A stretch of 64,000 nucleotides of DNA from a virus: the IMG/VR virus record IMGVR_UViG_3300029343_000516; one strand, 5' to 3'. Shown in pieces: positions 1-64,000 of the stretch. The notes below the pieces were generated by a model. That model had not been told where the DNA came from, searched no databases, and saw only the letters and a program-made list of their open reading frames with translations. The translations under genes and the position numbers were made by a program. The number at the start of each line of letters is the position of its first letter. Within the stretch, counting starts at the first letter, position 1.

Positions 1-93
1 CTGATGTTTCAATATCCAAATAATATTCATTGGTCAACGGATCAACATATATCCGATTGTCTGGTGAATCATAATCACAACGATTACACATAT

Positions 94-741
94 TTATTCT
101 CCATTCTTTTTATTTTCAGTGATATTCTGATTGCAAAACCCATCAACAAAAATTTTAAAATTGGTATATAAATCCTCAATCGAATCAGCTACCATACTTG
201 TACAGGGATTGCTCATGAATAAACTATACTGCTTGTTCTTATCTAATCCATTAGTGTCCATATATTTTGAAAATGCATCCAAACATGTTCTTAGATAATT
301 ACACGCTGAAGCATATGTTTCAAACATATATGCTGTTTCTACTCCAAGCATATATTCTTTTTTCTGCTTGTCATATGTAATATCTATATCATTCATGGTA
401 TACATATTAGCTTCGTGACCAGATAAATCATCCCAGCTAGTTATTCCCCAAATGAATTTCCAATCATCTGTTTCTATACAACAATCTCCATATTTCTTAT
501 CCATTGCTTCATTATATTTTTCTTCTTTTTTATATGCTCTCTCAGTACGCCAATAATCAATTTGCTTGAATGGAAAAAGTTCAACGATTTTACCATAATA
601 TATATTTGATAATGAGTTACATTTACCAATTGGATAACCATATTCATCTTTCTCCCAACTGTCCATACAAGCATAATCATGATTCTTGTTAAGTTTTCTA
701 TATTTACAAAAAATACAACTATATTTTTCTAATAGTTTCAT
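94..741 (-). CDS. hypothetical protein (215 aa), Cys/Trp-rich
   Basis: Long ORF in the co-directional minus-strand array. The upstream gene stops inside GGAGAATAA just before its ATG. No recognisable motif. Confidence 0.5.
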   Translation of the reverse strand: MKLLEKYSCIFCKYRKLNKNHDYACMDSWEKDEYGYPIGKCNSLSNIYYGKIVELFPFKQIDYWRTERAYKKEEKYNEAMDKKYGDCCIETDDWKFIWGITSWDDLSGHEANMYTMNDIDITYDKQKKEYMLGVETAYMFETYASACNYLRTCLDAFSKYMDTNGLDKNKQYSLFMSNPCTSMVADSIEDLYTNFKIFVDGFCNQNITENKKNGE

Positions 742-747
742 AAATAT

Positions 748-1320
748 TTATTCTCCGCTCTTAATGATTTCTTTTAATGTTCTTGGTGTATAGTTTATAT
801 AACTTTTCATACATCCGACATTCCACATATTACATGGCTTATCATATAAAGCTGTCATCTGATATTTTACCTGCTGCATCATATTATCTTCGAAACCTGT
901 ATGTACATGACCGTAGAGATGATAGCTTCCGTAATAATGATTCTTAAAGCATGGAATTGGATAATGACATAAAACTATAATCTTACCATCACCAATATCG
1001 AGTTCCTTGTAATCAGCGATCTCACAAAATCTACTCTGTAATTCTCTGTTCTTTAACAACTTACCATCATGATTACCCTTGATTAGATGTATATTCCCAT
1101 TCAGATTGTTAAAAATTTCAATAGTTTTTGTTGCGTTGTACCACGAAATATCTCCAAGCAGGTATACATCATCATCAATTTCTACTGTATTATTCCAATT
1201 TTTAATAATCGTCTCGTCATTCTCTTCAATTGATTTAAAAGGTCTATTGTCAAATGCCATGCAGTTTTTATGTCCAAAATGTAAATCTGATATAAAATAA
1301 TTCATATAATTATTCTCCAA
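748..1320 (-). CDS. calcineurin-like metallophosphoesterase (possible RNA 3'-phosphatase / cyclic phosphodiesterase)
   Basis: Metallophosphatase motifs DLHFGH, GDISWY, GNHD and GHVH in the canonical order. Overlaps the RNA ligase gene by 11 nt, so the two are co-translated. Confidence 0.8.
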   Translation of the reverse strand: MENNYMNYFISDLHFGHKNCMAFDNRPFKSIEENDETIIKNWNNTVEIDDDVYLLGDISWYNATKTIEIFNNLNGNIHLIKGNHDGKLLKNRELQSRFCEIADYKELDIGDGKIIVLCHYPIPCFKNHYYGSYHLYGHVHTGFEDNMMQQVKYQMTALYDKPCNMWNVGCMKSYINYTPRTLKEIIKSGE

Positions 1321-2236
1321 AAATAATCTTCTTAGCCCAATTCATAGTTGTAGAACCACACATCTTGCCAAAGAATTCACCAGCTTCAACAACTAATTCA
1401 TTCTCTTCTTTTACACAATCCTCAAAAATTCTCTTAGGTAAATTCTGTGCAACAATTCTCATGTCTTGTGGCTCAATCTTTTGAGGTAAAATACCTTCAT
1501 CAATCATCTTGTATAATTCTTTTTGGACACGATTTTTTGTAACAATCTGCTCCACAATCTCAGAAGCCTTTGCTTTAGCTGCTAATTTCTGTGGATCTTC
1601 AACTTTCTGTCTATGGTTGTCCTTCTTGATTTCGCTAAACTGTGAATTTACAATCTTTAATACAAATGGAGTCCTTGAGTTTGGATTGTTAAGTTCTGTT
1701 TGATTCTTAACAACAATTCCTTCAGGAATATCTACCGCAATATCTGACTTGTGCATAAACGACATACAATGTTCCCATGAGATAAATTCTCCATCATAAA
1801 ATGTCTGTACATATCTCAAATTTAATTCGTCAGCAAGTCTCTTAACCTCTGATTGAGGTAAATAACATTCATTCTCTTTGTCATATACATCGTAAAAATA
1901 TGATTTACCATAGGCTTCTGGAATATATTTAATAGTATGCTTTGTAAGCCACTCCATGAAAAATACATAATTTGGATATTTTGAAAATGGTTCAACTGCC
2001 AATGTCTGCACCCAATTCCAAAATCCATTTAATGTATTGTTATAATCAAGAGTCTGCCTTCTCGAAAATGCAACTAACTTATTTGTTTCTTTATCATAAG
2101 CAATAGCTGAATTGCTTCCATCTACCTTTTCCTGAATTACAATATGATCTCCTACATGGAAACCACCTGTATTCGCTACTGTTAATTCCGTATCTTCTTT
2201 GATACGTGATATATCCATAAATTTCTTTTGTTCCAT
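1310..2236 (-). CDS. ATP-dependent RNA ligase-like nucleotidyltransferase (Rnl family)
   Basis: Motif I EKVDGSN (lysine adenylylation site, KxDGxN) near the N-terminus. Size 308 aa. Adjacent to a phosphoesterase, as in RNA repair cassettes. RNA rather than DNA ligase is an inference from the motif variant. Confidence 0.6.
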   Translation of the reverse strand: MEQKKFMDISRIKEDTELTVANTGGFHVGDHIVIQEKVDGSNSAIAYDKETNKLVAFSRRQTLDYNNTLNGFWNWVQTLAVEPFSKYPNYVFFMEWLTKHTIKYIPEAYGKSYFYDVYDKENECYLPQSEVKRLADELNLRYVQTFYDGEFISWEHCMSFMHKSDIAVDIPEGIVVKNQTELNNPNSRTPFVLKIVNSQFSEIKKDNHRQKVEDPQKLAAKAKASEIVEQIVTKNRVQKELYKMIDEGILPQKIEPQDMRIVAQNLPKRIFEDCVKEENELVVEAGEFFGKMCGSTTMNWAKKIIFGE

Positions 2237-2278
2237 TTTCAGTACCTCTCTTTCTATTTTTTATGTATATTTATTCTC

Positions 2279-2551
2279 TTATCTCAGCTCAATCTCACCA
2301 TATTTTAATGTGTTATCTTCAAACATTTTGTTACCCTGATATTTACCAATAAGACAACGTTTAAACGAGGTCGTAACACTGGTTATTGGTGATACGAATT
2401 TTAATTCTTGCTCAATTGGCTTAATTAACGTATCAAGCGTCTCTTTGTTTGCAAATATATACGGCTCATGCCCTTCTTGATATACGAATTCTGCAATTTT
2501 TGTATTTAACTTATCCACATTTATCTTATCTACTATTGAAAATGTCTCCAT
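2279..2551 (-). CDS. hypothetical protein (90 aa)
   Basis: ORF in the tight minus-strand array. Confidence 0.45.
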   Translation of the reverse strand: METFSIVDKINVDKLNTKIAEFVYQEGHEPYIFANKETLDTLIKPIEQELKFVSPITSVTTSFKRCLIGKYQGNKMFEDNTLKYGEIELR

Positions 2552-2591
2552 TTATTGTTCTCCTTTCCAAACTTTAAATATAACTTTTCCA

Positions 2592-2816
2592 CTATCCGTA
2601 AATACAAATATTATCTTTATTTAGGTAAATATGAGAAAAACCACCTATTGTATCCGAATTCATATCATGAATCAAAATTGTTTTATCACCGAATCTTTCT
2701 TTTACAGCTTGTAATAATTCAATGAATTCTGAAATCGTATATTGTCCTTCTTTTTCTAAATAAAGAGCTTTTGTATTGTTACCATAAAAATCTACCCAGT
2801 CTTGTTCTTTGATCAA
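2592..2816 (-). CDS. hypothetical protein (74 aa)
   Basis: ORF in the tight minus-strand array. Confidence 0.45.
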   Translation of the reverse strand: MIKEQDWVDFYGNNTKALYLEKEGQYTISEFIELLQAVKERFGDKTILIHDMNSDTIGGFSHIYLNKDNICIYG

Positions 2817-2864
2817 TAATTTCTTGCCTCCAAACTCTAAGAAATGCTTCTTTAATTGGATTGT

Positions 2865-3143
2865 TTATTCTCCCATCTGATCTACAATACTCTGTAACTT
2901 ATCAACATATATTTGAGCTTCTTCCTTATTATTTAGTTGCTTAATATCAGCAGGTACAAAAGCTAACTTCGATTCACCGAAAACATCATTATTCGAACAA
3001 ACTTTCATAAACTGGCACATAGTTTCGGCATCACCCCGATCTAAATCTGGCTGTAAACAAATCACATCACCCTCCTGTAGATGCAGTTTTCTAACTTTAA
3101 TAAGCGTCTGTTTAAATAACTTCTTTTTCTGTCTTTTGTTCAT
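2865..3143 (-). CDS. hypothetical protein (92 aa)
   Basis: ORF in the array; ends GGAGAATAA. Confidence 0.45.
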   Translation of the reverse strand: MNKRQKKKLFKQTLIKVRKLHLQEGDVICLQPDLDRGDAETMCQFMKVCSNNDVFGESKLAFVPADIKQLNNKEEAQIYVDKLQSIVDQMGE

Positions 3144-3147
3144 ATTG

Positions 3148-3399
3148 TTATTCTCCTTCGAATATTACTCTTATTGGCTTTATAGCTTCGTCATTTGTTG
3201 GTATAAGAAACACTTTGTCATTTCCAACCTGATCTTTAAATATTTTTGGAGCTTCAACAAATGTAACTCTTTTTGAGCTATCACTATCCAGCCACTCTTT
3301 AAACTTTTTAAGATTTTCTTTTTCAGAAATTGCAGCACATGGACTTACTTTATCTATTAACTCTAAAAATTTTTGTCTTTCATCTTGTGATAACTCCAT
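3148..3399 (-). CDS. hypothetical protein (83 aa)
   Basis: ORF in the array; 4 nt gap to neighbours. Confidence 0.45.
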   Translation of the reverse strand: MELSQDERQKFLELIDKVSPCAAISEKENLKKFKEWLDSDSSKRVTFVEAPKIFKDQVGNDKVFLIPTNDEAIKPIRVIFEGE

Positions 3400-3403
3400 A
3401 CTG

Positions 3404-3649
3404 TTATTCTCCTATTTCTACATGGTCATTATCCAACAAACCAAATTTTCGTAAATAGTACTGTTTGGTTTTATCATCGACTCTACAATAAAAATTATGT
3501 CTTCCTGACTTCTGCAAAGATAATGTATTAATATTAAGCTCTGCGTTCATAATAATCAGTAATTCGTTTAATGTAATATCATAGCAATGAAACGTTTCGC
3601 CTATTAGAAGCTTATAATATTTCTTCTCTAATTCTGTTGTTTCTTCCAT
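3404..3649 (-). CDS. hypothetical protein (81 aa)
   Basis: ORF in the array. Confidence 0.45.
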   Translation of the reverse strand: MEETTELEKKYYKLLIGETFHCYDITLNELLIIMNAELNINTLSLQKSGRHNFYCRVDDKTKQYYLRKFGLLDNDHVEIGE

Positions 3650-3661
3650 ATTGACACCATC

Positions 3662-4054
3662 CTACACTTCTATATATTCCAATATCCAACTGTCGTATTT
3701 ATTTTCTTTAATTAATTGCTGATATAAATTTATCCATTCTTGTGCTGAAAGACCTTTGTACCTCCAAACGCATTCTTTCCAATGTCTGTGTATAAAATGA
3801 CCTCTTGTTTTTAACTCAATACATTTCACACATTTATCGTATAATTTCTTGGAATACCAATTCGATCTCCTTCTATTCCAGCCATTAATCCCGTTATCTA
3901 TAAATGCTTCAGTCGGATCATATCTGCTTCTCATATCAGTAAGAGTTCTGTCGTATAACTCAGTTTTTGCATTGTATAAACAATGAAGCAGAAAATAGAT
4001 GTCTTCATAATCATTTTTAAAATTCCATTCTTCAATATTTAAATCAAAATACAT
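3662..4054 (-). CDS. hypothetical protein (130 aa), Trp/Tyr-rich
   Basis: ORF in the array. Confidence 0.45.
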   Translation of the reverse strand: MYFDLNIEEWNFKNDYEDIYFLLHCLYNAKTELYDRTLTDMRSRYDPTEAFIDNGINGWNRRRSNWYSKKLYDKCVKCIELKTRGHFIHRHWKECVWRYKGLSAQEWINLYQQLIKENKYDSWILEYIEV

Positions 4055-4557
4055 TATTCTTCATTCCTTACTACATTAAACTTAATTGGTAACATAGCCG
4101 TAAATCTACTCTTCATCCAAGGTTTTTCTTTTGTTGCAAATTGATCACCAAATTCTTCTGCTAATACAAAATCTCCGACAGTGTAGACAATAGAATATCC
4201 AGTTAAATCTTTTGGAATCTCCTTATTTACATTACAGGTTTTAAGATGAATCATTTTATCTATGCACTCACCCATTAAATCTTGAAAGAATACAAACGTT
4301 CCATCACAATTGCAACGCTGCATTGTGAAATATTCAAAATCTGCATCTGGATCATGCTTAATAATTACATTAAAATAAGGTTTGTCGCCTTTAAGATAAG
4401 GTACATCTGCTAAAATTTTTCCATTTTTGGTGTAATTAACAACCGTAAATAACTCTCGTATGTCCTGTTCAATCATGGATTCATATTTATTATTCTCCAT
4501 GCCATTGCACTGACCTGACGCAATTCGTTCTTTTACAAATTCTAATGATTTACTCAT
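4054..4557 (-). CDS. hypothetical protein (167 aa)
   Basis: ORF in the array; start overlaps the upstream stop. Confidence 0.45.
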   Translation of the reverse strand: MSKSLEFVKERIASGQCNGMENNKYESMIEQDIRELFTVVNYTKNGKILADVPYLKGDKPYFNVIIKHDPDADFEYFTMQRCNCDGTFVFFQDLMGECIDKMIHLKTCNVNKEIPKDLTGYSIVYTVGDFVLAEEFGDQFATKEKPWMKSRFTAMLPIKFNVVRNEE

Positions 4558-4596
4558 AATTTACCTCCTCAAATGAAACGTGGTTTTCTTATTGGT

Positions 4597-5139
4597 TTAT
4601 TCTCCTAATGGTCTTTCATATGTAACTAATTTTTCAACAATTAGATCCTTTGGTAATAAATCTCTACAGAAATATGCCGTTGCAAATGGACTACCTTTTA
4701 CTACAGAGTCCATATGCTCTTTATTGTGATAGCAAATTCTTGCATCAAAACTAAGAATCTGAATACCATCTTTGAAATATTTATATCTTGTTTTACCTTG
4801 TAGGGAATTAAGCGGTAGAAGAACCGCAAATGGTTTGTTAAATGAATAAAGTCTTTCTAAGACTTTATCTTTGATTGAGAATGGTGGATTGCTAACTATG
4901 ATATCCCATTTTTCAGGTTCATAATTAAAAAAATCCTGACCTTCAGCTAATGAACTTCTGACTACATTGTATCCTTCCTCTTTTAGCCTGTTGTAGAAAG
5001 CAGACCAATTTTCATCAAATGGACACCATATAATTTTATCCTTTGGAAGATATTTAATAATATGATCTGTTGCGTAATAGGGCGTGTATAACTCATTATC
5101 TTCCTTATCTGATGTTAAATATCCAATATTTAATGCCAA
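4597..5139 (-). CDS. phage-type small DNA N6-adenine methyltransferase (T1-Dam-like, NPPF motif)
   Basis: YTPYY...CPFDEN...WDIIVSNPPFS is the architecture of the small phage Dam family (WxTP ... NPPY/F). Apparent TTG start with no obvious SD, so the start is uncertain. Confidence 0.55.
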   Translation of the reverse strand: MALNIGYLTSDKEDNELYTPYYATDHIIKYLPKDKIIWCPFDENWSAFYNRLKEEGYNVVRSSLAEGQDFFNYEPEKWDIIVSNPPFSIKDKVLERLYSFNKPFAVLLPLNSLQGKTRYKYFKDGIQILSFDARICYHNKEHMDSVVKGSPFATAYFCRDLLPKDLIVEKLVTYERPLGE

Positions 5140-5227
5140 AATTTGTTCACCAATAGTAGCTGCGCAGCTTTACTCACATGTGAACATTTTCCTTTCTTTA
5201 ATTGTAATTACATTGTTATATTCTCTG

Positions 5228-5425
5228 TTACTTTTTTCTAATGTCCCATAAATAGGGACTGCTACATCCACAATTATGAATACCGTCTCCAAGAACACAT
5301 CTTCTACAATCTTCATATTCTTCATGTGTTCTACAATACTCTTTAACTGTATTTATAGCATTTATGATTTCTTCATTTATGGATTCTGATTCAATATACT
5401 CTCTTTCTTCAATTCTCATAATCAA
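5228..5425 (-). CDS. hypothetical Cys-rich small protein (65 aa)
   Basis: ORF with a CxxC...HNCGC cysteine cluster. Confidence 0.4.
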   Translation of the reverse strand: MIMRIEEREYIESESINEEIINAINTVKEYCRTHEEYEDCRRCVLGDGIHNCGCSSPYLWDIRKK

Positions 5426-5485
5426 TCACCTTTGTCCTGAATATTGTATAGTTTTCGTGACAAGCAAAGAAACCAAAATTTCTTG

Positions 5486-5872
5486 TTATTTTTTGTCCAA
5501 ATAAACTATATTATCTACATTATAGTGAAACCCACCTATCTCTCCATTAAACCTACCTTTGACATACCACGCATAAGGACTGATACCTTCATTCATTTTC
5601 TCTGCAAGTTCATCAGCTTTTCTTTGATGTTCATCAGCTTCATTTTGCATAGATATTTTTTGAGAATCCCATATAAGATTTGGAATTGTATCTACACACT
5701 TTCTATACATCTCAGACTCTTTTATATATTCTCTTATCACTTTTGTCATTTTGGGAATATTGTCTTTTAATATTGGTTCATTGCTAAGTCCATATGGATA
5801 TAGGATTAAAACACTTCTGTCTATACATTCCATAGATATTAATTCTTGTACACAAGACTTTGGTTCTATCAA
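5486..5872 (-). CDS. hypothetical protein (128 aa)
   Basis: ORF in the array. Confidence 0.45.
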   Translation of the reverse strand: MIEPKSCVQELISMECIDRSVLILYPYGLSNEPILKDNIPKMTKVIREYIKESEMYRKCVDTIPNLIWDSQKISMQNEADEHQRKADELAEKMNEGISPYAWYVKGRFNGEIGGFHYNVDNIVYLDKK

Positions 5873-5891
5873 ATTATCACCTCCCAGATAT

Positions 5892-6626
5892 TTATTCTCT
5901 TATTTCAAATAACTTTTCTACTGCTTTAACTCGCTTTGTATTGTCAATCGTTCTTTTGACTTCCTGTTGCCAAATACATTCCCATTCTGAAGGAGCTTCA
6001 TGCTCACTGACTAAGACAATATTCCTCTCACTCATCTTCTCAGCCCAATTCCAAAATCTGTCATAATCAAAGTTCTTACTTGATCCATATTGTTTCGTAC
6101 CCTTATATGGAATATCGCAATAAAATAAGCAGTCAACTTTATCAGAATATAACTCTTCATAATCTCCACATTGGAATTGAATATCTTCTAACCTTGGAAT
6201 TTGTTCTAACAAATTTCTCTTAGCTTCGTCATAATAATTTCTTTCAGTTCCAGCTTTTGTATGTACGATACCTGAGTAACCGCCATCAAAGAATCTGCCG
6301 TTATAACTTGAGAGAAAACCAACTGCTCCAATATACCAATCAGGATATGTAGACAATCTTTTGTTAAAGCACTCTCTTACATCTGAATAGTGTTCTTTTG
6401 TAATAAATTCTGGGAGATTTTGAATCTGATTTAGATTCTTGAACATTTCAATAAGATATTTATGATTGTCAGAAGCGATTTTTGTGTCACACTGAACTTT
6501 GTCGATTACATTACAACCACCGCAAAATGGCTCTATGTATGTTTTGATATTATAATCTCGCAATCTTTCTTGAATAATCGGTAAAATATTATCAACTATA
6601 CGAGATTTTGAACCCATATATTTCAT
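5892..6626 (-). CDS. dam: Dam-family DNA adenine methyltransferase (D12 class N6-A MTase)
   Basis: N-terminal MKYMGSKSR (Dam YxGxK motif), FCGGCNV (SAM-binding motif I) and DIPY (DPPY catalytic motif IV). 244 aa. Confidence 0.75.
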   Translation of the reverse strand: MKYMGSKSRIVDNILPIIQERLRDYNIKTYIEPFCGGCNVIDKVQCDTKIASDNHKYLIEMFKNLNQIQNLPEFITKEHYSDVRECFNKRLSTYPDWYIGAVGFLSSYNGRFFDGGYSGIVHTKAGTERNYYDEAKRNLLEQIPRLEDIQFQCGDYEELYSDKVDCLFYCDIPYKGTKQYGSSKNFDYDRFWNWAEKMSERNIVLVSEHEAPSEWECIWQQEVKRTIDNTKRVKAVEKLFEIRE

Positions 6627-6695
6627 AAATTACTTGGAGTAAGGAATTCCTTCTTGTGTACACGAACCTCGTCTCCTTTCATTATTCTTATTCTC

Positions 6696-6980
6696 TTAAT
6701 TTTCCCAATCTAATGCCTGACCGCATTGATCACAATATTTAATGTCGATATCTTTGTAGCCATCATCACACAATATTTCTCCGCAAGTAGGACAATACCA
6801 TTCAAACGGAATTCTCTCTCCGCTATTTTTTACTTTCTTTGGTGTCTGCTTTTCAAGTGCCTGTATTGCCATTCCATAAGCATTTTCAAAAGAACATCCC
6901 CATGAAGTATCACATGGGATTGCTTTACCAAGTTCATTACAATCATATTTTAGTTCTTCGATAGCTTCACTTTCTGTCAT
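6696..6980 (-). CDS. hypothetical zinc-ribbon protein (94 aa)
   Basis: Paired CxxC motifs (CPTCGE ... CDQCGQ). Confidence 0.45.
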   Translation of the reverse strand: MTESEAIEELKYDCNELGKAIPCDTSWGCSFENAYGMAIQALEKQTPKKVKNSGERIPFEWYCPTCGEILCDDGYKDIDIKYCDQCGQALDWEN

Positions 6981-7023
6981 TTGTCACCTCCTAAATCACC
7001 AAGAAACTTCGGTTTACTGTGGT

Positions 7024-7350
7024 CTATAAAATTTCATCTAAAGCACACTCAATTTCATTAATAATTTCTTGCTTAGTAATTTCATAACCTTCCATCATTT
7101 CATCAATAGGTAAGTGATTTCTAAGTACAATATAAAGATATTCTGCGATACCAGTAGTGTCATACCCTTCAACTGTTAAACCTTCTGCTAAAGGTTGAAT
7201 AAAACCATTTCTGATATGATGTGCAAATTTATCTGCACCAATAATAATCTTATTACCTTTTGGAATTTTCACCTTTTCACCTGATAATGCCTTTTCAATT
7301 TCTACATCTTCTGTTGAGGTCAAAATCTGACCAATCTTGTAATCTGCCAT
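7024..7350 (-). CDS. hypothetical protein (108 aa)
   Basis: ORF in the array. Confidence 0.45.
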   Translation of the reverse strand: MADYKIGQILTSTEDVEIEKALSGEKVKIPKGNKIIIGADKFAHHIRNGFIQPLAEGLTVEGYDTTGIAEYLYIVLRNHLPIDEMMEGYEITKQEIINEIECALDEIL

Positions 7351-7495
7351 ACTACTTCTCCTTTATTATCTCAAAATCTTACTTAATCTCTTCACAACTT
7401 CTTCGCAAAATCTGTACAAACAAGTCTTCTTAAATGCTATTCTCAAATCATCAACAGTTTGTCTATATTGCTGACGTAATTCGTTGTCTATCATA

Positions 7496-7768
7496 CTATT
7501 CCTTCTTCTCAATAATAGTTACAGTACCCTCAAACACTCCAAAATTTGATGATTGTTGAAATGTATGCGTCTCCGCAATGTCGTCATCTGTCATAGGTCT
7601 TGTAAGATACCATAATGAATCATCTTTCCATGTAATCTCTTCAAGTTTCTGGTTTGGTTCAAGCTCAATTGTTGTTGATCCGCCAAAATCTTTTGTAACA
7701 GATTGGCATCCAGTCATTCCAAAACACAATGTTAATCCTAATGCAATTGCTAAAATTTTCTTCTTCAT
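7496..7768 (-). CDS. putative lipoprotein (90 aa)
   Basis: Signal peptide MKKKILAIALGLTLCFGMTGC with a lipobox Cys. Strong SD GGAGGA upstream. Confidence 0.55.
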   Translation of the reverse strand: MKKKILAIALGLTLCFGMTGCQSVTKDFGGSTTIELEPNQKLEEITWKDDSLWYLTRPMTDDDIAETHTFQQSSNFGVFEGTVTIIEKKE

Positions 7769-7773
7769 ATGAT

Positions 7774-7923
7774 TTATTCATCCTCCTTTAACACAAGAAT
7801 TGCTTTATAGTATCTACTATTGCATGAACTGGATTCTACTTTGTATCCATCATCCAAATAATCATTCATAGCATTCTCAAAATCATTGCTGTTTTCCATT
7901 TCTAAAATTACACAGTTCTTCAT
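7774..7923 (-). CDS. hypothetical small protein (49 aa)
   Basis: Unlisted short ORF MKNCVILEMENSN... with SD AAGGAGAA 8 nt upstream. Fills the gap between flanking genes. Confidence 0.35.
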   Translation of the reverse strand: MKNCVILEMENSNDFENAMNDYLDDGYKVESSSCNSRYYKAILVLKEDE

Positions 7924-7928
7924 ATTGT

Positions 7929-8189
7929 TTATTCTCCTTTGCTATATCCAGTCTCTTCAAGGAATTTATCAAATTCCTCTTTTGTCATATTGTTTGGATA
8001 ATACATGTCCATCACCATATCAAATGGCTGCAAATAATTATCTAACACATCTTCAGCATCTTCTTTTGCTTCCTGCATTTTCATATTGATATAATCTTCT
8101 TTCGTCATGTTCCATGCTGTAGGACAATCCGTGATACTCGAAAATCTACAATATAATCCATTTGGTTGCTTTGATACAAATCCTGCCAT
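7929..8189 (-). CDS. hypothetical protein (86 aa)
   Basis: ORF in the array. Confidence 0.45.
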   Translation of the reverse strand: MAGFVSKQPNGLYCRFSSITDCPTAWNMTKEDYINMKMQEAKEDAEDVLDNYLQPFDMVMDMYYPNNMTKEEFDKFLEETGYSKGE

Positions 8190-8190
8190 A

Positions 8191-8829
8191 TTATTCTCCT
8201 AATTCTTTTAGTGCATTAACAAGTTCAGCGAGTCTTGGATTCTCAGGATGCTCTTTTACCATCCTTTCATATAAAGCAATATTATTCATCTTTTCAATCT
8301 CAGACTTTAACTCTTTCTCAATAGAAGCTTTCTGCTTTGCGATTTCTTTCTGACGATTTTCCTCATCAATTCTTGCATTATACGCATTCATATTAACAAC
8401 TCCAACGACCTGTGCCGTTACGCACTTGCCATATGCTTCTACTGATCTTACTTCTTTTAAAATTCCAAGGACTCTATTATCTTTTCCTCTTGCATTTACA
8501 ATCACATATAACGGATGTTTTGTATCGTACTTAACAATTTCATTCATATCTTCATCATATAAAGCAAATCCATAATCCTTCTTATTGTAATCATCTACCA
8601 AATTTACAATCGCCACTTTATTAAATCCTGTCATTTTATTATCCTCACTTTCAACTTTTTCTACTGATAAAACGTTATATCCTTGTTTTCTATTCTTTAA
8701 TTGAACCATAACATATTTCTGTGTACCTACATTATATGTATCTATAACAAATCCAGTCTGTCCCCTACTATTACAAGAACTTTTTATTATCACTTTATCA
8801 TTTATCTGAATATTCCTCATAGGCTGCAC
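8191..8829 (-). CDS. hypothetical protein (212 aa), C-terminal coiled coil
   Basis: ORF in the array. Confidence 0.45.
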   Translation of the reverse strand: MQPMRNIQINDKVIIKSSCNSRGQTGFVIDTYNVGTQKYVMVQLKNRKQGYNVLSVEKVESEDNKMTGFNKVAIVNLVDDYNKKDYGFALYDEDMNEIVKYDTKHPLYVIVNARGKDNRVLGILKEVRSVEAYGKCVTAQVVGVVNMNAYNARIDEENRQKEIAKQKASIEKELKSEIEKMNNIALYERMVKEHPENPRLAELVNALKELGE

Positions 8830-8841
8830 CTCCTATTATTT

Positions 8842-9378
8842 TTATTCTCCTAACTGTTCTAAGAACTCATTGCCACAATCACAAAATTCTCTAATCATAG
8901 ACTTCATTAATCCCCATGACATACCAGAATGTCCCTGATTTTTCATAATTTCAATTCCATCTTGGATAGATTTTTCTTTAACAGTTTTGATAATATCTAA
9001 GCACTGACCAAGTTCCATTCCTCTGTATAGATCATTAAGTCGAATAGGAACACATTTATCCCACGTATTCCATTTATCTTTAGATAAAACCTTATGACCT
9101 TCTTCTATCCAATATTTTGATAATTCAGGGATTTTTCTTTTATGTTCTTCCTCTTCACGAATTAATCTTTGACGACTTTCTTCTTGCTCTTTATTAAATT
9201 CGTCAAAAGTTTTACCTATACAAAGCATATAAGCATCATCTAAAGACATATCAGATGTTAGTTTATTCTCATTGAATTCACCGCAATATTTATTTCCATC
9301 CTTTGCTCTTTCGTGTAATTCTTTTACAGCTCGTTCAATAGTCCAACCGCAACAAAAATCAATCTCTCTATATTCCAT
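8842..9378 (-). CDS. hypothetical protein (178 aa)
   Basis: ORF in the array; ends GGAGAATAA. Confidence 0.45.
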   Translation of the reverse strand: MEYREIDFCCGWTIERAVKELHERAKDGNKYCGEFNENKLTSDMSLDDAYMLCIGKTFDEFNKEQEESRQRLIREEEEHKRKIPELSKYWIEEGHKVLSKDKWNTWDKCVPIRLNDLYRGMELGQCLDIIKTVKEKSIQDGIEIMKNQGHSGMSWGLMKSMIREFCDCGNEFLEQLGE

Positions 9379-9397
9379 ATTGCTACCTCCTGTTAAT

Positions 9398-9631
9398 TTA
9401 TTCTCCTAATCCATATCTTCTTAACCATTCTTTTTTATTTAATGTAGTTACACCACGTTTCTTTTGTTCTTTCCATACCTTGATAGCATATTCTTTTGTC
9501 ATTCCTGGCACTGGATAATGTATTACTGATTTTGAAATTGTATATGGTTTTCCTATAGAAATCATCTTCAACAAATCTAATAAATTAGTCATAAATATAT
9601 TCTCCTTTGATATTAATAAGAGTACATTCAT
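9398..9631 (-). CDS. hypothetical protein (77 aa), first gene of an operon
   Basis: ORF preceded by SD AAAGGAGAA and a 285-nt non-coding leader. Confidence 0.45.
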   Translation of the reverse strand: MNVLLLISKENIFMTNLLDLLKMISIGKPYTISKSVIHYPVPGMTKEYAIKVWKEQKKRGVTTLNKKEWLRRYGLGE

Positions 9632-9699
9632 TTCTGTACTCTATGAGAGCATCCTTATTCCTTATCATCACATGTTAGGATTGAGGTTTGTTCCAAGGC

Positions 9700-9705
9700 A
9701 TTATA
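9700..9705 (-). promoter_or_regulatory. candidate -10 box (TATAAT on minus strand) for the 9631 to 2279 operon
   Basis: Perfect TATAAT about 65 nt upstream of the ATG at 9631, with a weak -35 (TAGGCT) at 16-17 nt spacing. Confidence 0.3.
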
Positions 9706-9865
9706 TTCTCAAATGAATTTCAGCCTATACGCTCATCGGTTGACTGACTTATTAATTTCAGCCTTCACCTTTACCTTTTCACCATCTCAGGTTTTCAGTT
9801 CGTTTTACCTCATTTATATATTCTCTACTAAAGCAGAAGAAATCTATGTTTCTTGGTAAAAATAT

Positions 9866-9910
9866 TACTATATATAGCGTCTATATTTTCCTTAAACGCT
9901 ATATATAGTA
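9866..9910 (-). terminator. intrinsic terminator / conserved palindromic element, copy A
   Basis: Perfect 15-bp inverted repeat TACTATATATAGCGT-N15-ACGCTATATATAGTA. Lies 7 nt after the nadE stop and is followed on the minus strand by AUAUUUUUACC. Confidence 0.6.
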
Positions 9911-9916
9911 TTTCAT

Positions 9917-10654
9917 TTACGCCTGATACACAAAACTTGGCATTGGCTGTAATTTAAACAGATTTTTCTCATGCATTGAATCAATCTTAGCTTTTACTTC
10001 CTCACTTGGCTCAATTCCATCTCTGATATATGCATCTAATTCAGCATAAGTAAATCCAAGGTTATCTTCATCAGTCTTTCCACAAAGACCATCGGTAGGT
10101 GTCTTATCAACTAATTCTGACGGAAGCCCTAACTCACGACCGATAGCTTTAACCTCTGTTACTGTAAGATTTTCTAGTGGACTAAAATCACCAGCAGCAT
10201 CGCCAAACTTGCTACAATATCCAACCCAATTTTCTGAAAGATTACACGTATTAGCGACACGACCATTTACTGTCTGTGATACTGCATAAAGTGTAGCCAT
10301 ACGAATACGAGCAGGAAGATTTGTTATTGTCTGAATTGATAACTCTTCATCTAATGATGTTTTAATTTCATATTCAGTAACATTCACAATTGTTCCGACT
10401 GGAATAATAGTACGTGGAATGTCTAAAAAACTGCAAAGTTTACGACTATATTCAATATCTCTTTGTCTTCCCTGTGGCATCATCACACCAAAAACTCTAT
10501 CCTTGCCAAGAGCTTCACAACATAAGCCAGCAACAACGCTTGAATCCTTACCGCCAGAAATTCCAACTACTGCCATACAATCTTTACCATTCTGTTCAAA
10601 CCAATCTCTAATCCACTCTACGATTTCATTCTTTACTTTCTTAGCATCAAACAT
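9917..10654 (-). CDS. nadE: NH3-dependent NAD+ synthetase
   Basis: PP-loop SGGKDSS. KFGDAAGDFSPL and PTDGL...EDNLGFTYAELDAY align with E. coli NadE (KYGDGGTDINPL; PTADLEDD...LGVTYDNIDDYLEG). 245 aa. Confidence 0.85.
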   Translation of the reverse strand: MFDAKKVKNEIVEWIRDWFEQNGKDCMAVVGISGGKDSSVVAGLCCEALGKDRVFGVMMPQGRQRDIEYSRKLCSFLDIPRTIIPVGTIVNVTEYEIKTSLDEELSIQTITNLPARIRMATLYAVSQTVNGRVANTCNLSENWVGYCSKFGDAAGDFSPLENLTVTEVKAIGRELGLPSELVDKTPTDGLCGKTDEDNLGFTYAELDAYIRDGIEPSEEVKAKIDSMHEKNLFKLQPMPSFVYQA

Positions 10655-10670
10655 TTATATATTCTCCTTT

Positions 10671-11297
10671 CTACATTCGATTCATCACATCATAGAACCG
10701 AATTAAATACTCATATACATTTCTAGGAACTAATTCTTTTACCTTTTCAAATTCACCCTTTTCACATAAATCTCTAACCAAACTTGAAGAAGTATGATTT
10801 TTTGGTATCTGAATTTCTGTGAAGTGATCTTTATATTCCATAAGATTTGCTTCTCTTAAAGCAGTCTCAAGATTCTGACCTTCTCTCACACATGCTACAA
10901 AATTATATTCCTCAACAAACGGTTTCCAATTATACCAAGTTGTAAGTGGTTCAATATTATCCATTCCTAAACAAATATAGTATTCGTTGAAGATATAATC
11001 TTTTTCATTTATATCTCTTATCTGAGTAATAGTATTGTATGTCCTCTGTGGAAAGAAGCTGGTTGTTTCAACTTCGGATGCCCACATATTATTTTCCTCA
11101 CAATTTGGCATTGAATTAATCAGCGATACTCGACAATATCCAGGTATCAAAGTCTTTTTCTTCGCAACATATGTATCATGTGCAGGAATAAACAATATAG
11201 CATCAGCATTAACCGCTTTTTTAGCAGTCAATGCCATATCAACATGGGCGTTGGTAATTGGATTAAAACTTCCTGGTATAAGTAAAATTTTATTCAT
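10671..11297 (-). CDS. nadD: nicotinate/nicotinamide mononucleotide adenylyltransferase
   Basis: N-terminal LLIPGSFNPITNAH is the (H/T)xGH nucleotidyltransferase motif of NadD/NMNAT. 208 aa, flanked by nadE and pncB. Confidence 0.8.
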   Translation of the reverse strand: MNKILLIPGSFNPITNAHVDMALTAKKAVNADAILFIPAHDTYVAKKKTLIPGYCRVSLINSMPNCEENNMWASEVETTSFFPQRTYNTITQIRDINEKDYIFNEYYICLGMDNIEPLTTWYNWKPFVEEYNFVACVREGQNLETALREANLMEYKDHFTEIQIPKNHTSSSLVRDLCEKGEFEKVKELVPRNVYEYLIRFYDVMNRM

Positions 11298-12498
11298 GAT
11301 TCATTCTCCAATTAATACATCTCTTTAGATAATCAACATAATCAGGGTTTTTACACATACCTTTACCTTCTACATCAGACACTTTTGCAACATCCATACC
11401 GTTACATTTAGTGGTTTTCATTACAATATTTAAAACAGGAACATCTGTGTCATTACTCAAATAAGTACCAATTCCAAATGCAACGTTTACTCTATCATGG
11501 AAGTGTCTGAATAACTTATCAGCTCTTTCAAAATCAAGACTGTCACTAAACAGAAGTGTCTTTGTCTTAGGATTGATACCAAGTGACTCATAATGATTAA
11601 TCATCTTTTCACCCCATTCAATCGGATCTCCACTATCATGTCTTACACCACTGAATAATGTTGCATATGTCAACTGAAAATCTTTCAAGAAACAATCAGT
11701 TGTAATTGTGTCTGTGAGAGCAATACCATTTAACACACCATACTCTCTAACCCATGCGTCTAAGGCATACCAGTTTGAATATGCTGGATTGTGCTTGTGA
11801 TTTCCCTGACCAGAACACATAATCCATTCATGAGCCATAGTTCCAACAGGCGTGAGATTATATTTCTTTGCGAGATATACATTAGATGTACCAACAAATT
11901 TAGATGGACTGTGTAATGTATCATTCAAATGTGAAAACTTCTCAACAGCTAACTCCTGTGCTTCAGCAGAAAGTCTTCTTCTAAGACCAAATTCAGAAAA
12001 TGTACCAGCGTACCAATGACCGCTTCTGAGATTTTCATACTTTTCATCTAATCTCTTTTTGAAACTATTAAGCAATTCCTCATAGTTATATGCCATTCTA
12101 AAATATACTTCGTTCACAATCGCAAGTGTAGGAATCTCATACATAGATGTATTAAGCCATGTACCAAATGTTTCGATAGAAAGACCGCAATCTGAATCTG
12201 TTGTAATCTCAAAATCCTCATATCTGGGCTGCCATAATCTTAAAAAATCAACATACGAGCCCTTTATCCATTTGATATTGTCAAGGTAAGTAAGTTCATC
12301 TTCTGTGAATCTCAAACCACAATATAATTTAATCTGTCTGCGAATCTCTTCTACCATTTCTTGTGTAAAGTGAACATCCTTATTACGACATTTAAAACTC
12401 CAAGTGGTTTTATAATCACTAAACTGATGATAAATAGCCTGTCCCATACTTAATTTGTACATATCGGTTTCTAATAAACTTGTAATAATCTGCTCCAT
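11290..12498 (-). CDS. pncB: nicotinate phosphoribosyltransferase
   Basis: LLETDMYKLSMGQAIYHQF matches E. coli PncB LLDTDAYKLHMQQAVFHHY, and the roughly 400 aa length fits. I placed the start at the internal Met (MEQIITSLL), which has SD GAAGGAAA. The longer listed ORF start would read through the upstream gene. Confidence 0.8.
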   Translation of the reverse strand: MEQIITSLLETDMYKLSMGQAIYHQFSDYKTTWSFKCRNKDVHFTQEMVEEIRRQIKLYCGLRFTEDELTYLDNIKWIKGSYVDFLRLWQPRYEDFEITTDSDCGLSIETFGTWLNTSMYEIPTLAIVNEVYFRMAYNYEELLNSFKKRLDEKYENLRSGHWYAGTFSEFGLRRRLSAEAQELAVEKFSHLNDTLHSPSKFVGTSNVYLAKKYNLTPVGTMAHEWIMCSGQGNHKHNPAYSNWYALDAWVREYGVLNGIALTDTITTDCFLKDFQLTYATLFSGVRHDSGDPIEWGEKMINHYESLGINPKTKTLLFSDSLDFERADKLFRHFHDRVNVAFGIGTYLSNDTDVPVLNIVMKTTKCNGMDVAKVSDVEGKGMCKNPDYVDYLKRCINWRMNHE

Positions 12499-12499
12499 A

Positions 12500-13054
12500 T
12501 TAATTTCCTTCTTTCTTGATTTGATTAAATATTGTTCTAATATCATATTCTCTGTTTTCGTACTCATAAAACAGATTAATATACTTATCAATAAAAGCCA
12601 TGTCATTTGGATGCATTGCAATTGGTTTACTTTTCTTAGATTCCCACCATTTTAATTCCTTCTCAAAATTAAATGATTTACCATGATATGCTCTACCTGC
12701 TCCAAGATAATCACAAAGCATTTCTTTTTTATACTTCATTGGCATTTCAATAGGATTTCCACCATTATCAAAATTGTCCTGCCAATATTCGTAATGGTGC
12801 TTGTTTCTTCCTTTATGGTGCATCCAAGCTGCTGACCAACCATTCTCTTTCTTGCAAGCATCTATTGGACTTGAAGTACCTTGATAATACTTAACACTCT
12901 CCCAAAATTCCGTTGGAGAAAATTTAGATAAATCATGTACTAACCCTTGAAATGGAATTCCCACTTTACAGCAATAGTAGAACACCCAATGTTTATGCGT
13001 ACAGACTTTCTTAAAATGTCTGAAAGTATTAATGATATAATTCTTATACTTCAT
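12500..13054 (-). CDS. HD-domain metal-dependent phosphohydrolase-like protein
   Basis: H...HD pattern (THKHW ... GLVHDLSKF ... HHKGRNKHH). Start placed at MKYKNY, which has SD GGAGAG. Embedded between pncB and a radical SAM gene. Confidence 0.5.
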   Translation of the reverse strand: MKYKNYIINTFRHFKKVCTHKHWVFYYCCKVGIPFQGLVHDLSKFSPTEFWESVKYYQGTSSPIDACKKENGWSAAWMHHKGRNKHHYEYWQDNFDNGGNPIEMPMKYKKEMLCDYLGAGRAYHGKSFNFEKELKWWESKKSKPIAMHPNDMAFIDKYINLFYEYENREYDIRTIFNQIKKEGN

Positions 13055-13688
13055 TATTCTCTCCAATCTTTCTATACTCCGTATATACTTTGTTTTCACA
13101 GTAATACAAGTTATAATCACACTGTTCAATGTACCACCATAACTTCTGATGTCCTTCTTTAAGATATTCTCTACAATAATCTGTTTCCTGATAGTGATTA
13201 TCTACCATCTGTCTGAAACTCAACTCATCAATAATACCTGAGTTATGACAATATACTGCTATTCTGTTAATTAAATCCTCTGTGAAATTTTCCGTGACCA
13301 CAAATACAACTCTGACAATTTCGTTTTTTAATCGCTTGATGGATTTTAATTGTTTAAAATCATGTAAATGGTATACAACTCTGTCAAAATATGCATATGG
13401 TGCATCTTTTACATTTGGCATACTTGTATGTAGCTCTATCTGAACTCTATGTAAAGTTATATCGAAGAATTTCCTATACCACTCTACATTATTTTCTAAA
13501 TTCCATAATGGATCTCCACCACCAGATATTGATACCCAATTACACTGATTTTTCTTAATCTCCTCTTCCAAAGAGTTCAATCCATCAATCGTACTCTTTG
13601 GAATCTGAAGGTTATTATTCTTTACAATGCAATATGGACATGAATAGTGGCATCCAAAATTGGTTATCACACTCATGTACTTATCCAT
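13044..13688 (-). CDS. radical SAM protein (small, NrdG/PflA/QueE-like activase fold)
   Basis: N-terminal CxxxCxxC cluster (FGCHYSCPYC) and ISGGGDPL (the GGEPL-like SAM motif). 214 aa. Confidence 0.7.
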   Translation of the reverse strand: MDKYMSVITNFGCHYSCPYCIVKNNNLQIPKSTIDGLNSLEEEIKKNQCNWVSISGGGDPLWNLENNVEWYRKFFDITLHRVQIELHTSMPNVKDAPYAYFDRVVYHLHDFKQLKSIKRLKNEIVRVVFVVTENFTEDLINRIAVYCHNSGIIDELSFRQMVDNHYQETDYCREYLKEGHQKLWWYIEQCDYNLYYCENKVYTEYRKIGENNEV

Positions 13689-13691
13689 ATT

Positions 13692-14201
13692 CTACTCTCC
13701 AATCACTTCAATCTGACAACTTTTCATAACTTCCATAGCCGCTTTATGTTTATCAGGTGTGACTCCTGCACAGCAACTTGCATCTACTGTGACATTAATA
13801 AATGGATAATCAGCTTTAATAATTAAAGCATTTGATACTACACAAATTTCGCTACAAAGACCAATAAGTTCTATATCATTGTTAAATCCAAAGTCAGTCC
13901 AATGTGTCCAACCAAAAGATTCCTTATTGATATATGCACAATTTGGAACTTCTAATCCGTCTGCAATCTGCCATCCATGAGTATTGTAAATACAATGTTC
14001 AACTGGTAACTTGATACCTTCTGGTGTACTTAAATAGTTTTCATAATGTGTATCTCTTGTGAAAATAATTCTATCTCCACGATTATAATATTCTTCAATT
14101 TTCTTCTTGACATTTGGAACAATTGCCTGTGCTTCCTTTGTACCGAGTGAGCCATCAATAAAATCATTCTGCATATCAATTACAATTAATGTTTTGCTCA
14201 T
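13692..14201 (-). CDS. pncA: nicotinamidase (isochorismatase-family cysteine hydrolase)
   Basis: LIVIDMQNDF signature (catalytic Asp) plus the conserved Lys and Cys (LCSEICV) of the isochorismatase/PncA family. 169 aa. Confidence 0.75.
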   Translation of the reverse strand: MSKTLIVIDMQNDFIDGSLGTKEAQAIVPNVKKKIEEYYNRGDRIIFTRDTHYENYLSTPEGIKLPVEHCIYNTHGWQIADGLEVPNCAYINKESFGWTHWTDFGFNNDIELIGLCSEICVVSNALIIKADYPFINVTVDASCCAGVTPDKHKAAMEVMKSCQIEVIGE

Positions 14202-14286
14202 TTTGTTACCTCTTTTCTTTATTTTTATATGTATTTATTCTCTAAAAACCCAAAAGAAATTCCGCTTTCTTTCGGTCTTGGTTTTT

Positions 14287-14334
14287 ATACAATATATAGT
14301 ATTTCTTGCAATTCCTTGATACTATATATTGTAT
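14287..14334. terminator. conserved palindromic element, copy B
   Basis: Perfect 16-bp inverted repeat ATACAATATATAGTAT-N16-ATACTATATATTGTAT immediately after the MTase-remnant stop. U-rich flank on the plus side, A-rich on the minus side. Confidence 0.5.
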
Positions 14335-14339
14335 ATTAT

Positions 14340-14690
14340 TTTAGTTTTCTACTGTCATAGATGTTTCCCATACCATAACCATGAGTGCAAGCCATTAATG
14401 TGAAACAAATACCCTCTATTCCAATAACTCTACCGCCAATAAGACTATTCTCACTTACAGTTCCAACTCTTTGTACATCGTTTTCATAAGTTAATTTTGA
14501 ATAGAGGGTAAATTAAAATTTTTTGCCACCGTATACAAGTAACTGAACCCACCAGCATTACCTACAGGCTGTGCCAATAAACACATTGCTACATGATCTG
14601 AATCATATACTCTATTACCCTGACGAAATTGCTTTCCAAAATTTATTTCACCGACACCACCAACTAACTGTGGTTTATCACCACAAGCAG
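14340..14690 (-). pseudogene. degraded C5-cytosine methyltransferase fragment (frameshifted)
   Basis: Two reading frames give GKQFRQGNRVYDSDHVAMCLLAQPVGNAGGFSYLY and GGRVIGIEGICFTLMACTHGYGMGNIY. Both resemble the QGxRxY...TL.A..GGG motif VIII-IX region of C5-MTases. No intact ORF of 60 aa or more. Confidence 0.5.
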
Positions 14691-14693
14691 AAC

Positions 14694-16202
14694 TTAATCC
14701 ACTTGTGGCTGATGAAAATTTACCATCTTCTCATCTGTACAAATATATGTATTGTCATACTGAGCCTTATATAAATGCTCAATCAACAAAGAGATGCAAG
14801 TTGTCACTATACTGTTACCGCTTTGTTTATATCCCTGAGTATCAGACATTCCAACTGCTTTACAGTTCTCATAATCAATATCATCGAATCCCATGAGCCT
14901 GTGGCACTCTTTTGGCGTGAGCTTCCTCACAACTCTTAAATTGTCTCTTTCAACTTTTGGTTCTGTATTACCGCCACCACAAGTATGCATAGCTGGTGCA
15001 ATTCCATCTTCGCTATATACTCTGCGAGACTGTTCATGCATTCTCTGAAACTTTTCGCTGCATAAATCAGCAATATGTATTGGTTCGTTTGAGTCGGCAA
15101 GAATCTGTTTTGGCTGTTTATAATCGGTTGCCACTAAAGTACCCATTACTGAATCCTGCTGATAAACTAAATCTCTGTTACCTAATCTGGTACAATTTTG
15201 TCCAATTGTTGTTCCTACTACATTCTTTTCAAATTTTGGATCTGTTATCTGAAGTCTTTTCTGTACTTCATCAGATAAGAAATATTTCTCCAGAACACTG
15301 CTATCTGTTTCTAATAAATCCTTTAATCTGATTCCTGTATCAAAAGGCTGTGGAAATTCAAAAGACTTGGTATCAATATCCTTACGAATAGAGATACAGA
15401 AGATTCTATTTCGATTCTGTGGAATACCTGTATTCTTTGCATTGATTGTCTGATAATATGAGTTATATCCCAAGTTATCAAGCCGAATCAGCCAATCCTT
15501 AAAACTGTCAATATACTTCTTTGATACAAGAGCATCTACATTCTCCATAAGCAAATACTTTGGTAATGTATTATTCTCTTTTGCTTTTACAAGAAGTCTC
15601 TCAACTTCATACAATAAACCTGAACGAGTTGATTTAATGTTGTGGTTGCCACAATTAGGGCATGTATAACGAGTATCTACGTCTAATTCAGATGGATCAT
15701 ATTCACAACCACAATCATGACATGTCCACTTTAATCCTTCCTGCTTACCGGCGATTGACAAATCTGTACATGGAGTCGAGTATGTAAGTAAATCACTATA
15801 TGGCAGTGACTCAATCTGCATCATATCGCCAAGATTATGTGAAATATGGTCTGCTAACCAATATTTCTCAATACCTTTTGCCTTGTTCTTCTTTCGTGAA
15901 AGCTTCTCCCAATCATACGGAACATCTTTCTTAAAATCATATCCAAGTCTCTTATCTGTAAGCTGTTTTACCATTTCTTCTTTACTTGGATAATCTTCAT
16001 AATTTTCAATCATCTCATTAGTTAATCCACAATGAATTGCAGCATAACTAACTACTACTTCTTTGTCTAAATCTGCTGTTGCAATCATATTTGCATTGAA
16101 GAGATGAGTATTATCAATTCCCTTCATCTGCGCACCAATACCACTGCAAAGCTCAATTACACTTAACTCACAATAATTATTTTTTTCTTTATTCTCTGTC
16201 AA
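14694..16202 (-). CDS. dcm: DNA (cytosine-5)-methyltransferase
   Basis: Motif I LCSGIGA (FxGxG), motif IV TPCTDLS (PC), motif VI LMENV, RKLTPKECHRLMGF and motif X GNSIV. An inserted zinc ribbon (CHDCGC ... CPNCG). Only TTG is available as a start, at 16200-16202. Confidence 0.85.
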   Translation of the reverse strand: MTENKEKNNYCELSVIELCSGIGAQMKGIDNTHLFNANMIATADLDKEVVVSYAAIHCGLTNEMIENYEDYPSKEEMVKQLTDKRLGYDFKKDVPYDWEKLSRKKNKAKGIEKYWLADHISHNLGDMMQIESLPYSDLLTYSTPCTDLSIAGKQEGLKWTCHDCGCEYDPSELDVDTRYTCPNCGNHNIKSTRSGLLYEVERLLVKAKENNTLPKYLLMENVDALVSKKYIDSFKDWLIRLDNLGYNSYYQTINAKNTGIPQNRNRIFCISIRKDIDTKSFEFPQPFDTGIRLKDLLETDSSVLEKYFLSDEVQKRLQITDPKFEKNVVGTTIGQNCTRLGNRDLVYQQDSVMGTLVATDYKQPKQILADSNEPIHIADLCSEKFQRMHEQSRRVYSEDGIAPAMHTCGGGNTEPKVERDNLRVVRKLTPKECHRLMGFDDIDYENCKAVGMSDTQGYKQSGNSIVTTCISLLIEHLYKAQYDNTYICTDEKMVNFHQPQVD

Positions 16203-16220
16203 AATCCTTTAATCTACAGA

Positions 16221-16232
16221 GATTGCGCAATC
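16221..16232. promoter_or_regulatory. 12-bp perfect palindrome GATTGCGCAATC upstream of the C5-MTase start
   Basis: Perfect dyad 19-30 nt upstream of the TTG start; a candidate operator. Confidence 0.3.
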
Positions 16233-16389
16233 ATTTATCCTAGAATTTACTGTTAATTCCTTTCTTCTTAATTATTTTATTGTAAAATCCTATGGAATTT
16301 GCACGTCTGCAAAAACCATAAGAAAAAAATATTTCATTTTACTTTATTTTTGGAAACACTTGAACGAATGTACAAGTTAAGAAATATTC

Positions 16390-16764
16390 TCACTGATTTT
16401 CATTAATCAGCATATCTTCCAGTTTATAAATTTCATCTTTTAGAGATCTAATTCTGGTTCTAACCAATTTATTAAATCCCCATACAGCTTCCTCGTATGT
16501 ATCAGCAAAGAATCTCGCATATATAGTTACACCATTCTTTTTCAAATCTTTACCATTTGCTTTATATTCATAGAAATATTTATCTTCTTTGATTCTCCCC
16601 TTTACGGGCTTACACATAAGATTTAATGCTCTCTCATCTTCCTTGTATGCAAAAGCCCAAAAATCTTTATTATAATGTGTTCCATCATCAATGTATTGTA
16701 AATCATTAAAGATATTTCTATATATACCATTATATCTTGCATCTATATTGTTACAATAAATCAT
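16390..16764 (-). CDS. hypothetical protein (124 aa)
   Basis: ORF in the array. Confidence 0.45.
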   Translation of the reverse strand: MIYCNNIDARYNGIYRNIFNDLQYIDDGTHYNKDFWAFAYKEDERALNLMCKPVKGRIKEDKYFYEYKANGKDLKKNGVTIYARFFADTYEEAVWGFNKLVRTRIRSLKDEIYKLEDMLINENQ

Positions 16765-16799
16765 TTTCTTACCTCGCTTTGCTTGGAAAATTTGGCTGA

Positions 16800-17096
16800 T
16801 CAGCCTTTGAATAGAATCTCTATTTGAAATTTCTTTAATTCATCTTGAATCATCTTCTGTATATCTTCTTTGTCAAAAGATATATTTGCAACTGGAATAA
16901 TATTTGCATTTTGATTAACATCGCCAACAAGAGCATTATCAAATGCCTCTAAAAACATTTCTGCAATTTCTTTTTCATAGTTGCCACACATTCCATCGTA
17001 GTTAATATCTGCAATTACTCTCGAAAAGAAATCTTTGAACTTATCAGCGATAAAATCTTTCTCATACCCTATTGGAATATCAATTGTTAATTTCAT
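16800..17096 (-). CDS. hypothetical protein (98 aa)
   Basis: ORF in the array. Confidence 0.45.
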   Translation of the reverse strand: MKLTIDIPIGYEKDFIADKFKDFFSRVIADINYDGMCGNYEKEIAEMFLEAFDNALVGDVNQNANIIPVANISFDKEDIQKMIQDELKKFQIEILFKG

Positions 17097-17110
17097 TCTT
17101 TTATCTCACC

Positions 17111-17545
17111 TTACTTCCCAAATGGATTCTCCATAATACAATGGTCAACCATATCTTTAAATGCAAAAGGTGAATCAATCACTCTATTTGAATATCTGAA
17201 ACGCTTTAAAAACTCAAGTACCTCATGTGCATCTCTATGTGATAATGGAATAAATGATACATACTCTGGATGACCTTTAATGCATACAACCGCCCAAGAA
17301 TGGTCATCAGAACAAAAACCAACATCCGTTCCAACATCTACCATCGAGTTCATCATCTTGTGACAATCATCAACCAATTTATAAGAATCTTCATATGCAA
17401 TAGTTGCATCAGACAACCGTATATTGGCATATTCGCATCTTCTTCTTGCGTTATTGTATGATTTTTTAGCTGCTTCCACTTGAAATAAATCATCTTCTAA
17501 TAACCAATGTCTCAATTTATCTCGTATTTTATCCTTTAATTTCAC
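17111..17545 (-). CDS. hypothetical protein (144 aa)
   Basis: ORF in the array. Confidence 0.45.
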   Translation of the reverse strand: MKLKDKIRDKLRHWLLEDDLFQVEAAKKSYNNARRRCEYANIRLSDATIAYEDSYKLVDDCHKMMNSMVDVGTDVGFCSDDHSWAVVCIKGHPEYVSFIPLSHRDAHEVLEFLKRFRYSNRVIDSPFAFKDMVDHCIMENPFGK

Positions 17546-17551
17546 ACTCTC

Positions 17552-17995
17552 TCACCTCTTACATACCAAAATCTCAACATCTGTATCCGCAAAAATGTTT
17601 TTAATCTGTTCAGAGACATCATTCCAGTTCAATCTATCTAAGCCACAACCAATTACAGGCATTGCAATCTTCTTGATATTATTCTCCAAACAAATCTGTT
17701 TCATCTTTTCAAGTGCAAGTCTCATTGTAATTGTTGTTGGTTTGTGAAAATATCTCTCTTTTGTAATAAGATTTAATACCCTATCTTCTAATAGACAATC
17801 ACCACCAATCCTCTTATGAGTATACCGGTCAAAATAATATGGATATTTTGTCAGCAACCTTCTCTTCATATCAAACCTTTTATTGAACTCAACTACAATT
17901 CCTTTACCCATTCCAAAATCTGCACTGATACAATGTGCTAAATAATAATCTTCTGGTACTGTAAACAAGTCTTTATTTTCTTCTCTATATTTCAC
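17552..17995 (-). CDS. macro domain protein, Poa1p/TARG1(OARD1)-type ADP-ribose-1''-phosphate phosphatase / ADP-ribosyl hydrolase
   Basis: [19 protein letters not shown] and [21 protein letters not shown] align closely with human OARD1/TARG1 ([40 protein letters not shown]). 147 aa. Confidence 0.8.
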   Translation of the reverse strand: [147 protein letters not shown]

Positions 17996-18216
17996 TATTT
18001 CACCTCGCTTACCACTTTTATCTTACATTCGATTTCTACAACTTCTAGCTGCCTATCAGCGTTATAACGTCTTGACTTGAATCTTCTAACCGCATTCTCA
18101 GCAGTTTTTCTTGTTTCCCAATATTTGTGTCGTGGGTTTGTAAGATTACTTAGTAATTTTCCTGTTAATTTATCCATTACACCATATAATGTAAATTCAT
18201 TTTCCATCTCTTTCAC
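17995..18216 (-). CDS. hypothetical protein (73 aa)
   Basis: ORF in the array. Confidence 0.4.
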   Translation of the reverse strand: MKEMENEFTLYGVMDKLTGKLLSNLTNPRHKYWETRKTAENAVRRFKSRRYNADRQLEVVEIECKIKVVSEVK

Positions 18217-18221
18217 CTCAC

Positions 18222-18422
18222 TTATTCTCTATATGGTTCAGGACATTTCTGCCACGCAACCACATCTACGGTGCTACCACTTGGTAAAACATCCCATATC
18301 CAATTTCCCTTTGGATATTCATATCTATCAGTTTGTCTTACCTGTCTCCCAAAAGATGTTTCTATTGTTACCAAATACCTTCCTTTTTTCTGTGGTGGAT
18401 TTTTAGTTCCCCATTTTGCCAT
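18222..18422 (-). CDS. hypothetical protein (66 aa)
   Basis: ORF in the array. Confidence 0.4.
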   Translation of the reverse strand: MAKWGTKNPPQKKGRYLVTIETSFGRQVRQTDRYEYPKGNWIWDVLPSGSTVDVVAWQKCPEPYRE

Positions 18423-18432
18423 TTATTTCACC

Positions 18433-19173
18433 TCACATCCATTTATCAATCTCGCTAAACACATTGCCTAGCGAATCAACAATCGTCAGATCCGTATCTT
18501 CATTCATTAACACTTGAATTTTTTCCCTATTGATAATAACCAAATGCCTACCACTGAAATACGAAATATAATTCGCTGCTGGATAAACTTTTAATGAAGT
18601 GCCACCAATAATCAACATTTCAGCATCTCGAATGGCTCTGATTGCCCTATTTACCGCATCATTAGGAAGATTTTCTCCATATAAAGTTACGTCAGGTCTA
18701 ATCAGACCACCACATTCACACTTTGGGATAGCTTCTTTAGTGTTAAACAAGAAATCTGAATGATATTCCATTTTACATTTACTACAATAATTCCTCTGAG
18801 TAGTTCCATGAATTTCAAATACATTCTTACTGCCAGCTTTTTGATGAAGCCCATCAATGTTCTGTGTAACAATAGCCTTCAACTTACCTATTTCTTCCAT
18901 CTTAGCAAGTACCTTATGAGTAATATTTGGCTCAATATTTCTTGTATCCATCTTCTGACGATAGAACTCATAGAATACCTTTGGATTGTTATATAAGCAT
19001 TCTCGACTCAAAAGATACTCTGGCTCGTATCTATCAAACTGAACGTCATGCTGATTATATAACCCATCCTTAGAACGAAAGTCTGGAATACCACTTTCAG
19101 TAGATACACCTGCTCCACCAAAGAATACAATATTATTTGATTCTTCTATATATTCTCTTAATTTTTCGTACAT
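18433..19173 (-). CDS. cobB: NAD-dependent protein deacylase, Sir2/CobB sirtuin family
   Basis: GAGVSTESGIPDFR, TQNIDGLH, HG, a Zn-binding Cys4 (CSKC ... CECGG) and GTSLKVYPAA are all canonical sirtuin motifs. 246 aa. Confidence 0.85.
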   Translation of the reverse strand: MYEKLREYIEESNNIVFFGGAGVSTESGIPDFRSKDGLYNQHDVQFDRYEPEYLLSRECLYNNPKVFYEFYRQKMDTRNIEPNITHKVLAKMEEIGKLKAIVTQNIDGLHQKAGSKNVFEIHGTTQRNYCSKCKMEYHSDFLFNTKEAIPKCECGGLIRPDVTLYGENLPNDAVNRAIRAIRDAEMLIIGGTSLKVYPAANYISYFSGRHLVIINREKIQVLMNEDTDLTIVDSLGNVFSEIDKWM

Positions 19174-19183
19174 AGTTCTTACC

Positions 19184-19435
19184 TCACTCTATCATTTCAA
19201 CTTTAATTCTAAATTTTGTTGTTTCTATATGTTCGCTTTCTTGATAAGGACGATTATAATCAAAGTGCTGATGTTTAACAGTCGCAATCAAGTGAGCATC
19301 ATTGCCAGAAACAAATTTCGTATCTGTCTCATAAGTATCTTCTGAACCATCACCAAGTTTAGAGTCTGTACAATATATCTGATTTGCGTCTAATGCATCT
19401 TGAATAATTCTGTAAATTTCTCCTGTATTATACAT
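19184..19435 (-). CDS. hypothetical protein (83 aa)
   Basis: ORF in the array. Confidence 0.4.
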   Translation of the reverse strand: MYNTGEIYRIIQDALDANQIYCTDSKLGDGSEDTYETDTKFVSGNDAHLIATVKHQHFDYNRPYQESEHIETTKFRIKVEMIE

Positions 19436-19445
19436 AGCTACTCCT

Positions 19446-20834
19446 TTAATACTCTATCCAACCATCTGTAATACCAGTCATCCAATAAATAAGATCTTCT
19501 CTATCATTTTTTAATCTTCCATCTATTACACGAGTTAAGATTTCATTGAGCCAGTATCCAACTTCTTTTCCACTTTTAATGAGCATTGTATCCATTACAT
19601 CTTTTCCATTAACTGCTAAATCCTTTAGAGAAAAACATTCATCGTCCTGTAAAACTTCTTCCAAAATATATCCGATATTGTCAATCTTCTGTAATCTTGT
19701 TTCCTGATTAATGTCTGCTTGTGCTTTAATATCAGCTCTACGAACATTTAATAACCTTCTGAACTGTTCTTCTCCAATTTTATTAAGCCATCTCTTGACA
19801 TATTTCTTCCCCATCTCAAAAGTTGTATCATGATAATAAACAAGCTGCACTACTTTTTCTCTTGTATCATTATCAAAACGAAGTCTTTTCATAATTGTAT
19901 CAGTCATATCAGCACTGACTCTTCCATGACCTTTAAAATGTCTAATACCATCTTCTCCATCCTGATAACAATGTGGTTTTCCTATGTCATGAAAGAACAC
20001 CGCTAATGATGTAATTAAATCTATTGAATTTAAGTCGGGTTCACAATCACATTCATAAGCTTGTACTGCATGTACTGTATGATTCCATACATCATAAATG
20101 TGATATGGATTATTCTGTTGAAAGCCAAGCATATCTTTAATTTCAGGAATGAACAACGAGAATACTTCACGGAATAATCCTATCTGTATATAAAACTCGC
20201 TTGATAATGCAATCTTACAGAACTCACTGTTGATTCTCTCAATAGATATATTCTCTAAATTCTTATACATTTTATGAATATTAAAACTCACATCAGAATC
20301 AACCACAAATCCCAGTTGTGAAGCAAACCGAATAGCACGTAAAATTCTTAAAGCATCTTCCGAAAATCTATCCTCTGCTCTACCAACACATCTGATTTTA
20401 TAATGCTCAATATCTTCCATACCATTAAACGGATTTACAAGACCAACTTCATCATTGTATGCCATCGCATTGATTGTAAAATCTCTACGCTTCAAATCTT
20501 CTTTAAGACTTCGTGTAAATGTTACGCTATCAGGTCTACGACTATCTGAGTAATTACCGTCAATTCTGTAAGTGGTGCATTCATATCCTTCACCGTCAAT
20601 TACAATGGTAATAGTTCCATGTTGTAAACCAGTTTCAATAATTCTCTTGTCCTTGAATACTTCCATCATTTCATCTGGTGTGGCAGAAGTTGTAATGTCG
20701 TAATCGTGAATTGGTCTGCCAAGAATACTATCTCTCACTGCACCACCACATAAAAATGCCTCATATCCATTATTCTGTAAAGTATGAATAATTTCATTTG
20801 CACCAGATGGAATTTCAATTTTCAATTTCTTCAT
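19446..20834 (-). CDS. cca: tRNA nucleotidyltransferase (CCA-adding enzyme) with HD domain
   Basis: Class II nucleotidyltransferase head CGGAVRDSILGRPIHDYDI (GGxVRD...DxD), HD motif FFHDIGKP. 462 aa. Confidence 0.8.
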   Translation of the reverse strand: MKKLKIEIPSGANEIIHTLQNNGYEAFLCGGAVRDSILGRPIHDYDITTSATPDEMMEVFKDKRIIETGLQHGTITIVIDGEGYECTTYRIDGNYSDSRRPDSVTFTRSLKEDLKRRDFTINAMAYNDEVGLVNPFNGMEDIEHYKIRCVGRAEDRFSEDALRILRAIRFASQLGFVVDSDVSFNIHKMYKNLENISIERINSEFCKIALSSEFYIQIGLFREVFSLFIPEIKDMLGFQQNNPYHIYDVWNHTVHAVQAYECDCEPDLNSIDLITSLAVFFHDIGKPHCYQDGEDGIRHFKGHGRVSADMTDTIMKRLRFDNDTREKVVQLVYYHDTTFEMGKKYVKRWLNKIGEEQFRRLLNVRRADIKAQADINQETRLQKIDNIGYILEEVLQDDECFSLKDLAVNGKDVMDTMLIKSGKEVGYWLNEILTRVIDGRLKNDREDLIYWMTGITDGWIEY

Positions 20835-20871
20835 TCAAATTCACCTCAATTTTTGGTATATTTATAAAATA

Positions 20872-21426
20872 TCACTTATTCGTTATCATATCCAAAAACA
20901 ACAAATCATCTTTCTTCAATGTGATATCATAACCTTTCCATTCTTCCATTAGCCCTCTTATATCAAATTTATGCGGAACAATAATTGCATAGCCGTGAGG
21001 AGTCTTATGTACCTCTATCTCTAATAATGGAATTTCCGAATACATAGCTATCTCATGGACAAAATCATTCATCAATAACTCATCATCCACATCAAAATCA
21101 AATAACCACTTGCCATCATCTCTGTTCTGCACTTGCAGTGCAACTGAAGCCAATGTGTGATTGAGACGTGTCATACTCAGTTTATCTCTCAGTAGTCGGA
21201 TAATAAATTCTTCTCTGATTTTATCTTCATTCCTTGAATTGACCGACCTGTATAATCTTGTCTGTTCACCAGGAACTCCTTTGGCTGCAAAACTCTTAAA
21301 TTCTTCAATTATTTTGTCTTCATTCTCTTTATATTCAAGGATTGTTTCAATTCGCCCCTTGAAGTTTGGAACATCTTTATTATCCTTGTTACGAGAACGA
21401 ATTAAATATACATATAAATTTGACAT
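20872..21426 (-). CDS. hypothetical protein (about 184 aa) immediately downstream of tpt1
   Basis: ORF starting MSNLYVYLIRSRN. Its SD GGAGAATAA coincides with the Tpt1 stop. One HxTx-like motif (HKTP), otherwise unassigned. Confidence 0.45.
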   Translation of the reverse strand: MSNLYVYLIRSRNKDNKDVPNFKGRIETILEYKENEDKIIEEFKSFAAKGVPGEQTRLYRSVNSRNEDKIREEFIIRLLRDKLSMTRLNHTLASVALQVQNRDDGKWLFDFDVDDELLMNDFVHEIAMYSEIPLLEIEVHKTPHGYAIIVPHKFDIRGLMEEWKGYDITLKKDDLLFLDMITNK

Positions 21427-21431
21427 TGTAT

Positions 21432-21974
21432 TTATTCTCCTTCTAAATAACAGATTGGTACTTCTTTTGTAAGCCATACACCATTTTGAGATAAAAAGAA
21501 TTTATATCCGTCATTATACATATCTTTTGCTCGAACCTTATAAATAAACGGTTCTCCATGTCTACTGCCAACATTTGTTGCTGTTTCAATATCTTTTGAT
21601 AGATGAACATATAAACGGCTCTTAGAGATTAATCCTTGTTTGTTGATTGAAGAACAATATTTGACACCTGTTCCATGATATAAAATATCTGGTGGCATAC
21701 ACTCTTTTAATTCTACATCAACTTTTATAGAATGACCTTGATTTGCTCTTATAAGCGTCTTTTCTCGATTAAATGAATATCTCTGTTTAGAATCTTCTTC
21801 TACAATTTTCTCAAGCATTTTCATTGTAATCGTCTGAGTTTTATTGATTCCTTTTAATAGATCTGACACGTTAGCCCAACCATGTTTGTCTAATGTGATA
21901 CCGATAACATCAGGTCTGTGTCTAAGAATTAATGCTATGTATTTGCTTAAATTATTTTGCTCTTTATTCGTCAT
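21432..21974 (-). CDS. kptA: RNA 2'-phosphotransferase Tpt1/KptA (NAD+-dependent)
   Basis: LSKYIALILRHRPDVIGITLDKHGWANVSDLL, IRANQGHS, LYHGT, YVHLS and NGVWLT align along the full length with E. coli KptA. Start placed at the internal ATG (MTNKEQ), which has a GGAGA SD. The listed longer ORF begins at TTG. Confidence 0.85.
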   Translation of the reverse strand: MTNKEQNNLSKYIALILRHRPDVIGITLDKHGWANVSDLLKGINKTQTITMKMLEKIVEEDSKQRYSFNREKTLIRANQGHSIKVDVELKECMPPDILYHGTGVKYCSSINKQGLISKSRLYVHLSKDIETATNVGSRHGEPFIYKVRAKDMYNDGYKFFLSQNGVWLTKEVPICYLEGE

Positions 21975-21978
21975 AATG

Positions 21979-22215
21979 TTATCTCCATTCTCCAATATAC
22001 TCAGAACATTCTTTTTTGAATTTTTCCAATATATGTATTAAGCTATCTATTTCATAAGAATCCTTAAATGTTATTTCAATTATTTCAGGCTTAGATATAT
22101 CAATATTGTCAGTAGTGTAGGGCAATGGTTTCATAAAGCAATCAAATCTGACGTTCAACCCTTTATGTGTCAATCTTATTTGATTGACATTTTCTTTATT
22201 TCCAACAACCTTCAA
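21979..22215 (-). CDS. hypothetical protein (78 aa), TTG start with strong SD
   Basis: ORF with SD GGAGGTGA 9 nt before TTG. First gene after palindrome copy C. Confidence 0.4.
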   Translation of the reverse strand: MKVVGNKENVNQIRLTHKGLNVRFDCFMKPLPYTTDNIDISKPEIIEITFKDSYEIDSLIHILEKFKKECSEYIGEWR

Positions 22216-22273
22216 ATAGATTTCACCTCCAAAATTCCATAAGAAATGTGCGTTTCTTTCTAATGCAAAATAT

Positions 22274-22321
22274 ATACCACATATAGTATATATTGCTTAT
22301 TTTTAATACTATATATGGTAT
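22274..22321 (-). terminator. intrinsic terminator / conserved palindromic element, copy C
   Basis: ATACCACATATAGTAT-N16-ATACTATATATGGTAT (15 of 16 bp dyad), 12 nt after the stop of the 22333 gene. Followed on the minus strand by AUAUAUUUUGC. Confidence 0.55.
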
Positions 22322-22332
22322 ATCCATAACAA

Positions 22333-22722
22333 TTATTCACTTAATTCTGCAAGTGCCTTATCCAGATCCTCATCAGACATATTTTCAAGTGCCGCATCCT
22401 GTCTCTTAGCTTTGATTTCAAGCAATCTCTGTCTCATCTCAGCATTTTTCTTAGCATCTTCTCTCTTCTTTTTCTCATCCAGCTTCACGCTAACAATATA
22501 CTTAACAATTTCAATCTTGTTAGAAATCTCCTCGTCTTCCTTTGACTTAGTATTCAGAAGACTCTCTTCCTCAGACTTCTTTACTTCCGCATTGAGTGTC
22601 TTGAATACTGAGTCCAGATTTGTGAGAGATAAATCCCACAAATCAATTACATTAATCATTCCTCTGAATGGGAACTGATAGTTTGCTCTTGTTGCATTAA
22701 TAAATAATTCGTTGTTTGTCAT
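22333..22722 (-). CDS. hypothetical coiled-coil protein (129 aa)
   Basis: ORF; Lys/Glu-rich heptad-like sequence. Confidence 0.45.
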   Translation of the reverse strand: MTNNELFINATRANYQFPFRGMINVIDLWDLSLTNLDSVFKTLNAEVKKSEEESLLNTKSKEDEEISNKIEIVKYIVSVKLDEKKKREDAKKNAEMRQRLLEIKAKRQDAALENMSDEDLDKALAELSE

Positions 22723-22740
22723 AATAATCTCCTTTTCTAA

Positions 22741-24798
22741 TTAAAACTTAATCTTCATTACACGCTCTGTTGCGCCCTTAACCTTAACAACTAAATCTGC
22801 TCTCTTTGTCATAGAGAATCCAATTCCTGAAAGCTGATCATCAGTATCTTCTACATGGCACTTAGCACCTAAAGCCTCAAATACTCTCTTGTGCTTTTCA
22901 AGGTCACTCTTTAAGAACTCATTGTAATAGCCATTAGGATCTTCGCTATTTACACAATCCTTCAGGAAAAAGAATAAATGTCTATGACCAATTCCATCCT
23001 GCTCATCAAAATAATTTGGACTATAACTAATTACTGATACAGGAACAAACTGATTAGTGCTTACACCCCAAATCTCACGACTTGAGATAGATGAACTTCC
23101 AGATAACTTTTCCTTAATTGAGAAGTTGCCATTCTTGTCAAGTGTTACCTCTGCCACCTGAACTTTCTCACCAGTTCTCATAGGATTGCTATAATCAAAT
23201 GAATAAATCTCTCCATTGAACTCAACTTCTGCTCTAAATCCATGTCTTACTGCACCTGAATACTGATGTACAAAGAACTTATAAACACCTGGTTTCATTC
23301 TTGACAGGTCTTCCCAAGTAATATTCTCTACTGCAACCTTTCTATCTGGATGAATAATATCAACGTCTAACTGACCACCCATTCTTGAAACACTTGGCTT
23401 TCTACAATTACTAAAGAAAATTTCATTCTCATCTGGCTCAATACAATGTGCATCAAGGTCGTAATTATCATGACCATCTTCGTTCCACTGAATAGAAAAT
23501 CTGAGTACACCGTCAACATTACCGCCAGCAGCTTTTACATTCTGTTTCATATCAGAATCAGTAATGTTTCCTGAATAAGCCCAAGACAATCCATTATTCC
23601 ACTTGAACATTGTCTTAGCGTCTGGATTAACAGGTGCAACCATAGAAACAAAATTCTTCTCATGCTTATTCTCTACAAAAGCTTCAATTTCTTTTGCGGT
23701 TGGAAGTACCTTATCAATGAAATCCTGTGCTGAAATCTCTTCAACCTTAGAAAACTTCTTAGGACTTACAGCAACATCCTTTTCCATCTGACCAAAAATA
23801 TCATCTGCACCAACCATTCTTCTTGCAGCACTCTTATTTGAGAACAGTACATTATTTACAGTAATATCATTCAGATTAGCAAATCTTCTCTGTAATGAAT
23901 CCATATATCCAAGCTCTGTAATGGTCTTCTTTGCATCCTCAAGCATTTTCTTTGTAAAAATAGCCTTTGGTCTTTTATAGTTGCTCGGTGCTGTAATCTG
24001 CTCATACTTCTTAACTGCTGTGTCAAGATCCATATCCTCACTTACATTAATAAGAAGTGTTCCAATAGAATGATTTCTAATTCTACCGATAGCCATACCT
24101 GCTGTTACCGACTTCTCCCAAGCATATAAATCCTTTTCAGTATCAGAAGTCAGCTTATCATATTCTTTCTTATACTTCTTGAACTCTGTGAGTACACCTT
24201 TCCACTCTTCGCCCTTGTAAAGTGTATTTGAATTGATAAGTTCAAGAATTGTATCGAGTGCATCCATAGTAATTTCATCAAGAGAACGCTTAAATACATT
24301 TCTTGTGTCTCTGAACTGTCCCTTAACTTCCTCGTTTGAACGGCTACTTCTATTTACGAACTTGCTTGGAAGTTCTAAGAAAAAGTGATCCCACTGATGA
24401 GACTTTCCATTGATTTCCTCAAAATTAAAATCTGTACCAATCTTAGGGAACTTAGTTGTATAAATATCTGTAACTGTATGAGCTTTTACGAAAGCATCAA
24501 GTGCATCACATACTGGCTGATATGTTGTATCACCAAGATTCAGTTCCCAAATCGTATGAATCTGGTTATCCTTGATAGTTACAGCAGAACCAATATTCTT
24601 AATAAACTGTCTACAACAACTACAATCATGTTCTCTACGCTCTCTGAAAATCTCATTTGTACCAGCAGGGAAGCTATCAAGATATGTATTCCATAATTCA
24701 TCCTTATCTACATTTACCTCAAATAAATGTGTTGCCTCTTTCTGCATTTCATCGAAGTGCTTCTGTAATGCCTTCTTAAATTTCATAAATCCATCCAT
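22741..24798 (-). CDS. large hypothetical protein (685 aa)
   Basis: Longest ORF in the window. N-terminal HDCSCC cluster. No recognisable catalytic motif. Confidence 0.55.
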   Translation of the reverse strand: MDGFMKFKKALQKHFDEMQKEATHLFEVNVDKDELWNTYLDSFPAGTNEIFRERREHDCSCCRQFIKNIGSAVTIKDNQIHTIWELNLGDTTYQPVCDALDAFVKAHTVTDIYTTKFPKIGTDFNFEEINGKSHQWDHFFLELPSKFVNRSSRSNEEVKGQFRDTRNVFKRSLDEITMDALDTILELINSNTLYKGEEWKGVLTEFKKYKKEYDKLTSDTEKDLYAWEKSVTAGMAIGRIRNHSIGTLLINVSEDMDLDTAVKKYEQITAPSNYKRPKAIFTKKMLEDAKKTITELGYMDSLQRRFANLNDITVNNVLFSNKSAARRMVGADDIFGQMEKDVAVSPKKFSKVEEISAQDFIDKVLPTAKEIEAFVENKHEKNFVSMVAPVNPDAKTMFKWNNGLSWAYSGNITDSDMKQNVKAAGGNVDGVLRFSIQWNEDGHDNYDLDAHCIEPDENEIFFSNCRKPSVSRMGGQLDVDIIHPDRKVAVENITWEDLSRMKPGVYKFFVHQYSGAVRHGFRAEVEFNGEIYSFDYSNPMRTGEKVQVAEVTLDKNGNFSIKEKLSGSSSISSREIWGVSTNQFVPVSVISYSPNYFDEQDGIGHRHLFFFLKDCVNSEDPNGYYNEFLKSDLEKHKRVFEALGAKCHVEDTDDQLSGIGFSMTKRADLVVKVKGATERVMKIKF

Positions 24799-24899
24799 GT
24801 TTTGTACCTCTTCTTTCTTATATTTATTTTTGTTAATTGTTTCTACTATTATATTCTCCGTTTTATAAATTAAAAGGTCTGTTTTATTACCCTTTGAAT

Positions 24900-24929
24900 G
24901 AGTTAGTAGGCTATGACACCTACTAACTC
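24900..24929. terminator. hairpin terminator (11-bp perfect stem GAGTTAGTAGG/CCTACTAACTC)
   Basis: Perfect inverted repeat with an 8-nt loop between the ABC operon and the 685-aa gene. U-rich on the plus-strand side. Confidence 0.45.
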
Positions 24930-24934
24930 TTGAA

Positions 24935-25027
24935 TTATTTATTCTTCTTACGTTTTCCTACAATAAAACCTGCTCCAAAGCATACACCAAGACAGATTAC
25001 GAAAACTCCAATGTTTAATACAATCAT
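24935..25027 (-). CDS. possible 30-aa hydrophobic peptide
   Basis: Unlisted short ORF MIVLNIGVFVICLGVCFGAGFIVGKRKKNK with an AGGTGA SD, directly downstream of the binding-protein gene. Confidence 0.3.
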   Translation of the reverse strand: MIVLNIGVFVICLGVCFGAGFIVGKRKKNK

Positions 25028-25035
25028 ATTGTCAC

Positions 25036-26619
25036 CTACTCAATAATCTTAAATGATACATCTGTTCTTCTATTCATTGCACGATGTTCCTCTGTATCAT
25101 TATCTATTACAGGATTGCTTGAACCGTTACCAACAGTTACGATTCTATCTGCTGAAATACCATTCATAATGAAGTAATTCTTAACAGCTTCCGCTCTCTG
25201 GGCTGATAACTTCTGATTGTACTCGTCCTGCGGATCTGAATTTGGATTAGGATCTGTATTACCAGCAATCTCAATAATTGCTCCATCGAGTACATTTGCA
25301 ATATCAATAAATTTATTAAGCTCCTCGGATGCGGCGGCTGAATCTGTAAACTGGGCTGTATTCTTATTAAATGTTACCGAAGCAGATCCACTTAATAATG
25401 CCTCCGTATCCTGTACTTCCTGCTTATTATCATCTGTTACCTTTACTGTGTCTGTGTTAGATACATCTGTAGCATTAAACTTGTCTGCAATGGCATTAAT
25501 ATATGTATCATCAAAAATTGTATCTACTAAATCAGCATTTACAGTCTCACCAATTGATGTCCAAACATTGCACATATCTGAATAAATAGTCTTTGCTGTG
25601 CCATTTAATAAATCAGAATTGTCTTTCCAAGTTGTGAGTTTTGCAGTAGCTGCACTTCCTGCAATATCTTCATCAGATGCAGTATTGAACATTGGCATTA
25701 CTTCTCTGATTGCTGTAAACTCATTGTCGTACATATCGGATGCTTCAAGAGAACCCTGAACAAATTTCTCTACTATCTCTGGATATGCCTCTGCAAAATT
25801 CTTATCAAATAAAATTCCATCCATTACAAGATTTGTTGAGCTTGCTGTACTAAATAATACATGTGCATCTGTCATATTCTGTGCCTGTGTTAAATAAGGC
25901 TCCCATGTAGCAGCTACATCAACTTGTCCTGCAAAAAATGCTTTTGCTGTATCATCTGCTGTTGAGAATAATACAAGATTATCAATAATATCAGATTTCT
26001 CATCGTCTGATAAATCAGAATTATTAACAAACCAAATAACTAATGTCTGTGCCTCTGAAAACTCAGGGACACCAATTTTTGCACCAACTAAATCTTTTAC
26101 TGAATTAATTGATGATTTGGCAATAATACCATCACCACCATTTGAGTAGTTTGTAATATATGGCATAATTACATCTTCACCAGCTTCTGTAAACTTTTGT
26201 GATAAAAATGCTGTTCTATTGATTGTATAGCCTGCCGCATTTAAATCACCTTTAATAAGGGCGTTGCTTGACTGTGTAGCATCATTAATAACATTGATAT
26301 TTACATTGATACCGAGTTTTCCATAAATAGAATCTGGCTGTGTTGTAAGTCCACCATTAGCGTCAATAATAGATTTCCAGCCAATCCACTCATCTAATGA
26401 AAGATTAATAGTTCCGTCACTATTAGCTTTCTTTTTATTAGAACTAGAAGATGTTGTGCCAGTTACTTTGTTCCCTGCATTACTTATCGAAGTGTTACTC
26501 TTGGTTTTAATTAACCCTGTCTTTACACCAGCGAAAACACCACCACCAATTAATGCAATAACCAAAACCATAATTAAAATTTTTGAAGCTTTGGTAAGTC
26601 TAAATCTTTTTGTACTCAT
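25036..26619 (-). CDS. ABC transporter substrate-binding protein (NMT1/SsuA-like) fused to a C-terminal OmpA-like peptidoglycan-binding domain
   Basis: N-terminal TM anchor and a periplasmic binding-protein-like middle. C-terminal NQKLSAQRAEAVKNYF...RRTDV is the OmpA/MotB signature. 527 aa. Confidence 0.6.
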   Translation of the reverse strand: MSTKRFRLTKASKILIMVLVIALIGGGVFAGVKTGLIKTKSNTSISNAGNKVTGTTSSSSNKKKANSDGTINLSLDEWIGWKSIIDANGGLTTQPDSIYGKLGINVNINVINDATQSSNALIKGDLNAAGYTINRTAFLSQKFTEAGEDVIMPYITNYSNGGDGIIAKSSINSVKDLVGAKIGVPEFSEAQTLVIWFVNNSDLSDDEKSDIIDNLVLFSTADDTAKAFFAGQVDVAATWEPYLTQAQNMTDAHVLFSTASSTNLVMDGILFDKNFAEAYPEIVEKFVQGSLEASDMYDNEFTAIREVMPMFNTASDEDIAGSAATAKLTTWKDNSDLLNGTAKTIYSDMCNVWTSIGETVNADLVDTIFDDTYINAIADKFNATDVSNTDTVKVTDDNKQEVQDTEALLSGSASVTFNKNTAQFTDSAAASEELNKFIDIANVLDGAIIEIAGNTDPNPNSDPQDEYNQKLSAQRAEAVKNYFIMNGISADRIVTVGNGSSNPVIDNDTEEHRAMNRRTDVSFKIIE

Positions 26620-26634
26620 TCCATTCTCTCCTTA

Positions 26635-27372
26635 TTATTTGTTGTATTTTTTCTTTAAACTGTCTAAATAATCATTACTGCTATTCTTTTTAGCTTCGAC
26701 TTCTGCTTTTGCAAGTTTCGTAGACATCTTGTTATTATGTACTACTTTTGAACCCTCAACAATTGCATCTAAGTCTTTATTCTTATCTCTGACAGAATCA
26801 AGAAGTTTATCAGTTGCAGTTACATTTTTTAACTCGTCCATATCATCATAGACTTCCTGTAACTGTTTCTTCACTTTCATATTCTCCACAACTTCCTTAC
26901 TTTCTCTCTTTAATTTGCGGAGATTCTTTTCACACATTTCCTGTGCTTCTTTTGCAGTGTTAGCTGCGTCTTCATATGCTTTAACTAATTCTGAATATCT
27001 CCTGATATCAGCCATAATCTCTTCTCTCTCATCAGCTTTTAACTGTGCTAACTCTATCTTATTTGCTTTTACAAGAGATTCACATTCAGATTCGACCTTC
27101 TCAAGCTTTGCTTTGAGATTCTTCATATCTTTTTGTGCATTGCTTAATTTACCAGCAGCTACCTTGTAAGCATTATCCGCTTTGTTATAAGCGTCTTGTG
27201 CCTGATCAATTTTTTCACCATAAATAGCCTCCGCACCTTCTGGGGTTGTAGCCATATCTTTGATAAACAGTCTCGTAATTCCCGAAAATAATGTTCTTAC
27301 TTCAGGAAATAAAATAAAAATCAAAATAATAACTGCAACTACCAAAATCACAATAAGTTTTCCAAGATCCAT
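26635..27372 (-). CDS. membrane-anchored coiled-coil protein (PspA/IM30-like, tentative)
   Basis: N-terminal TM helix followed by about 200 aa of Ala/Lys/Glu-rich coiled coil. Confidence 0.4.
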   Translation of the reverse strand: MDLGKLIVILVVAVIILIFILFPEVRTLFSGITRLFIKDMATTPEGAEAIYGEKIDQAQDAYNKADNAYKVAAGKLSNAQKDMKNLKAKLEKVESECESLVKANKIELAQLKADEREEIMADIRRYSELVKAYEDAANTAKEAQEMCEKNLRKLKRESKEVVENMKVKKQLQEVYDDMDELKNVTATDKLLDSVRDKNKDLDAIVEGSKVVHNNKMSTKLAKAEVEAKKNSSNDYLDSLKKKYNK

Positions 27373-27902
27373 TAATTGTCTCCTCCTTCAATAAATTTAA
27401 TTAATCCAGAAATTCTACCAACTTCTGTATTAATACTATTCTCTGAAACTTTCATCTCTGACTGCTGTTCAGAAATTTCTTTTTCCAATCTTGCAATCTC
27501 TTTTTTATGATTCTCAATTTCAGTTTCCTTATCAGCGACATTGGCATTTCCATCATCTAAGATTTTTGCCAATACACTATTTAATACATCCACTCTCTGT
27601 TCGCCATCAAGTGTTACATCAGTAACCGTTAAGCCGAACACTCCAAGAGTTGCTAACACTGAACCTCTCTTTGTCTCTGTAACCATTTCTTTTGGAAGAG
27701 AATTAATCAGTTCTTCAATTTTGAAAATTGATTTTGACCTATCAGATAACTCATTCTGAGCATAAATATCATCAATAAGAGTATCTGTATGTACCTCGTC
27801 AAGTTCAACTGGAACTGTACTATCCTCTACAGAATAATCAGTGCCTACATCATAATTCTCTTCTTCTGGAACTTTCTCTACGAAAAAGTCTCTAAATCCC
27901 AT
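27372..27902 (-). CDS. hypothetical acidic coiled-coil protein (176 aa)
   Basis: ORF whose start overlaps the upstream stop within the ABC operon. Confidence 0.45.
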   Translation of the reverse strand: MGFRDFFVEKVPEEENYDVGTDYSVEDSTVPVELDEVHTDTLIDDIYAQNELSDRSKSIFKIEELINSLPKEMVTETKRGSVLATLGVFGLTVTDVTLDGEQRVDVLNSVLAKILDDGNANVADKETEIENHKKEIARLEKEISEQQSEMKVSENSINTEVGRISGLIKFIEGGDN

Positions 27903-27919
27903 TTTGTTTCCTCCTTAAA

Positions 27920-28531
27920 TTAAAATTCTATAATCACGTCACACATTTTTTGTGCTTCTTCTTTGCTATGTGTAACCATAATTATTGTGTTATTTGTTTC
28001 TTTATGCTGCTTGATAATCAAATCTTGCATTTTTTGTCTAGTTTCAATATCTAATGCAGATAATGGTTCATCCATAAGAATTATTTCTGGATTCATAAAT
28101 AATGTTCTTGCCAAAGCAAGTCTTTGTCTCATACCGCCTGATAGTTGTTTTGGATATTTATTTTCGTTATCTTTCAATCCAACAATAGAAATCATTTCTT
28201 TTGCTCTATCAATATCACACTTATTTATTCTCCCTTTGACTTTCTGTGCTATCAGAATATTATCCAAACACTTTAACCAATCAAATGAAGTATAATTTTG
28301 ATGCATCATGTAAATATTATTTTTACTTGCCTTAGTAACTAATTCTCCATTTACAACTACATTTCCACTTAAAGGCTTAATAAGACCTGCGATTGTTCTT
28401 AACAAAGTTGTTTTCCCACAACCAGATTCACCTAATATCCCATAGATCTTAGGATCAAATTGATAGTTGAAATTCTTCAATAAAGGCTTGTCTCTGCTAT
28501 ACCCTGTATATAACTCATTTAACTTAACCAT
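27920..28531 (-). CDS. ABC transporter ATP-binding protein (NitT/TauT family)
   Basis: Walker A GESGCGKTT, signature LSGGMRQRLALAR, Walker B IILMDEP. Confidence 0.85.
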   Translation of the reverse strand: MVKLNELYTGYSRDKPLLKNFNYQFDPKIYGILGESGCGKTTLLRTIAGLIKPLSGNVVVNGELVTKASKNNIYMMHQNYTSFDWLKCLDNILIAQKVKGRINKCDIDRAKEMISIVGLKDNENKYPKQLSGGMRQRLALARTLFMNPEIILMDEPLSALDIETRQKMQDLIIKQHKETNNTIIMVTHSKEEAQKMCDVIIEF

Positions 28532-29270
28532 TTATATACCTCCATTTAAAAATGTGTTTTACTAACCATTTTGCAGAAAAATCAAATATAACACTTATAA
28601 TCATGATTACGATAATAGCCATAAAAACCAAATCTGTTCTTCCTCTTGAAGAAGATTGTTGAATTATATAACCCAATCCATATTTTGCATTAATTGTTTC
28701 TGCTACTGCTATATATGTAAATCCAATTCCATACATCATGATAAAACTATTTAATACTCCTGGTAGAGATGCTGGTATCTGTATTCTCCAAATAGTTTGT
28801 ATCTTATTCATTCCGATTGTTAATCCTGTATCAATCAAATCACTACTGACTTCCTCTAAACATAAAATAACTGAAGGCATCATGTATACAAAAGTTGCGA
28901 TAAATAAAAATACTATTTTCATCATTTCGTCTATACCAAACCACATAATCAGTAGAGGATAAAAAGCTGTGACAGGAATGTATCTCATAACACTGATAAT
29001 CGGATTTAATATATCTTTTGCTACTTTTGAGTTATAAACTAAAATTGCAATAGGAAATGCAATAAATCCTGATACAAAAGTTGCTATAGTTATTCTCAAA
29101 AACGAATATTTAATAGCCATTATCAACTGTCCAGTTTTCAACATTGCAATTAAATCTTTAAATACTGTCTTTGGATCTGGAACAAATAATTGATTTACAT
29201 GTTGTGAAGCAATACTCCAAATTATAAAAATAGTCATTAGTAATGCTATTCTTTTTAAAATAATTTTCAC
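28524..29270 (-). CDS. ABC transporter permease (binding-protein-dependent inner-membrane component)
   Basis: Six hydrophobic segments. 8-nt overlap with the ATPase gene. Confidence 0.7.
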   Translation of the reverse strand: MKIILKRIALLMTIFIIWSIASQHVNQLFVPDPKTVFKDLIAMLKTGQLIMAIKYSFLRITIATFVSGFIAFPIAILVYNSKVAKDILNPIISVMRYIPVTAFYPLLIMWFGIDEMMKIVFLFIATFVYMMPSVILCLEEVSSDLIDTGLTIGMNKIQTIWRIQIPASLPGVLNSFIMMYGIGFTYIAVAETINAKYGLGYIIQQSSSRGRTDLVFMAIIVIMIISVIFDFSAKWLVKHIFKWRYING

Positions 29271-29369
29271 ATTCTCACCTCTTTCTATATCTATATTCTC
29301 TTTTTAATTTGGGAATTTTATTGAGCTGAATCACTCAGAAATTTTTTACAATGAAACGAAGTTTTCTTG

Positions 29370-29657
29370 TTACTTATTGTAGATATAGTCAGCATTTCTA
29401 AACAATATATTTGGAAATATATTTACAGCAACATTACGAAGTGCTACAAACAAATCCCCTCTCTCATCTACACATGAATCATGTCCATCAACTGTCTTAA
29501 ATACATTTAACTCATCATCGGAATTTTTATATACAAAGTAATCAGTATCCTCATCAAGAACAAAACCTATATGTAAAGTTTCACATAAAATTCTAAATGC
29601 TTCTGCTGAATCAATATCTATAGTACATATTGCTTTTGTATTAACATTTATTTCCAT
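29370..29657 (-). CDS. hypothetical protein (95 aa)
   Basis: ORF in the array. Confidence 0.4.
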   Translation of the reverse strand: MEINVNTKAICTIDIDSAEAFRILCETLHIGFVLDEDTDYFVYKNSDDELNVFKTVDGHDSCVDERGDLFVALRNVAVNIFPNILFRNADYIYNK

Positions 29658-29671
29658 TTGTTTCCTCTTAA

Positions 29672-29884
29672 TTATCTCTTATACTCTATCCACCTATCTG
29701 AACCCTTGAACTTCACTTTAATCTTCGTAGGACATCCATCTGGGATAGATTTTAATGATTTATAATCGCCTATAATTGTTGCTGTTTCCAAAGCCTTGTG
29801 ATTCTTCTCACATTCCATTGCTTTTTCTTTATCTGCATAATCAGTATTACAGAACTGACAAGTATATAATGTCTTTGTAACCAT
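29672..29884 (-). CDS. hypothetical Cys-containing protein (70 aa)
   Basis: ORF; CQFCN ... MECE. Confidence 0.4.
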   Translation of the reverse strand: MVTKTLYTCQFCNTDYADKEKAMECEKNHKALETATIIGDYKSLKSIPDGCPTKIKVKFKGSDRWIEYKR

Positions 29885-29902
29885 ATAAATCTCCTTTCCA
29901 AT

Positions 29903-30109
29903 TTACCAAATTCCATTTACCGTCTTATCAATAGCTTCCCTCATTACACCACCAGTCATTTTATTCATTGTATCCGCAACAAGACCTTTAAACTCTGCTC
30001 TTATTCGTTTATTATGATGAGTACATGGCGTTGAACAATAATTATTTCTTCTACATTTTTCACAGTTACCATTCAATTTCCACTGTTCATTTTCCTGAAT
30101 CTGTTCCAT
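29903..30109 (-). CDS. hypothetical Cys-rich protein (68 aa)
   Basis: ORF; CEKCRRNNYCSTPCTHH. Confidence 0.4.
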   Translation of the reverse strand: MEQIQENEQWKLNGNCEKCRRNNYCSTPCTHHNKRIRAEFKGLVADTMNKMTGGVMREAIDKTVNGIW

Positions 30110-30150
30110 AATATTCGTATGTTCCTTTCAAAGTTATATATTTATTCTGC

Positions 30151-30480
30151 CTAATATTGCTCTGCTATATCATCATATTCTCTTGAAAGATATCCAACTA
30201 AATCCTTATAAATATCTAACTGATGTTCATGTAAATAATTACATAGTTCAATATCTGTATTGAAAAACTCTTCAATAGCTGTAGAATTAGCCCATCTATC
30301 AAAAGCGCTTCTTGTTGAAACTCTAAGCATCCATCTGTTTTTAGTTCCACTATGAGGCTCTACTACCATAAAAATAACTGTATCTGTTCTTGCTTCTAAA
30401 TGACCTTCGTATTCGTCAATCTCGTAATTCTGACCATTATTCATTTGGTCGTTCTCAAACCATCTTCTTATATTTTCCAT
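30151..30480 (-). CDS. hypothetical protein (109 aa)
   Basis: ORF in the array. Confidence 0.4.
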   Translation of the reverse strand: MENIRRWFENDQMNNGQNYEIDEYEGHLEARTDTVIFMVVEPHSGTKNRWMLRVSTRSAFDRWANSTAIEEFFNTDIELCNYLHEHQLDIYKDLVGYLSREYDDIAEQY

Positions 30481-30517
30481 TTCTTAACCTCTCTTCCAAA
30501 GAAATCGAACTTTCTTG

Positions 30518-30700
30518 CTACTCAAATTTCTTATTAACCCAATGTCCTGTTGGATCAATTCTGTATTCTTCAACCAAATGTACTTTTTCTAACCATGCAC
30601 AGTCACCATTCTCACATCTAATTGGCAACCATGCGAATACAGTGGAGTATCTTAGTTCACCATGATAAGGTTTTCTTTGTACTACTTGTTTCCATCTCAT
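30518..30700 (-). CDS. hypothetical protein (60 aa)
   Basis: ORF in the array. Confidence 0.35.
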   Translation of the reverse strand: MRWKQVVQRKPYHGELRYSTVFAWLPIRCENGDCAWLEKVHLVEEYRIDPTGHWVNKKFE

Positions 30701-30917
30701 AGTTTTTACCTCTCTTTCAAAGAAACGAACTTTCTTAGTAATCGTTTCCTATCAAACATACAAAACAACCACACTCCATACAGTCACCATGTCCAGTTTC
30801 AGAACACTCTTCTGCCACATTACATAATTTTTCTGGAATTTTTGTTATGTAATATCCATTATCTTTTAAAAGCTCTATTGCTTCTTTAATTTTTGTTTCC
30901 ATTTTCTACCTCACAAT

Positions 30918-31133
30918 CTAGCAAATATGTTTGCTTGTGTCTATTTTTAAAGCATCTGCTTCCAAGTCTTCTACTAACGTTCTTCGTTTCACTATTCTTT
31001 TTCCATTACAATAATTACACTTTTCTTCCCAAGATTGATCTTCGTAACAATTTAATCTTTTTGAACATTGTATTTTCCCATTACCATTACATATGGGGCA
31101 AATAATATTTTCAAATTTTTCTAATACTTTCAT
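30918..31133 (-). CDS. zinc-finger protein (DnaJ-like CxxCxGxG repeats, 71 aa)
   Basis: CPICNGNGK ... CNYCNGK. Confidence 0.45.
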   Translation of the reverse strand: MKVLEKFENIICPICNGNGKIQCSKRLNCYEDQSWEEKCNYCNGKRIVKRRTLVEDLEADALKIDTSKHIC

Positions 31134-31555
31134 TTATTTTTCTCACCTGTTCATGTTTATCTTCTCTCTCATAATTGTAAACACCAACTACTTTTGCTAT
31201 TTCTATGCAACATTCATAATCATCCAAATCAGGTGATTGCAATAACTCAATAATTTTATTTACTTTTTCTTCATCACTCATATTTTCACCTCTTAATCAT
31301 TTCTCAAATTCTTCGCCAGTTGCACAATCATTTTTGACAGGAATTTTATCACTGTTATTTATTTCTTTTATGATATCTTTTGCAAATTTAACTGACATAG
31401 TTCACTTTACTTCCTTGTTAGTCTAATTATCATCTCTACAAGTCTTTCCTTACTCATAGCATGTAAATGCTCTCTCTTCTCATCATCTGAGCAGTTTTTA
31501 ATAATTTTTAAATCACTCTCTGGCATTTTTAATATCCTCCTTATATTTTTTCTAA

Positions 31556-31630
31556 CTAGGCTGGTGGGACTTGAACCCACAAAACCTGCGGTCAAAGCGC
31601 AGTGCGTCTAACCAATTTCGCCACAGCCCA
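31556..31630 (-). tRNA. tRNA-Gln (anticodon UUG), Firmicutes-like
   Basis: Cloverleaf with acceptor UGGGCUG/CAGCCUA (U1-A72, G73), D-loop with GG, anticodon stem CUGCG/CGCAG, loop CUUUGAC and T-arm GUGGG-UUCAAGU-CCCAC. Resembles B. subtilis tRNA-Gln. No encoded CCA. Confidence 0.75.
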
Positions 31631-31673
31631 TTAGAGATGGTGTGGAATTTCACCACACCAAGTTATTCTCTAT

Positions 31674-32551
31674 TTACTGGTCTGAATCAGCATCCTTTGT
31701 AACTACAGTATCGCTACCCTGTACTGTAACCCATCCATGTTTAAGTCTTGCTTCTGCCTCTTTCATACGAATGAGCTGATCAGTAATTGAACTGTTAATC
31801 TTTGCATTTGCGTCTGCCTCTGCCTCTGCTGCGATAACCTTTGCGTCTGCATCACCCTGAGCTTTTGTAACCTCTGCTTCAGCGTCAGCTTTTGCCTTAT
31901 CAATATTTGTCTGATTCTGAATTGCCTGAGTCTCTGCGTCCTGTTGAGCCTTAATCTTAGCATTTATAGCTTTCATTGTATCTTTATCCACATCAATATT
32001 GATTAAAGATACGTTGCTAATTGTAATACCATACGGCTCAAATTTCTTTGCAAGATAATCTGAAACTGCACTATTAATATTCGCTCTTTCAGAACCAAGA
32101 ATATCGGATACTTTGTAATTTGCAACAATCTCTTTAGTCCAAGAAACAATATTAGGTTTGATAAAACTATCTCTTACCTCTTTACCACTCTGACCTTTAA
32201 ATCTTGTAAAAACGTCTGCAACACTATTTTGTTTATACTGGTATGTATAAGTAAGCTCTAAAGTCATTGACTTACCCTCTGATGAACTTGCTGTAAAACT
32301 ATCATCGTCTGGTGAATCTCCTTTTTAGAAGCTGTTAGATATGACTGCTCAAGACCAACTGTATATAATGTTGTCTTTACCATTGGACTCTTCCAATGCC
32401 AACCTTGATCAAGTACCTTTTTCTCTACTCCACCGTTCGCATTGTACTGAACTGCTGCATAGCCAGCAGGTACTCTTACTAAAGATTTCATACATATGAT
32501 TACTCCAATTACAAGTACAATTGCTGCTACAAATCCTCCTAGTTTCTTCAT
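31674..32551 (-). pseudogene. SPFH/band-7 (HflK/C-flotillin-like) membrane protein, split by a frameshift
   Basis: The N-terminal TM plus VPAGYAAVQYNANGGVEK..GWHWKSPMV (ORF 32264-32551) and the rest of the SPFH domain plus an Ala/Gln-rich coiled coil (ORF 31674-32267) are in different frames. The junction is at an A5 run near 32300. Confidence 0.55.
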
Positions 32552-32707
32552 TCTTTTGTCTCCTTTTCATCTTTATTTATTTCTTCTATCACACTATTTT
32601 TTATTATCTTATAGATAAATGAGCCTATTTTTGTAAAAAATGGTGACAGTAAAAACCATAATATTAATAGTCCTATAATGACCAAAATCATCAAAACTGA
32701 CATTTGA

Positions 32708-33103
32708 TTATTCTCCTTGTTTTAATGTTGATATTCCTAATTTCTCTTCTAATTTTCTTTTTTCTCTTTCCATTTTATTTAATTTAATTATCAAAGAATC
32801 ATAGTTATTAATTACATCACAAGCTGCCATCATACTTTCTGCTAAATTTCTTATATATTCTTCTTCATGGCGGTAAATCTTCTGTAAGTCTTTAATATTT
32901 GTTTGCCCATTAAAAATTTTTATCAATACATTTGCTAATTCTTTTTGATTATTTGGTGAATAATTAAAATTCACGCTCCAAGAAAAAGGAATATTGGTTA
33001 ATTTTTCTATTCTATTAATTTCAGTTTTTAGGCTATTTATTTGTACACAAGTTTCTCTTAGTTCTTCTAATAGAGATTGCTCTTTATTCTTTTTATCAAA
33101 CAT
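32708..33103 (-). CDS. hypothetical coiled-coil protein (131 aa)
   Basis: ORF flanked by two unlisted small TM-peptide ORFs (32590-32706 and 33115-33246). Confidence 0.45.
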   Translation of the reverse strand: MFDKKNKEQSLLEELRETCVQINSLKTEINRIEKLTNIPFSWSVNFNYSPNNQKELANVLIKIFNGQTNIKDLQKIYRHEEEYIRNLAESMMAACDVINNYDSLIIKLNKMEREKRKLEEKLGISTLKQGE

Positions 33104-33238
33104 ATTATTACCTCAACAACAAATATTTTAACCAATCAGGTATATCAGCATTTACAACCATACTAAATATCCCAATGTTTGCTAATATAGCGAGTATCGT
33201 AATTACTATAAATATTCCTATAATAAATAACTTATCTT

Positions 33239-33460
33239 TCATATGTATTTATTCTCCCCTTGCCAACTTATATATCCAAGTATCAACAGTTTCTGTAAAT
33301 CATTGCCATGAAAACCTGTTACATCGCAAAATGCACCAAGTATTTCTGTATCTTCATGTGTTATTGCATGATAATTTACACTATTACATTCTTCTAAGTG
33401 ATTCATATTTCCATTTTGGAAAAATGTGTCTTGTAATATTTCATATTCAGTATTCGTCAT
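33239..33460 (-). CDS. hypothetical protein (73 aa)
   Basis: ORF in the array. Confidence 0.4.
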   Translation of the reverse strand: MTNTEYEILQDTFFQNGNMNHLEECNSVNYHAITHEDTEILGAFCDVTGFHGNDLQKLLILGYISWQGENKYI

Positions 33461-33694
33461 ATTTTATGCACCATATCTTTCCAGTTCATCTAAAATTTTC
33501 TCAGCTTTAATATTGTGTTCATCACATTTTTTAGATAATAGATTCATTATCGAAACATAAAATTTTATCACCGCAAGATGAAATCTAAATCTAACTTCGT
33601 TCATACTCATCCTCCAAACATTTCATGCCGTATAACCATTCAGAAAATCCAACGACACCTGCGACCAATGTAATTTCCAAAATCCATTCCATAT

Positions 33695-34171
33695 CTATAA
33701 CCTCTGATTCTTGGCAATACGTTTAATTTTCAAATCTTTTGGAATATCCATTGGTCTGAAATCAGACCTTATAATCCTTGATATAATTACTGGCTTAACA
33801 CCACATTTGGTATAACACATGACTATATCTCCTACCGATATATTCTCCATAAACATATTCCATTTCTCAGAAGTCGGAACTCTCCAAACGTATTCTTTAT
33901 CACTCTGCTGATTTGGGTGCTTGCCATATATGTATGTAACTACTTTTTTATTCTCTCTTTCATATCTATATTGTTTGACATGTTCCACATCAAACTCTTT
34001 AAGCACTAAATATCTTATGTATCCATCTACCAATTCTTTTTTATGGTTGATTATAATTGGCTTGTCCAGTTCTCCATACTTAAGGAAATATCTCTTTACT
34101 CTGTTCATCTTTGCCTCATTTGGTACAGACTCGGCAAGATAATCTGGGATTATAATGTCTGCTAACTTCAA
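33695..34171 (-). CDS. ParB-like nuclease (ParB/Srx fold) domain protein
   Basis: ELVDGYIRYLVLKEF resembles the ParB N-terminal DGxHR box. 158 aa. Confidence 0.4.
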   Translation of the reverse strand: MKLADIIIPDYLAESVPNEAKMNRVKRYFLKYGELDKPIIINHKKELVDGYIRYLVLKEFDVEHVKQYRYERENKKVVTYIYGKHPNQQSDKEYVWRVPTSEKWNMFMENISVGDIVMCYTKCGVKPVIISRIIRSDFRPMDIPKDLKIKRIAKNQRL

Positions 34172-34199
34172 TTTATTTGTTCTCCTTTATTTTATGTAT

Positions 34200-35648
34200 T
34201 TATGCATTTGCCATCTTATCAAAACTTCTCTTCATGAAGTCATAATTTACCTTCTGTGAAGAGCTAAATTTCTTCTGATTTTTGTATTTATTAATCCATT
34301 CCTCAAACTTGTCCTCATTCTCATTCTTGCAAGCATAAGCCATTAAAGCAATTAATGCCATCTGACACTTCTGATATAGTGGAATATCTATTTTTATCTG
34401 ATTATGATTAAAACAATACTCAACTAAATCTGTATATTCTTCAACATCCTCATTTGTCACTTCAGAATCTGCATTCTCCTGAACAAAGGAAAGAATGCTT
34501 TCTTCCGTATTATCTTCAACATTTTCTTCCGTATTATTATTCTCTATTTCCTTGCTATTTGTTTCTGCTGTATCAATATATAAAAAATCGTTCATCAAAG
34601 CTGTATATGTATTAATTTTAGCAACTACAAGTTTTTTATCTGTAGTACCAGACTCTTTATTTAACGAATCGTAACTGACACCATTAACATCAATACTATG
34701 TAATTTTCCTGATAACTCATGAATAAAATCTGCAAACTTGCTATCTTCTAAACCACATTTTGCAAATCTACTAAATACTGTCAGCCATACAGGAATATCT
34801 TTTTTAACAAGAATATCTTTACAAGTATCTTTACAAGCCGCTTCGATTCTTTGAAAATATTCATGGATTGTATTAAACTCTTCGATATTACTGTTATCTT
34901 CGAGATAATCACATATTTCTTTTGCACCACGTTTATAGTCATCAAAATGAAAAACATTCATAACAGATCTGCATACACTCTGCATATATTCTCCGTTTTT
35001 TCTGGCAGTATCAGAATACTCAATACTATTTTTAAAGAATCCTTCATCGGCAATGTTTTTAATTTTTCTTGCATATGTAGGAATCCAAGTCAACGCTCTC
35101 TGACTTGTATTCATTCCTCTTTGTACATTCAATTTTCTTACCAATTTACTTACCTTTTTCATATCACAATTTTGATATGTGGCAATTCTAAGCTGATAAT
35201 TGTCAAATCGTTTCTTCAGTTCTTTTGGAAAATCATCATATGTTTTATTTTTAATATCAAATGTTTTCTTTTCCCATACAAAATTCCCATCATCATCTTT
35301 TAGAAATTTACCATTTTCGTCTACTTGCTTTTCCTGGTACTCAATTTCACTATCTTCAATAGCACCAGTAAATTTATGATTTCCATATCTAATCTGCATC
35401 AATGCGGTTGTTCTCTGAAGACCATCTACAATATATTTCTGTACAATATCTTCATTTAAAGGAATTTCGGCTAAAATTAAAGGTGGAAGATAATCACCAG
35501 TTAAGATCGTAACACCGATTCCATTAACAAATGGTTTGTCGCTACAGAAATACCTCTGTACATCCTGATTGTCATTAACATCTCCATCTTTTACCTCACT
35601 GGTATAGTTAATCAATGGAATATTTTCTTCTCTTACTTTCTTTGCCAT
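34200..35648 (-). CDS. DGQHR-domain (DndB-like, ParB/Srx superfamily) protein
   Basis: VDGLQRTTAL matches the DGQHR signature. 482 aa with an acidic C-terminal tail. Confidence 0.5.
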   Translation of the reverse strand: MAKKVREENIPLINYTSEVKDGDVNDNQDVQRYFCSDKPFVNGIGVTILTGDYLPPLILAEIPLNEDIVQKYIVDGLQRTTALMQIRYGNHKFTGAIEDSEIEYQEKQVDENGKFLKDDDGNFVWEKKTFDIKNKTYDDFPKELKKRFDNYQLRIATYQNCDMKKVSKLVRKLNVQRGMNTSQRALTWIPTYARKIKNIADEGFFKNSIEYSDTARKNGEYMQSVCRSVMNVFHFDDYKRGAKEICDYLEDNSNIEEFNTIHEYFQRIEAACKDTCKDILVKKDIPVWLTVFSRFAKCGLEDSKFADFIHELSGKLHSIDVNGVSYDSLNKESGTTDKKLVVAKINTYTALMNDFLYIDTAETNSKEIENNNTEENVEDNTEESILSFVQENADSEVTNEDVEEYTDLVEYCFNHNQIKIDIPLYQKCQMALIALMAYACKNENEDKFEEWINKYKNQKKFSSSQKVNYDFMKRSFDKMANA

Positions 35649-35667
35649 GAGTATTTCCTCCTTATGT

Positions 35668-36228
35668 TTACATTAAAATTTTTACATTCTCATATGCTTG
35701 AATAGCTGCAAGATTATTAGAATATTGTTTGCTATCCATATGTAATAATTCTCTGATTTCCTTTGCCTTATATCCTTCAGATAACAAAGCAACTATTTTC
35801 CGTTGATTATATGATAATTTATTCAAATATCTTTCTATCTTTGTGCCTTCAAGCATATACTCAGCAACAAGTTCATATGTATTAAAATCTGATGGAATTA
35901 ATTCGCTTAATTCCATACCATCCTCTGATACCAAACTATTGATTGAATCAATCTTCTTCGCAGGAATTCGTTTGTTACGATTACGATCACGAATTTCAGT
36001 TTTAAACTTTCGTTTAATGTTGCTGGCTAAGAATGAATCAAAACTGCATTGATTTTTTTCATCATATTTAAAAACCGAATAACTAAGTGTATCTAATGCA
36101 ATGTCAAAGAAATCATCATAATCCTTATCAGATATGCCACCTATTTTGATTATCATTGGAAGACACATTTTCTTGAGCATAGCCATTTCGTTGTTACAGT
36201 AATAGTTAAGTGTTTGTTGTATATCCAT
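35668..36228 (-). CDS. sigma-70 region-4-like / HTH regulator (possible phage sigma factor)
   Basis: C-terminal RKIVALLSEGYKAKEIRELLHMDSKQYSNNLAAIQ is a sigma region 4/LuxR-type HTH. 186 aa. Confidence 0.45.
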   Translation of the reverse strand: MDIQQTLNYYCNNEMAMLKKMCLPMIIKIGGISDKDYDDFFDIALDTLSYSVFKYDEKNQCSFDSFLASNIKRKFKTEIRDRNRNKRIPAKKIDSINSLVSEDGMELSELIPSDFNTYELVAEYMLEGTKIERYLNKLSYNQRKIVALLSEGYKAKEIRELLHMDSKQYSNNLAAIQAYENVKILM

Positions 36229-36253
36229 TTCATTACTCCTTTGATTTTGATGT

Positions 36254-36532
36254 TTACTTATTCTCTGTTTCGTTCACTTCAATTATTCGATATGTATATT
36301 TTCGGTTGAATAATCCATTTATTGCTTTTTGTGTTCTTTCTTTGCTGACTTTAGTGGTGTCTACTTCAGCAATTACATTATGTATAATGACCATCTCATC
36401 TTTGAGGTTACGTCTATTTTTTCGATTTGTACGAATTCTCTTATAGAATATCCAGCCTCTGTAGAGATCAACTGGCTTTTCCAACTCTACTTCATGTAAG
36501 ATATCTATCAATTCTTCGTCAGCTCGCTTCAA
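36254..36532 (-). CDS. hypothetical protein (92 aa)
   Basis: ORF. Confidence 0.4.
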   Translation of the reverse strand: MKRADEELIDILHEVELEKPVDLYRGWIFYKRIRTNRKNRRNLKDEMVIIHNVIAEVDTTKVSKERTQKAINGLFNRKYTYRIIEVNETENK

Positions 36533-36604
36533 CTCAATTTCGAGTTCTTTATATCTTTTTGCTGCATCACTAAGAATTCGTTCACATTCGCCAAACTTAT
36601 CAAC

Positions 36605-36880
36605 TCAAGACTTAACTGATTCAGCAACTTCATATCCATCATTACCTTTAATTGATACTTTAGTTGCTTTAACAATTCTCTCAACTGATGTTTCCATCTT
36701 AATATCAGGTATACATTCCAATTTAAAATGTAAACGTCTCATAGATTTTGGTAGATGCTCCAAGATATTTTCTGCCTTTTGCTTTTGAAATGTGTCTCTT
36801 GTTTTCTTTGTACAAGCAATTGGTTGTCCATTATTGAGCCTTATGTATACACCATTGTTGTTTACAATTGCGTATTCCAA
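36605..36880 (-). CDS. hypothetical protein (91 aa)
   Basis: ORF. Confidence 0.4.
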   Translation of the reverse strand: MEYAIVNNNGVYIRLNNGQPIACTKKTRDTFQKQKAENILEHLPKSMRRLHFKLECIPDIKMETSVERIVKATKVSIKGNDGYEVAESVKS

Positions 36881-36912
36881 TTTCTATCACCCTTTCTTCT
36901 TATTTATAATAA

Positions 36913-36969
36913 GAGGCATCAAGGAGTTGAACCTTACATAATTTGACTTTCCTGTAAAGCTGATGCCTC
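36913..36969 (-). ncRNA. tRNA-like minihelix lacking an anticodon arm
   Basis: 8-bp acceptor-like stem GAGGCAUC/GAUGCCUC, a small hairpin CUUU-ACAGG-AAAG and a T-arm-like AAGG-UUCAACU-CCUU whose loop fits the TΨC consensus. 57 nt, too short for a full tRNA. Confidence 0.35.
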
Positions 36970-37099
36970 ATCCGTTAGTGGATTAAACTATGGTAGAACT
37001 ATAGCAGCTACACATTCTGCTCTTACAAGGCAATATGTATGTACAAAGAAACAAGTACCTTGCGTACTGCACTTACATCGGGTGTGATTCAGTGCATAA

Positions 37100-37171
37100 C
37101 GGGGCTACTGGGATTCGAACCCAGAAATACATGGATCAAAACCATGTGCCTTGCCATTTGGCGATAACCCT
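37100..37171 (-). tRNA. tRNA-Gln (anticodon UUG), E. coli tRNA-Gln-like
   Basis: AGGGUUAUCGCCAAAUGGCAAGGCACAUGGUUUUGAUCCAUGUAUUUCUGGGUUCGAAUCCCAGUAGCCCCG is near-identical in architecture to E. coli tRNA-Gln (AUCGCCAAG...GGCA, loop UUUUGAU, T-arm CUGGG-UUCGAAU-CCCAG). A1·C72 mismatch, G73, no CCA. Confidence 0.75.
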
Positions 37172-37229
37172 ATAATTTATTAAATTTTGATTAAATATGT
37201 GAAAAATATGCTGAATTGCTTGAATTTAA

Positions 37230-37258
37230 TTGACATTCCATCAATTTATATGTATTAT
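37230..37258 (+). promoter_or_regulatory. sigma-70-like promoter TTGACA-N17-TATTAT (plus strand)
   Basis: Consensus -35 hexamer and near-consensus -10 with 17-nt spacing in a non-coding region. Confidence 0.45.
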
Positions 37259-37264
37259 AATTAT

Positions 37265-37363
37265 GAGCGTATTCCAGTACGTTCATAATACAATTCAACC
37301 AAATATTTTTAGGAAAGTCGAGCTAGTGTTCCAGCACTATGATGCTCGGCTTTCTCTTTTTGT
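37265..37363 (+). ncRNA. candidate small RNA (promoter to terminator, about 90-100 nt)
   Basis: Bounded by the promoter at 37230-37258 and the terminator at 37314-37363. No credible ORF. Confidence 0.3.
37314..37363 (+). terminator. rho-independent terminator (10-bp stem AAAGUCGAGC/GCUCGGCUUU plus U-tract)
   Basis: Perfect 10-bp stem, structured loop, followed by CUCUUUUUGU. An A-tract on the other side means it could also terminate the minus-strand gene ending at 37478. Confidence 0.6.
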
Positions 37364-37477
37364 ATCTCACATTTTATATATTAGAACGTTCGTTCGATTT
37401 TGTCAATACTTTTATCGAACATTCATTCTGTTTTTTATATAATATCACGTTACGAGTCCCAAATTCTGCTCTCGTAA

Positions 37478-37744
37478 CTATTTTCTTGAAAGAATTGTAT
37501 GTAAATATCCCCTTGGCGTTTCTTCTTGGATTTCTGAAAAAACTTTAAGCCCATTGGAAAATTCATCACATACCCTTGCGATGCTTGCAGCTTCTTCCAA
37601 GATATTTGTGCAGTCGCAAAATTTCTTTTTACAAAATCCAACATTCACATCAGGTTTTGCTAAATCCTGCTTCGCTACTAATACAATAGCATCTTTTTTT
37701 GCAAACTTTTTCGCTTCTTCCAGCGACATTTTAATATATTCCAT
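37478..37744 (-). CDS. hypothetical protein (88 aa), co-transcribed with the MazF-like toxin (possible cognate partner)
   Basis: Start is 2 nt after the toxin stop; CxC pair. Confidence 0.4.
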   Translation of the reverse strand: MEYIKMSLEEAKKFAKKDAIVLVAKQDLAKPDVNVGFCKKKFCDCTNILEEAASIARVCDEFSNGLKVFSEIQEETPRGYLHTILSRK

Positions 37745-37745
37745 A

Positions 37746-38108
37746 TTAAGCCTCCTCTAATTGCCCGAAATTAGCATCGTATACTGCTTTGACTTTTATT
37801 TTCTCTTGTAATTTAGTGATAGTACCTAACTTCTTCATTATTCTCTTTTTTGAAACTTGCCTAACGCATTCACCAAGAATCATTGAATCTTTAGTTAATC
37901 CTTTGCCTAAATCCTTATGAAAGAAAGAATGTGTCGGTTGCTGAAGATGTTTTATTTTACTTGTAAATGGAATTACAATTGTTGTATCAGAATAAATATT
38001 GCCATAAGCATTCTGAATTACAACTGCTGGTCTTATACCGCCTTGCTCTCCAGCAAAGACCACATCTCCGAAATCAACTCTTACAATATCAAAAGTATTT
38101 ATTTCCAT
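37746..38108 (-). CDS. mazF: MazF/PemK-family endoribonuclease toxin
   Basis: FDIVRVDFGDVVFAGEQGGIRPAVVIQN and ILGECVRQVSKKR match the PemK/MazF fold signature (GDIV.VDF.....E..K.RPAVVIS). 120 aa. Confidence 0.65.
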   Translation of the reverse strand: MEINTFDIVRVDFGDVVFAGEQGGIRPAVVIQNAYGNIYSDTTIVIPFTSKIKHLQQPTHSFFHKDLGKGLTKDSMILGECVRQVSKKRIMKKLGTITKLQEKIKVKAVYDANFGQLEEA

Positions 38109-38257
38109 ATATCACATCCTCCTTTCTTATATTGAGTATTCATAACTACCTTGGATTACCTTTGATACTTCGTATTATATACCTATACATATTATATGTC
38201 AACATATAATATTGAAAAATATAATATTTTTTGATATTATATTAATAAGTAATTCAC

Positions 38258-38476
38258 ATGGAGGTATTATATATGAAATTAAATGTGAAACAAATTCTTG
38301 AAAAACAAGGCAAAACTCCATATTGGTTATCTAAGGTTACAGGAATTTCTAACAATAATATTAGCAATATTTGCAATGGTGACACAAAAAGTATTCGACT
38401 TGACACCATTGAGAAAATATGTCATGCACTAAATTGCACACCAAATGATATTTTCACCAACGACACTAATAAATAA
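38258..38476 (+). CDS. XRE-family HTH transcriptional regulator (Cro/CI-like, 72 aa)
   Basis: HTH_3 pattern QGKTPYWLSKVTGISNNNISNICNG. The only convincing plus-strand gene. Preceded by GGAGGT. Confidence 0.65.
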   Translation: MEVLYMKLNVKQILEKQGKTPYWLSKVTGISNNNISNICNGDTKSIRLDTIEKICHALNCTPNDIFTNDTNK

Positions 38477-38669
38477 ATTTAACGAGATCAAATGGTTGCA
38501 CTTCCATTGCTTTAGCAACCAAATCAAGTACAGCTAAGTCAGGAACAGCACTTCCATTTTCCCATTTACTGATTGTACTTGGTGCAATGTCAGACATTTT
38601 CGCAAGCCCTCTTACTGTTATTCTCTTTTCAGTTCTGATTTTCTTTCCAATATATTTAACCATAATCAC
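38466..38669 (-). CDS. XRE-family HTH transcriptional regulator (67 aa)
   Basis: ITVRGLAKMSDIAPSTISKWENG HTH_3 pattern. Convergent with, and overlapping, the plus-strand HTH gene. Confidence 0.6.
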   Translation of the reverse strand: MIMVKYIGKKIRTEKRITVRGLAKMSDIAPSTISKWENGSAVPDLAVLDLVAKAMEVQPFDLVKFIY

Positions 38670-39694
38670 ATCTCCATCAATTTCTCTTTCATTCCAACAG
38701 CTCCGTTTGCATAATTATTAACTGTTGTATTTACACTACTATGCCCCAACTGTTGTTGCACAAATGCAAGATTTCCATTCTGATTCATTATACTAGCATA
38801 ATAATGTCGCATCATATGTGGAGTAATACCATTTCCATAATTCTCAAATATCTGTTTGATATTTCTTTCCGTGGTACGTGTGCCATTCTTATTAATAAAA
38901 ACTGCTTCTTTGTCTACAATATTATTCAATGTGTTTCTATACTCTAGCCATTCTCTTAATGCTTTCAGAGCAGATCCAGTAAGATATACAGGTCTTTTTT
39001 CAGTTTCTCTTTGATATCCTTTTGGTAAAACCATAATATGTGACATATCATTAAGATCAATATATTCACTATTTTCATCTAAATGCAAATCTGATAAATC
39101 CAAACCAGCAAGTTCAGACTCTCTTATTCCAGTTCCTCTTAAGACACGAAAAATAGCAATATTCCTATTCCTTACACATTCATCCTTTTTCCACATTATT
39201 TTTTCTTCCATACCATTAAGCTGATTTTCTGTTGGAAGTTTTTGTGTTAAGTTGTTTTTAGAAGATATCCCTTTATATTTTATTTGTTTACTAAAATCTT
39301 CCATACTGTTATAAAGTTCTCTCAATAAACATTCTCTATATGAATATACATTTTTTATAAAACTTTTTATAATATTCTTTCTTGTTTCCGTTGTGGTTGG
39401 CGACATTCCATTTGTTTCCTTATATCTAAGGTATGAACTAATATTTTGTGGTCGCAAGTCGCTAAAATCAGAAACTTCTATTTCAGAAATTGATTTCTTA
39501 TTAATAATATTACTTTCAATCAACCACTGTAAAAAATCTTTAATTGCTACTAAATAATTTAACGCTCCGTTCTTGCTTTCCAACTCATTCAAGTAATCTC
39601 TTAAAAACTGTGGTGCATTTAACTCATCCAACTTCCTATTAAGCTTTTCAGCATTTTTATTTTGCACTTCTATCTTATAACACATAATTATCAC
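38666..39694 (-). CDS. int: tyrosine site-specific recombinase / integrase
   Basis: Catalytic R (VLRGTGIRESEL), HxxR (HMMRHYYAS), LGH box (LGHSSVNTT) and the Tyr nucleophile (NNY). 342 aa with an N-terminal SAM-like domain. Confidence 0.85.
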   Translation of the reverse strand: MIIMCYKIEVQNKNAEKLNRKLDELNAPQFLRDYLNELESKNGALNYLVAIKDFLQWLIESNIINKKSISEIEVSDFSDLRPQNISSYLRYKETNGMSPTTTETRKNIIKSFIKNVYSYRECLLRELYNSMEDFSKQIKYKGISSKNNLTQKLPTENQLNGMEEKIMWKKDECVRNRNIAIFRVLRGTGIRESELAGLDLSDLHLDENSEYIDLNDMSHIMVLPKGYQRETEKRPVYLTGSALKALREWLEYRNTLNNIVDKEAVFINKNGTRTTERNIKQIFENYGNGITPHMMRHYYASIMNQNGNLAFVQQQLGHSSVNTTVNNYANGAVGMKEKLMEM

Positions 39695-40005
39695 TCCCTT
39701 GTATAATCTGCTATCGCTTTTGCAATAGCTTTAGCTGCCATTTTACTCTTTAATGATTTCTGAATAGATTCTGTATTCCAAGGGACATCACTAAACTCAG
39801 CTAACTCACCACCACAATTCCAATTCGGAATACTAAAGAATCCTCCATTTACATATTCTCCGAAAATCACACTATAATAATTTCCATTATATTCAACACC
39901 TATATGGTGAATATTTTCAACATAAGCATCACCATTATAACCGATTTTATAATTTTCCATATTAATCAACCTCACTTTCCTACATACATATTCTCTGTTT
40001 TCCAT
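39691..40005 (-). CDS. hypothetical protein (104 aa)
   Basis: ORF. Confidence 0.4.
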   Translation of the reverse strand: MENREYVCRKVRLINMENYKIGYNGDAYVENIHHIGVEYNGNYYSVIFGEYVNGGFFSIPNWNCGGELAEFSDVPWNTESIQKSLKSKMAAKAIAKAIADYTRE

Positions 40006-40271
40006 TCAGGTAGCAGCTCATTATTCTCATCATAATATTTTGACTTAATTTTCTTTGCATATTCCATTCGCTCATCAAAATCATCGCACCACCTGACTTC
40101 AAGATTTTTAGTTCTCATTTGCAATTTTGTACATAGACAACACAAGTTTTTTACATGATCCTTTTCTCTCATATTCGGTCTACGAATTTTATCACCAACT
40201 TGATTTTTGCTAAGACATCTTAAACAGATAAACTCACTTGCTCTGCTCGTATTGTCGTGTCGTTTACTCAT
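39972..40271 (-). CDS. hypothetical Cys-rich basic protein (99 aa)
   Basis: ORF. Confidence 0.4.
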   Translation of the reverse strand: MSKRHDNTSRASEFICLRCLSKNQVGDKIRRPNMREKDHVKNLCCLCTKLQMRTKNLEVRWCDDFDERMEYAKKIKSKYYDENNELLPEWKTENMYVGK

Positions 40272-40373
40272 AATTTTATTTACCTCGTTTTCTATACTAA
40301 AAAAGAAGCAGTTAATTCCTGCTTCTATTGCTTATTTCTATATTTAATTCGCTTTCAATAAGAAAGCAATTTT

Positions 40374-40787
40374 TCATTTGATTAATGTATCTACATCAAT
40401 ATTTGTTTTAAAAATAACAAACGATCTTGACTTCATTAATTCATCCGTTTTCTTGGCAGCTTCTCTCCAATCTAATCCTTCATAATCTCTTTTTGAAATT
40501 TCGATAAAATCAGTTTCGTAAATTTTCTTATGAGTCTTTTTTATATCAACACATCCACTACTATTCAGTTCAGGTCTTCGTATTTTTACAACATATGCAT
40601 CATATTTTGTGTCGATTATAAGTACACTTGCCATTTCACAGATTCTTTTATCTGGTAATCTACTTATAAGTTTTGTTCTAATATCTCTAATATCCTCTTT
40701 ATATAAATGTGGCTCATAAACACAATCTACAAAGCTTCCAAGCACCTTCATATTATTACCTCCAAATTTCCCATAAGAAATCGTCAT
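40374..40787 (-). CDS. hypothetical protein (137 aa)
   Basis: ORF. Confidence 0.4.
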   Translation of the reverse strand: MTISYGKFGGNNMKVLGSFVDCVYEPHLYKEDIRDIRTKLISRLPDKRICEMASVLIIDTKYDAYVVKIRRPELNSSGCVDIKKTHKKIYETDFIEISKRDYEGLDWREAAKKTDELMKSRSFVIFKTNIDVDTLIK

Positions 40788-40990
40788 TTCTTAAACATCA
40801 ATTCTTCAACTTCCTGCTTTATCATACTTATTTCAGATAAATCATACGATTCAATCATTTTCTCTAATTCATTAGATAATCCAGACATTTGTGATAAATC
40901 TTCAATAGCTCTTTCCATATGTTCATAAGCTAAATCTAAATTGTTCCACACGGTATCTAAATTATTTTGCGTTTTATTAATTCGACTCAT
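40784..40990 (-). CDS. hypothetical protein (68 aa)
   Basis: ORF. Confidence 0.35.
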   Translation of the reverse strand: MSRINKTQNNLDTVWNNLDLAYEHMERAIEDLSQMSGLSNELEKMIESYDLSEISMIKQEVEELMFKK

Positions 40991-41380
40991 TTATACCACC
41001 TCTTCTAATCTTCCAAGTAAATCATTCTTTACTTCGATTATTGTATTCAACCTTGATTCAGTTTCAGTAACCTCACAAGCTTCTACATTATAAGTCATTT
41101 GCTTTTCTAGGTCAGATTCAAGTCTGTCAATTTCTGTATCAAGCTCACCAATATATTCTTTTATCTTTTCTCTCATATCTAGCTCATTAACAAAATCAAC
41201 TCCACCAAAATCCTCTTTAGTTAGTTCTCTCCCACACTTAGGACAAAATCTAAAGCGATTATCATTATTGACTTGTTTTTTACTTCCTGAAAAAGCAATT
41301 CCTGTCATATCTAAATATTTATCAATTTGAACCATTCTAAAATCATATTTTCCACCACATAATTCACAATTATTATTCAT
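40991..41380 (-). CDS. zinc-ribbon plus coiled-coil protein (129 aa)
   Basis: CELCGG ... CPKCG. Confidence 0.4.
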   Translation of the reverse strand: MNNNCELCGGKYDFRMVQIDKYLDMTGIAFSGSKKQVNNDNRFRFCPKCGRELTKEDFGGVDFVNELDMREKIKEYIGELDTEIDRLESDLEKQMTYNVEACEVTETESRLNTIIEVKNDLLGRLEEVV

Positions 41381-41418
41381 TATCTTTCACCTCCAAAGGA
41401 AAGTTAAAATTGCTTGCC

Positions 41419-42123
41419 TTATTTGCTTTCAATATCAACTGGATTTTCCAATTTTAAAATTTCATCTCTATGCTCTACCAACGCAGCACTTGCAATAGCA
41501 TTTATTTTATTCTGGCAAAATGACTCAATTTCACCTTTTGCTTCCATAACAGTTTTATCCATCTGTTCATTGAACTGGTCTGCAATAAAATCCAAATCAC
41601 ATCCAATATCCATACTTAATTTTCTAAGTTTAGATATTACAGCTTCTTTGTCTGCCTTTGTTAGTGCCTTTTTCTGTGAAAACAAATCAGTCACATCCTG
41701 AATTAACTGCTGTGCCTCATTCATTGCTTCCTTTGTTTTATCTTTGAATTCATCAGTAAACTGTTCTCTTTTACTAACAAAATCACATGGAGGTATTTTA
41801 CCATCTTTTTCAGTATAGCGAATTGTTACTGGAATTCCTGTTTCTTGTCCAAAAGATGTAATTGCCTCGGCAAATTGTGAATAACTCATTTCGACTTTTA
41901 CAATAGGCTTGTTGCCAAAAATATCGTCACGATTTAACCCTCTTGTAATATCAGCATGTCTAAGTTCCATTGTAATTACATTACTATGTTCAATGCTACT
42001 TCCAAATAAAGGTGTCTTTCCACCATAAGCTCTGTTAAATAACAAAGTACCATAACTAGGATGGCTTGTTTTTGTTCCAAATTTTGTTTCTTCTACTTTA
42101 TATTCATTTTCCATATATTTCAT
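41419..42123 (-). CDS. hypothetical protein (234 aa)
   Basis: ORF. Confidence 0.45.
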   Translation of the reverse strand: MKYMENEYKVEETKFGTKTSHPSYGTLLFNRAYGGKTPLFGSSIEHSNVITMELRHADITRGLNRDDIFGNKPIVKVEMSYSQFAEAITSFGQETGIPVTIRYTEKDGKIPPCDFVSKREQFTDEFKDKTKEAMNEAQQLIQDVTDLFSQKKALTKADKEAVISKLRKLSMDIGCDLDFIADQFNEQMDKTVMEAKGEIESFCQNKINAIASAALVEHRDEILKLENPVDIESK

Positions 42124-42354
42124 TCTCCTTCCATAATAAACTTAGAGTTCCTACTATTTACTTTCGATAATTACATTGATTCCGTCAAGTTTCAATTCTC
42201 TTGCTATATTCTCTGCATTATACCAATCAAATTTTTCTGCATTATCTTTTGATACCCATGCACCATTATTGTAGTATTTAATATCATTTTCTTTTTTTAT
42301 GATATATTTACACATAATATATTCTCCCTGCTCACATAAAAACTTGTTTTCCTA

Positions 42355-42600
42355 CTATTTTTCATAATAACTACATGGTACTTCACATTCTCCAGAGGAC
42401 GTACATGCAGGATTTTTACCACACAATCCATTTCCTAGCATATATTTACACCCTTCTTTTCTTGTACCAATATTTCTCGAACCACAATTATTACAATGAT
42501 ATGATTTCTCTTTTTCATCATATCGAATATCCATATTTCCGCAATCCAAACAAATCATATTTTTATTCTCCATTCTTCTAAAGGATCTATTACAAACCAA
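42355..42600 (-). CDS. zinc-finger protein (81 aa)
   Basis: CLDCG ... CNNCG ... further Cys. Confidence 0.4.
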   Translation of the reverse strand: MVCNRSFRRMENKNMICLDCGNMDIRYDEKEKSYHCNNCGSRNIGTRKEGCKYMLGNGLCGKNPACTSSGECEVPCSYYEK

Positions 42601-43000
42601 TCATTTTTTCAAAATACATTGCTGCTTTACCATTTCCACCTTCATGTTTATATCCAATACATCCAATTAATGCAGAATCAAGAGATAAATATGAATGGTT
42701 TGTATCACTGTAGTTAATGTATCCATGATAATATGTTTTCTTATCTCTTTTATCAATATACTCTACAATCTGATATTCTCCAATGCAATGTATCTTGATC
42801 ACATTGCCCCATGTAAATTCTTTTTCTATCAGTTCCAACTTTTCATCGTGTGTTGCTTCTCTTACATCCTTATCTGTAATTGTATCCAGTAAACTAAATG
42901 AACAACTTCCATAATTACACGGATGAAACTTAAAATCATTTTCGTTTTTTACTACTGTTCCAATCTGATTTTTGTATACAACAATGTCTCCATATTTCAT
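42590..43000 (-). CDS. hypothetical protein (136 aa)
   Basis: ORF. Confidence 0.4.
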   Translation of the reverse strand: MKYGDIVVYKNQIGTVVKNENDFKFHPCNYGSCSFSLLDTITDKDVREATHDEKLELIEKEFTWGNVIKIHCIGEYQIVEYIDKRDKKTYYHGYINYSDTNHSYLSLDSALIGCIGYKHEGGNGKAAMYFEKMIGL

Positions 43001-43081
43001 ATAAATACCTCCAATTTTCTAATGAAACTATTATTTCTCGCTTTTATTTTAGCATGTAAAATGCATACTGTCGGTATTCAT

Positions 43082-43714
43082 TTACCAATCTTCACCCCAT
43101 AATTTCTTAGTCACATTAAAATCACTTGGCATTGTCCTACATTTTAAACATCCAAAATTCAACTTGTTAAATTCTTCCTCTGTAATTTCAGTGCCCATAT
43201 CTCCTTCAACAGTCGTATCATAATCAAGTTTTCCCTGACATTCTGGACGAAAATACCATACTCTATAAAATTCTTTTCCAGTTTTTCTATTTTTTCCGCT
43301 AAACAAACAAGTAATTGTTCTTCCTGAACTAATTTCGGTTGTTACTATTTTCCCAAAATAAGGATTATACTGTCCATATGAATTGTATCCTCTCTTGATA
43401 TTATTTTGTTTGTCACGTTCACTCATTTCCAATAACTGCTGCGTACCTCTTCCGTAAGAAGTGTTATACACTCTGCTACTATTCACTCCAACAGTTGAAT
43501 ACAACTTAACTCCATTTCTGTCCGTTGTTTCAACTCTCTTTACTCGCTCACCGTTGATATAATCATTGCACAATCTGTCCATATAATGCACATTTCCATC
43601 TTTATCAACTGTACGAGTTGTTTTCTTCATGTCATAATTATCATAAGCTGCCTTTGCAGCACTTCCTGCATAAATTCCTAAGAATGCTAATAGTCCTCCG
43701 AACATATTCATCAA
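43082..43714 (-). CDS. hypothetical secreted/membrane-anchored protein (210 aa)
   Basis: N-terminal hydrophobic segment MMNMFGGLLAFLGIYAGSAAKA. Confidence 0.45.
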   Translation of the reverse strand: MMNMFGGLLAFLGIYAGSAAKAAYDNYDMKKTTRTVDKDGNVHYMDRLCNDYINGERVKRVETTDRNGVKLYSTVGVNSSRVYNTSYGRGTQQLLEMSERDKQNNIKRGYNSYGQYNPYFGKIVTTEISSGRTITCLFSGKNRKTGKEFYRVWYFRPECQGKLDYDTTVEGDMGTEITEEEFNKLNFGCLKCRTMPSDFNVTKKLWGEDW

Positions 43715-43728
43715 CCACCTTTCTTATA

Positions 43729-43881
43729 TTATTTTCTCCATTTATCCATTTCGTCTACAGACTTCTTATTAAGATTGTTATACATATCTTGTCTCTTTTT
43801 TGCTTCATCTTCCTGACTAGCTTTCCAAGGAAGATATATACATAAATATCCTGCAATCAAACATCCAATTAACTGTGCCAT
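43729..43881 (-). CDS. possible small membrane protein (50 aa)
   Basis: Unlisted ORF MAQLIGCLIAGYLCIYLPWKAS... Confidence 0.3.
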   Translation of the reverse strand: MAQLIGCLIAGYLCIYLPWKASQEDEAKKRQDMYNNLNKKSVDEMDKWRK

Positions 43882-44194
43882 AATAACTACCTCCGTTATC
43901 TTATTTCCGTTACCATATTACTACTTTTATTATATCACTACTATTTCATTATTAATAGTATCAAAAATCTCGTAGAAATTCTCTTCATAAATATTATCCA
44001 GTTTATCAGCTTCCTCATACTCATTAAGGGCATACATCGCAGCTTCCAACGAATCGAAACTATCTATGACATTTCCACCCTGTCCATCTCTGATTTCAAA
44101 CATACAATCACCTCCATTATATTATTCTCCACTAAAAAACAGACAACCTTTCGATTGCCTGTTTCAAGTCACATATTCAATTTACAATTTTATA

Positions 44195-47100
44195 TTAAAA
44201 CTCTATAACTTTATTCTCTCTCCCATCTTGATATGTATCAGTATATTTATTTAGTACGTTAGCTAACTCTTCTAATGTTTCAGACTGCTCAATTTCTTTT
44301 TTGTATTCAGTAAATTCTTTACAAAATCCTTCATAATCATCACCTAAATACTCTTCCCTAGTACATGGAATATTATCTTTTGGCAAGTACCATTCCTTTG
44401 CCTCTTCTAATTTTGTAAAAACAACCTCTGTATCAACATTATTTCTTAATTTTTTTCATAATATTTGTACCTCCATTCTTTTTAATTATATCATATAAAA
44501 ATATGCACTTCTGTTTTCTGATATATTATAAATCCATTATATCAATTCCAAACTCTGATTTCAATACATTCTCAAAGCCTGGATCGAATTCACAGTATCT
44601 CTTAATAAATTCATTGTTACTACATGGTGCAAACTCATTATGTACCAGTTCTCTTATGCCACCATCCATAAATATTGCAATTGCAGGCATCGCATATTTA
44701 CTTATTTCCATTTCATCAACCTCCTTTACACGCATTGAGCAAATAATATACACATTTTCTTATGATCTGTGTATGTTATCTTTTTCTTAGTTGTCTTGTT
44801 ATAAACAGTAATACTCAATTGCTTTGTGAGCAGATTCTGATTTAGCACTATCTGCTTTTCTTTGTTGTCTTTTAATAACATGTAGCTTTCCTCCTAAACC
44901 CAAGTACTACTGCATAAGCCGAGTTAAAAATCATATCAGACAACTCAATATTATGTACTGATTTGAAAACTTCTGTAAACGCTGTTTTCTCGTCCTTTCC
45001 ATCTTCAATATTAAAGACTGCTGAAAGAAAAGCATCTTCTCTCTCATATTTGTCTGGATTTATTCTGTATCTCTTTAATAGCTCATTATATAGCTTACTG
45101 TAAAAATTATAATCTTTCATATTTTACCTCACTTTTTCCAAGAATTTTCCGTTTCTTCCTAATCGCTAATCGGTAGCCAATTTACAACCGCTGGCATTTG
45201 AATTAAGCTTTCTGTTTTCTGTATATCTTTTTGCATTTCTTTTATGTCTTCTGTAGTTGGTGGAATATTTTTAAAATTATATACCGCACTATATATTCCG
45301 TTTTCCGTATAAAATATTACTAAATGTTTCATACTTGTTTTCCTCACTTTCCGCAGTAAATCATCGTTTCATTTCTCTGCTAGGATGTCATTAATGTGTT
45401 TTGTATACGAAATAATCTCATCAATCTTATATTTAATTTTCTCTGTATGTGTTTCGCCATCCTCTATTTTGTCGATAAGCTTTCCAATATTACTTGCTGT
45501 TGTACGAATGCTCTGTTGGTAGAAGGATAAGCTTTCTACCTCGTCTGATGTTAAAGTATATAATTTCTGCATATATATTTCTCCAATCCTAAAATTATCA
45601 TTTTATGTCCAAATTTGCTTTAATCATATCCATTGCATTATCTTTGATTTCATTACGCACCTTTTGTAATTTATCCCATGTCACATCTTCCTTCATACCA
45701 CAATCACCCCAATTACAGTACATGTATTCTGTGACTGTATCAATAATGTTCATAATTGCTTCGTCACTTGCTACAACCCCAATCTTTTTCATAGGTTCAT
45801 TTAGTGACATCTTATAAATCTTATTATCCTGTATATGGTAAAGTCCGTTATTCATAATATTCTCCATTCTTCTAAATTTTACTTAATTGTGATATTACTC
45901 CTTTCGATTCACTCGTTTCAAAATAATTTCTGTATCGGTATAGGCAGTACAATATGCAATGTTATTGTTTTCATCATAATAATTTACATAATACGTATCA
46001 TCGTCAAATGTTCTATTGACTCCAATAAAACCACCTCTTCTTTTGCCGTTTAAATAAACATCATACTTTACTTCTTTTAATGTATCTGCCCAATAATCTT
46101 GAGGATTTTTCACTCTCCATATAAAATCATGTGGTGTTGTTCTTAATTCATCCATTATTTTGCCTCCAATTCTTACCTTAAAACTCTTGATTCATAGTGA
46201 CGTATATTCCGTCATTTCTGAATCTCCACGTTCTATTGTAATTCCTGTCCTATAATATTTTTTATTTGTTGTCTTACTCCATTCAACGATTTCATTCTGC
46301 ATTCCGTCAACGAAGTTAAATCCACGATTAACGAGGGCAATAATCAAATTCTCTATATTGTCTGCAATACAAATTTGATTTCCATAACCATTCCTTGTGG
46401 AAAAATCTGCTGTAAATTTCATACTTATACCTCCATTCTATCCCATACATCCTAATTCAAGAACATCAGGATTATCAGCAAACCAATGATTATCAATATT
46501 TTCAATTTCAATCATATCTTTGGTTATCACTGACTCGTATCCTCCATGCTCTGTATATGCTTTTAATACTTTCTGTTTGGCTTCCTCTTCTGTATCAGCT
46601 TTTACAATTCCATAAGTGTCATCGTCAAATGTGTATATCCAAAACTTCATAGATCATCACTCCTTATCATCTTCCCAATAAGCATTTACATCATCTTTGT
46701 TATCCTTGTCATCATCCCAACAATTAAATCCACATTTTACTTTTGCTTTACAATCCCATTTCTTATCACAATAATAACAACATCTATCATCTTTGTAACT
46801 GCAATCGTCTGTTTCAGGCTTTACATAATTTCCACATTTGTACATATATCATCACTCCATTTCTAACTCTCTTCTAATTACAGTATCAACAAACCATTCA
46901 ACTTCTTCTGGAATTTCCTTTTCGCACTCATATAATTTGTTATGAAATTTTCCATCATTATATGTTTTAATCACAAATGATTCTTGATTATATATCAACC
47001 AATACTCATTATCTCCTGTTTGTCTAAAGTGAATATCAATATCTTGCATAATTATCACCTCTCTCCAATCTCAAATAATTCATTACCTGAAAAATCAGTC

Positions 47101-48647
47101 ATATCTTGTAATACTGCATGAGCAAATTCTTTTGCGTATTCTGACCATATTTTATCTTGCAATTCTTCTACACTTAATCTTTCAAGCTCATAATCCTTAA
47201 CGAATTTCCGAACTATATTTTTCATTCTGTATTCATAATCTTCTTCTATTATTGGAATATGCATATCTTATACCTCCAATCTTATAATTTTATCTTTCCA
47301 TAATCAGGAATCATCTGAATAAATTCATCTGCATTTGTAAACTGTTTATTGATTTCAATCCAATATTGTTCGTTATTTGTATCTGTACAACAAGCTTCTA
47401 ATTTAAAATCATGCTGTGCGTAAATCGTTAAACATAATTCCGCTTTCTGAATAGATACACCCTCTGGAACTTCTTCAACAGTTGCATATTCTTCTAAAAA
47501 GTCATCAATTTCGCTTTCTTTTAAATCATAATTGTAAAATGCCTGTAATGGTTTGTCTGTATCATCTAACTCATTAAATGTAATTTTTGTATAATCTAAC
47601 ATATTAAGCAATCCTTTCTACACTACAGAAGAAATCATCTTCTGTAAAACTATATCCATCATAGTGTTCATAAATAAATTCATCACTAACATATTCATCA
47701 ATACTTGCAATCATTTCATATGATGGTTCATTGATATTAACTCCCATCACTTCTGCAAAAGTGCCTTCATTTACAAGTTCTGAATAATATGCCTGTTTCA
47801 ATTCGTGTAACTGATCTCTATTTAATTCTCTCGCTGTCATAATTTATCACTCCTTATGCAACTTTTGTTATTTCCATGTAGCAACCATTCATAGCTTTAT
47901 CATACTGTCTAATATCATAGAGCCAACTAAACGGAACTTTAACAGTTCCTTCTTTTTTCAATTTTTCCATTACTTCCCCAATAGAAAAATAGCCCTGCAT
48001 CCAACCATAGCCTGATAAATACTGTTGTCTATCCAAATTACACAGTCTGTCATGATATTTGATTGTATTTTTCTTTAGAAATTTAATATATCTATCAGAT
48101 AATCCATAATTTTCTTCTGGGTTGTCATCACTGTATTCCGACATAACAAATGAATTTCCGTGGAATAATTCAAGCTGCCACATTACTTCTCTCATATTAT
48201 AAAGAGTTCTCGTTATTCCGTTTATTGCAATCATATAATCATTTCGTGTGCCAGGTTCCCAATTCTTTTTACTACATCTTCCGCATTTATATGTATCTGT
48301 ATTAATTATCATTTTATATCTCGCCATACAATCAACCATCCTTTCTATAATTCAAATTCCACGATTCTTCCAGAACTTAACACTACATATTCATCTCCAT
48401 TTTCTGCAATATGATTTCCAAGCTCTGTATAATCAAGAACCGCCTCAATATGATGATCTAATTCTCCAATTACGTTATCAATATAATTACTTGCCAAGTC
48501 ATAAGCGGAATCAAATATTGCTACAATATGTAAATCATCTTCTGTTACATTGTCGTTAAAATTTCCAAGAAGTTCATCAACTTCCCTTTCCCATATATCC
48601 TGATCTAATAAGTATTCTCTTAATTCTTCCATGATTTTATCCTCCAA
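44195..48647 (-). other. block of about 20 small, mostly acidic hypothetical genes
   Basis: ORFs 44195-44386, 44526-44753, 44872-45120, 45159-45347, 45369-45572, 45598-45867, 45895-46155, 46192-46422, 46438-46650, 46657-46845, 46852-47058, 47055-47264, 47282-47611, 47604-47840, 47854-48339 and 48345-48647. All minus strand, nearly gapless, no recognisable domains. Confidence 0.4.
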
Positions 48648-48667
48648 TCTTAAAATGAAATTGCTAT

Positions 48668-49057
48668 TTACGGTGTTTCTTCAATATTCTTTTCCAACAT
48701 AAATACAAGTCCATCCTTATATGTAATTCTGAACTTATATGTTTCTTCAAGCCAATCGTTAAAACCATCATCAAAATATGTTTTTTCTGTTCCTCTTCTT
48801 GGCTTAATATTATCTAATAATTCGATAAAACAACCTGCAATCCCAAATACAGACTCTGCAATTACTATTGGATTTTCCATAAATGCAAGTGTTGATGGAA
48901 CTGCTATGAATCTGCACCTATTGATATTCGGGTTACTACTTTCTGTTCTTTCAACTACAATAGCTGCTTGATTGCAATTACTATTCATAAACATATTATA
49001 AAATCTATTTGCATTTTCTTTTCGTTCTTTTTTGGTTGTTCTTTTCATTTTTATCAC
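48668..49057 (-). CDS. hypothetical protein (129 aa)
   Basis: ORF. Confidence 0.4.
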   Translation of the reverse strand: MIKMKRTTKKERKENANRFYNMFMNSNCNQAAIVVERTESSNPNINRCRFIAVPSTLAFMENPIVIAESVFGIAGCFIELLDNIKPRRGTEKTYFDDGFNDWLEETYKFRITYKDGLVFMLEKNIEETP

Positions 49058-49371
49058 TCCCTTATCATCATGTTTCTAAAGTATGCAAATACCATTATCA
49101 TCGCTTTATATTTCCGTGGATGTTTCATAATATCCTCAATTTCTTTCTCAAGACCTGCTGTATCTATGTCTAATTCGCTTTTTGTGAGAAAGAATCCGTT
49201 TAATCCACGAATTTCCTCATTGCTATAAGTTTCCATAATTTCTCTTCTTATCATTTTTGCTGTGTCTATTACAGCTTGCTCTAATAATTTTTGATTTACC
49301 ATATAATCACTCTCCAATCTCTTCTGCAATTTCTTTTCGTGTTCCTCTAATAGAGCAACCTTCTGTATCAT
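49054..49371 (-). CDS. hypothetical protein (105 aa; true start may be the internal Met)
   Basis: Overlaps an alternative 59-aa ORF at 49308-49487. Confidence 0.35.
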   Translation of the reverse strand: MIQKVALLEEHEKKLQKRLESDYMVNQKLLEQAVIDTAKMIRREIMETYSNEEIRGLNGFFLTKSELDIDTAGLEKEIEDIMKHPRKYKAMIMVFAYFRNMMIRE

Positions 49372-49487
49372 GTTTGTTTAGAATGTTCCAAATTGCATTT
49401 TCTTCAGCTTCGGTAAGACTAAATCCTTCCCAATAACCGAAATCATTATCTTCATGTTCTATTACAATTCCTGCGATTCTATTCATA

Positions 49488-49841
49488 TTAAGCTACCTCC
49501 TTTAATATCTGTGCAACCTCATCATTTGTAAGTTCTCTGATGACTTTCATTTTCTGCGCCAATATCCAACTGCCGCCTTGTGATTCAGGACGATTGTAAC
49601 TATCCCAATCTTCTACTTCACATTCAACCCATACTCTCTGTTCTCCGTTTGCAAGCCGCATTGAAAGATGTGGCGCTAATGGTTTAAAACAACAATGCCA
49701 ACCGCATCGAACTGCAAATCCCTTTGTTGGATAACACTCAGCTTGTATCCATTCATTGAATGGGGTTGCATATGTTTTGTGAATGAACAGCGGATATAAT
49801 TTTCCGTCAGATAACTTTCGTAATAGTTTATATGCTCTCAT
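49488..49841 (-). CDS. hypothetical protein (117 aa)
   Basis: ORF. Confidence 0.4.
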   Translation of the reverse strand: MRAYKLLRKLSDGKLYPLFIHKTYATPFNEWIQAECYPTKGFAVRCGWHCCFKPLAPHLSMRLANGEQRVWVECEVEDWDSYNRPESQGGSWILAQKMKVIRELTNDEVAQILKEVA

Positions 49842-49913
49842 GTATTATTCTCCTTTCCATAATAAAAGAGAGTAGATTTCTCTACTCTCAAGAAACAGTT
49901 CTTTCCTTTGGTT

Positions 49914-50807
49914 TTATGCTACTGCCTCAACGCTGTCATACAATGTTTCGCTTACACCAAAATCGAGTGCTATTTCCTTAATCAACTCATCTCCCCACTT
50001 ATCATTGAAGAATCCCCAACAACTGTCTTTTTCTTCCCAGTCATCATCTTCTGTATCATATTCTTCCGTGATGACTCCATATACTTCACCAGTTAAATAC
50101 ATGTCATATTCTTCAACTTCGCCTTGCATCCACTGGTATGCAGCCTTCTTCCAATTTTTATCTGTGGTTTTTACGTAATTCCCTTTTTCATTCCTAATTT
50201 TTCCACCGCAATCAATAATTGTTTTCTTGTCAGTGTAAATATATCCAACCTGTCCAGAGTCCCATCTGTCACCAAAACTTCCAGTGCTCATTGTGATTCC
50301 GCTATGGTCATACAGATAAAGTGGAAGATATACAATGTTTGCGTGTTTCTCTAACAAATACCATTTATCTTTCTGTGGTAAAGCTTCAATCATATCATCG
50401 ACTAACCAATCAAGCGATTCATATTCTTCTATTACATCAAATTTTGCTTCTCTGCTTGTGCCAAGTGGAAACCAATAATATGTTCCCCATAACTGCCACA
50501 TCTGTTCATGTCTGTCATATCTCAACTCAAGTCCATTAGATGCTTTCTTTGCCTTGATATAATTAATGATTGATTTATCTTCTACATTTTCCCTTATGAG
50601 ATTATTTAAAAAGTCCTCATTATCGTTGTAATCATTATCCTTATAATCTCCCAGTCTATAATCTCTATGCCAACACATCATTTTGCCTATTTGACCATCC
50701 CAATCATACCGTGGATCGAGTGGTTCATTATCCTGTTCAATATGTAGTCTCATAAGCTTTCCGTTATCTTTATAGTATCTGTATTCTTTATCTATCATAT
50801 CAATCAA
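49914..50807 (-). CDS. hypothetical acidic protein (297 aa), Trp/Asp-rich
   Basis: ORF. The acidic composition is reminiscent of anti-restriction/DNA-mimic proteins, but no motif was recognised. Confidence 0.45.
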   Translation of the reverse strand: MIDMIDKEYRYYKDNGKLMRLHIEQDNEPLDPRYDWDGQIGKMMCWHRDYRLGDYKDNDYNDNEDFLNNLIRENVEDKSIINYIKAKKASNGLELRYDRHEQMWQLWGTYYWFPLGTSREAKFDVIEEYESLDWLVDDMIEALPQKDKWYLLEKHANIVYLPLYLYDHSGITMSTGSFGDRWDSGQVGYIYTDKKTIIDCGGKIRNEKGNYVKTTDKNWKKAAYQWMQGEVEEYDMYLTGEVYGVITEEYDTEDDDWEEKDSCWGFFNDKWGDELIKEIALDFGVSETLYDSVEAVA

Positions 50808-50815
50808 CCTCCGTT

Positions 50816-51253
50816 CTATATTTCATAATCTCTTACTGGTTCTGTATAACCACTATCCAATTTAATTTCCGTTGTTTCATAATCATCATAAACACTCTTT
50901 TGTGTTCCTCTTGTATGAATAATCTTTGCAAGCTGCATAATTACATATCTGCGTTCACAACCATGTTCATCATAAATTTTATGTTGATAATATAATGCTC
51001 TACCATTGCAAACTGTAAAATTATCAAACTCTTTTCCATAGAACTGTTCACAATCACTAGCATGTAAATTCCGTAATGCGTGTTCTCTAATGTACTGTTT
51101 CTCTTCATCTGTTAATTTATCTGTGTTATCTAATAATGAGAAATCAAACAGAATATTTCTCTTACCAGTCTCAAATGAATCAACATATTCCAGGCTATTT
51201 TCTTTTGCTGTCTTTTTAGCTGTCTTGTACAATTTATATTCTTTAATTTTCAT
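50816..51253 (-). CDS. hypothetical protein (145 aa)
   Basis: ORF. Confidence 0.4.
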   Translation of the reverse strand: MKIKEYKLYKTAKKTAKENSLEYVDSFETGKRNILFDFSLLDNTDKLTDEEKQYIREHALRNLHASDCEQFYGKEFDNFTVCNGRALYYQHKIYDEHGCERRYVIMQLAKIIHTRGTQKSVYDDYETTEIKLDSGYTEPVRDYEI

Positions 51254-51482
51254 TTTCGTTTACCTCCGCTTTATATTTCTCAAACACTTCTTCGCATCTC
51301 GCTTTGTCGCTGCTCCAAAATACTAAATGCCAGGAATAAACCCATTCTCCATTTTCAAAATATTTATATTTCTCTTGGATTTCCCATCGCTTATTCCAAT
51401 GACTTCCAATTCCTTCAACCATTCTGTATTTCCGTAACCGCACCATTTCATTCACTCCTTCCATTACAAAAGGCAGACACAT
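51243..51482 (-). CDS. hypothetical protein (79 aa)
   Basis: ORF. Confidence 0.4.
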   Translation of the reverse strand: MCLPFVMEGVNEMVRLRKYRMVEGIGSHWNKRWEIQEKYKYFENGEWVYSWHLVFWSSDKARCEEVFEKYKAEVNENEN

Positions 51483-51515
51483 TTGTTTGCGTCTGCCTTT
51501 ATTTATTCTCTGTTT

Positions 51516-51941
51516 CTAATCAATCTCATCACACTCTAAACTATCAACATCCCAATCAAGTTCATCAATCGGCTTATCCCACAATCCATTATCATCCGCA
51601 ATATAGTTCATAATCTTTGCAAAACTACTTGCTTTTACCTTTTCCATTTCCTCTGTAAATTTATAAGTCGGCTGCATAGCATCGTCTGTTTCATAGATGT
51701 ACATATCAATTGTGTTGTCACTATTTACGAATGCCTTGATAAAGCCCATCTCATTTTTATGGAAAATGAGAAACTCACATAACCTGTTATTACAATTCCA
51801 ATCAAAAGGTGTGCTGTCATTGCCATTCATATAATGAATAGCTCCGTTAGTATCAAGCATTTCATCTGTTACATTAGGACACATATTTCGTGCAACCTTA
51901 AAAATTCTTTCAATTTCTCTTTTAAATTCATATCCATTCAT
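51516..51941 (-). CDS. hypothetical protein (about 141 aa; start trimmed to MNGYEF)
   Basis: The listed ORF overlaps the upstream gene by 107 nt. The internal Met removes the overlap. Confidence 0.35.
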   Translation of the reverse strand: MNGYEFKREIERIFKVARNMCPNVTDEMLDTNGAIHYMNGNDSTPFDWNCNNRLCEFLIFHKNEMGFIKAFVNSDNTIDMYIYETDDAMQPTYKFTEEMEKVKASSFAKIMNYIADDNGLWDKPIDELDWDVDSLECDEID

Positions 51942-51942
51942 A

Positions 51943-52455
51943 TTATTTTTCTTCCTTTGGTGTAATAAGCTTTGTGATCTTCTCTCTGAAAAATTCACAA
52001 TATCCGTTAATACTTCCGTCATTATAAACCCAGAACCAATCATCATCATAATTCCAGAAAATTATTACTTCGTGACCTGCTGTGACACCATCAAATACAT
52101 GTTTATCTCTCGTTCCATCTTTTGATTTAAAACAATCATTTATCGTATCATCACTTGCTCCATTTTTCTTTAAAACAAGGTATAAATATCTTTTAAGGTT
52201 TTCCAAATCTCTTTCTGTTTGTATATCAAAAATTTCAACTTTCTCATCATAGCTACAATCATCGTTTATGTCGCAATGTGATAAATAGTTTTTGTTACCC
52301 ATTCTCTTTAATTGTTTACTTAACGCAAACAGTGCTGATTCCTCATACTTTTTGCACTCCTCTTCGCTTCTAAATACAGTTCCATCATCTGCAATGTATT
52401 CTATTCTTACAAGTTTCTCGATTGTTTCTGTTTTTCTTACTTCTTTTATCTTCAT
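51943..52455 (-). CDS. hypothetical protein (170 aa)
   Basis: ORF. Confidence 0.4.
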   Translation of the reverse strand: MKIKEVRKTETIEKLVRIEYIADDGTVFRSEEECKKYEESALFALSKQLKRMGNKNYLSHCDINDDCSYDEKVEIFDIQTERDLENLKRYLYLVLKKNGASDDTINDCFKSKDGTRDKHVFDGVTAGHEVIIFWNYDDDWFWVYNDGSINGYCEFFREKITKLITPKEEK

Positions 52456-52558
52456 TTTTTATTTTTAGTCTCCTTTTCTCTTATACTATATATTGTGGTT
52501 GCTCGTTTTATACGTCACTACATCTTGTAATTTTTTACCAGGAAATTACAATTTCCTG

Positions 52559-52747
52559 TTAATCTTCCAAAGTCCAATTGCCAACTTTATTTCCATTGAT
52601 ATCCATTATGTAACCAGCTTGATATCCATATTCGAGTTTTTCTTTAATCTCTTTTAAATTTCGTCTTAACTCATATGCACTTCTGTCAAGCTCACCATCT
52701 TCATCTCTATAAGCTGCGCCACCTGTTTCAATTTCAATTTTCAGCAT
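52559..52747 (-). CDS. hypothetical protein (about 62 aa; start trimmed to MLKIEIETGG)
   Basis: The listed ORF overlaps the upstream gene. The internal Met is adjacent to the upstream stop. Confidence 0.3.
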   Translation of the reverse strand: MLKIEIETGGAAYRDEDGELDRSAYELRRNLKEIKEKLEYGYQAGYIMDINGNKVGNWTLED

Positions 52748-52748
52748 A

Positions 52749-53162
52749 TCAATATTCCTCCTCATAGAATTTAATTGTTCTTTCCTTTTCAGCTTCATAT
52801 TTCGTTTTATCAGTAAACAACGTGAGATAAATATCTCCCTCTGTATATGTGAATATTGCCATCTGTTCATCTGAATAAGCATAGGCACTATAACCATCTA
52901 CCTGCACTAAATCGAATTTACATTTCTTTGCAAATGCATAACTTAAATCAGACATCCAATGTCCACCCAACATATAGTTTCCGTTTTTATCTTCTGTCTC
53001 TTCCATAAAGTTTACATTTGCAATTCGCTTTGTATCTTCATTTAATGAATATACTGATAAATCTAAGTCTGCAATTTCATACTCACTTTCTACTTTCTTT
53101 ACTCCAAGCTTATCAATTAATTCAAAATATTCATTTCTCGAAACATATTTCATATCAATCAC
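52749..53162 (-). CDS. hypothetical protein (137 aa)
   Basis: ORF. Confidence 0.4.
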   Translation of the reverse strand: MIDMKYVSRNEYFELIDKLGVKKVESEYEIADLDLSVYSLNEDTKRIANVNFMEETEDKNGNYMLGGHWMSDLSYAFAKKCKFDLVQVDGYSAYAYSDEQMAIFTYTEGDIYLTLFTDKTKYEAEKERTIKFYEEEY

Positions 53163-53170
53163 GCTCCTTC

Positions 53171-53758
53171 CTAAATCAACAACATTCTCTTATACTCTGG
53201 ATTCTTTTTATGTCTATCTCCAACTTTAACGAAAATCGACTTTCCATTGTCAATAGTCACAGCTCCCCAAGGATCTGTCATAAGTGGATTTTTCTTCCAA
53301 CCTTCAGGTATTTTAGATACAACTTCCATACCTCTTTCTTTTGCAACTTCCATTACATGTTCAAGTTTCTTTTCCGTTGCACTCTTACCTGTGGCAGATT
53401 TAAATAATCTGATGCAAGCTTCAATGATTTTCTTTCTGTTTTCTTCTGTATCTTCAAGCAACCAATCAAAGTTAATCACATTTCGTTTCCCATCAAATTT
53501 TTCTGTCACATTATATCCACCATAACAACCATTTTCTGAATCATGTACATAAGTATGGCAACCAATATAGGTTTCCATTACTTTATCAGTCCAACCATTT
53601 TTATACCACGCATAAGGTAATGAATTTTTTCCACCTGGATTTTCACAATGCACAATTTCAATTACCATTGTTTCCTGCTTTGCATTCTTACCAATTACAT
53701 GTACCCATGTACTACCAAAATCTCTTTTTTCTATTTCATACTTCATCATACTAATCAA
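53171..53758 (-). CDS. hypothetical protein (195 aa)
   Basis: ORF. Confidence 0.4.
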   Translation of the reverse strand: MISMMKYEIEKRDFGSTWVHVIGKNAKQETMVIEIVHCENPGGKNSLPYAWYKNGWTDKVMETYIGCHTYVHDSENGCYGGYNVTEKFDGKRNVINFDWLLEDTEENRKKIIEACIRLFKSATGKSATEKKLEHVMEVAKERGMEVVSKIPEGWKKNPLMTDPWGAVTIDNGKSIFVKVGDRHKKNPEYKRMLLI

Positions 53759-53767
53759 CCTGCCTTT

Positions 53768-54049
53768 CTAATCATCAATTAAATGCTCAATGTGTGCTTT
53801 TTCGCTCAAACAAACTGGCGTATCAAGTGTTCCCATAGAATAATCATAATCATACCACTCACTCATTGACGGATTAGGATCATTCCAAATTGCATTACAT
53901 AAATGACTTGCAATACAAAAGTTGTCTTCATCAATTTTTTCTTTAATAAATTCCTTTAAACTGTCAAGTGTTGTAATCTCATCCAATTCTTCATTAAGCT
54001 GACTCATTACATCTTCAAATGATTTCTCTTCAAATTCTGTTCTTGTCAT
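53768..54049 (-). CDS. hypothetical acidic protein (93 aa)
   Basis: ORF. Confidence 0.4.
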   Translation of the reverse strand: MTRTEFEEKSFEDVMSQLNEELDEITTLDSLKEFIKEKIDEDNFCIASHLCNAIWNDPNPSMSEWYDYDYSMGTLDTPVCLSEKAHIEHLIDD

Positions 54050-54061
54050 ACAATCATCTCC

Positions 54062-54748
54062 TTATCTCACATATGGAATATCTTTTCCATGCATATAATT
54101 TTCACCTCTAAAACAATCACCACAGTATTCCCAAATTCCATCATTCACCTTTTTGAATGTGGAATATGTTGTTCTGCCTTCTCCGTTTTCATCAATTCTG
54201 CTTGAACATGGTTCACCAATCTGTGAACAATCGCTTCTCATACAAACTGGTGGTAATAAATCCATAAAGAAATCAACCATATCTTCTGTGAAATACTCAC
54301 CAACTTCATGTGCATCAAGTCCAAAATAGTGTTCTTTATCTACAACTTCCTTTCCCTTGTACATTTTCGGTTCGCTTAATGGAACACCGTCATATTCGAC
54401 TTCTTCAATCACTAAATCTTCATTGAACCATGTATATGATTCATAATGCTTTTTATAAACTTCTGCTGCTTTGCGTGTTGGGAAGATTTGTGGATTACCT
54501 GCTGATAATCTATATTCTCCGTTGTAATACACAACTTCATATCCCTTAAGTCCTTTTGTCCATCCTGGAATATCAGTTTCGATCACATATCCGTTATCAA
54601 CTGACCATTCAACTGCTTCATAATCATATTCGTCTACAGGTTCACCAACTGTTTTATACTTGTAACTTGCACATTCTTCTTTGCCTTTTTCTGTAAGTAC
54701 AAAATGCTTTCCCTTGTCTGCTTTGTACCAATTGTTCCGTAATTTCAT
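54062..54748 (-). CDS. hypothetical protein (228 aa)
   Basis: ORF preceded by SD AAGGAGGAAA and an upstream hairpin. Confidence 0.45.
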   Translation of the reverse strand: MKLRNNWYKADKGKHFVLTEKGKEECASYKYKTVGEPVDEYDYEAVEWSVDNGYVIETDIPGWTKGLKGYEVVYYNGEYRLSAGNPQIFPTRKAAEVYKKHYESYTWFNEDLVIEEVEYDGVPLSEPKMYKGKEVVDKEHYFGLDAHEVGEYFTEDMVDFFMDLLPPVCMRSDCSQIGEPCSSRIDENGEGRTTYSTFKKVNDGIWEYCGDCFRGENYMHGKDIPYVR

Positions 54749-54840
54749 AATTCGTTTCCTCCTTGTAATAAAATAGGCAGCTAGGTATTTATTCTCCTAA
54801 CTGCCTTTGCGTTTGCGTTATTCTGTTTAGTTGCTAAACA

Positions 54841-57800
54841 TTACAGATACTCTGCAAAAATCTGAAGGTTAAATTTGTTACTCAACTCTTCAATAGTCAT
54901 ATCTTTAAGTTTCTTTGCAAGTGATAATTCGTTTGCATTATAACTCCATTCCATTGCACATCCGTTTGGTGTTGCAGGAAATTTCACTTCTACACAAATT
55001 TCATTTGTATATTCTGTAACTTCTGTTACTGTACCAAAGAAACTTTTATGTGTTCTTTCTCCATATTCCTTTTCATATTCTGTATCTGGGTTAGATACAT
55101 ACACTAAATCACCAACTTTAAACATCTTAATCACCTCATTTCTTTCCATAGTTTACACTCATTGGATGCCAACTCATATCAAATCCGAAATCATATTCCA
55201 GACATTCAACAATTTCATCCTCATTGAATGAAAGGGCTTTCATTTCTCTTATAATTATCTCCTCGAAATCATCTTCGTCCTCAACTATTCCCATGAGATA
55301 ATTAATAAGATATTTAAGCTTCTTACCATGCTTTCTGTAATCTGCTAACTGTTTCCGTGTATTTTCCGTTATCATTTTCCTTCACCTGCTTCCTAAGAAA
55401 TCTTAGTTTCATTCGGCTAATACGCTAATACAGATGTATAATAATCTAACTCAGCTTCATCTAATCCATGTTCTTCAGCAGATTCAACGTCTTTCAGTAT
55501 ATTAAAAATCATATCTATTGTCATATCTAATGTATATGATTCCCAATATTCTTCTTTTGTTAAATCATCATCTTCTGAACCGAGAAAATAAAATGCGTTA
55601 TCACCAATTCTGCAACAAATGCCAATACATCCTGCATATTCTTCTTCGATTGAAACAGTTCCAGATTCAAAACCATTTCTAATCATTTCTCTTGTAATCA
55701 TGTCCTATCCTCCAATCTTTTAAATAAATGCGAATTTCAAATACTCATTGTTCCATCCAAATAATCATTTACACCTTCAAAATAATCTTCGTTTGACTGT
55801 TCCTGATGAGCAAATCCCTGTTCGCACTGTTCCTCATAAGCTGCCTTTTGTGTCTCTTCATAAATAATTTCATCAATTCTGTTCATTTCTCTTGTCTCCA
55901 ATTCTAATGAGATACACATATTTAGTGCCAACTTTCGCAAGTAGAATTTCTATCAACTAATCCTTCTACTTCTGTACAATATCCTTCATAAGTTGTACAA
56001 GGATTGTACGCACTGCATCCGTCACAACGCTTGCACTTTCGCTTTGAACTGCTTACAATATGATACATATTCGGTTCTACATATTTCTCTTTAATGTCTT
56101 CCCATTGTTTTTGAGTTACTTTTAAATAAGCATTTACAATCATTTTCTCTTACCTCCATTTTAAAGAAACACACAAATTTCTTTATTCTGTATCGCATAA
56201 TGTATATCCCATTCCTGCTAACACATCTGGTGCATTATTATAATTGATTTCCTCAAAATCTTCTTCCATCCATGATAAAGTTCCCTTACAATCACATTCA
56301 GGACAAGTGTCTTCTCCGTGATTTATCAGCATTGCTCTTCCACAGTTATTACATGCTACAAAATCACAACATTCGCTTTTGTTTTCATTTGTAACTCTGT
56401 CTAATACAATATTTTCATCCATTTTTAATCACCATTCATCTTTCTTAAAATCCATAAGAAGCTCGCATTTTTATTTATCTTATCTAAACACATCAATACA
56501 AGATAATGGTACACTTAATTCACTTGCTAATTTTTTTCGTGCATTAAATTCGTTTTCAGCTTCTACTTCATAGCTTTTCATTGTTACTGTACAAAATAAT
56601 TTCCATTTCATCATAATTACCTTCCTTTCTAAAGAAACACGCATTTACTCAGTTACTCCCAGCTCTACCATACAGATATAAAAATATCCATCTCCGTTTC
56701 TCTCTTTAAAACATAATGAATCTTCATAACTTTCATCTTTTACATAGCGAAAATCATTATCATCAATATATTCTTCTTTTCGCTTTTTCATATCTACAAG
56801 AGCTTTCTCTTTATTTGTGAATAATTTCATATCACATCCTTCTACACAATCAACATCTCCGTCCATATTGTAATTCTTTTCATATACTAAAAACATATAA
56901 TCACCTCTACCTTTCCGAAGAAACCATTTACTACCAACTAATCTCACAAGTTTCTTTATTAAAGAAATAAGCGTGATCGCTTAATATTTCTTCGGGTTCA
57001 ACTTGTGTTTCATTTACCTCACGAACCATATTTGAATACATTTCCATATCTGGGTTATTGTCGATATGAATAATACATTCATGAATACTTGATGGAAGAA
57101 TTACAAGGTTACTATTATATTTCCTTGCAATATTGCTTAACAACTCTTTATTACAAATTGCAACTGCTCCATTTACCTTTTCCTTATTTGTAACAATAAT
57201 CATTTTTGCTTCATCCATATCGAAAAGTTCGTCACAACCTATCATATTGGCAAGCATTTTTGCCATATCTTCAACAAGAATATTTTCTTTTGCATTTAAC
57301 AATGCTCTTGCAAAAATCTCATCTTCGCTTACTTCTTTAAACATTCCTGGCTTTACCTTGTATGTAGCATCTTCTGCGACTTTTACCCTAACATACATTT
57401 CCATATCAAGATAATCCCTCTTTAAAATATTTTCATTCGTCTTTCTCTGTAAACAAAGTTGCAAGTTATTCTTTGCATAATCCCACTTTACGATCTTATC
57501 CGTATTTATATCCATTTTTGGAATGTTTTCATAAATATTAATAATTTCACTTACACACTCATCTACTGTATAATTTAAGTCGGGATAAATAGTAGGTCTT
57601 ATTGTACCTTCACCTATAATTATTCCGACTTTTTCAATTCCATTTTTTACCACTGTTGTACTTTCTGCCTTGTATCCTCTGTTATTTAACTCTGCAATAA
57701 TTTTATTCATCATAATTTTTTACCTGCCTTTCTTCTAATGAAATATCCATTTACTCTTTACTCTAAATCCAAATCATCTTCATCACAAACAGATCCGCAC

Positions 57801-58767
57801 TGTCCATCTGATGTAAGAATTAAGGCTCTATAATCATTTCCTCTAAATGATGCTATGCCTTTACCTTCTTCAATATATCCAATGTATTCTCCATACATAT
57901 CACCTGATGGTTGAAATACAATTTTCATATCTTCATCATAGTCATCCAACATTCTTTTTAATTCACCAACTGTCATATTTAATCACTCACTTTCATTTTC
58001 AAACTCGTCAATAAACTTTTGTGTAAACCTACCTACTTTGTAAGTTCCATAGTTTACCTTTACCTCATCCGTAATTTCCAGATATCCGTTCTCAACCATT
58101 TCGGTAATCAGATTGGGAGAATCGGCACTCAGAAATGATTCTCCCTCATTAAGTGAATACTGTGGGATATTGATTGTAACGTCTCCATACAATTCGCCTT
58201 TTTCATCACCACTTGCAACAAACGCAAGAACTGCTTTTCTATGGAACATATCTGCGTATGTATCTACTACAAAAGATACTTCGCAATCATTTACTTTTAT
58301 TGTTTTCATTTTCATCACTCCTTACTATTTGCGCCATCTGCAAATCCATCATCGTAACCCTTGTTATACATAGGATTCTCAAACTTTGTATTCGCTATTG
58401 GTGAATCTTCTTCAATGCCAAAGAAAGATTTCTCTTCCTCTGACATTTCACAGATTTCGTCAAAATATTCAAGAGCACTTTCTCTGTCGTCAGAGATAAG
58501 TCCATCTTTGAAGAGTATTGCAAGTTCTTCAAGTCTGCATCGTGGGATATATCCCTCTTCAGTTTTGTATCTAAAAGCATCAATCGCTTTTGCTAATGCT
58601 TCTGCTTTTGATATTGGTGAAAATTCACCAAAGTTGTAATAGACATATGTCCATGCCCATTCACCTTTTGCCTTGTCAAGCCTATTGACTACCGCATATT
58701 CATCCATCCGTGTTTTACGGAGAATTAATGCATAATCACCTTTTTCCATTATTACTTCATATTTCAT
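54841..58767 (-). other. block of small hypothetical genes, mostly acidic
   Basis: ORFs 54841-55149, 55136-55375, 55417-55701, 55737-55940, 55922-56143 (Cys-rich), 56183-56422 (Cys-rich zinc ribbon), 56645-56947, 56931-57713 (260 aa), 57758-57976, 57983-58318 and 58315-58767. All minus strand. Confidence 0.4.
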
Positions 58768-58772
58768 TTTTA

Positions 58773-59000
58773 TTACCTCCTACTACTAATTTTTGACAAT
58801 AACTCTCTGCCACCCTTTAGCGAATGCCTTTTACATTCACCAAGCCATAGCATTCTATTTAACGACTCTGGAAGACTTATTACATCTCCCTTTTCATTCT
58901 CATATATGTAATGAGAACCTGATTTCCGTTTGATATGGTATCCGTTCATCTCCATTACTGGATTGACGACACGGATATCACTATGCCATCTTTTGCTCAT
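58773..59000 (-). CDS. possible HicA-like mRNA interferase toxin (75 aa)
   Basis: KRKSGSHYIYENEKGDVISLP resembles the HicA GSHH...P pattern. The downstream 150-aa gene begins MKYEVIMEKGDYALIL, which is HicB-like. Weak. Confidence 0.3.
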   Translation of the reverse strand: MSKRWHSDIRVVNPVMEMNGYHIKRKSGSHYIYENEKGDVISLPESLNRMLWLGECKRHSLKGGRELLSKISSRR

Positions 59001-59109
59001 TTGTTTTCTCTCCTTTTATTTATTTGACCGTATAGCCGTTATCTCAGCTATTATGTATTATTTATGCATATACCATAACTATGCACCTCCTTTGCATATA
59101 GTTATTCTC

Positions 59110-60030
59110 TTAAATTGCCTTCTTTCTTGTTGCTTTTTTCTTTGTTGCTGTAAATGGGCTTTCCATTTCGTAACGTACAATTTCTGACAGATAATCAAAA
59201 ATCTGTGCCTGTGTTTTATCCATGATATTTTCAACAAAGTATTCAGTTCCATTACAATGTTTAATTAAGGCTTTCTCCATTTCGTCTGTTCTGCCTTCTG
59301 TGTATGCATATAATGCTTTTAAAGCACGAATAATTTTTGCAGTATATGCTTTTCCGTTGTAACTATCTGCATATCCATTCCATTTGAGTTTGGTAATAAT
59401 ATTAAGAATATGATCAAGCAATTCTGGATTCATACGAACTAATTCAATTCCATCTGTTATGGATGTGAGCGTTCCAACTTTGTTTGCCTTATTTCTATCT
59501 CCTTTGACCGACAGATTGTATTTTTTACAAATATCTCTAAGTGTAATATAATCCTCATCTCCACTTGTTATCTTTGCCTTATATGTATCTTTTGGTCTAA
59601 TCTGTGTTCTGCCTTTTGTTTGATCCGTAAATATAGCGATTGCTTTCTTTAAATCGCATTCAATTACTTGTCCTACAATAAAATCTTTTCCTGATTTTAC
59701 TGCTCCGTATGTTCTATGTTGCCCTTCAATAGCCCAAAGTAATCCCATAAAATGCCAATAAATAGGCAATCCCCACAAATCACTATCATAGTTATTTCCA
59801 ATAGATAAAGCCTTTGGTACTCTGATTTCCCTTTGCCATTCTGGGTAATGGATGTATTTCGGATCAATACAAATCAAAACCTTATCACCAATCCGTGAAT
59901 TTACCTTTGCGTTCTTTACAAGTTCCTTTATAAATATTTTCTCTGTCTTTTCGTCAATCCCTGCTGCCTTCCTGATTTCTGCTACTTCTTTCTCTGCTTC
60001 TTCTGGGAATAAAAATGTTCTTTTGCACAT
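59110..60030 (-). CDS. ParB/sulfiredoxin-fold (DGQHR-like, EGQHR variant) protein
   Basis: LWAIEGQHRTYGAVKSG matches the ParB box II / DGQHR signature. 306 aa with a basic C-terminal tail. Confidence 0.45.
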   Translation of the reverse strand: MCKRTFLFPEEAEKEVAEIRKAAGIDEKTEKIFIKELVKNAKVNSRIGDKVLICIDPKYIHYPEWQREIRVPKALSIGNNYDSDLWGLPIYWHFMGLLWAIEGQHRTYGAVKSGKDFIVGQVIECDLKKAIAIFTDQTKGRTQIRPKDTYKAKITSGDEDYITLRDICKKYNLSVKGDRNKANKVGTLTSITDGIELVRMNPELLDHILNIITKLKWNGYADSYNGKAYTAKIIRALKALYAYTEGRTDEMEKALIKHCNGTEYFVENIMDKTQAQIFDYLSEIVRYEMESPFTATKKKATRKKAI

Positions 60031-60113
60031 AACTTTTACCTTTTTAACCTTTCTTAAATTTAAATTTTTTTGTATAAAAATAACGGTTTGCCTTTTGACA
60101 AACCGTTTAGTTA

Positions 60114-60377
60114 CTAAATACCCAATTCTTTTCGGATTTCGCTTGTCCAGTAGCGAACATCCTCAAGCTCTTCTCCATTTGCAATGTCTTCATCTAAATT
60201 AGTAAGCAAATACTTGATTGTATTATTTGGCTCACCTTTCTCTTTACTTGACTGAAACTCGCATAAATAATTATAAGCATTCTCAGCTATCTCGATTGGT
60301 GCGAAACCGCCTTTCCAATTCATATTAGCATAATCAGCTATGCGGTAGAAATCAGCATAATCTAACATATTAATCAA
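60114..60377 (-). CDS. hypothetical protein (87 aa)
   Basis: ORF. Confidence 0.4.
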   Translation of the reverse strand: MINMLDYADFYRIADYANMNWKGGFAPIEIAENAYNYLCEFQSSKEKGEPNNTIKYLLTNLDEDIANGEELEDVRYWTSEIRKELGI

Positions 60378-60647
60378 CCTCTCTTCTGCCTGTAATAGTC
60401 AAAGTAAAATTCTGCCTTACCACTACTGTAATTTTTGTGTAGCCTTTTCTTTTTAATGAACGGATTGCCTTCCGCTCGTTGTACATTGGAACATTAAATA
60501 GTGTGTAACTCATGCTGCATCCTCCTTTAATAATACATATTCAAGATAATCAGTTTCCGTTGCGAATAACTGATATCTGCTTTCGCTTTTCAGCCATCCC
60601 ATATAGCCGTTGGGTACGGTGTATCCTTTAATCATTGTTTGCCTCCT

Positions 60648-60824
60648 TTACAGTAATGCGGATAATATTTCCGCAAAGCTCTTGTGATTTTTGTTTTGCC
60701 TTTTATTTCTCTTTGCATAAAGCTCCTCTGCATAACGCATATTCTCATATGCGATCTCTGCTTCAGGGCGAGCATCTATAATTTCCATTCCGTTGTACGC
60801 TCTGTATACTATTGCCTTTTGCAT
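60648..60824 (-). CDS. hypothetical small basic protein (58 aa)
   Basis: Unlisted ORF MQKAIVYRAYNGMEIIDARPEAEIAY... in a region of noticeably higher GC. Confidence 0.3.
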   Translation of the reverse strand: MQKAIVYRAYNGMEIIDARPEAEIAYENMRYAEELYAKRNKRQNKNHKSFAEILSALL

Positions 60825-60970
60825 TTTACAGTTCCTCCTCTCTTGCGGTGCGCAAAATCCGTGTTACCTCATTTTCGGATGTTGCATTTTTGATTTTATT
60901 AATTACGTTTTCGCTATAGCAAAGCTGCTTAGCAATGCGAATAGCGTTGTACTTTATTGCGCCCATTTAT

Positions 60971-61483
60971 TTATTCTCCCTTCTGTACGTAATCGAACCT
61001 TTCGATTACATCATCTGTATAGTTTGTATCTGGATTGTAAATTAGATACGTTACTATTGTGTCTCCCTTAGTGCAGTCAACACTTTCGTATGAGATATAG
61101 CTTCCGTCCTCAAGACTTCCGTTTTTCTCATCGTCTGTGACTGTTCCAATGCATTTTTCTATGATTAGTTTGCCTTGTCTATTGGCAAGAATATCTTCTG
61201 TAAGTTCAGAAGAATCATAGAATTGACAAATATTATCCGTTTCTGTTTCGCTTGGGATCACGTTTACATTTGGCTCAAAATTGTAACTGTCAGTTGATGT
61301 ACTGATAGTCAACTTATTTTCGCTTGCATAGTAATCAATTGATTGAATATCATTGACTGCTAAGTATTGTTTTGCGTTTGGTTTTGGCTCAACTGTCTTC
61401 TGTATAGACATTGTTTTGCCTATTAAAAAAGCACTCATTACGAGTGCGGTTGTTGTTAGTATGTATGCAATTTTGTGTTTCAT
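60971..61483 (-). CDS. secreted hypothetical protein (170 aa)
   Basis: Signal peptide MKHKIAYILTTTALVMSAFLIGKTMS. Confidence 0.5.
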   Translation of the reverse strand: MKHKIAYILTTTALVMSAFLIGKTMSIQKTVEPKPNAKQYLAVNDIQSIDYYASENKLTISTSTDSYNFEPNVNVIPSETETDNICQFYDSSELTEDILANRQGKLIIEKCIGTVTDDEKNGSLEDGSYISYESVDCTKGDTIVTYLIYNPDTNYTDDVIERFDYVQKGE

Positions 61484-61578
61484 GGTTCGTTTATCTCCTT
61501 AATTTTGGGTATAAAAATAGCACCCTTTGCGCTTTACGTTTGGGTGCTTGATTGGTGCGTTGGTTATATTTGACGCAG

Positions 61579-61881
61579 TTACATTGTTTTTAGTTTCGCT
61601 TGAAGTTCTGCTATTTGAGCCTGGACTTCTTGCTTTGCCTGCTGCTTCTCTATATAATTACTATCTGGGATGAATTCCATTATCTCATCAGGCATACATT
61701 GAAAATAATCGCAAATACGACAAATAATTTCTAATGTTACAGATTCATTATTAATTAATTTTTGCATAGTACCACCACCAATATTGGCAGCTATTTTAAA
61801 TTCTTTTTGTGTTAAATTATTTTCTTTTAGCTTATTAAAAAGCCTAGTATATTCAATACGCATTTTCTTATATGCCTCCAT
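61579..61881 (-). CDS. XRE-family HTH regulator (100 aa) with a C-terminal coiled coil
   Basis: LTQKEFKIAANIGGGTMQKLINNESVTLEIICRICDYF is an HTH_3 pattern. Confidence 0.55.
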   Translation of the reverse strand: MEAYKKMRIEYTRLFNKLKENNLTQKEFKIAANIGGGTMQKLINNESVTLEIICRICDYFQCMPDEIMEFIPDSNYIEKQQAKQEVQAQIAELQAKLKTM

Positions 61882-61962
61882 CAGTTATTCACCTCCTATA
61901 ATAGCATATAATTTCGCTTTTGTAAAAGGGCAAAGTTGTCCCTTGCCCTTAATTTCCGTAGA

Positions 61963-62253
61963 CTATTTAACCCCAAAACTTTTTAATGTCTGAGGTTCAA
62001 GAGTGGCAACCATATAATAAAACAATGCATTCAGATATAATTCATCATCTTTTGCTATATGTTCCCAATTTTCCCTTGTTTCTTCTGCGGTTGCTTTCAG
62101 ACCACCGCCATATTTTTGCCAAATAGTATCTCTGCTACCTACAGACATATCACGCAAATGGTTATCCATTTGACGCAAAGACTCCATCCGTTGAGCGGTG
62201 TTCCAATCGTTAATTTTGAGCATAGTAATGCCCTCCTTTTGTTTTTTAGGCAC
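61963..62253 (-). CDS. hypothetical protein (96 aa)
   Basis: ORF. Confidence 0.4.
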   Translation of the reverse strand: MPKKQKEGITMLKINDWNTAQRMESLRQMDNHLRDMSVGSRDTIWQKYGGGLKATAEETRENWEHIAKDDELYLNALFYYMVATLEPQTLKSFGVK

Positions 62254-62377
62254 ACTGTACCTATCTACAATGTTACCATAAAATCAGCCTCCTTTTCAAT
62301 TTCCGTTTCGCTACTGCTCATCGGTTACGGACTCACACCGTAAGACGGAAGGCAGAACTTAATCTGCCTTTATATAA

Positions 62378-62984
62378 TTATCCAAAACATAATGTTATTT
62401 TGCGTTCTGTATAAGTACGCAACTCATTATTCCAGACTGTGCCTTCTGTATGCGAATATGTGCATGGCAAACCCTCATATTTTAAATCCGCAAGACATAT
62501 ATCTTTTAATTTTTTATTAGGCAATTCTATTCCTAGATCTGCCTTTATAAGTTGAGATATTATATCTTTTGCCTTATAGTTACCTTCTGCATCTGAATGA
62601 ATTGTTGTTTGCATATTAAGCATGATTATACCTCCTGCAAATCTAATTTAATCATGTCTATAACTACAGTTCCCTTATATTTCAAAGGTTCATTATAAAA
62701 GGCATTCCAACCCTCTTTGATTTTTTCAAGCTGTTTTTGAGACAGCCACATGTCAAGCATGTTTTCTATTAAAGCCTGATTATTCATGACGTAAGTCCTC
62801 CTTAATCTCTGAAACACTCTTCAAAGTCGCAAAGTGCCATTTCCCTATAAATTCCAGACGCACCGCCAAAAGTTCGTGCATATAAAAGCGCAAACTTATT
62901 TCGTGCATACTCTTTTGAAAATACGCCTATATTATAGGCAAGTCGAATAGAATATAATTCTTGTGAAAACTTGTCTTTCATCAT
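62378..62984 (-). other. three small hypothetical genes (81, 63 and 60 aa)
   Basis: ORFs 62378-62623, 62626-62817 and 62802-62984. Confidence 0.35.
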
Positions 62985-62995
62985 ACTATTTCCCC

Positions 62996-63481
62996 TTAAT
63001 CTCTAATATTTGAGGCAGTCCAGCCAGCGTTGCCTTTTCCGTACCAATGAGCCTCTTCAGTTACCTCGTTCCACTCAAGCGGATTATTAATCTGATGTGT
63101 GTTAATCCGTGAGCCAGTTCCTTTTTTATGCAAAGCATATGTTTTCATCATGCTTTTACAACTATCAAAGGACAGATTTTCCCTTTGAACCGTAGGAATA
63201 TAGCCTAACTTTTCACACGCAGACTTTACCCACTTATAAATCGGATGGTCTGCATTTACAAGCACATCTTGCCAATATCCGCAGAAAATATGGACTGGCA
63301 ATTTACCATTGAAAAGCGCAAAATCATCGCATACCCAGAAAACACGCTTTTCGTTTTCGTTGGTGTATCTACCGTAGATTGCACCTGGTAACACCTTAAA
63401 ATCGCAAGGCAGATTTGTAACAGTTCCCTTACATAAACGCACATAAAATTTTGGTGCGTGTACGTGGTTATTTTTTGGCAT
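62996..63481 (-). CDS. hypothetical protein (about 161 aa; start trimmed to MPKNNHV)
   Basis: The listed ORF N-terminus translates through the tRNA-like element. The internal Met has SD AGGGGGTGA. Confidence 0.45.
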   Translation of the reverse strand: MPKNNHVHAPKFYVRLCKGTVTNLPCDFKVLPGAIYGRYTNENEKRVFWVCDDFALFNGKLPVHIFCGYWQDVLVNADHPIYKWVKSACEKLGYIPTVQRENLSFDSCKSMMKTYALHKKGTGSRINTHQINNPLEWNEVTEEAHWYGKGNAGWTASNIRD

Positions 63482-63528
63482 GGTTTCACCCCCTAAAATT
63501 AGGCGCACTTGTAGTGCGATTTTTGAAA

Positions 63529-63582
63529 TAGGCAGGCAGGGAATCGAACCCTGCTCACCTAGCACTTGCGTACTACTACCTA
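63529..63582 (-). ncRNA. tRNA-like minihelix lacking an anticodon arm (second copy of this architecture)
   Basis: Acceptor-like UAGGUAG/CUGCCUA, a GNRA hairpin GUAC-GCAA-GUGC and a T-arm GCAGGG-UUCGAUU-CCCUGC. 54 nt. Followed by the GC hairpin CGCAC-UUGUA-GUGCG at 63494-63508. Confidence 0.35.
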
Positions 63583-63584
63583 GA

Positions 63585-63905
63585 TTATTTTGCAGCCTTT
63601 TTGTCCTCAGACTTTACTTCAGGCTTGATAACCTCATGGTATTTCTCATTCGCAAGGACAACCGAACACAAGTCGGTAATACTTGCTACTTGCTGAGCTT
63701 TAGTCAGATTAAGGTTGTAGTTATACGGCTCATAATTCACCGTTTTATTACCTAAATCATCCTTGCCAGTCTTAATCTTTCTACTAGCGTTACCGCCAAA
63801 AGAAGCGACAAAATGATGTAATAACCACTCATCAATAAATGAACGCTTGCAAGTAACTGGATAGAAATACTTACAATCCTCATTGTTAAAAATCTCAACA
63901 ATCAA
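63585..63905 (-). CDS. hypothetical protein (106 aa)
   Basis: ORF. Confidence 0.4.
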   Translation of the reverse strand: MIVEIFNNEDCKYFYPVTCKRSFIDEWLLHHFVASFGGNASRKIKTGKDDLGNKTVNYEPYNYNLNLTKAQQVASITDLCSVVLANEKYHEVIKPEVKSEDKKAAK

Positions 63906-64000
63906 CGGACGGAGATACTCTTTGAATTGTTTAAGCCCTGAACCTTTTGTGTAAAATGTTTTGATAGCATCAGCAATTTTCTTTGCTCTTTCATCTGAAA

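Follow-up and report, generated by a model that had tools for sequence, protein, structure and literature searches.

Does the 300-nt non-coding gap between a tRNA-Gln gene and a MazF-like toxin operon of a virus genome contain a gene for a small RNA, and what could such an RNA regulate? The gap lies in a 64,000-nt stretch of DNA (hereafter the window) from the IMG/VR virus record IMGVR_UViG_3300029343_000516. An earlier note on this DNA had pointed to a plus-strand promoter followed by a terminator, and had suggested either an antitoxin-type antisense RNA or a regulator of the lysogeny module. Here we examined the gap, its flanking operons and related loci for evidence bearing on these suggestions.

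The promoter P_sRNA was found exactly as described there, with 11 of 12 matches to the consensus. A transcript starting 6–8 nt past its -10 hexamer and ending with the U-tract would have the extent given in Table 1. Promoter-like hexamer pairs alone occur at chance level in this AT-rich sequence (26 found in 64 kb against 27.9 expected); what is above chance is the whole unit, kept at every related locus, and not the hexamer pair by itself. The absence of a credible open reading frame (ORF) was borne out as well: the plus-strand ORFs have no ribosome-binding site (RBS) and, as the RNAs of the different families cannot be aligned, show no conservation. That these ORFs start inside the promoter holds only for the one beginning at 37230, within the -35 hexamer; the other begins at 37339, within the terminator. 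The terminator is real and ends in a U-tract, but the "perfect 10-bp stem" attributed to it has to be replaced by a two-tier hairpin with a 12-bp outer stem including two G·U pairs, a bulge and an inner stem. It had also been considered that this terminator might act only for the minus-strand gene ending at 37478. This is not the case, since the U-tract is confined to the plus strand and the minus strand has CCUAAAAAU after the hairpin, without a U-run. Table 1 gives the features of the locus; two of them, the 5' hairpin and the convergent promoter with LexA boxes, are absent from the earlier note.

Table 1. Features of the sRNA locus and its surroundings (window coordinates; P_sRNA and P_SOS, promoters of the sRNA and of the opposing transcript).
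Feature	Position	Strand	Details	Basis
P_sRNA, sigma-70-type promoter	37230..37258	+	TTGACA 37230-37235, spacer 17 nt, TATTAT 37253-37258	11/12 consensus matches
Predicted sRNA	37265..37363	+	~97-100 nt	ends placed from consensus elements
5' hairpin	37263..37286	+	37263-37271 pairs with 37278-37286; 9 bp including one G·U; loop UUCCAG	fold, compensatory changes in family G1
Linker	37287..37311	+	A/U-rich, single-stranded	fold
Two-tier terminator hairpin	37312..37355	+	outer stem 37312-37323 with 37344-37355 (12 bp, two G·U pairs included); inner stem TAGTG 37324-37328 with CACTA 37335-37339; 3'-side bulge TGAT 37340-37343; apical loop UUCCAG 37329-37334	fold; covariation of inner helix
Terminator U-tract	37356..37363	+	CTTTTTGT / CUUUUUGU	read from sequence
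P_SOS	37378..37406	-	TTGACA 37406-37401, 17-nt spacer, TAATAT 37383-37378	10/12 matches
LexA (Cheo) box 1	37383..37396		AGAACGTTCGTTCG; in P_SOS -35/-10 spacer, abuts -10	GAAC-N4-GTTC match
LexA box 2	37416..37429		minus strand AGAATGAATGTTCG; one core mismatch; upstream of P_SOS -35	sequence match
Predicted 5' leader of SOS transcript	37173..37372	-		promoter geometry
tRNA-Gln(UUG)	37099..37172	-	first product after leader	RNA gene search
Operon fed by P_SOS	35668..36880	-	p91 36605-36880; p92 36254-36532; sigma-70-like protein 35668-36228	
Upstream operon	37478..38108	-	MazF/PemK-like toxin 37746-38108; conserved 88-aa p88 37478-37744	

The layout of promoter, 5' hairpin, linker, two-tier terminator and U-tract is kept in all 47 IMG/VR loci that were anchored on p88, in the loci L002 and L005, in a prophage of Eubacterium segne and in a contig from the Hadza gut. 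A scan of genomes with the p88 profile led to E. segne only. An exact 20-nt scan for the 5' hairpin returned nine close relatives plus L004, which was discarded as a chance match within a high-GC coding region. According to their sRNA sequences, the loci fall into at least 17 mutually unalignable families: the between-family identity is 0.53, compared to 0.49 for shuffled sequence, and the flanking mazF and p88 genes keep identities of 0.69 and 0.67 across the same families. The distance from promoter to 5' hairpin does not change between families, and the promoter has 9 or more of 12 matches in each. The U-tract is found in nearly all relatives and is deleted in three G1-like variants (L086, L109 and L116). 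Searches of the window and 15 representative loci against Rfam, at gathering thresholds and at E ≤ 10, matched tRNAs only and no sRNA family, and DNA comparisons of the gap and of the surrounding 15 kb with 50,697 GenBank phages gave no match. An RNA of the retron or CRISPR type was dismissed, as no reverse transcriptase, cas genes or repeats are located near the sRNA.

Structure is kept where sequence is not. The plus-strand sRNA folds with a minimum free energy of -32.7 to -33.2 kcal/mol (z -6.3 to -7.3); the fold at -33.2 kcal/mol (z = -6.3) was equalled by none of 200 shuffles, and the reverse complement reaches -21.2 kcal/mol (z = -1.9). In the representatives of 11 families plus-strand z-scores range from -4.8 to -7.3, again with none of 200 shuffles as good for each, and those of the reverse complements from -1.3 to -5.1. 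Within family G1, 97.4% of the predicted partners are paired and four pairs are compensated, two pairs of the 5' hairpin being changed on both sides. The inner helix of the terminator is 96.7% paired over 15 families with all four pairs compensated; in both alignments none of 500 shuffles scored as high. Judged by these comparisons, the fold is under selection on the plus strand. The apical hairpin of the terminator and the 5' hairpin are, in addition, the only two hairpins with a UUCCAG loop in the 64 kb.

The reverse strand, too, folds better than chance in most families, so that hairpins of the opposing leader may have a role of their own. One might even assume that a leader hairpin at about +10 to +55, with z-scores down to -5.1, is the functional structure, acting as a 5' stabiliser, as a tRNA processing site or in antitermination of the nut or LoaP type, and that the plus-strand promoter is fortuitous. 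We consider this very unlikely: the promoter is correctly placed in every family, the U-tract is on the plus strand only and the plus-strand z-score is the better one in all 11 families. Moreover, 44 of the 314 predicted pairs are G·U, which turn into A·C mismatches in the leader, and there is no A·C among the five 1×1 mismatches of the plus-strand fold. The locus combines a sigma-70-type promoter at the right distance, a G+C-rich hairpin with a U-tract on the same strand and the lack of a conserved ORF, as expected of a small-RNA gene. Because promoter, 5' hairpin and intrinsic terminator are shared by at least 17 families and selection acts on the plus-strand fold, the locus is very probably a plus-strand gene for a small RNA of about 100 nt; the earlier note had named it as a candidate with a transcript of roughly 90 nt.

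The second promoter, P_SOS, converges with P_sRNA, its -10 element lying about 15 nt beyond the U-tract. From its consensus elements, transcription would start at about 37370–37372. The sRNA stops about 8 nt before this start site, so every transcript from P_SOS would open with the full complement of the sRNA; counted from the predicted start, the exact complement reaches from about +8 to about +108 of the leader. Box 1 is the sole GAAC-N4-GTTC sequence in the 64 kb, and at least one such sequence occurred in 29 of 100 shuffles. A single box in 64 kb is not significant alone, and the case for LexA therefore rests on conservation. P_SOS with one or two LexA boxes occurs at the same place in 56 of the 58 loci and in every family, and box 2 is a perfect GAAC-N4-GTTC in families G4, G6, G9 and G10. 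The box fits the LexA consensus of Bacillus and Clostridium (PMC4234289, PMC4551915) and, as in LexA-regulated promoters of Firmicutes, a CGAAC-N4-GTTCG box overlaps the core promoter. P_SOS is hence predicted to be a LexA-repressed, SOS-inducible early promoter of the phage. The composite sequence TTGACA-N4-CGAAC-N4-GTTC-TA is present in at least 118 IMG/VR contigs. The same promoter, with a LexA box in the spacer, was also found in 77 other phage contigs without any sRNA, which indicates that LexA control does not need the RNA.

The operon downstream of P_SOS, whose synteny is kept at all loci, encodes a sigma-70-like protein of 186 amino acids that matches TIGR02937 (6.5e-08) and whose homologues contain Sigma70_r2. 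The leader carries a conserved motif, GCAATTCAGCATATTTTTCAC (complement of 37199-37219). With a duplex energy of -112 kcal/mol, the leader is the only outstanding pairing partner of the sRNA in the window. We found no RBS or ORF under the duplex and no conserved ORF in the overlapped leader across families, nor did inspection by eye across families bring up a consistent attenuator or terminator further down the leader. As the duplex covers neither RBS nor ORF, we can only infer the step from pairing to silencing. From the arrangement of the sequence elements, we consider it fairly likely that the sRNA is a constitutive, cis-encoded antisense RNA of about 100 nt that faces the LexA-repressed early promoter of this large temperate phage of gut Clostridia.

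Upstream of P_SOS lies p88, for which no match was found in Pfam, NCBIfam, PHROG or PDB; all 46 homologous clusters are unnamed, and its AlphaFold model (pLDDT 50) is unusable. No intrinsic terminator separates p88 from P_SOS in the nine families tested (gap of 24–96 nt), and read-through RNA from the mazF-p88 operon would likewise carry the full complement of the sRNA. The missing terminator also fits a transcriptional insulator, in which the strong head-on promoter, through colliding or promoter-bound polymerases together with a LexA roadblock, stops read-through into the lytic operon and the RNA is incidental. The two start sites are only about 106 bp apart, the sRNA sequence drifts almost to randomness and variants without a U-tract exist. 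An incidental RNA, however, would keep neither a plus-strand-specific fold, with its G·U pairs, compensatory changes and z-scores, nor a protective 5' hairpin or a conserved apical loop, and the terminator halts polymerases coming from P_sRNA before they reach P_SOS, which limits interference of this kind. An insulator thus appears unlikely to us.

The apical hairpin of the terminator follows the pattern GGUR-loop-YACC, often with GUUUGA thereafter, and its loop has 6 or 7 nt. All 15 families have C13 and 14 of them A14; the loop reads CGCCAA in four families and (C)UGCCAA in three. On the target strand the corresponding loop contains YUGG in 10 of the 15 families (CUGGAA in the window) and is exactly UUGGCG in four. 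In sequence, the apical loop with its counterpart on the target strand matches the classic kissing-loop motif of the YUNR/UUGGCG type. UUGGCG, the complement of CGCCAA, is reportedly the loop motif that Asano et al. 1998 name in their title, and Franch et al. 1999 are said to deal with U-turn loops in antisense pairs. The CGCCAA/UUGGCG loop pair of four sRNA families equals the hexanucleotide of Asano et al. 1998, whereas the window's own loop is UUCCAG. A covariance model of the 25 positions of the apical hairpin gave 19 hits at E ≤ 1, of which 15 were at the expected site and strand, two at such sites but on the mirror strand, and two elsewhere (E 0.1-0.2). The model holds too little information to serve as a detector.

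Sequence conservation between families is limited to the apical hairpin and its 3' flank, as might be expected if these were a protein-binding site or a seed for targets in trans, and if the position opposite P_SOS merely reflected genome economy. A 7-nt loop of the form C-U-N-N-N-A-A, resembling an anticodon loop, occurs in five families, and a gene for a MazF-like RNase is always nearby. Mimicry of an anticodon stem-loop was discarded, since the loop is of this form in those five families only and has 6 nt elsewhere. A seed would need more than six conserved loop bases, the loop varies in length and sequence, and no trans site stands out in the window. The remainder of the RNA is hypervariable, as expected where complementarity is guaranteed in cis, and the distance between U-tract and P_SOS -10 is tightly conserved at 8–20 nt. 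Hence, a trans-acting or protein-binding RNA seems quite unlikely.

The neighbouring toxin gene, which adjoins the sRNA at all loci, raises the possibility that the RNA is a type I or type III antitoxin of the MazF-like protein, and the earlier note had proposed both an antitoxin-type antisense RNA and a target prediction against the leader of the mazF operon. The predicted pairing with this leader and mRNA, at -14 to -24 kcal/mol, is at the background of the window (mean -18.6 ± 5.3) and ranks beyond position 1000 of 8526. The sRNA is located on the opposite strand, downstream of the mazF operon, and the same sRNA persists next to a MazF of only 33% identity, at a locus that lacks p88. No conserved type I toxin ORF (about 20–60 hydrophobic amino acids) was found on the opposite strand, overlapping or adjacent, or in the leader across families. 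A repeat array of the type III (ToxI) kind was not found either, with just two trivial two-copy repeats. The antitoxin idea is therefore extremely improbable. The other suggestion, a regulator of the lysogeny module, came close to the mark, since the sRNA sits at the boundary between the lysogeny and lytic modules.

Returning to the cis-antisense reading, the sRNA most likely backs up LexA control by silencing stray transcripts of the lytic operon, as far as can be deduced from the layout of the locus. In the lysogen, LexA would occupy both boxes of P_SOS, and abundant sRNA would pair with the few leaders still made. Pairing would probably begin with the kissing of two loops, the apical one of the terminator and its complement in the mirror hairpin of the leader. 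These loop pairs are UUCCAG/CUGGAA in the window and CGCCAA/UUGGCG or UGCCAA/UUGGCA in other families, the leader loops being of a YUNR/U-turn type. RNase III would then be expected to cut the duplex and lead to its degradation, or transcription would abort. Either way, the lytic operon would stay silent and a threshold would be set. Upon DNA damage LexA would be cleaved and P_SOS would fire strongly, and the leader RNA would out-titrate the sRNA. Polymerases crossing P_sRNA would at the same time shut down sRNA synthesis, resulting in switch-like induction.

LexA and a cis-antisense RNA are combined in the SymR/symE system of E. coli (Kawano, Aravind & Storz 2007, PMC1891008). As there, a constitutive RNA would act opposite the 5' end of a LexA-repressed SOS transcript, giving two layers of repression; in silico, the sRNA lies opposite the 5' end of its target and LexA operators are present in the target promoter. 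The sRNA is in excess over its target in SymR/symE, as is proposed here, and IstR-1/tisB is similar. In contrast, SymR covers the RBS and start codon of symE and blocks synthesis of a toxin, whereas here no ORF is overlapped and the target would be an untranslated leader, that of a phage operon with a tRNA and a sigma-like gene; moreover, the host is a Firmicute, and there is no sequence or Rfam relationship to SymR or IstR.

Antisense RNAs of about 80–100 nt with two stem-loops, each the full complement of a regulator mRNA's 5' UTR, are known as FinP/traJ of F-like, CopA/CopT of IncFII and Inc RNA/repZ of IncI-alpha plasmids. They recognise their targets via a 6–7-nt apical loop and control replication or transfer of enterobacterial plasmids by translational mechanisms. 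Differing from these, the sRNA has the CGCCAA-type loop on the antisense RNA and UUGGCG on the target, a phage context instead of replicon or transfer genes, no homology and no Rfam match. Small phage RNAs that pair with transcripts of the lysis-lysogeny switch include P22 sar (target ant), lambda OOP (cII), P1/P7 c4 (ant) and the P4 CI RNA. They belong to phages of Gram-negative bacteria and appear in lysogens or at an early stage of infection; c4 and the P4 CI RNA are immunity determinants with their specificity in short loops. To our knowledge, none of the four faces a LexA-controlled promoter in this way, and no Rfam covariance model of them matched the sRNA.

In GIL01 of Bacillus thuringiensis, host LexA directly holds lysogeny at an early promoter with CGAAC-N4-GTTCG boxes, which places induction under the SOS response of the host, and gp7 stabilises LexA (PMC4551915). 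Both are temperate phages of Firmicutes with a LexA-box early promoter and a phage-encoded helper, but the helper of GIL01 is a protein and the additional layer here is a proposed antisense RNA. The SOS-controlled TcdR-family sigma factor UviA, encoded by uviA on the Clostridium perfringens plasmid pIP404, is a small alternative sigma factor expressed from a LexA-type promoter and turns on a downstream programme. Similarly, the LexA-type promoter studied here would drive a small sigma-like protein; we know of no antisense RNA described for uviA.

A wider reading is tentative and should be taken as a possibility of limited weight. The sRNA would be an immunity and commitment determinant for an entire lineage of large (about 90–185 kb) temperate phages of human-gut Clostridia, which would rely on host LexA instead of a cleavable CI repressor. 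A bistable switch, made up of the convergent promoters and the antisense RNA, would gate the phage sigma factor. The at least 17 unalignable sRNA versions, with their kissing loop of the CopA/Inc type, would be diversified immunity specificities, and these would decide which related phages can superinfect or are co-induced.

In the dominant gut Clostridia, the way in which temperate phages leave the prophage state is poorly understood, and our searches of Rfam and the literature found no RNA regulators of prophage exit in these phages. The combination of LexA with cis-antisense control is itself an established theme, of which an untranslated phage leader as target is a variant; should the RNA do no more than dampen leaky transcription, it would be neat but unsurprising as an addition. 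The occurrence of the CGCCAA/UUGGCG pair suggests that the kissing-loop solution known from enterobacterial plasmids either arose or was retained in an entirely different setting. The locus would add a case from a Gram-positive phage to the small set of circuits that join LexA and a cis-antisense RNA, such as SymR and IstR. It offers a concrete and easily testable design, in which host LexA and a phage antisense RNA would act jointly on an operon leader that precedes a sigma-like gene. A cultured lysogen, Eubacterium segne BX4, exists for this design, which is conserved over a lineage of large phages present in many human gut metagenomes.

The sRNA, a predicted plus-strand RNA of about 100 nt (37265-37363), lies in a gap of a window whose genes are nearly all encoded on the minus strand (Table). 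Its promoter P_sRNA, which an earlier note had described as TTGACA-N17-TATTAT, was confirmed, and so was the lack of a credible plus-strand ORF, as the local ORFs start within the -35 hexamer or within the terminator. The perfect 10-bp-stem terminator proposed in the same note held with regard to hairpin and U-tract; the stem itself is two-tiered and bulged, with two G·U pairs in a 12-bp outer part. The plus-strand fold reaches -33.2 kcal/mol (z = -6.3, none of 200 shuffles equal), compared to -21.2 kcal/mol (z = -1.9) for the reverse complement, and no hairpins with a UUCCAG loop other than the sRNA's two occur in the 64 kb. Promoter-like sites were found at chance level (26 versus 27.9 expected at 31% G+C). 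Because such a site alone is no better than chance, the case for the sRNA was built on relatives.

Table. Features of the sRNA locus and its surroundings
Feature	Position	Strand	Details
Integrase	38666-39694	-	
Small HTH protein	38466-38669	-	
72-aa Cro/CI-type HTH gene	38258-38476	+	promoter 38212-38240, with TG
mazF-p88 promoter	38202-38174	-	12/12 consensus; divergent from the plus-strand HTH gene
PemK/MazF-like toxin	37746-38108	-	
p88	37478-37744	-	conserved, 88 aa
LexA box 2	37416-37429		one mismatch; just upstream of P_SOS -35
P_SOS	37406-37401, 37383-37378	-	TTGACA, 17-nt spacer, TAATAT; 15 nt past sRNA U-tract
LexA box 1	37383-37396		AGAACGTTCGTTCG; in P_SOS spacer
P_sRNA	37230-37235, 37253-37258	+	TTGACA, 17-nt spacer, TATTAT; 11/12 consensus matches
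5' hairpin	37263-37271 with 37278-37286	+	loop UUCCAG; begins 6-8 nt past -10
Linker		+	A/U-rich, 25 nt, between 5' and two-tier hairpins
Two-tier hairpin, outer stem	37312-37323 with 37344-37355	+	12 bp, 2 G·U
Two-tier hairpin, upper part		+	3' bulge TGAT; inner stem TAGTG/CACTA; loop UUCCAG
U-tract at sRNA end	37356-37363	+	CUUUUUGU
tRNA-Gln	37099-37172	-	beyond the gap holding the sRNA
Two ORFs of ~90 aa (p91, p92)	36254-36880	-	
Sigma-70-like protein	35668-36228	-	
GmrSD_N/DUF262 protein	34200-35648	-	separate gene downstream of sigma-like gene

Absent from the earlier note was P_SOS, the minus-strand promoter with its LexA boxes that converges on the sRNA. The LexA operator of Bacillus and clostridia is GAAC-N4-GTTC, extended CGAAC-N4-GTTCG (PMC4234289, PMC4551915), and the only GAAC-N4-GTTC of the whole window is box 1. 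P_sRNA and P_SOS are separated by about 106 bp, with the sRNA terminator just short of the predicted P_SOS start site. A P_SOS transcript would begin at ~37371, would carry the exact sRNA complement from about +8 to +108, and would extend into tRNA-Gln and then the sigma-like operon; the sRNA is fully complementary to the first ~100 nt of any transcript entering this lytic-side operon. When the window was scanned with the sRNA using RNAduplex, the cis strand was the sole outstanding partner (-112 kcal/mol). A MazF antitoxin RNA, one of the roles considered in the earlier note, was rejected since the predicted pairing with the mazF leader (-14 to -24 kcal/mol) equals background (mean -18.6 ± 5.3).

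Similar DNA was not found among GenBank phages, nor was there an Rfam match. Searching with p88 identified 47 IMG/VR loci (53-100% identity) on contigs of up to ~167 kb, many of at least 90 kb, and a single match among genomes, in Eubacterium segne BX4 (class Clostridia), where it belongs to a prophage; a Hadza gut contig was reached via a p88 homologue. The synteny is constant: int, HTH, mazF, p88, gap, 0-2 tRNAs, small ORFs, sigma-like gene and GmrSD_N. The anatomy of the gap is alike in every locus, though blastn aligns the closest relatives only. In sRNA orientation, a sigma-70-type promoter precedes a 5' hairpin that starts near +1; next come a linker, the two-tier terminator and a U-tract, which ends 8-20 nt from the -10 of the convergent promoter. 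Aligned on its -35, P_SOS reads LexA box, 8-10 nt, TTGACA, ~4 nt, CGAAC-N4-GTTC and TATtAT across families, the LexA core in the spacer being exact in 56 of 58 loci and having one mismatch in the other two.

A second scan with the promoter pattern TTGACA-N4-CGAAC-N4-GTTC-TA identified at least 118 phage contigs. By automatic criteria, the sRNA unit accompanied the LexA-pattern promoter in 36 of 113 evaluable loci, all from the same lineage. A few of the 77 failing loci still carry the unit, namely L095 and L130, by inspection further sRNA families, and U-tract-less variants of the window's own family G1. In the inspected loci of other phages an ORF directly follows the promoter. Hence, promoters of the LexA type are widespread among Firmicute phages, with the antisense unit confined to this lineage. 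In the natural G1-like variants L086, L109 and L116 the U-tract is deleted (…GCTCGACTTTCTCTGTATCTC…), so that read-through of the sRNA into P_SOS is to be expected. The leader of L130, i.e. the 5' part of its P_SOS transcript, contains the direct repeat ACCGCAGAATTAACTGCACCA twice, just past the sRNA promoter.

The sRNAs form at least 17 sequence families, ten of which share a nucleotide identity of 0.53 versus 0.49 when shuffled (mazF 0.69 and p88 0.67 in the same comparison). The z-scores of eleven family representatives ranged from -4.8 to -7.3 on the plus strand (0/200 shuffles equal in each) and from -1.3 to -5.1 for the reverse complements, the plus strand being better in all eleven. Plus-strand structures contain 44 G·U pairs out of 314, equivalent to A·C mismatches on the opposite strand; none of their five 1x1 mismatches is A·C. 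In the eight variants of the window's family, pairing holds in 97.4% of cells, four pairs have both sides changed and no shuffle matched the covariation score. Across 15 families, the terminator's inner helix shows 96.7% pairing, with compensatory changes in all four pairs (12 cells) and a covariation reached by none of 500 shuffles. Together, z-scores, G·U pairs and covariation assign the fold to the plus-strand RNA, and the leader's mirror hairpins are weaker copies of it. A function residing in the leader hairpins only is disfavoured by these G·U pairs and by the conserved plus-strand promoter and U-tract.

Sequence conservation across families is confined to the apical hairpin, GGUR-loop-YACC, often followed by GUUUGA. 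Its loops are CGCCAA (four families), (C)UGCCAA (three), UUGCAG (two), UUCCAG in the window, and CCCCAA, (C)UCCCAA, (C)UCGCAA and UUGCCG. The leader mirror loops accordingly read UUGGCG, UUGGCA, UUGGGG, CUGGAA etc., and ten of the 15 families have the YUGG type. For ColIb-P9 Inc RNA, the loop motif is reportedly UUGGCG, as in the title of Asano et al. 1998, and YUNR U-turn loops are said, in Franch et al. 1999, to be a general device for fast antisense-target pairing. The 5' hairpin has a stable small loop in most families (GUAA, UUCG and similar) and looks like a 5' protective hairpin. The conserved loop and the strand-specific fold disfavour a pure insulator acting by polymerase collision.

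Several further elements were noticed around the two promoters. Inverted repeats overlap the sRNA -35 in the window (37230-37244), in L016/L017 and in family G8 (L042) (TTGACAGAATGTCAA; ATGTCATTTGACAT); these may be operators, in which case P_sRNA itself would perhaps be regulated. ATATGTA is conserved at the sRNA -16/-10 region (37249-37255 and equivalents), yielding UACAU on the leader RNA adjoining the phage MazF gene. UACAU is the cleavage motif of MazF from Bacillus, Staphylococcus and C. difficile; in the leader it may be a mere by-product of the TRTG promoter element. A conserved leader motif downstream of the sRNA promoter (37199-37219; plus strand GTGAAAAATATGCTGAATTGC, minus strand GCAATTCAGCATATTTTTCAC) reads GCNNTTCNGC-A-WAWWTTTCAC in most families, at variable spacing to P_sRNA but, where a tRNA follows (G1, G4, G8), 27-37 nt upstream of the first one. 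The p88 stop codon is just 24-96 nt from the P_SOS -35, and no hairpin-plus-U-run lies between them in nine families tested, so mazF-p88 transcripts should enter the leader too. A hairpin at the p88 stop codon (37449-37478) has its loop inverted between 8-bp inverted arms in L014 (GGCAGAATTTGGGA) versus other relatives (TCCCAAATTCTGCC), which amounts to a small inversion polymorphism of the hairpin loop. Since TATTTTCTT follows it on the plus strand, this hairpin could be a back-up terminator for sRNA read-through.

The back-to-back promoters at 38174-38240 resemble a cI/cro-like divergent arrangement. The window has two tRNA-Gln(UUG) genes (31556-31630, 37099-37172); since 0-2 tRNAs sit inside the SOS leader of relatives, phage tRNAs would be SOS-induced. 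Between tRNA-Gln and p91, a non-coding minus-strand stretch of ~220 nt (36881-37098), conserved in close relatives, includes a tRNA-like piece (~36905-36962, minus; GAGGCATCAGC...AAGGTTCAACTCCTTGATGCCTC) whose acceptor-like stem has 9 bp and whose T-loop reads GGTTCAAnTCC; it lacks a clear anticodon arm and is called by neither ARAGORN nor Rfam. In L022 (3573-4169) and L042 (3584-4312), p91 matches the N-terminal half and p92 the C-terminal half of a single 198-242-aa protein, so the family of the window has a split or interrupted gene. The 202-222-aa proteins at this position in several other families (L033 3511-4119) gave no tblastn match to p91/p92, and no Pfam match was obtained. Fusion of the sigma-70-like and GmrSD_N/DUF262 proteins in some families (L031 4414-6276, L034 4150-6252, L056 3569-5680) suggests that the two act together.

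We propose that in the lysogen P_SOS would be repressed by LexA, while the constitutive sRNA would neutralise residual and read-through leaders. Pairing would proceed from a loop-loop kiss to a duplex, followed by RNase III cleavage with decay or by abortive transcription. Upon DNA damage, P_SOS would outrun the sRNA, and its polymerases, crossing P_sRNA, would silence the sRNA, resulting in switch-like induction. The step from duplex to silencing is the weak link, because the duplex covers no ribosome-binding site or ORF and no consistent attenuator was found in the leader. An RNA acting in trans or by binding a protein appears improbable, given the lack of a candidate target, the hypervariable RNA body and the fixed distance to P_SOS.

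The sRNA feature is real and conserved, and absent from Rfam and the literature searched; it would act as known cis-antisense regulators do, all its transcription and binding steps being predictions, but belongs to no described family. The nearest functional precedent is SymR/symE, combining LexA and a cis-antisense RNA (PMC1891008). FinP, CopA and Inc RNA are nearest in shape, and in biology the closest are sar, OOP, c4 and GIL01, whose lysogeny is maintained by LexA (PMC4551915). What is new is the predicted setting: in large Clostridial phages, an early promoter with LexA boxes that gates a sigma-like gene. For phage and RNA biologists, its relevance is mainly that of a system testable in a cultured lysogen.
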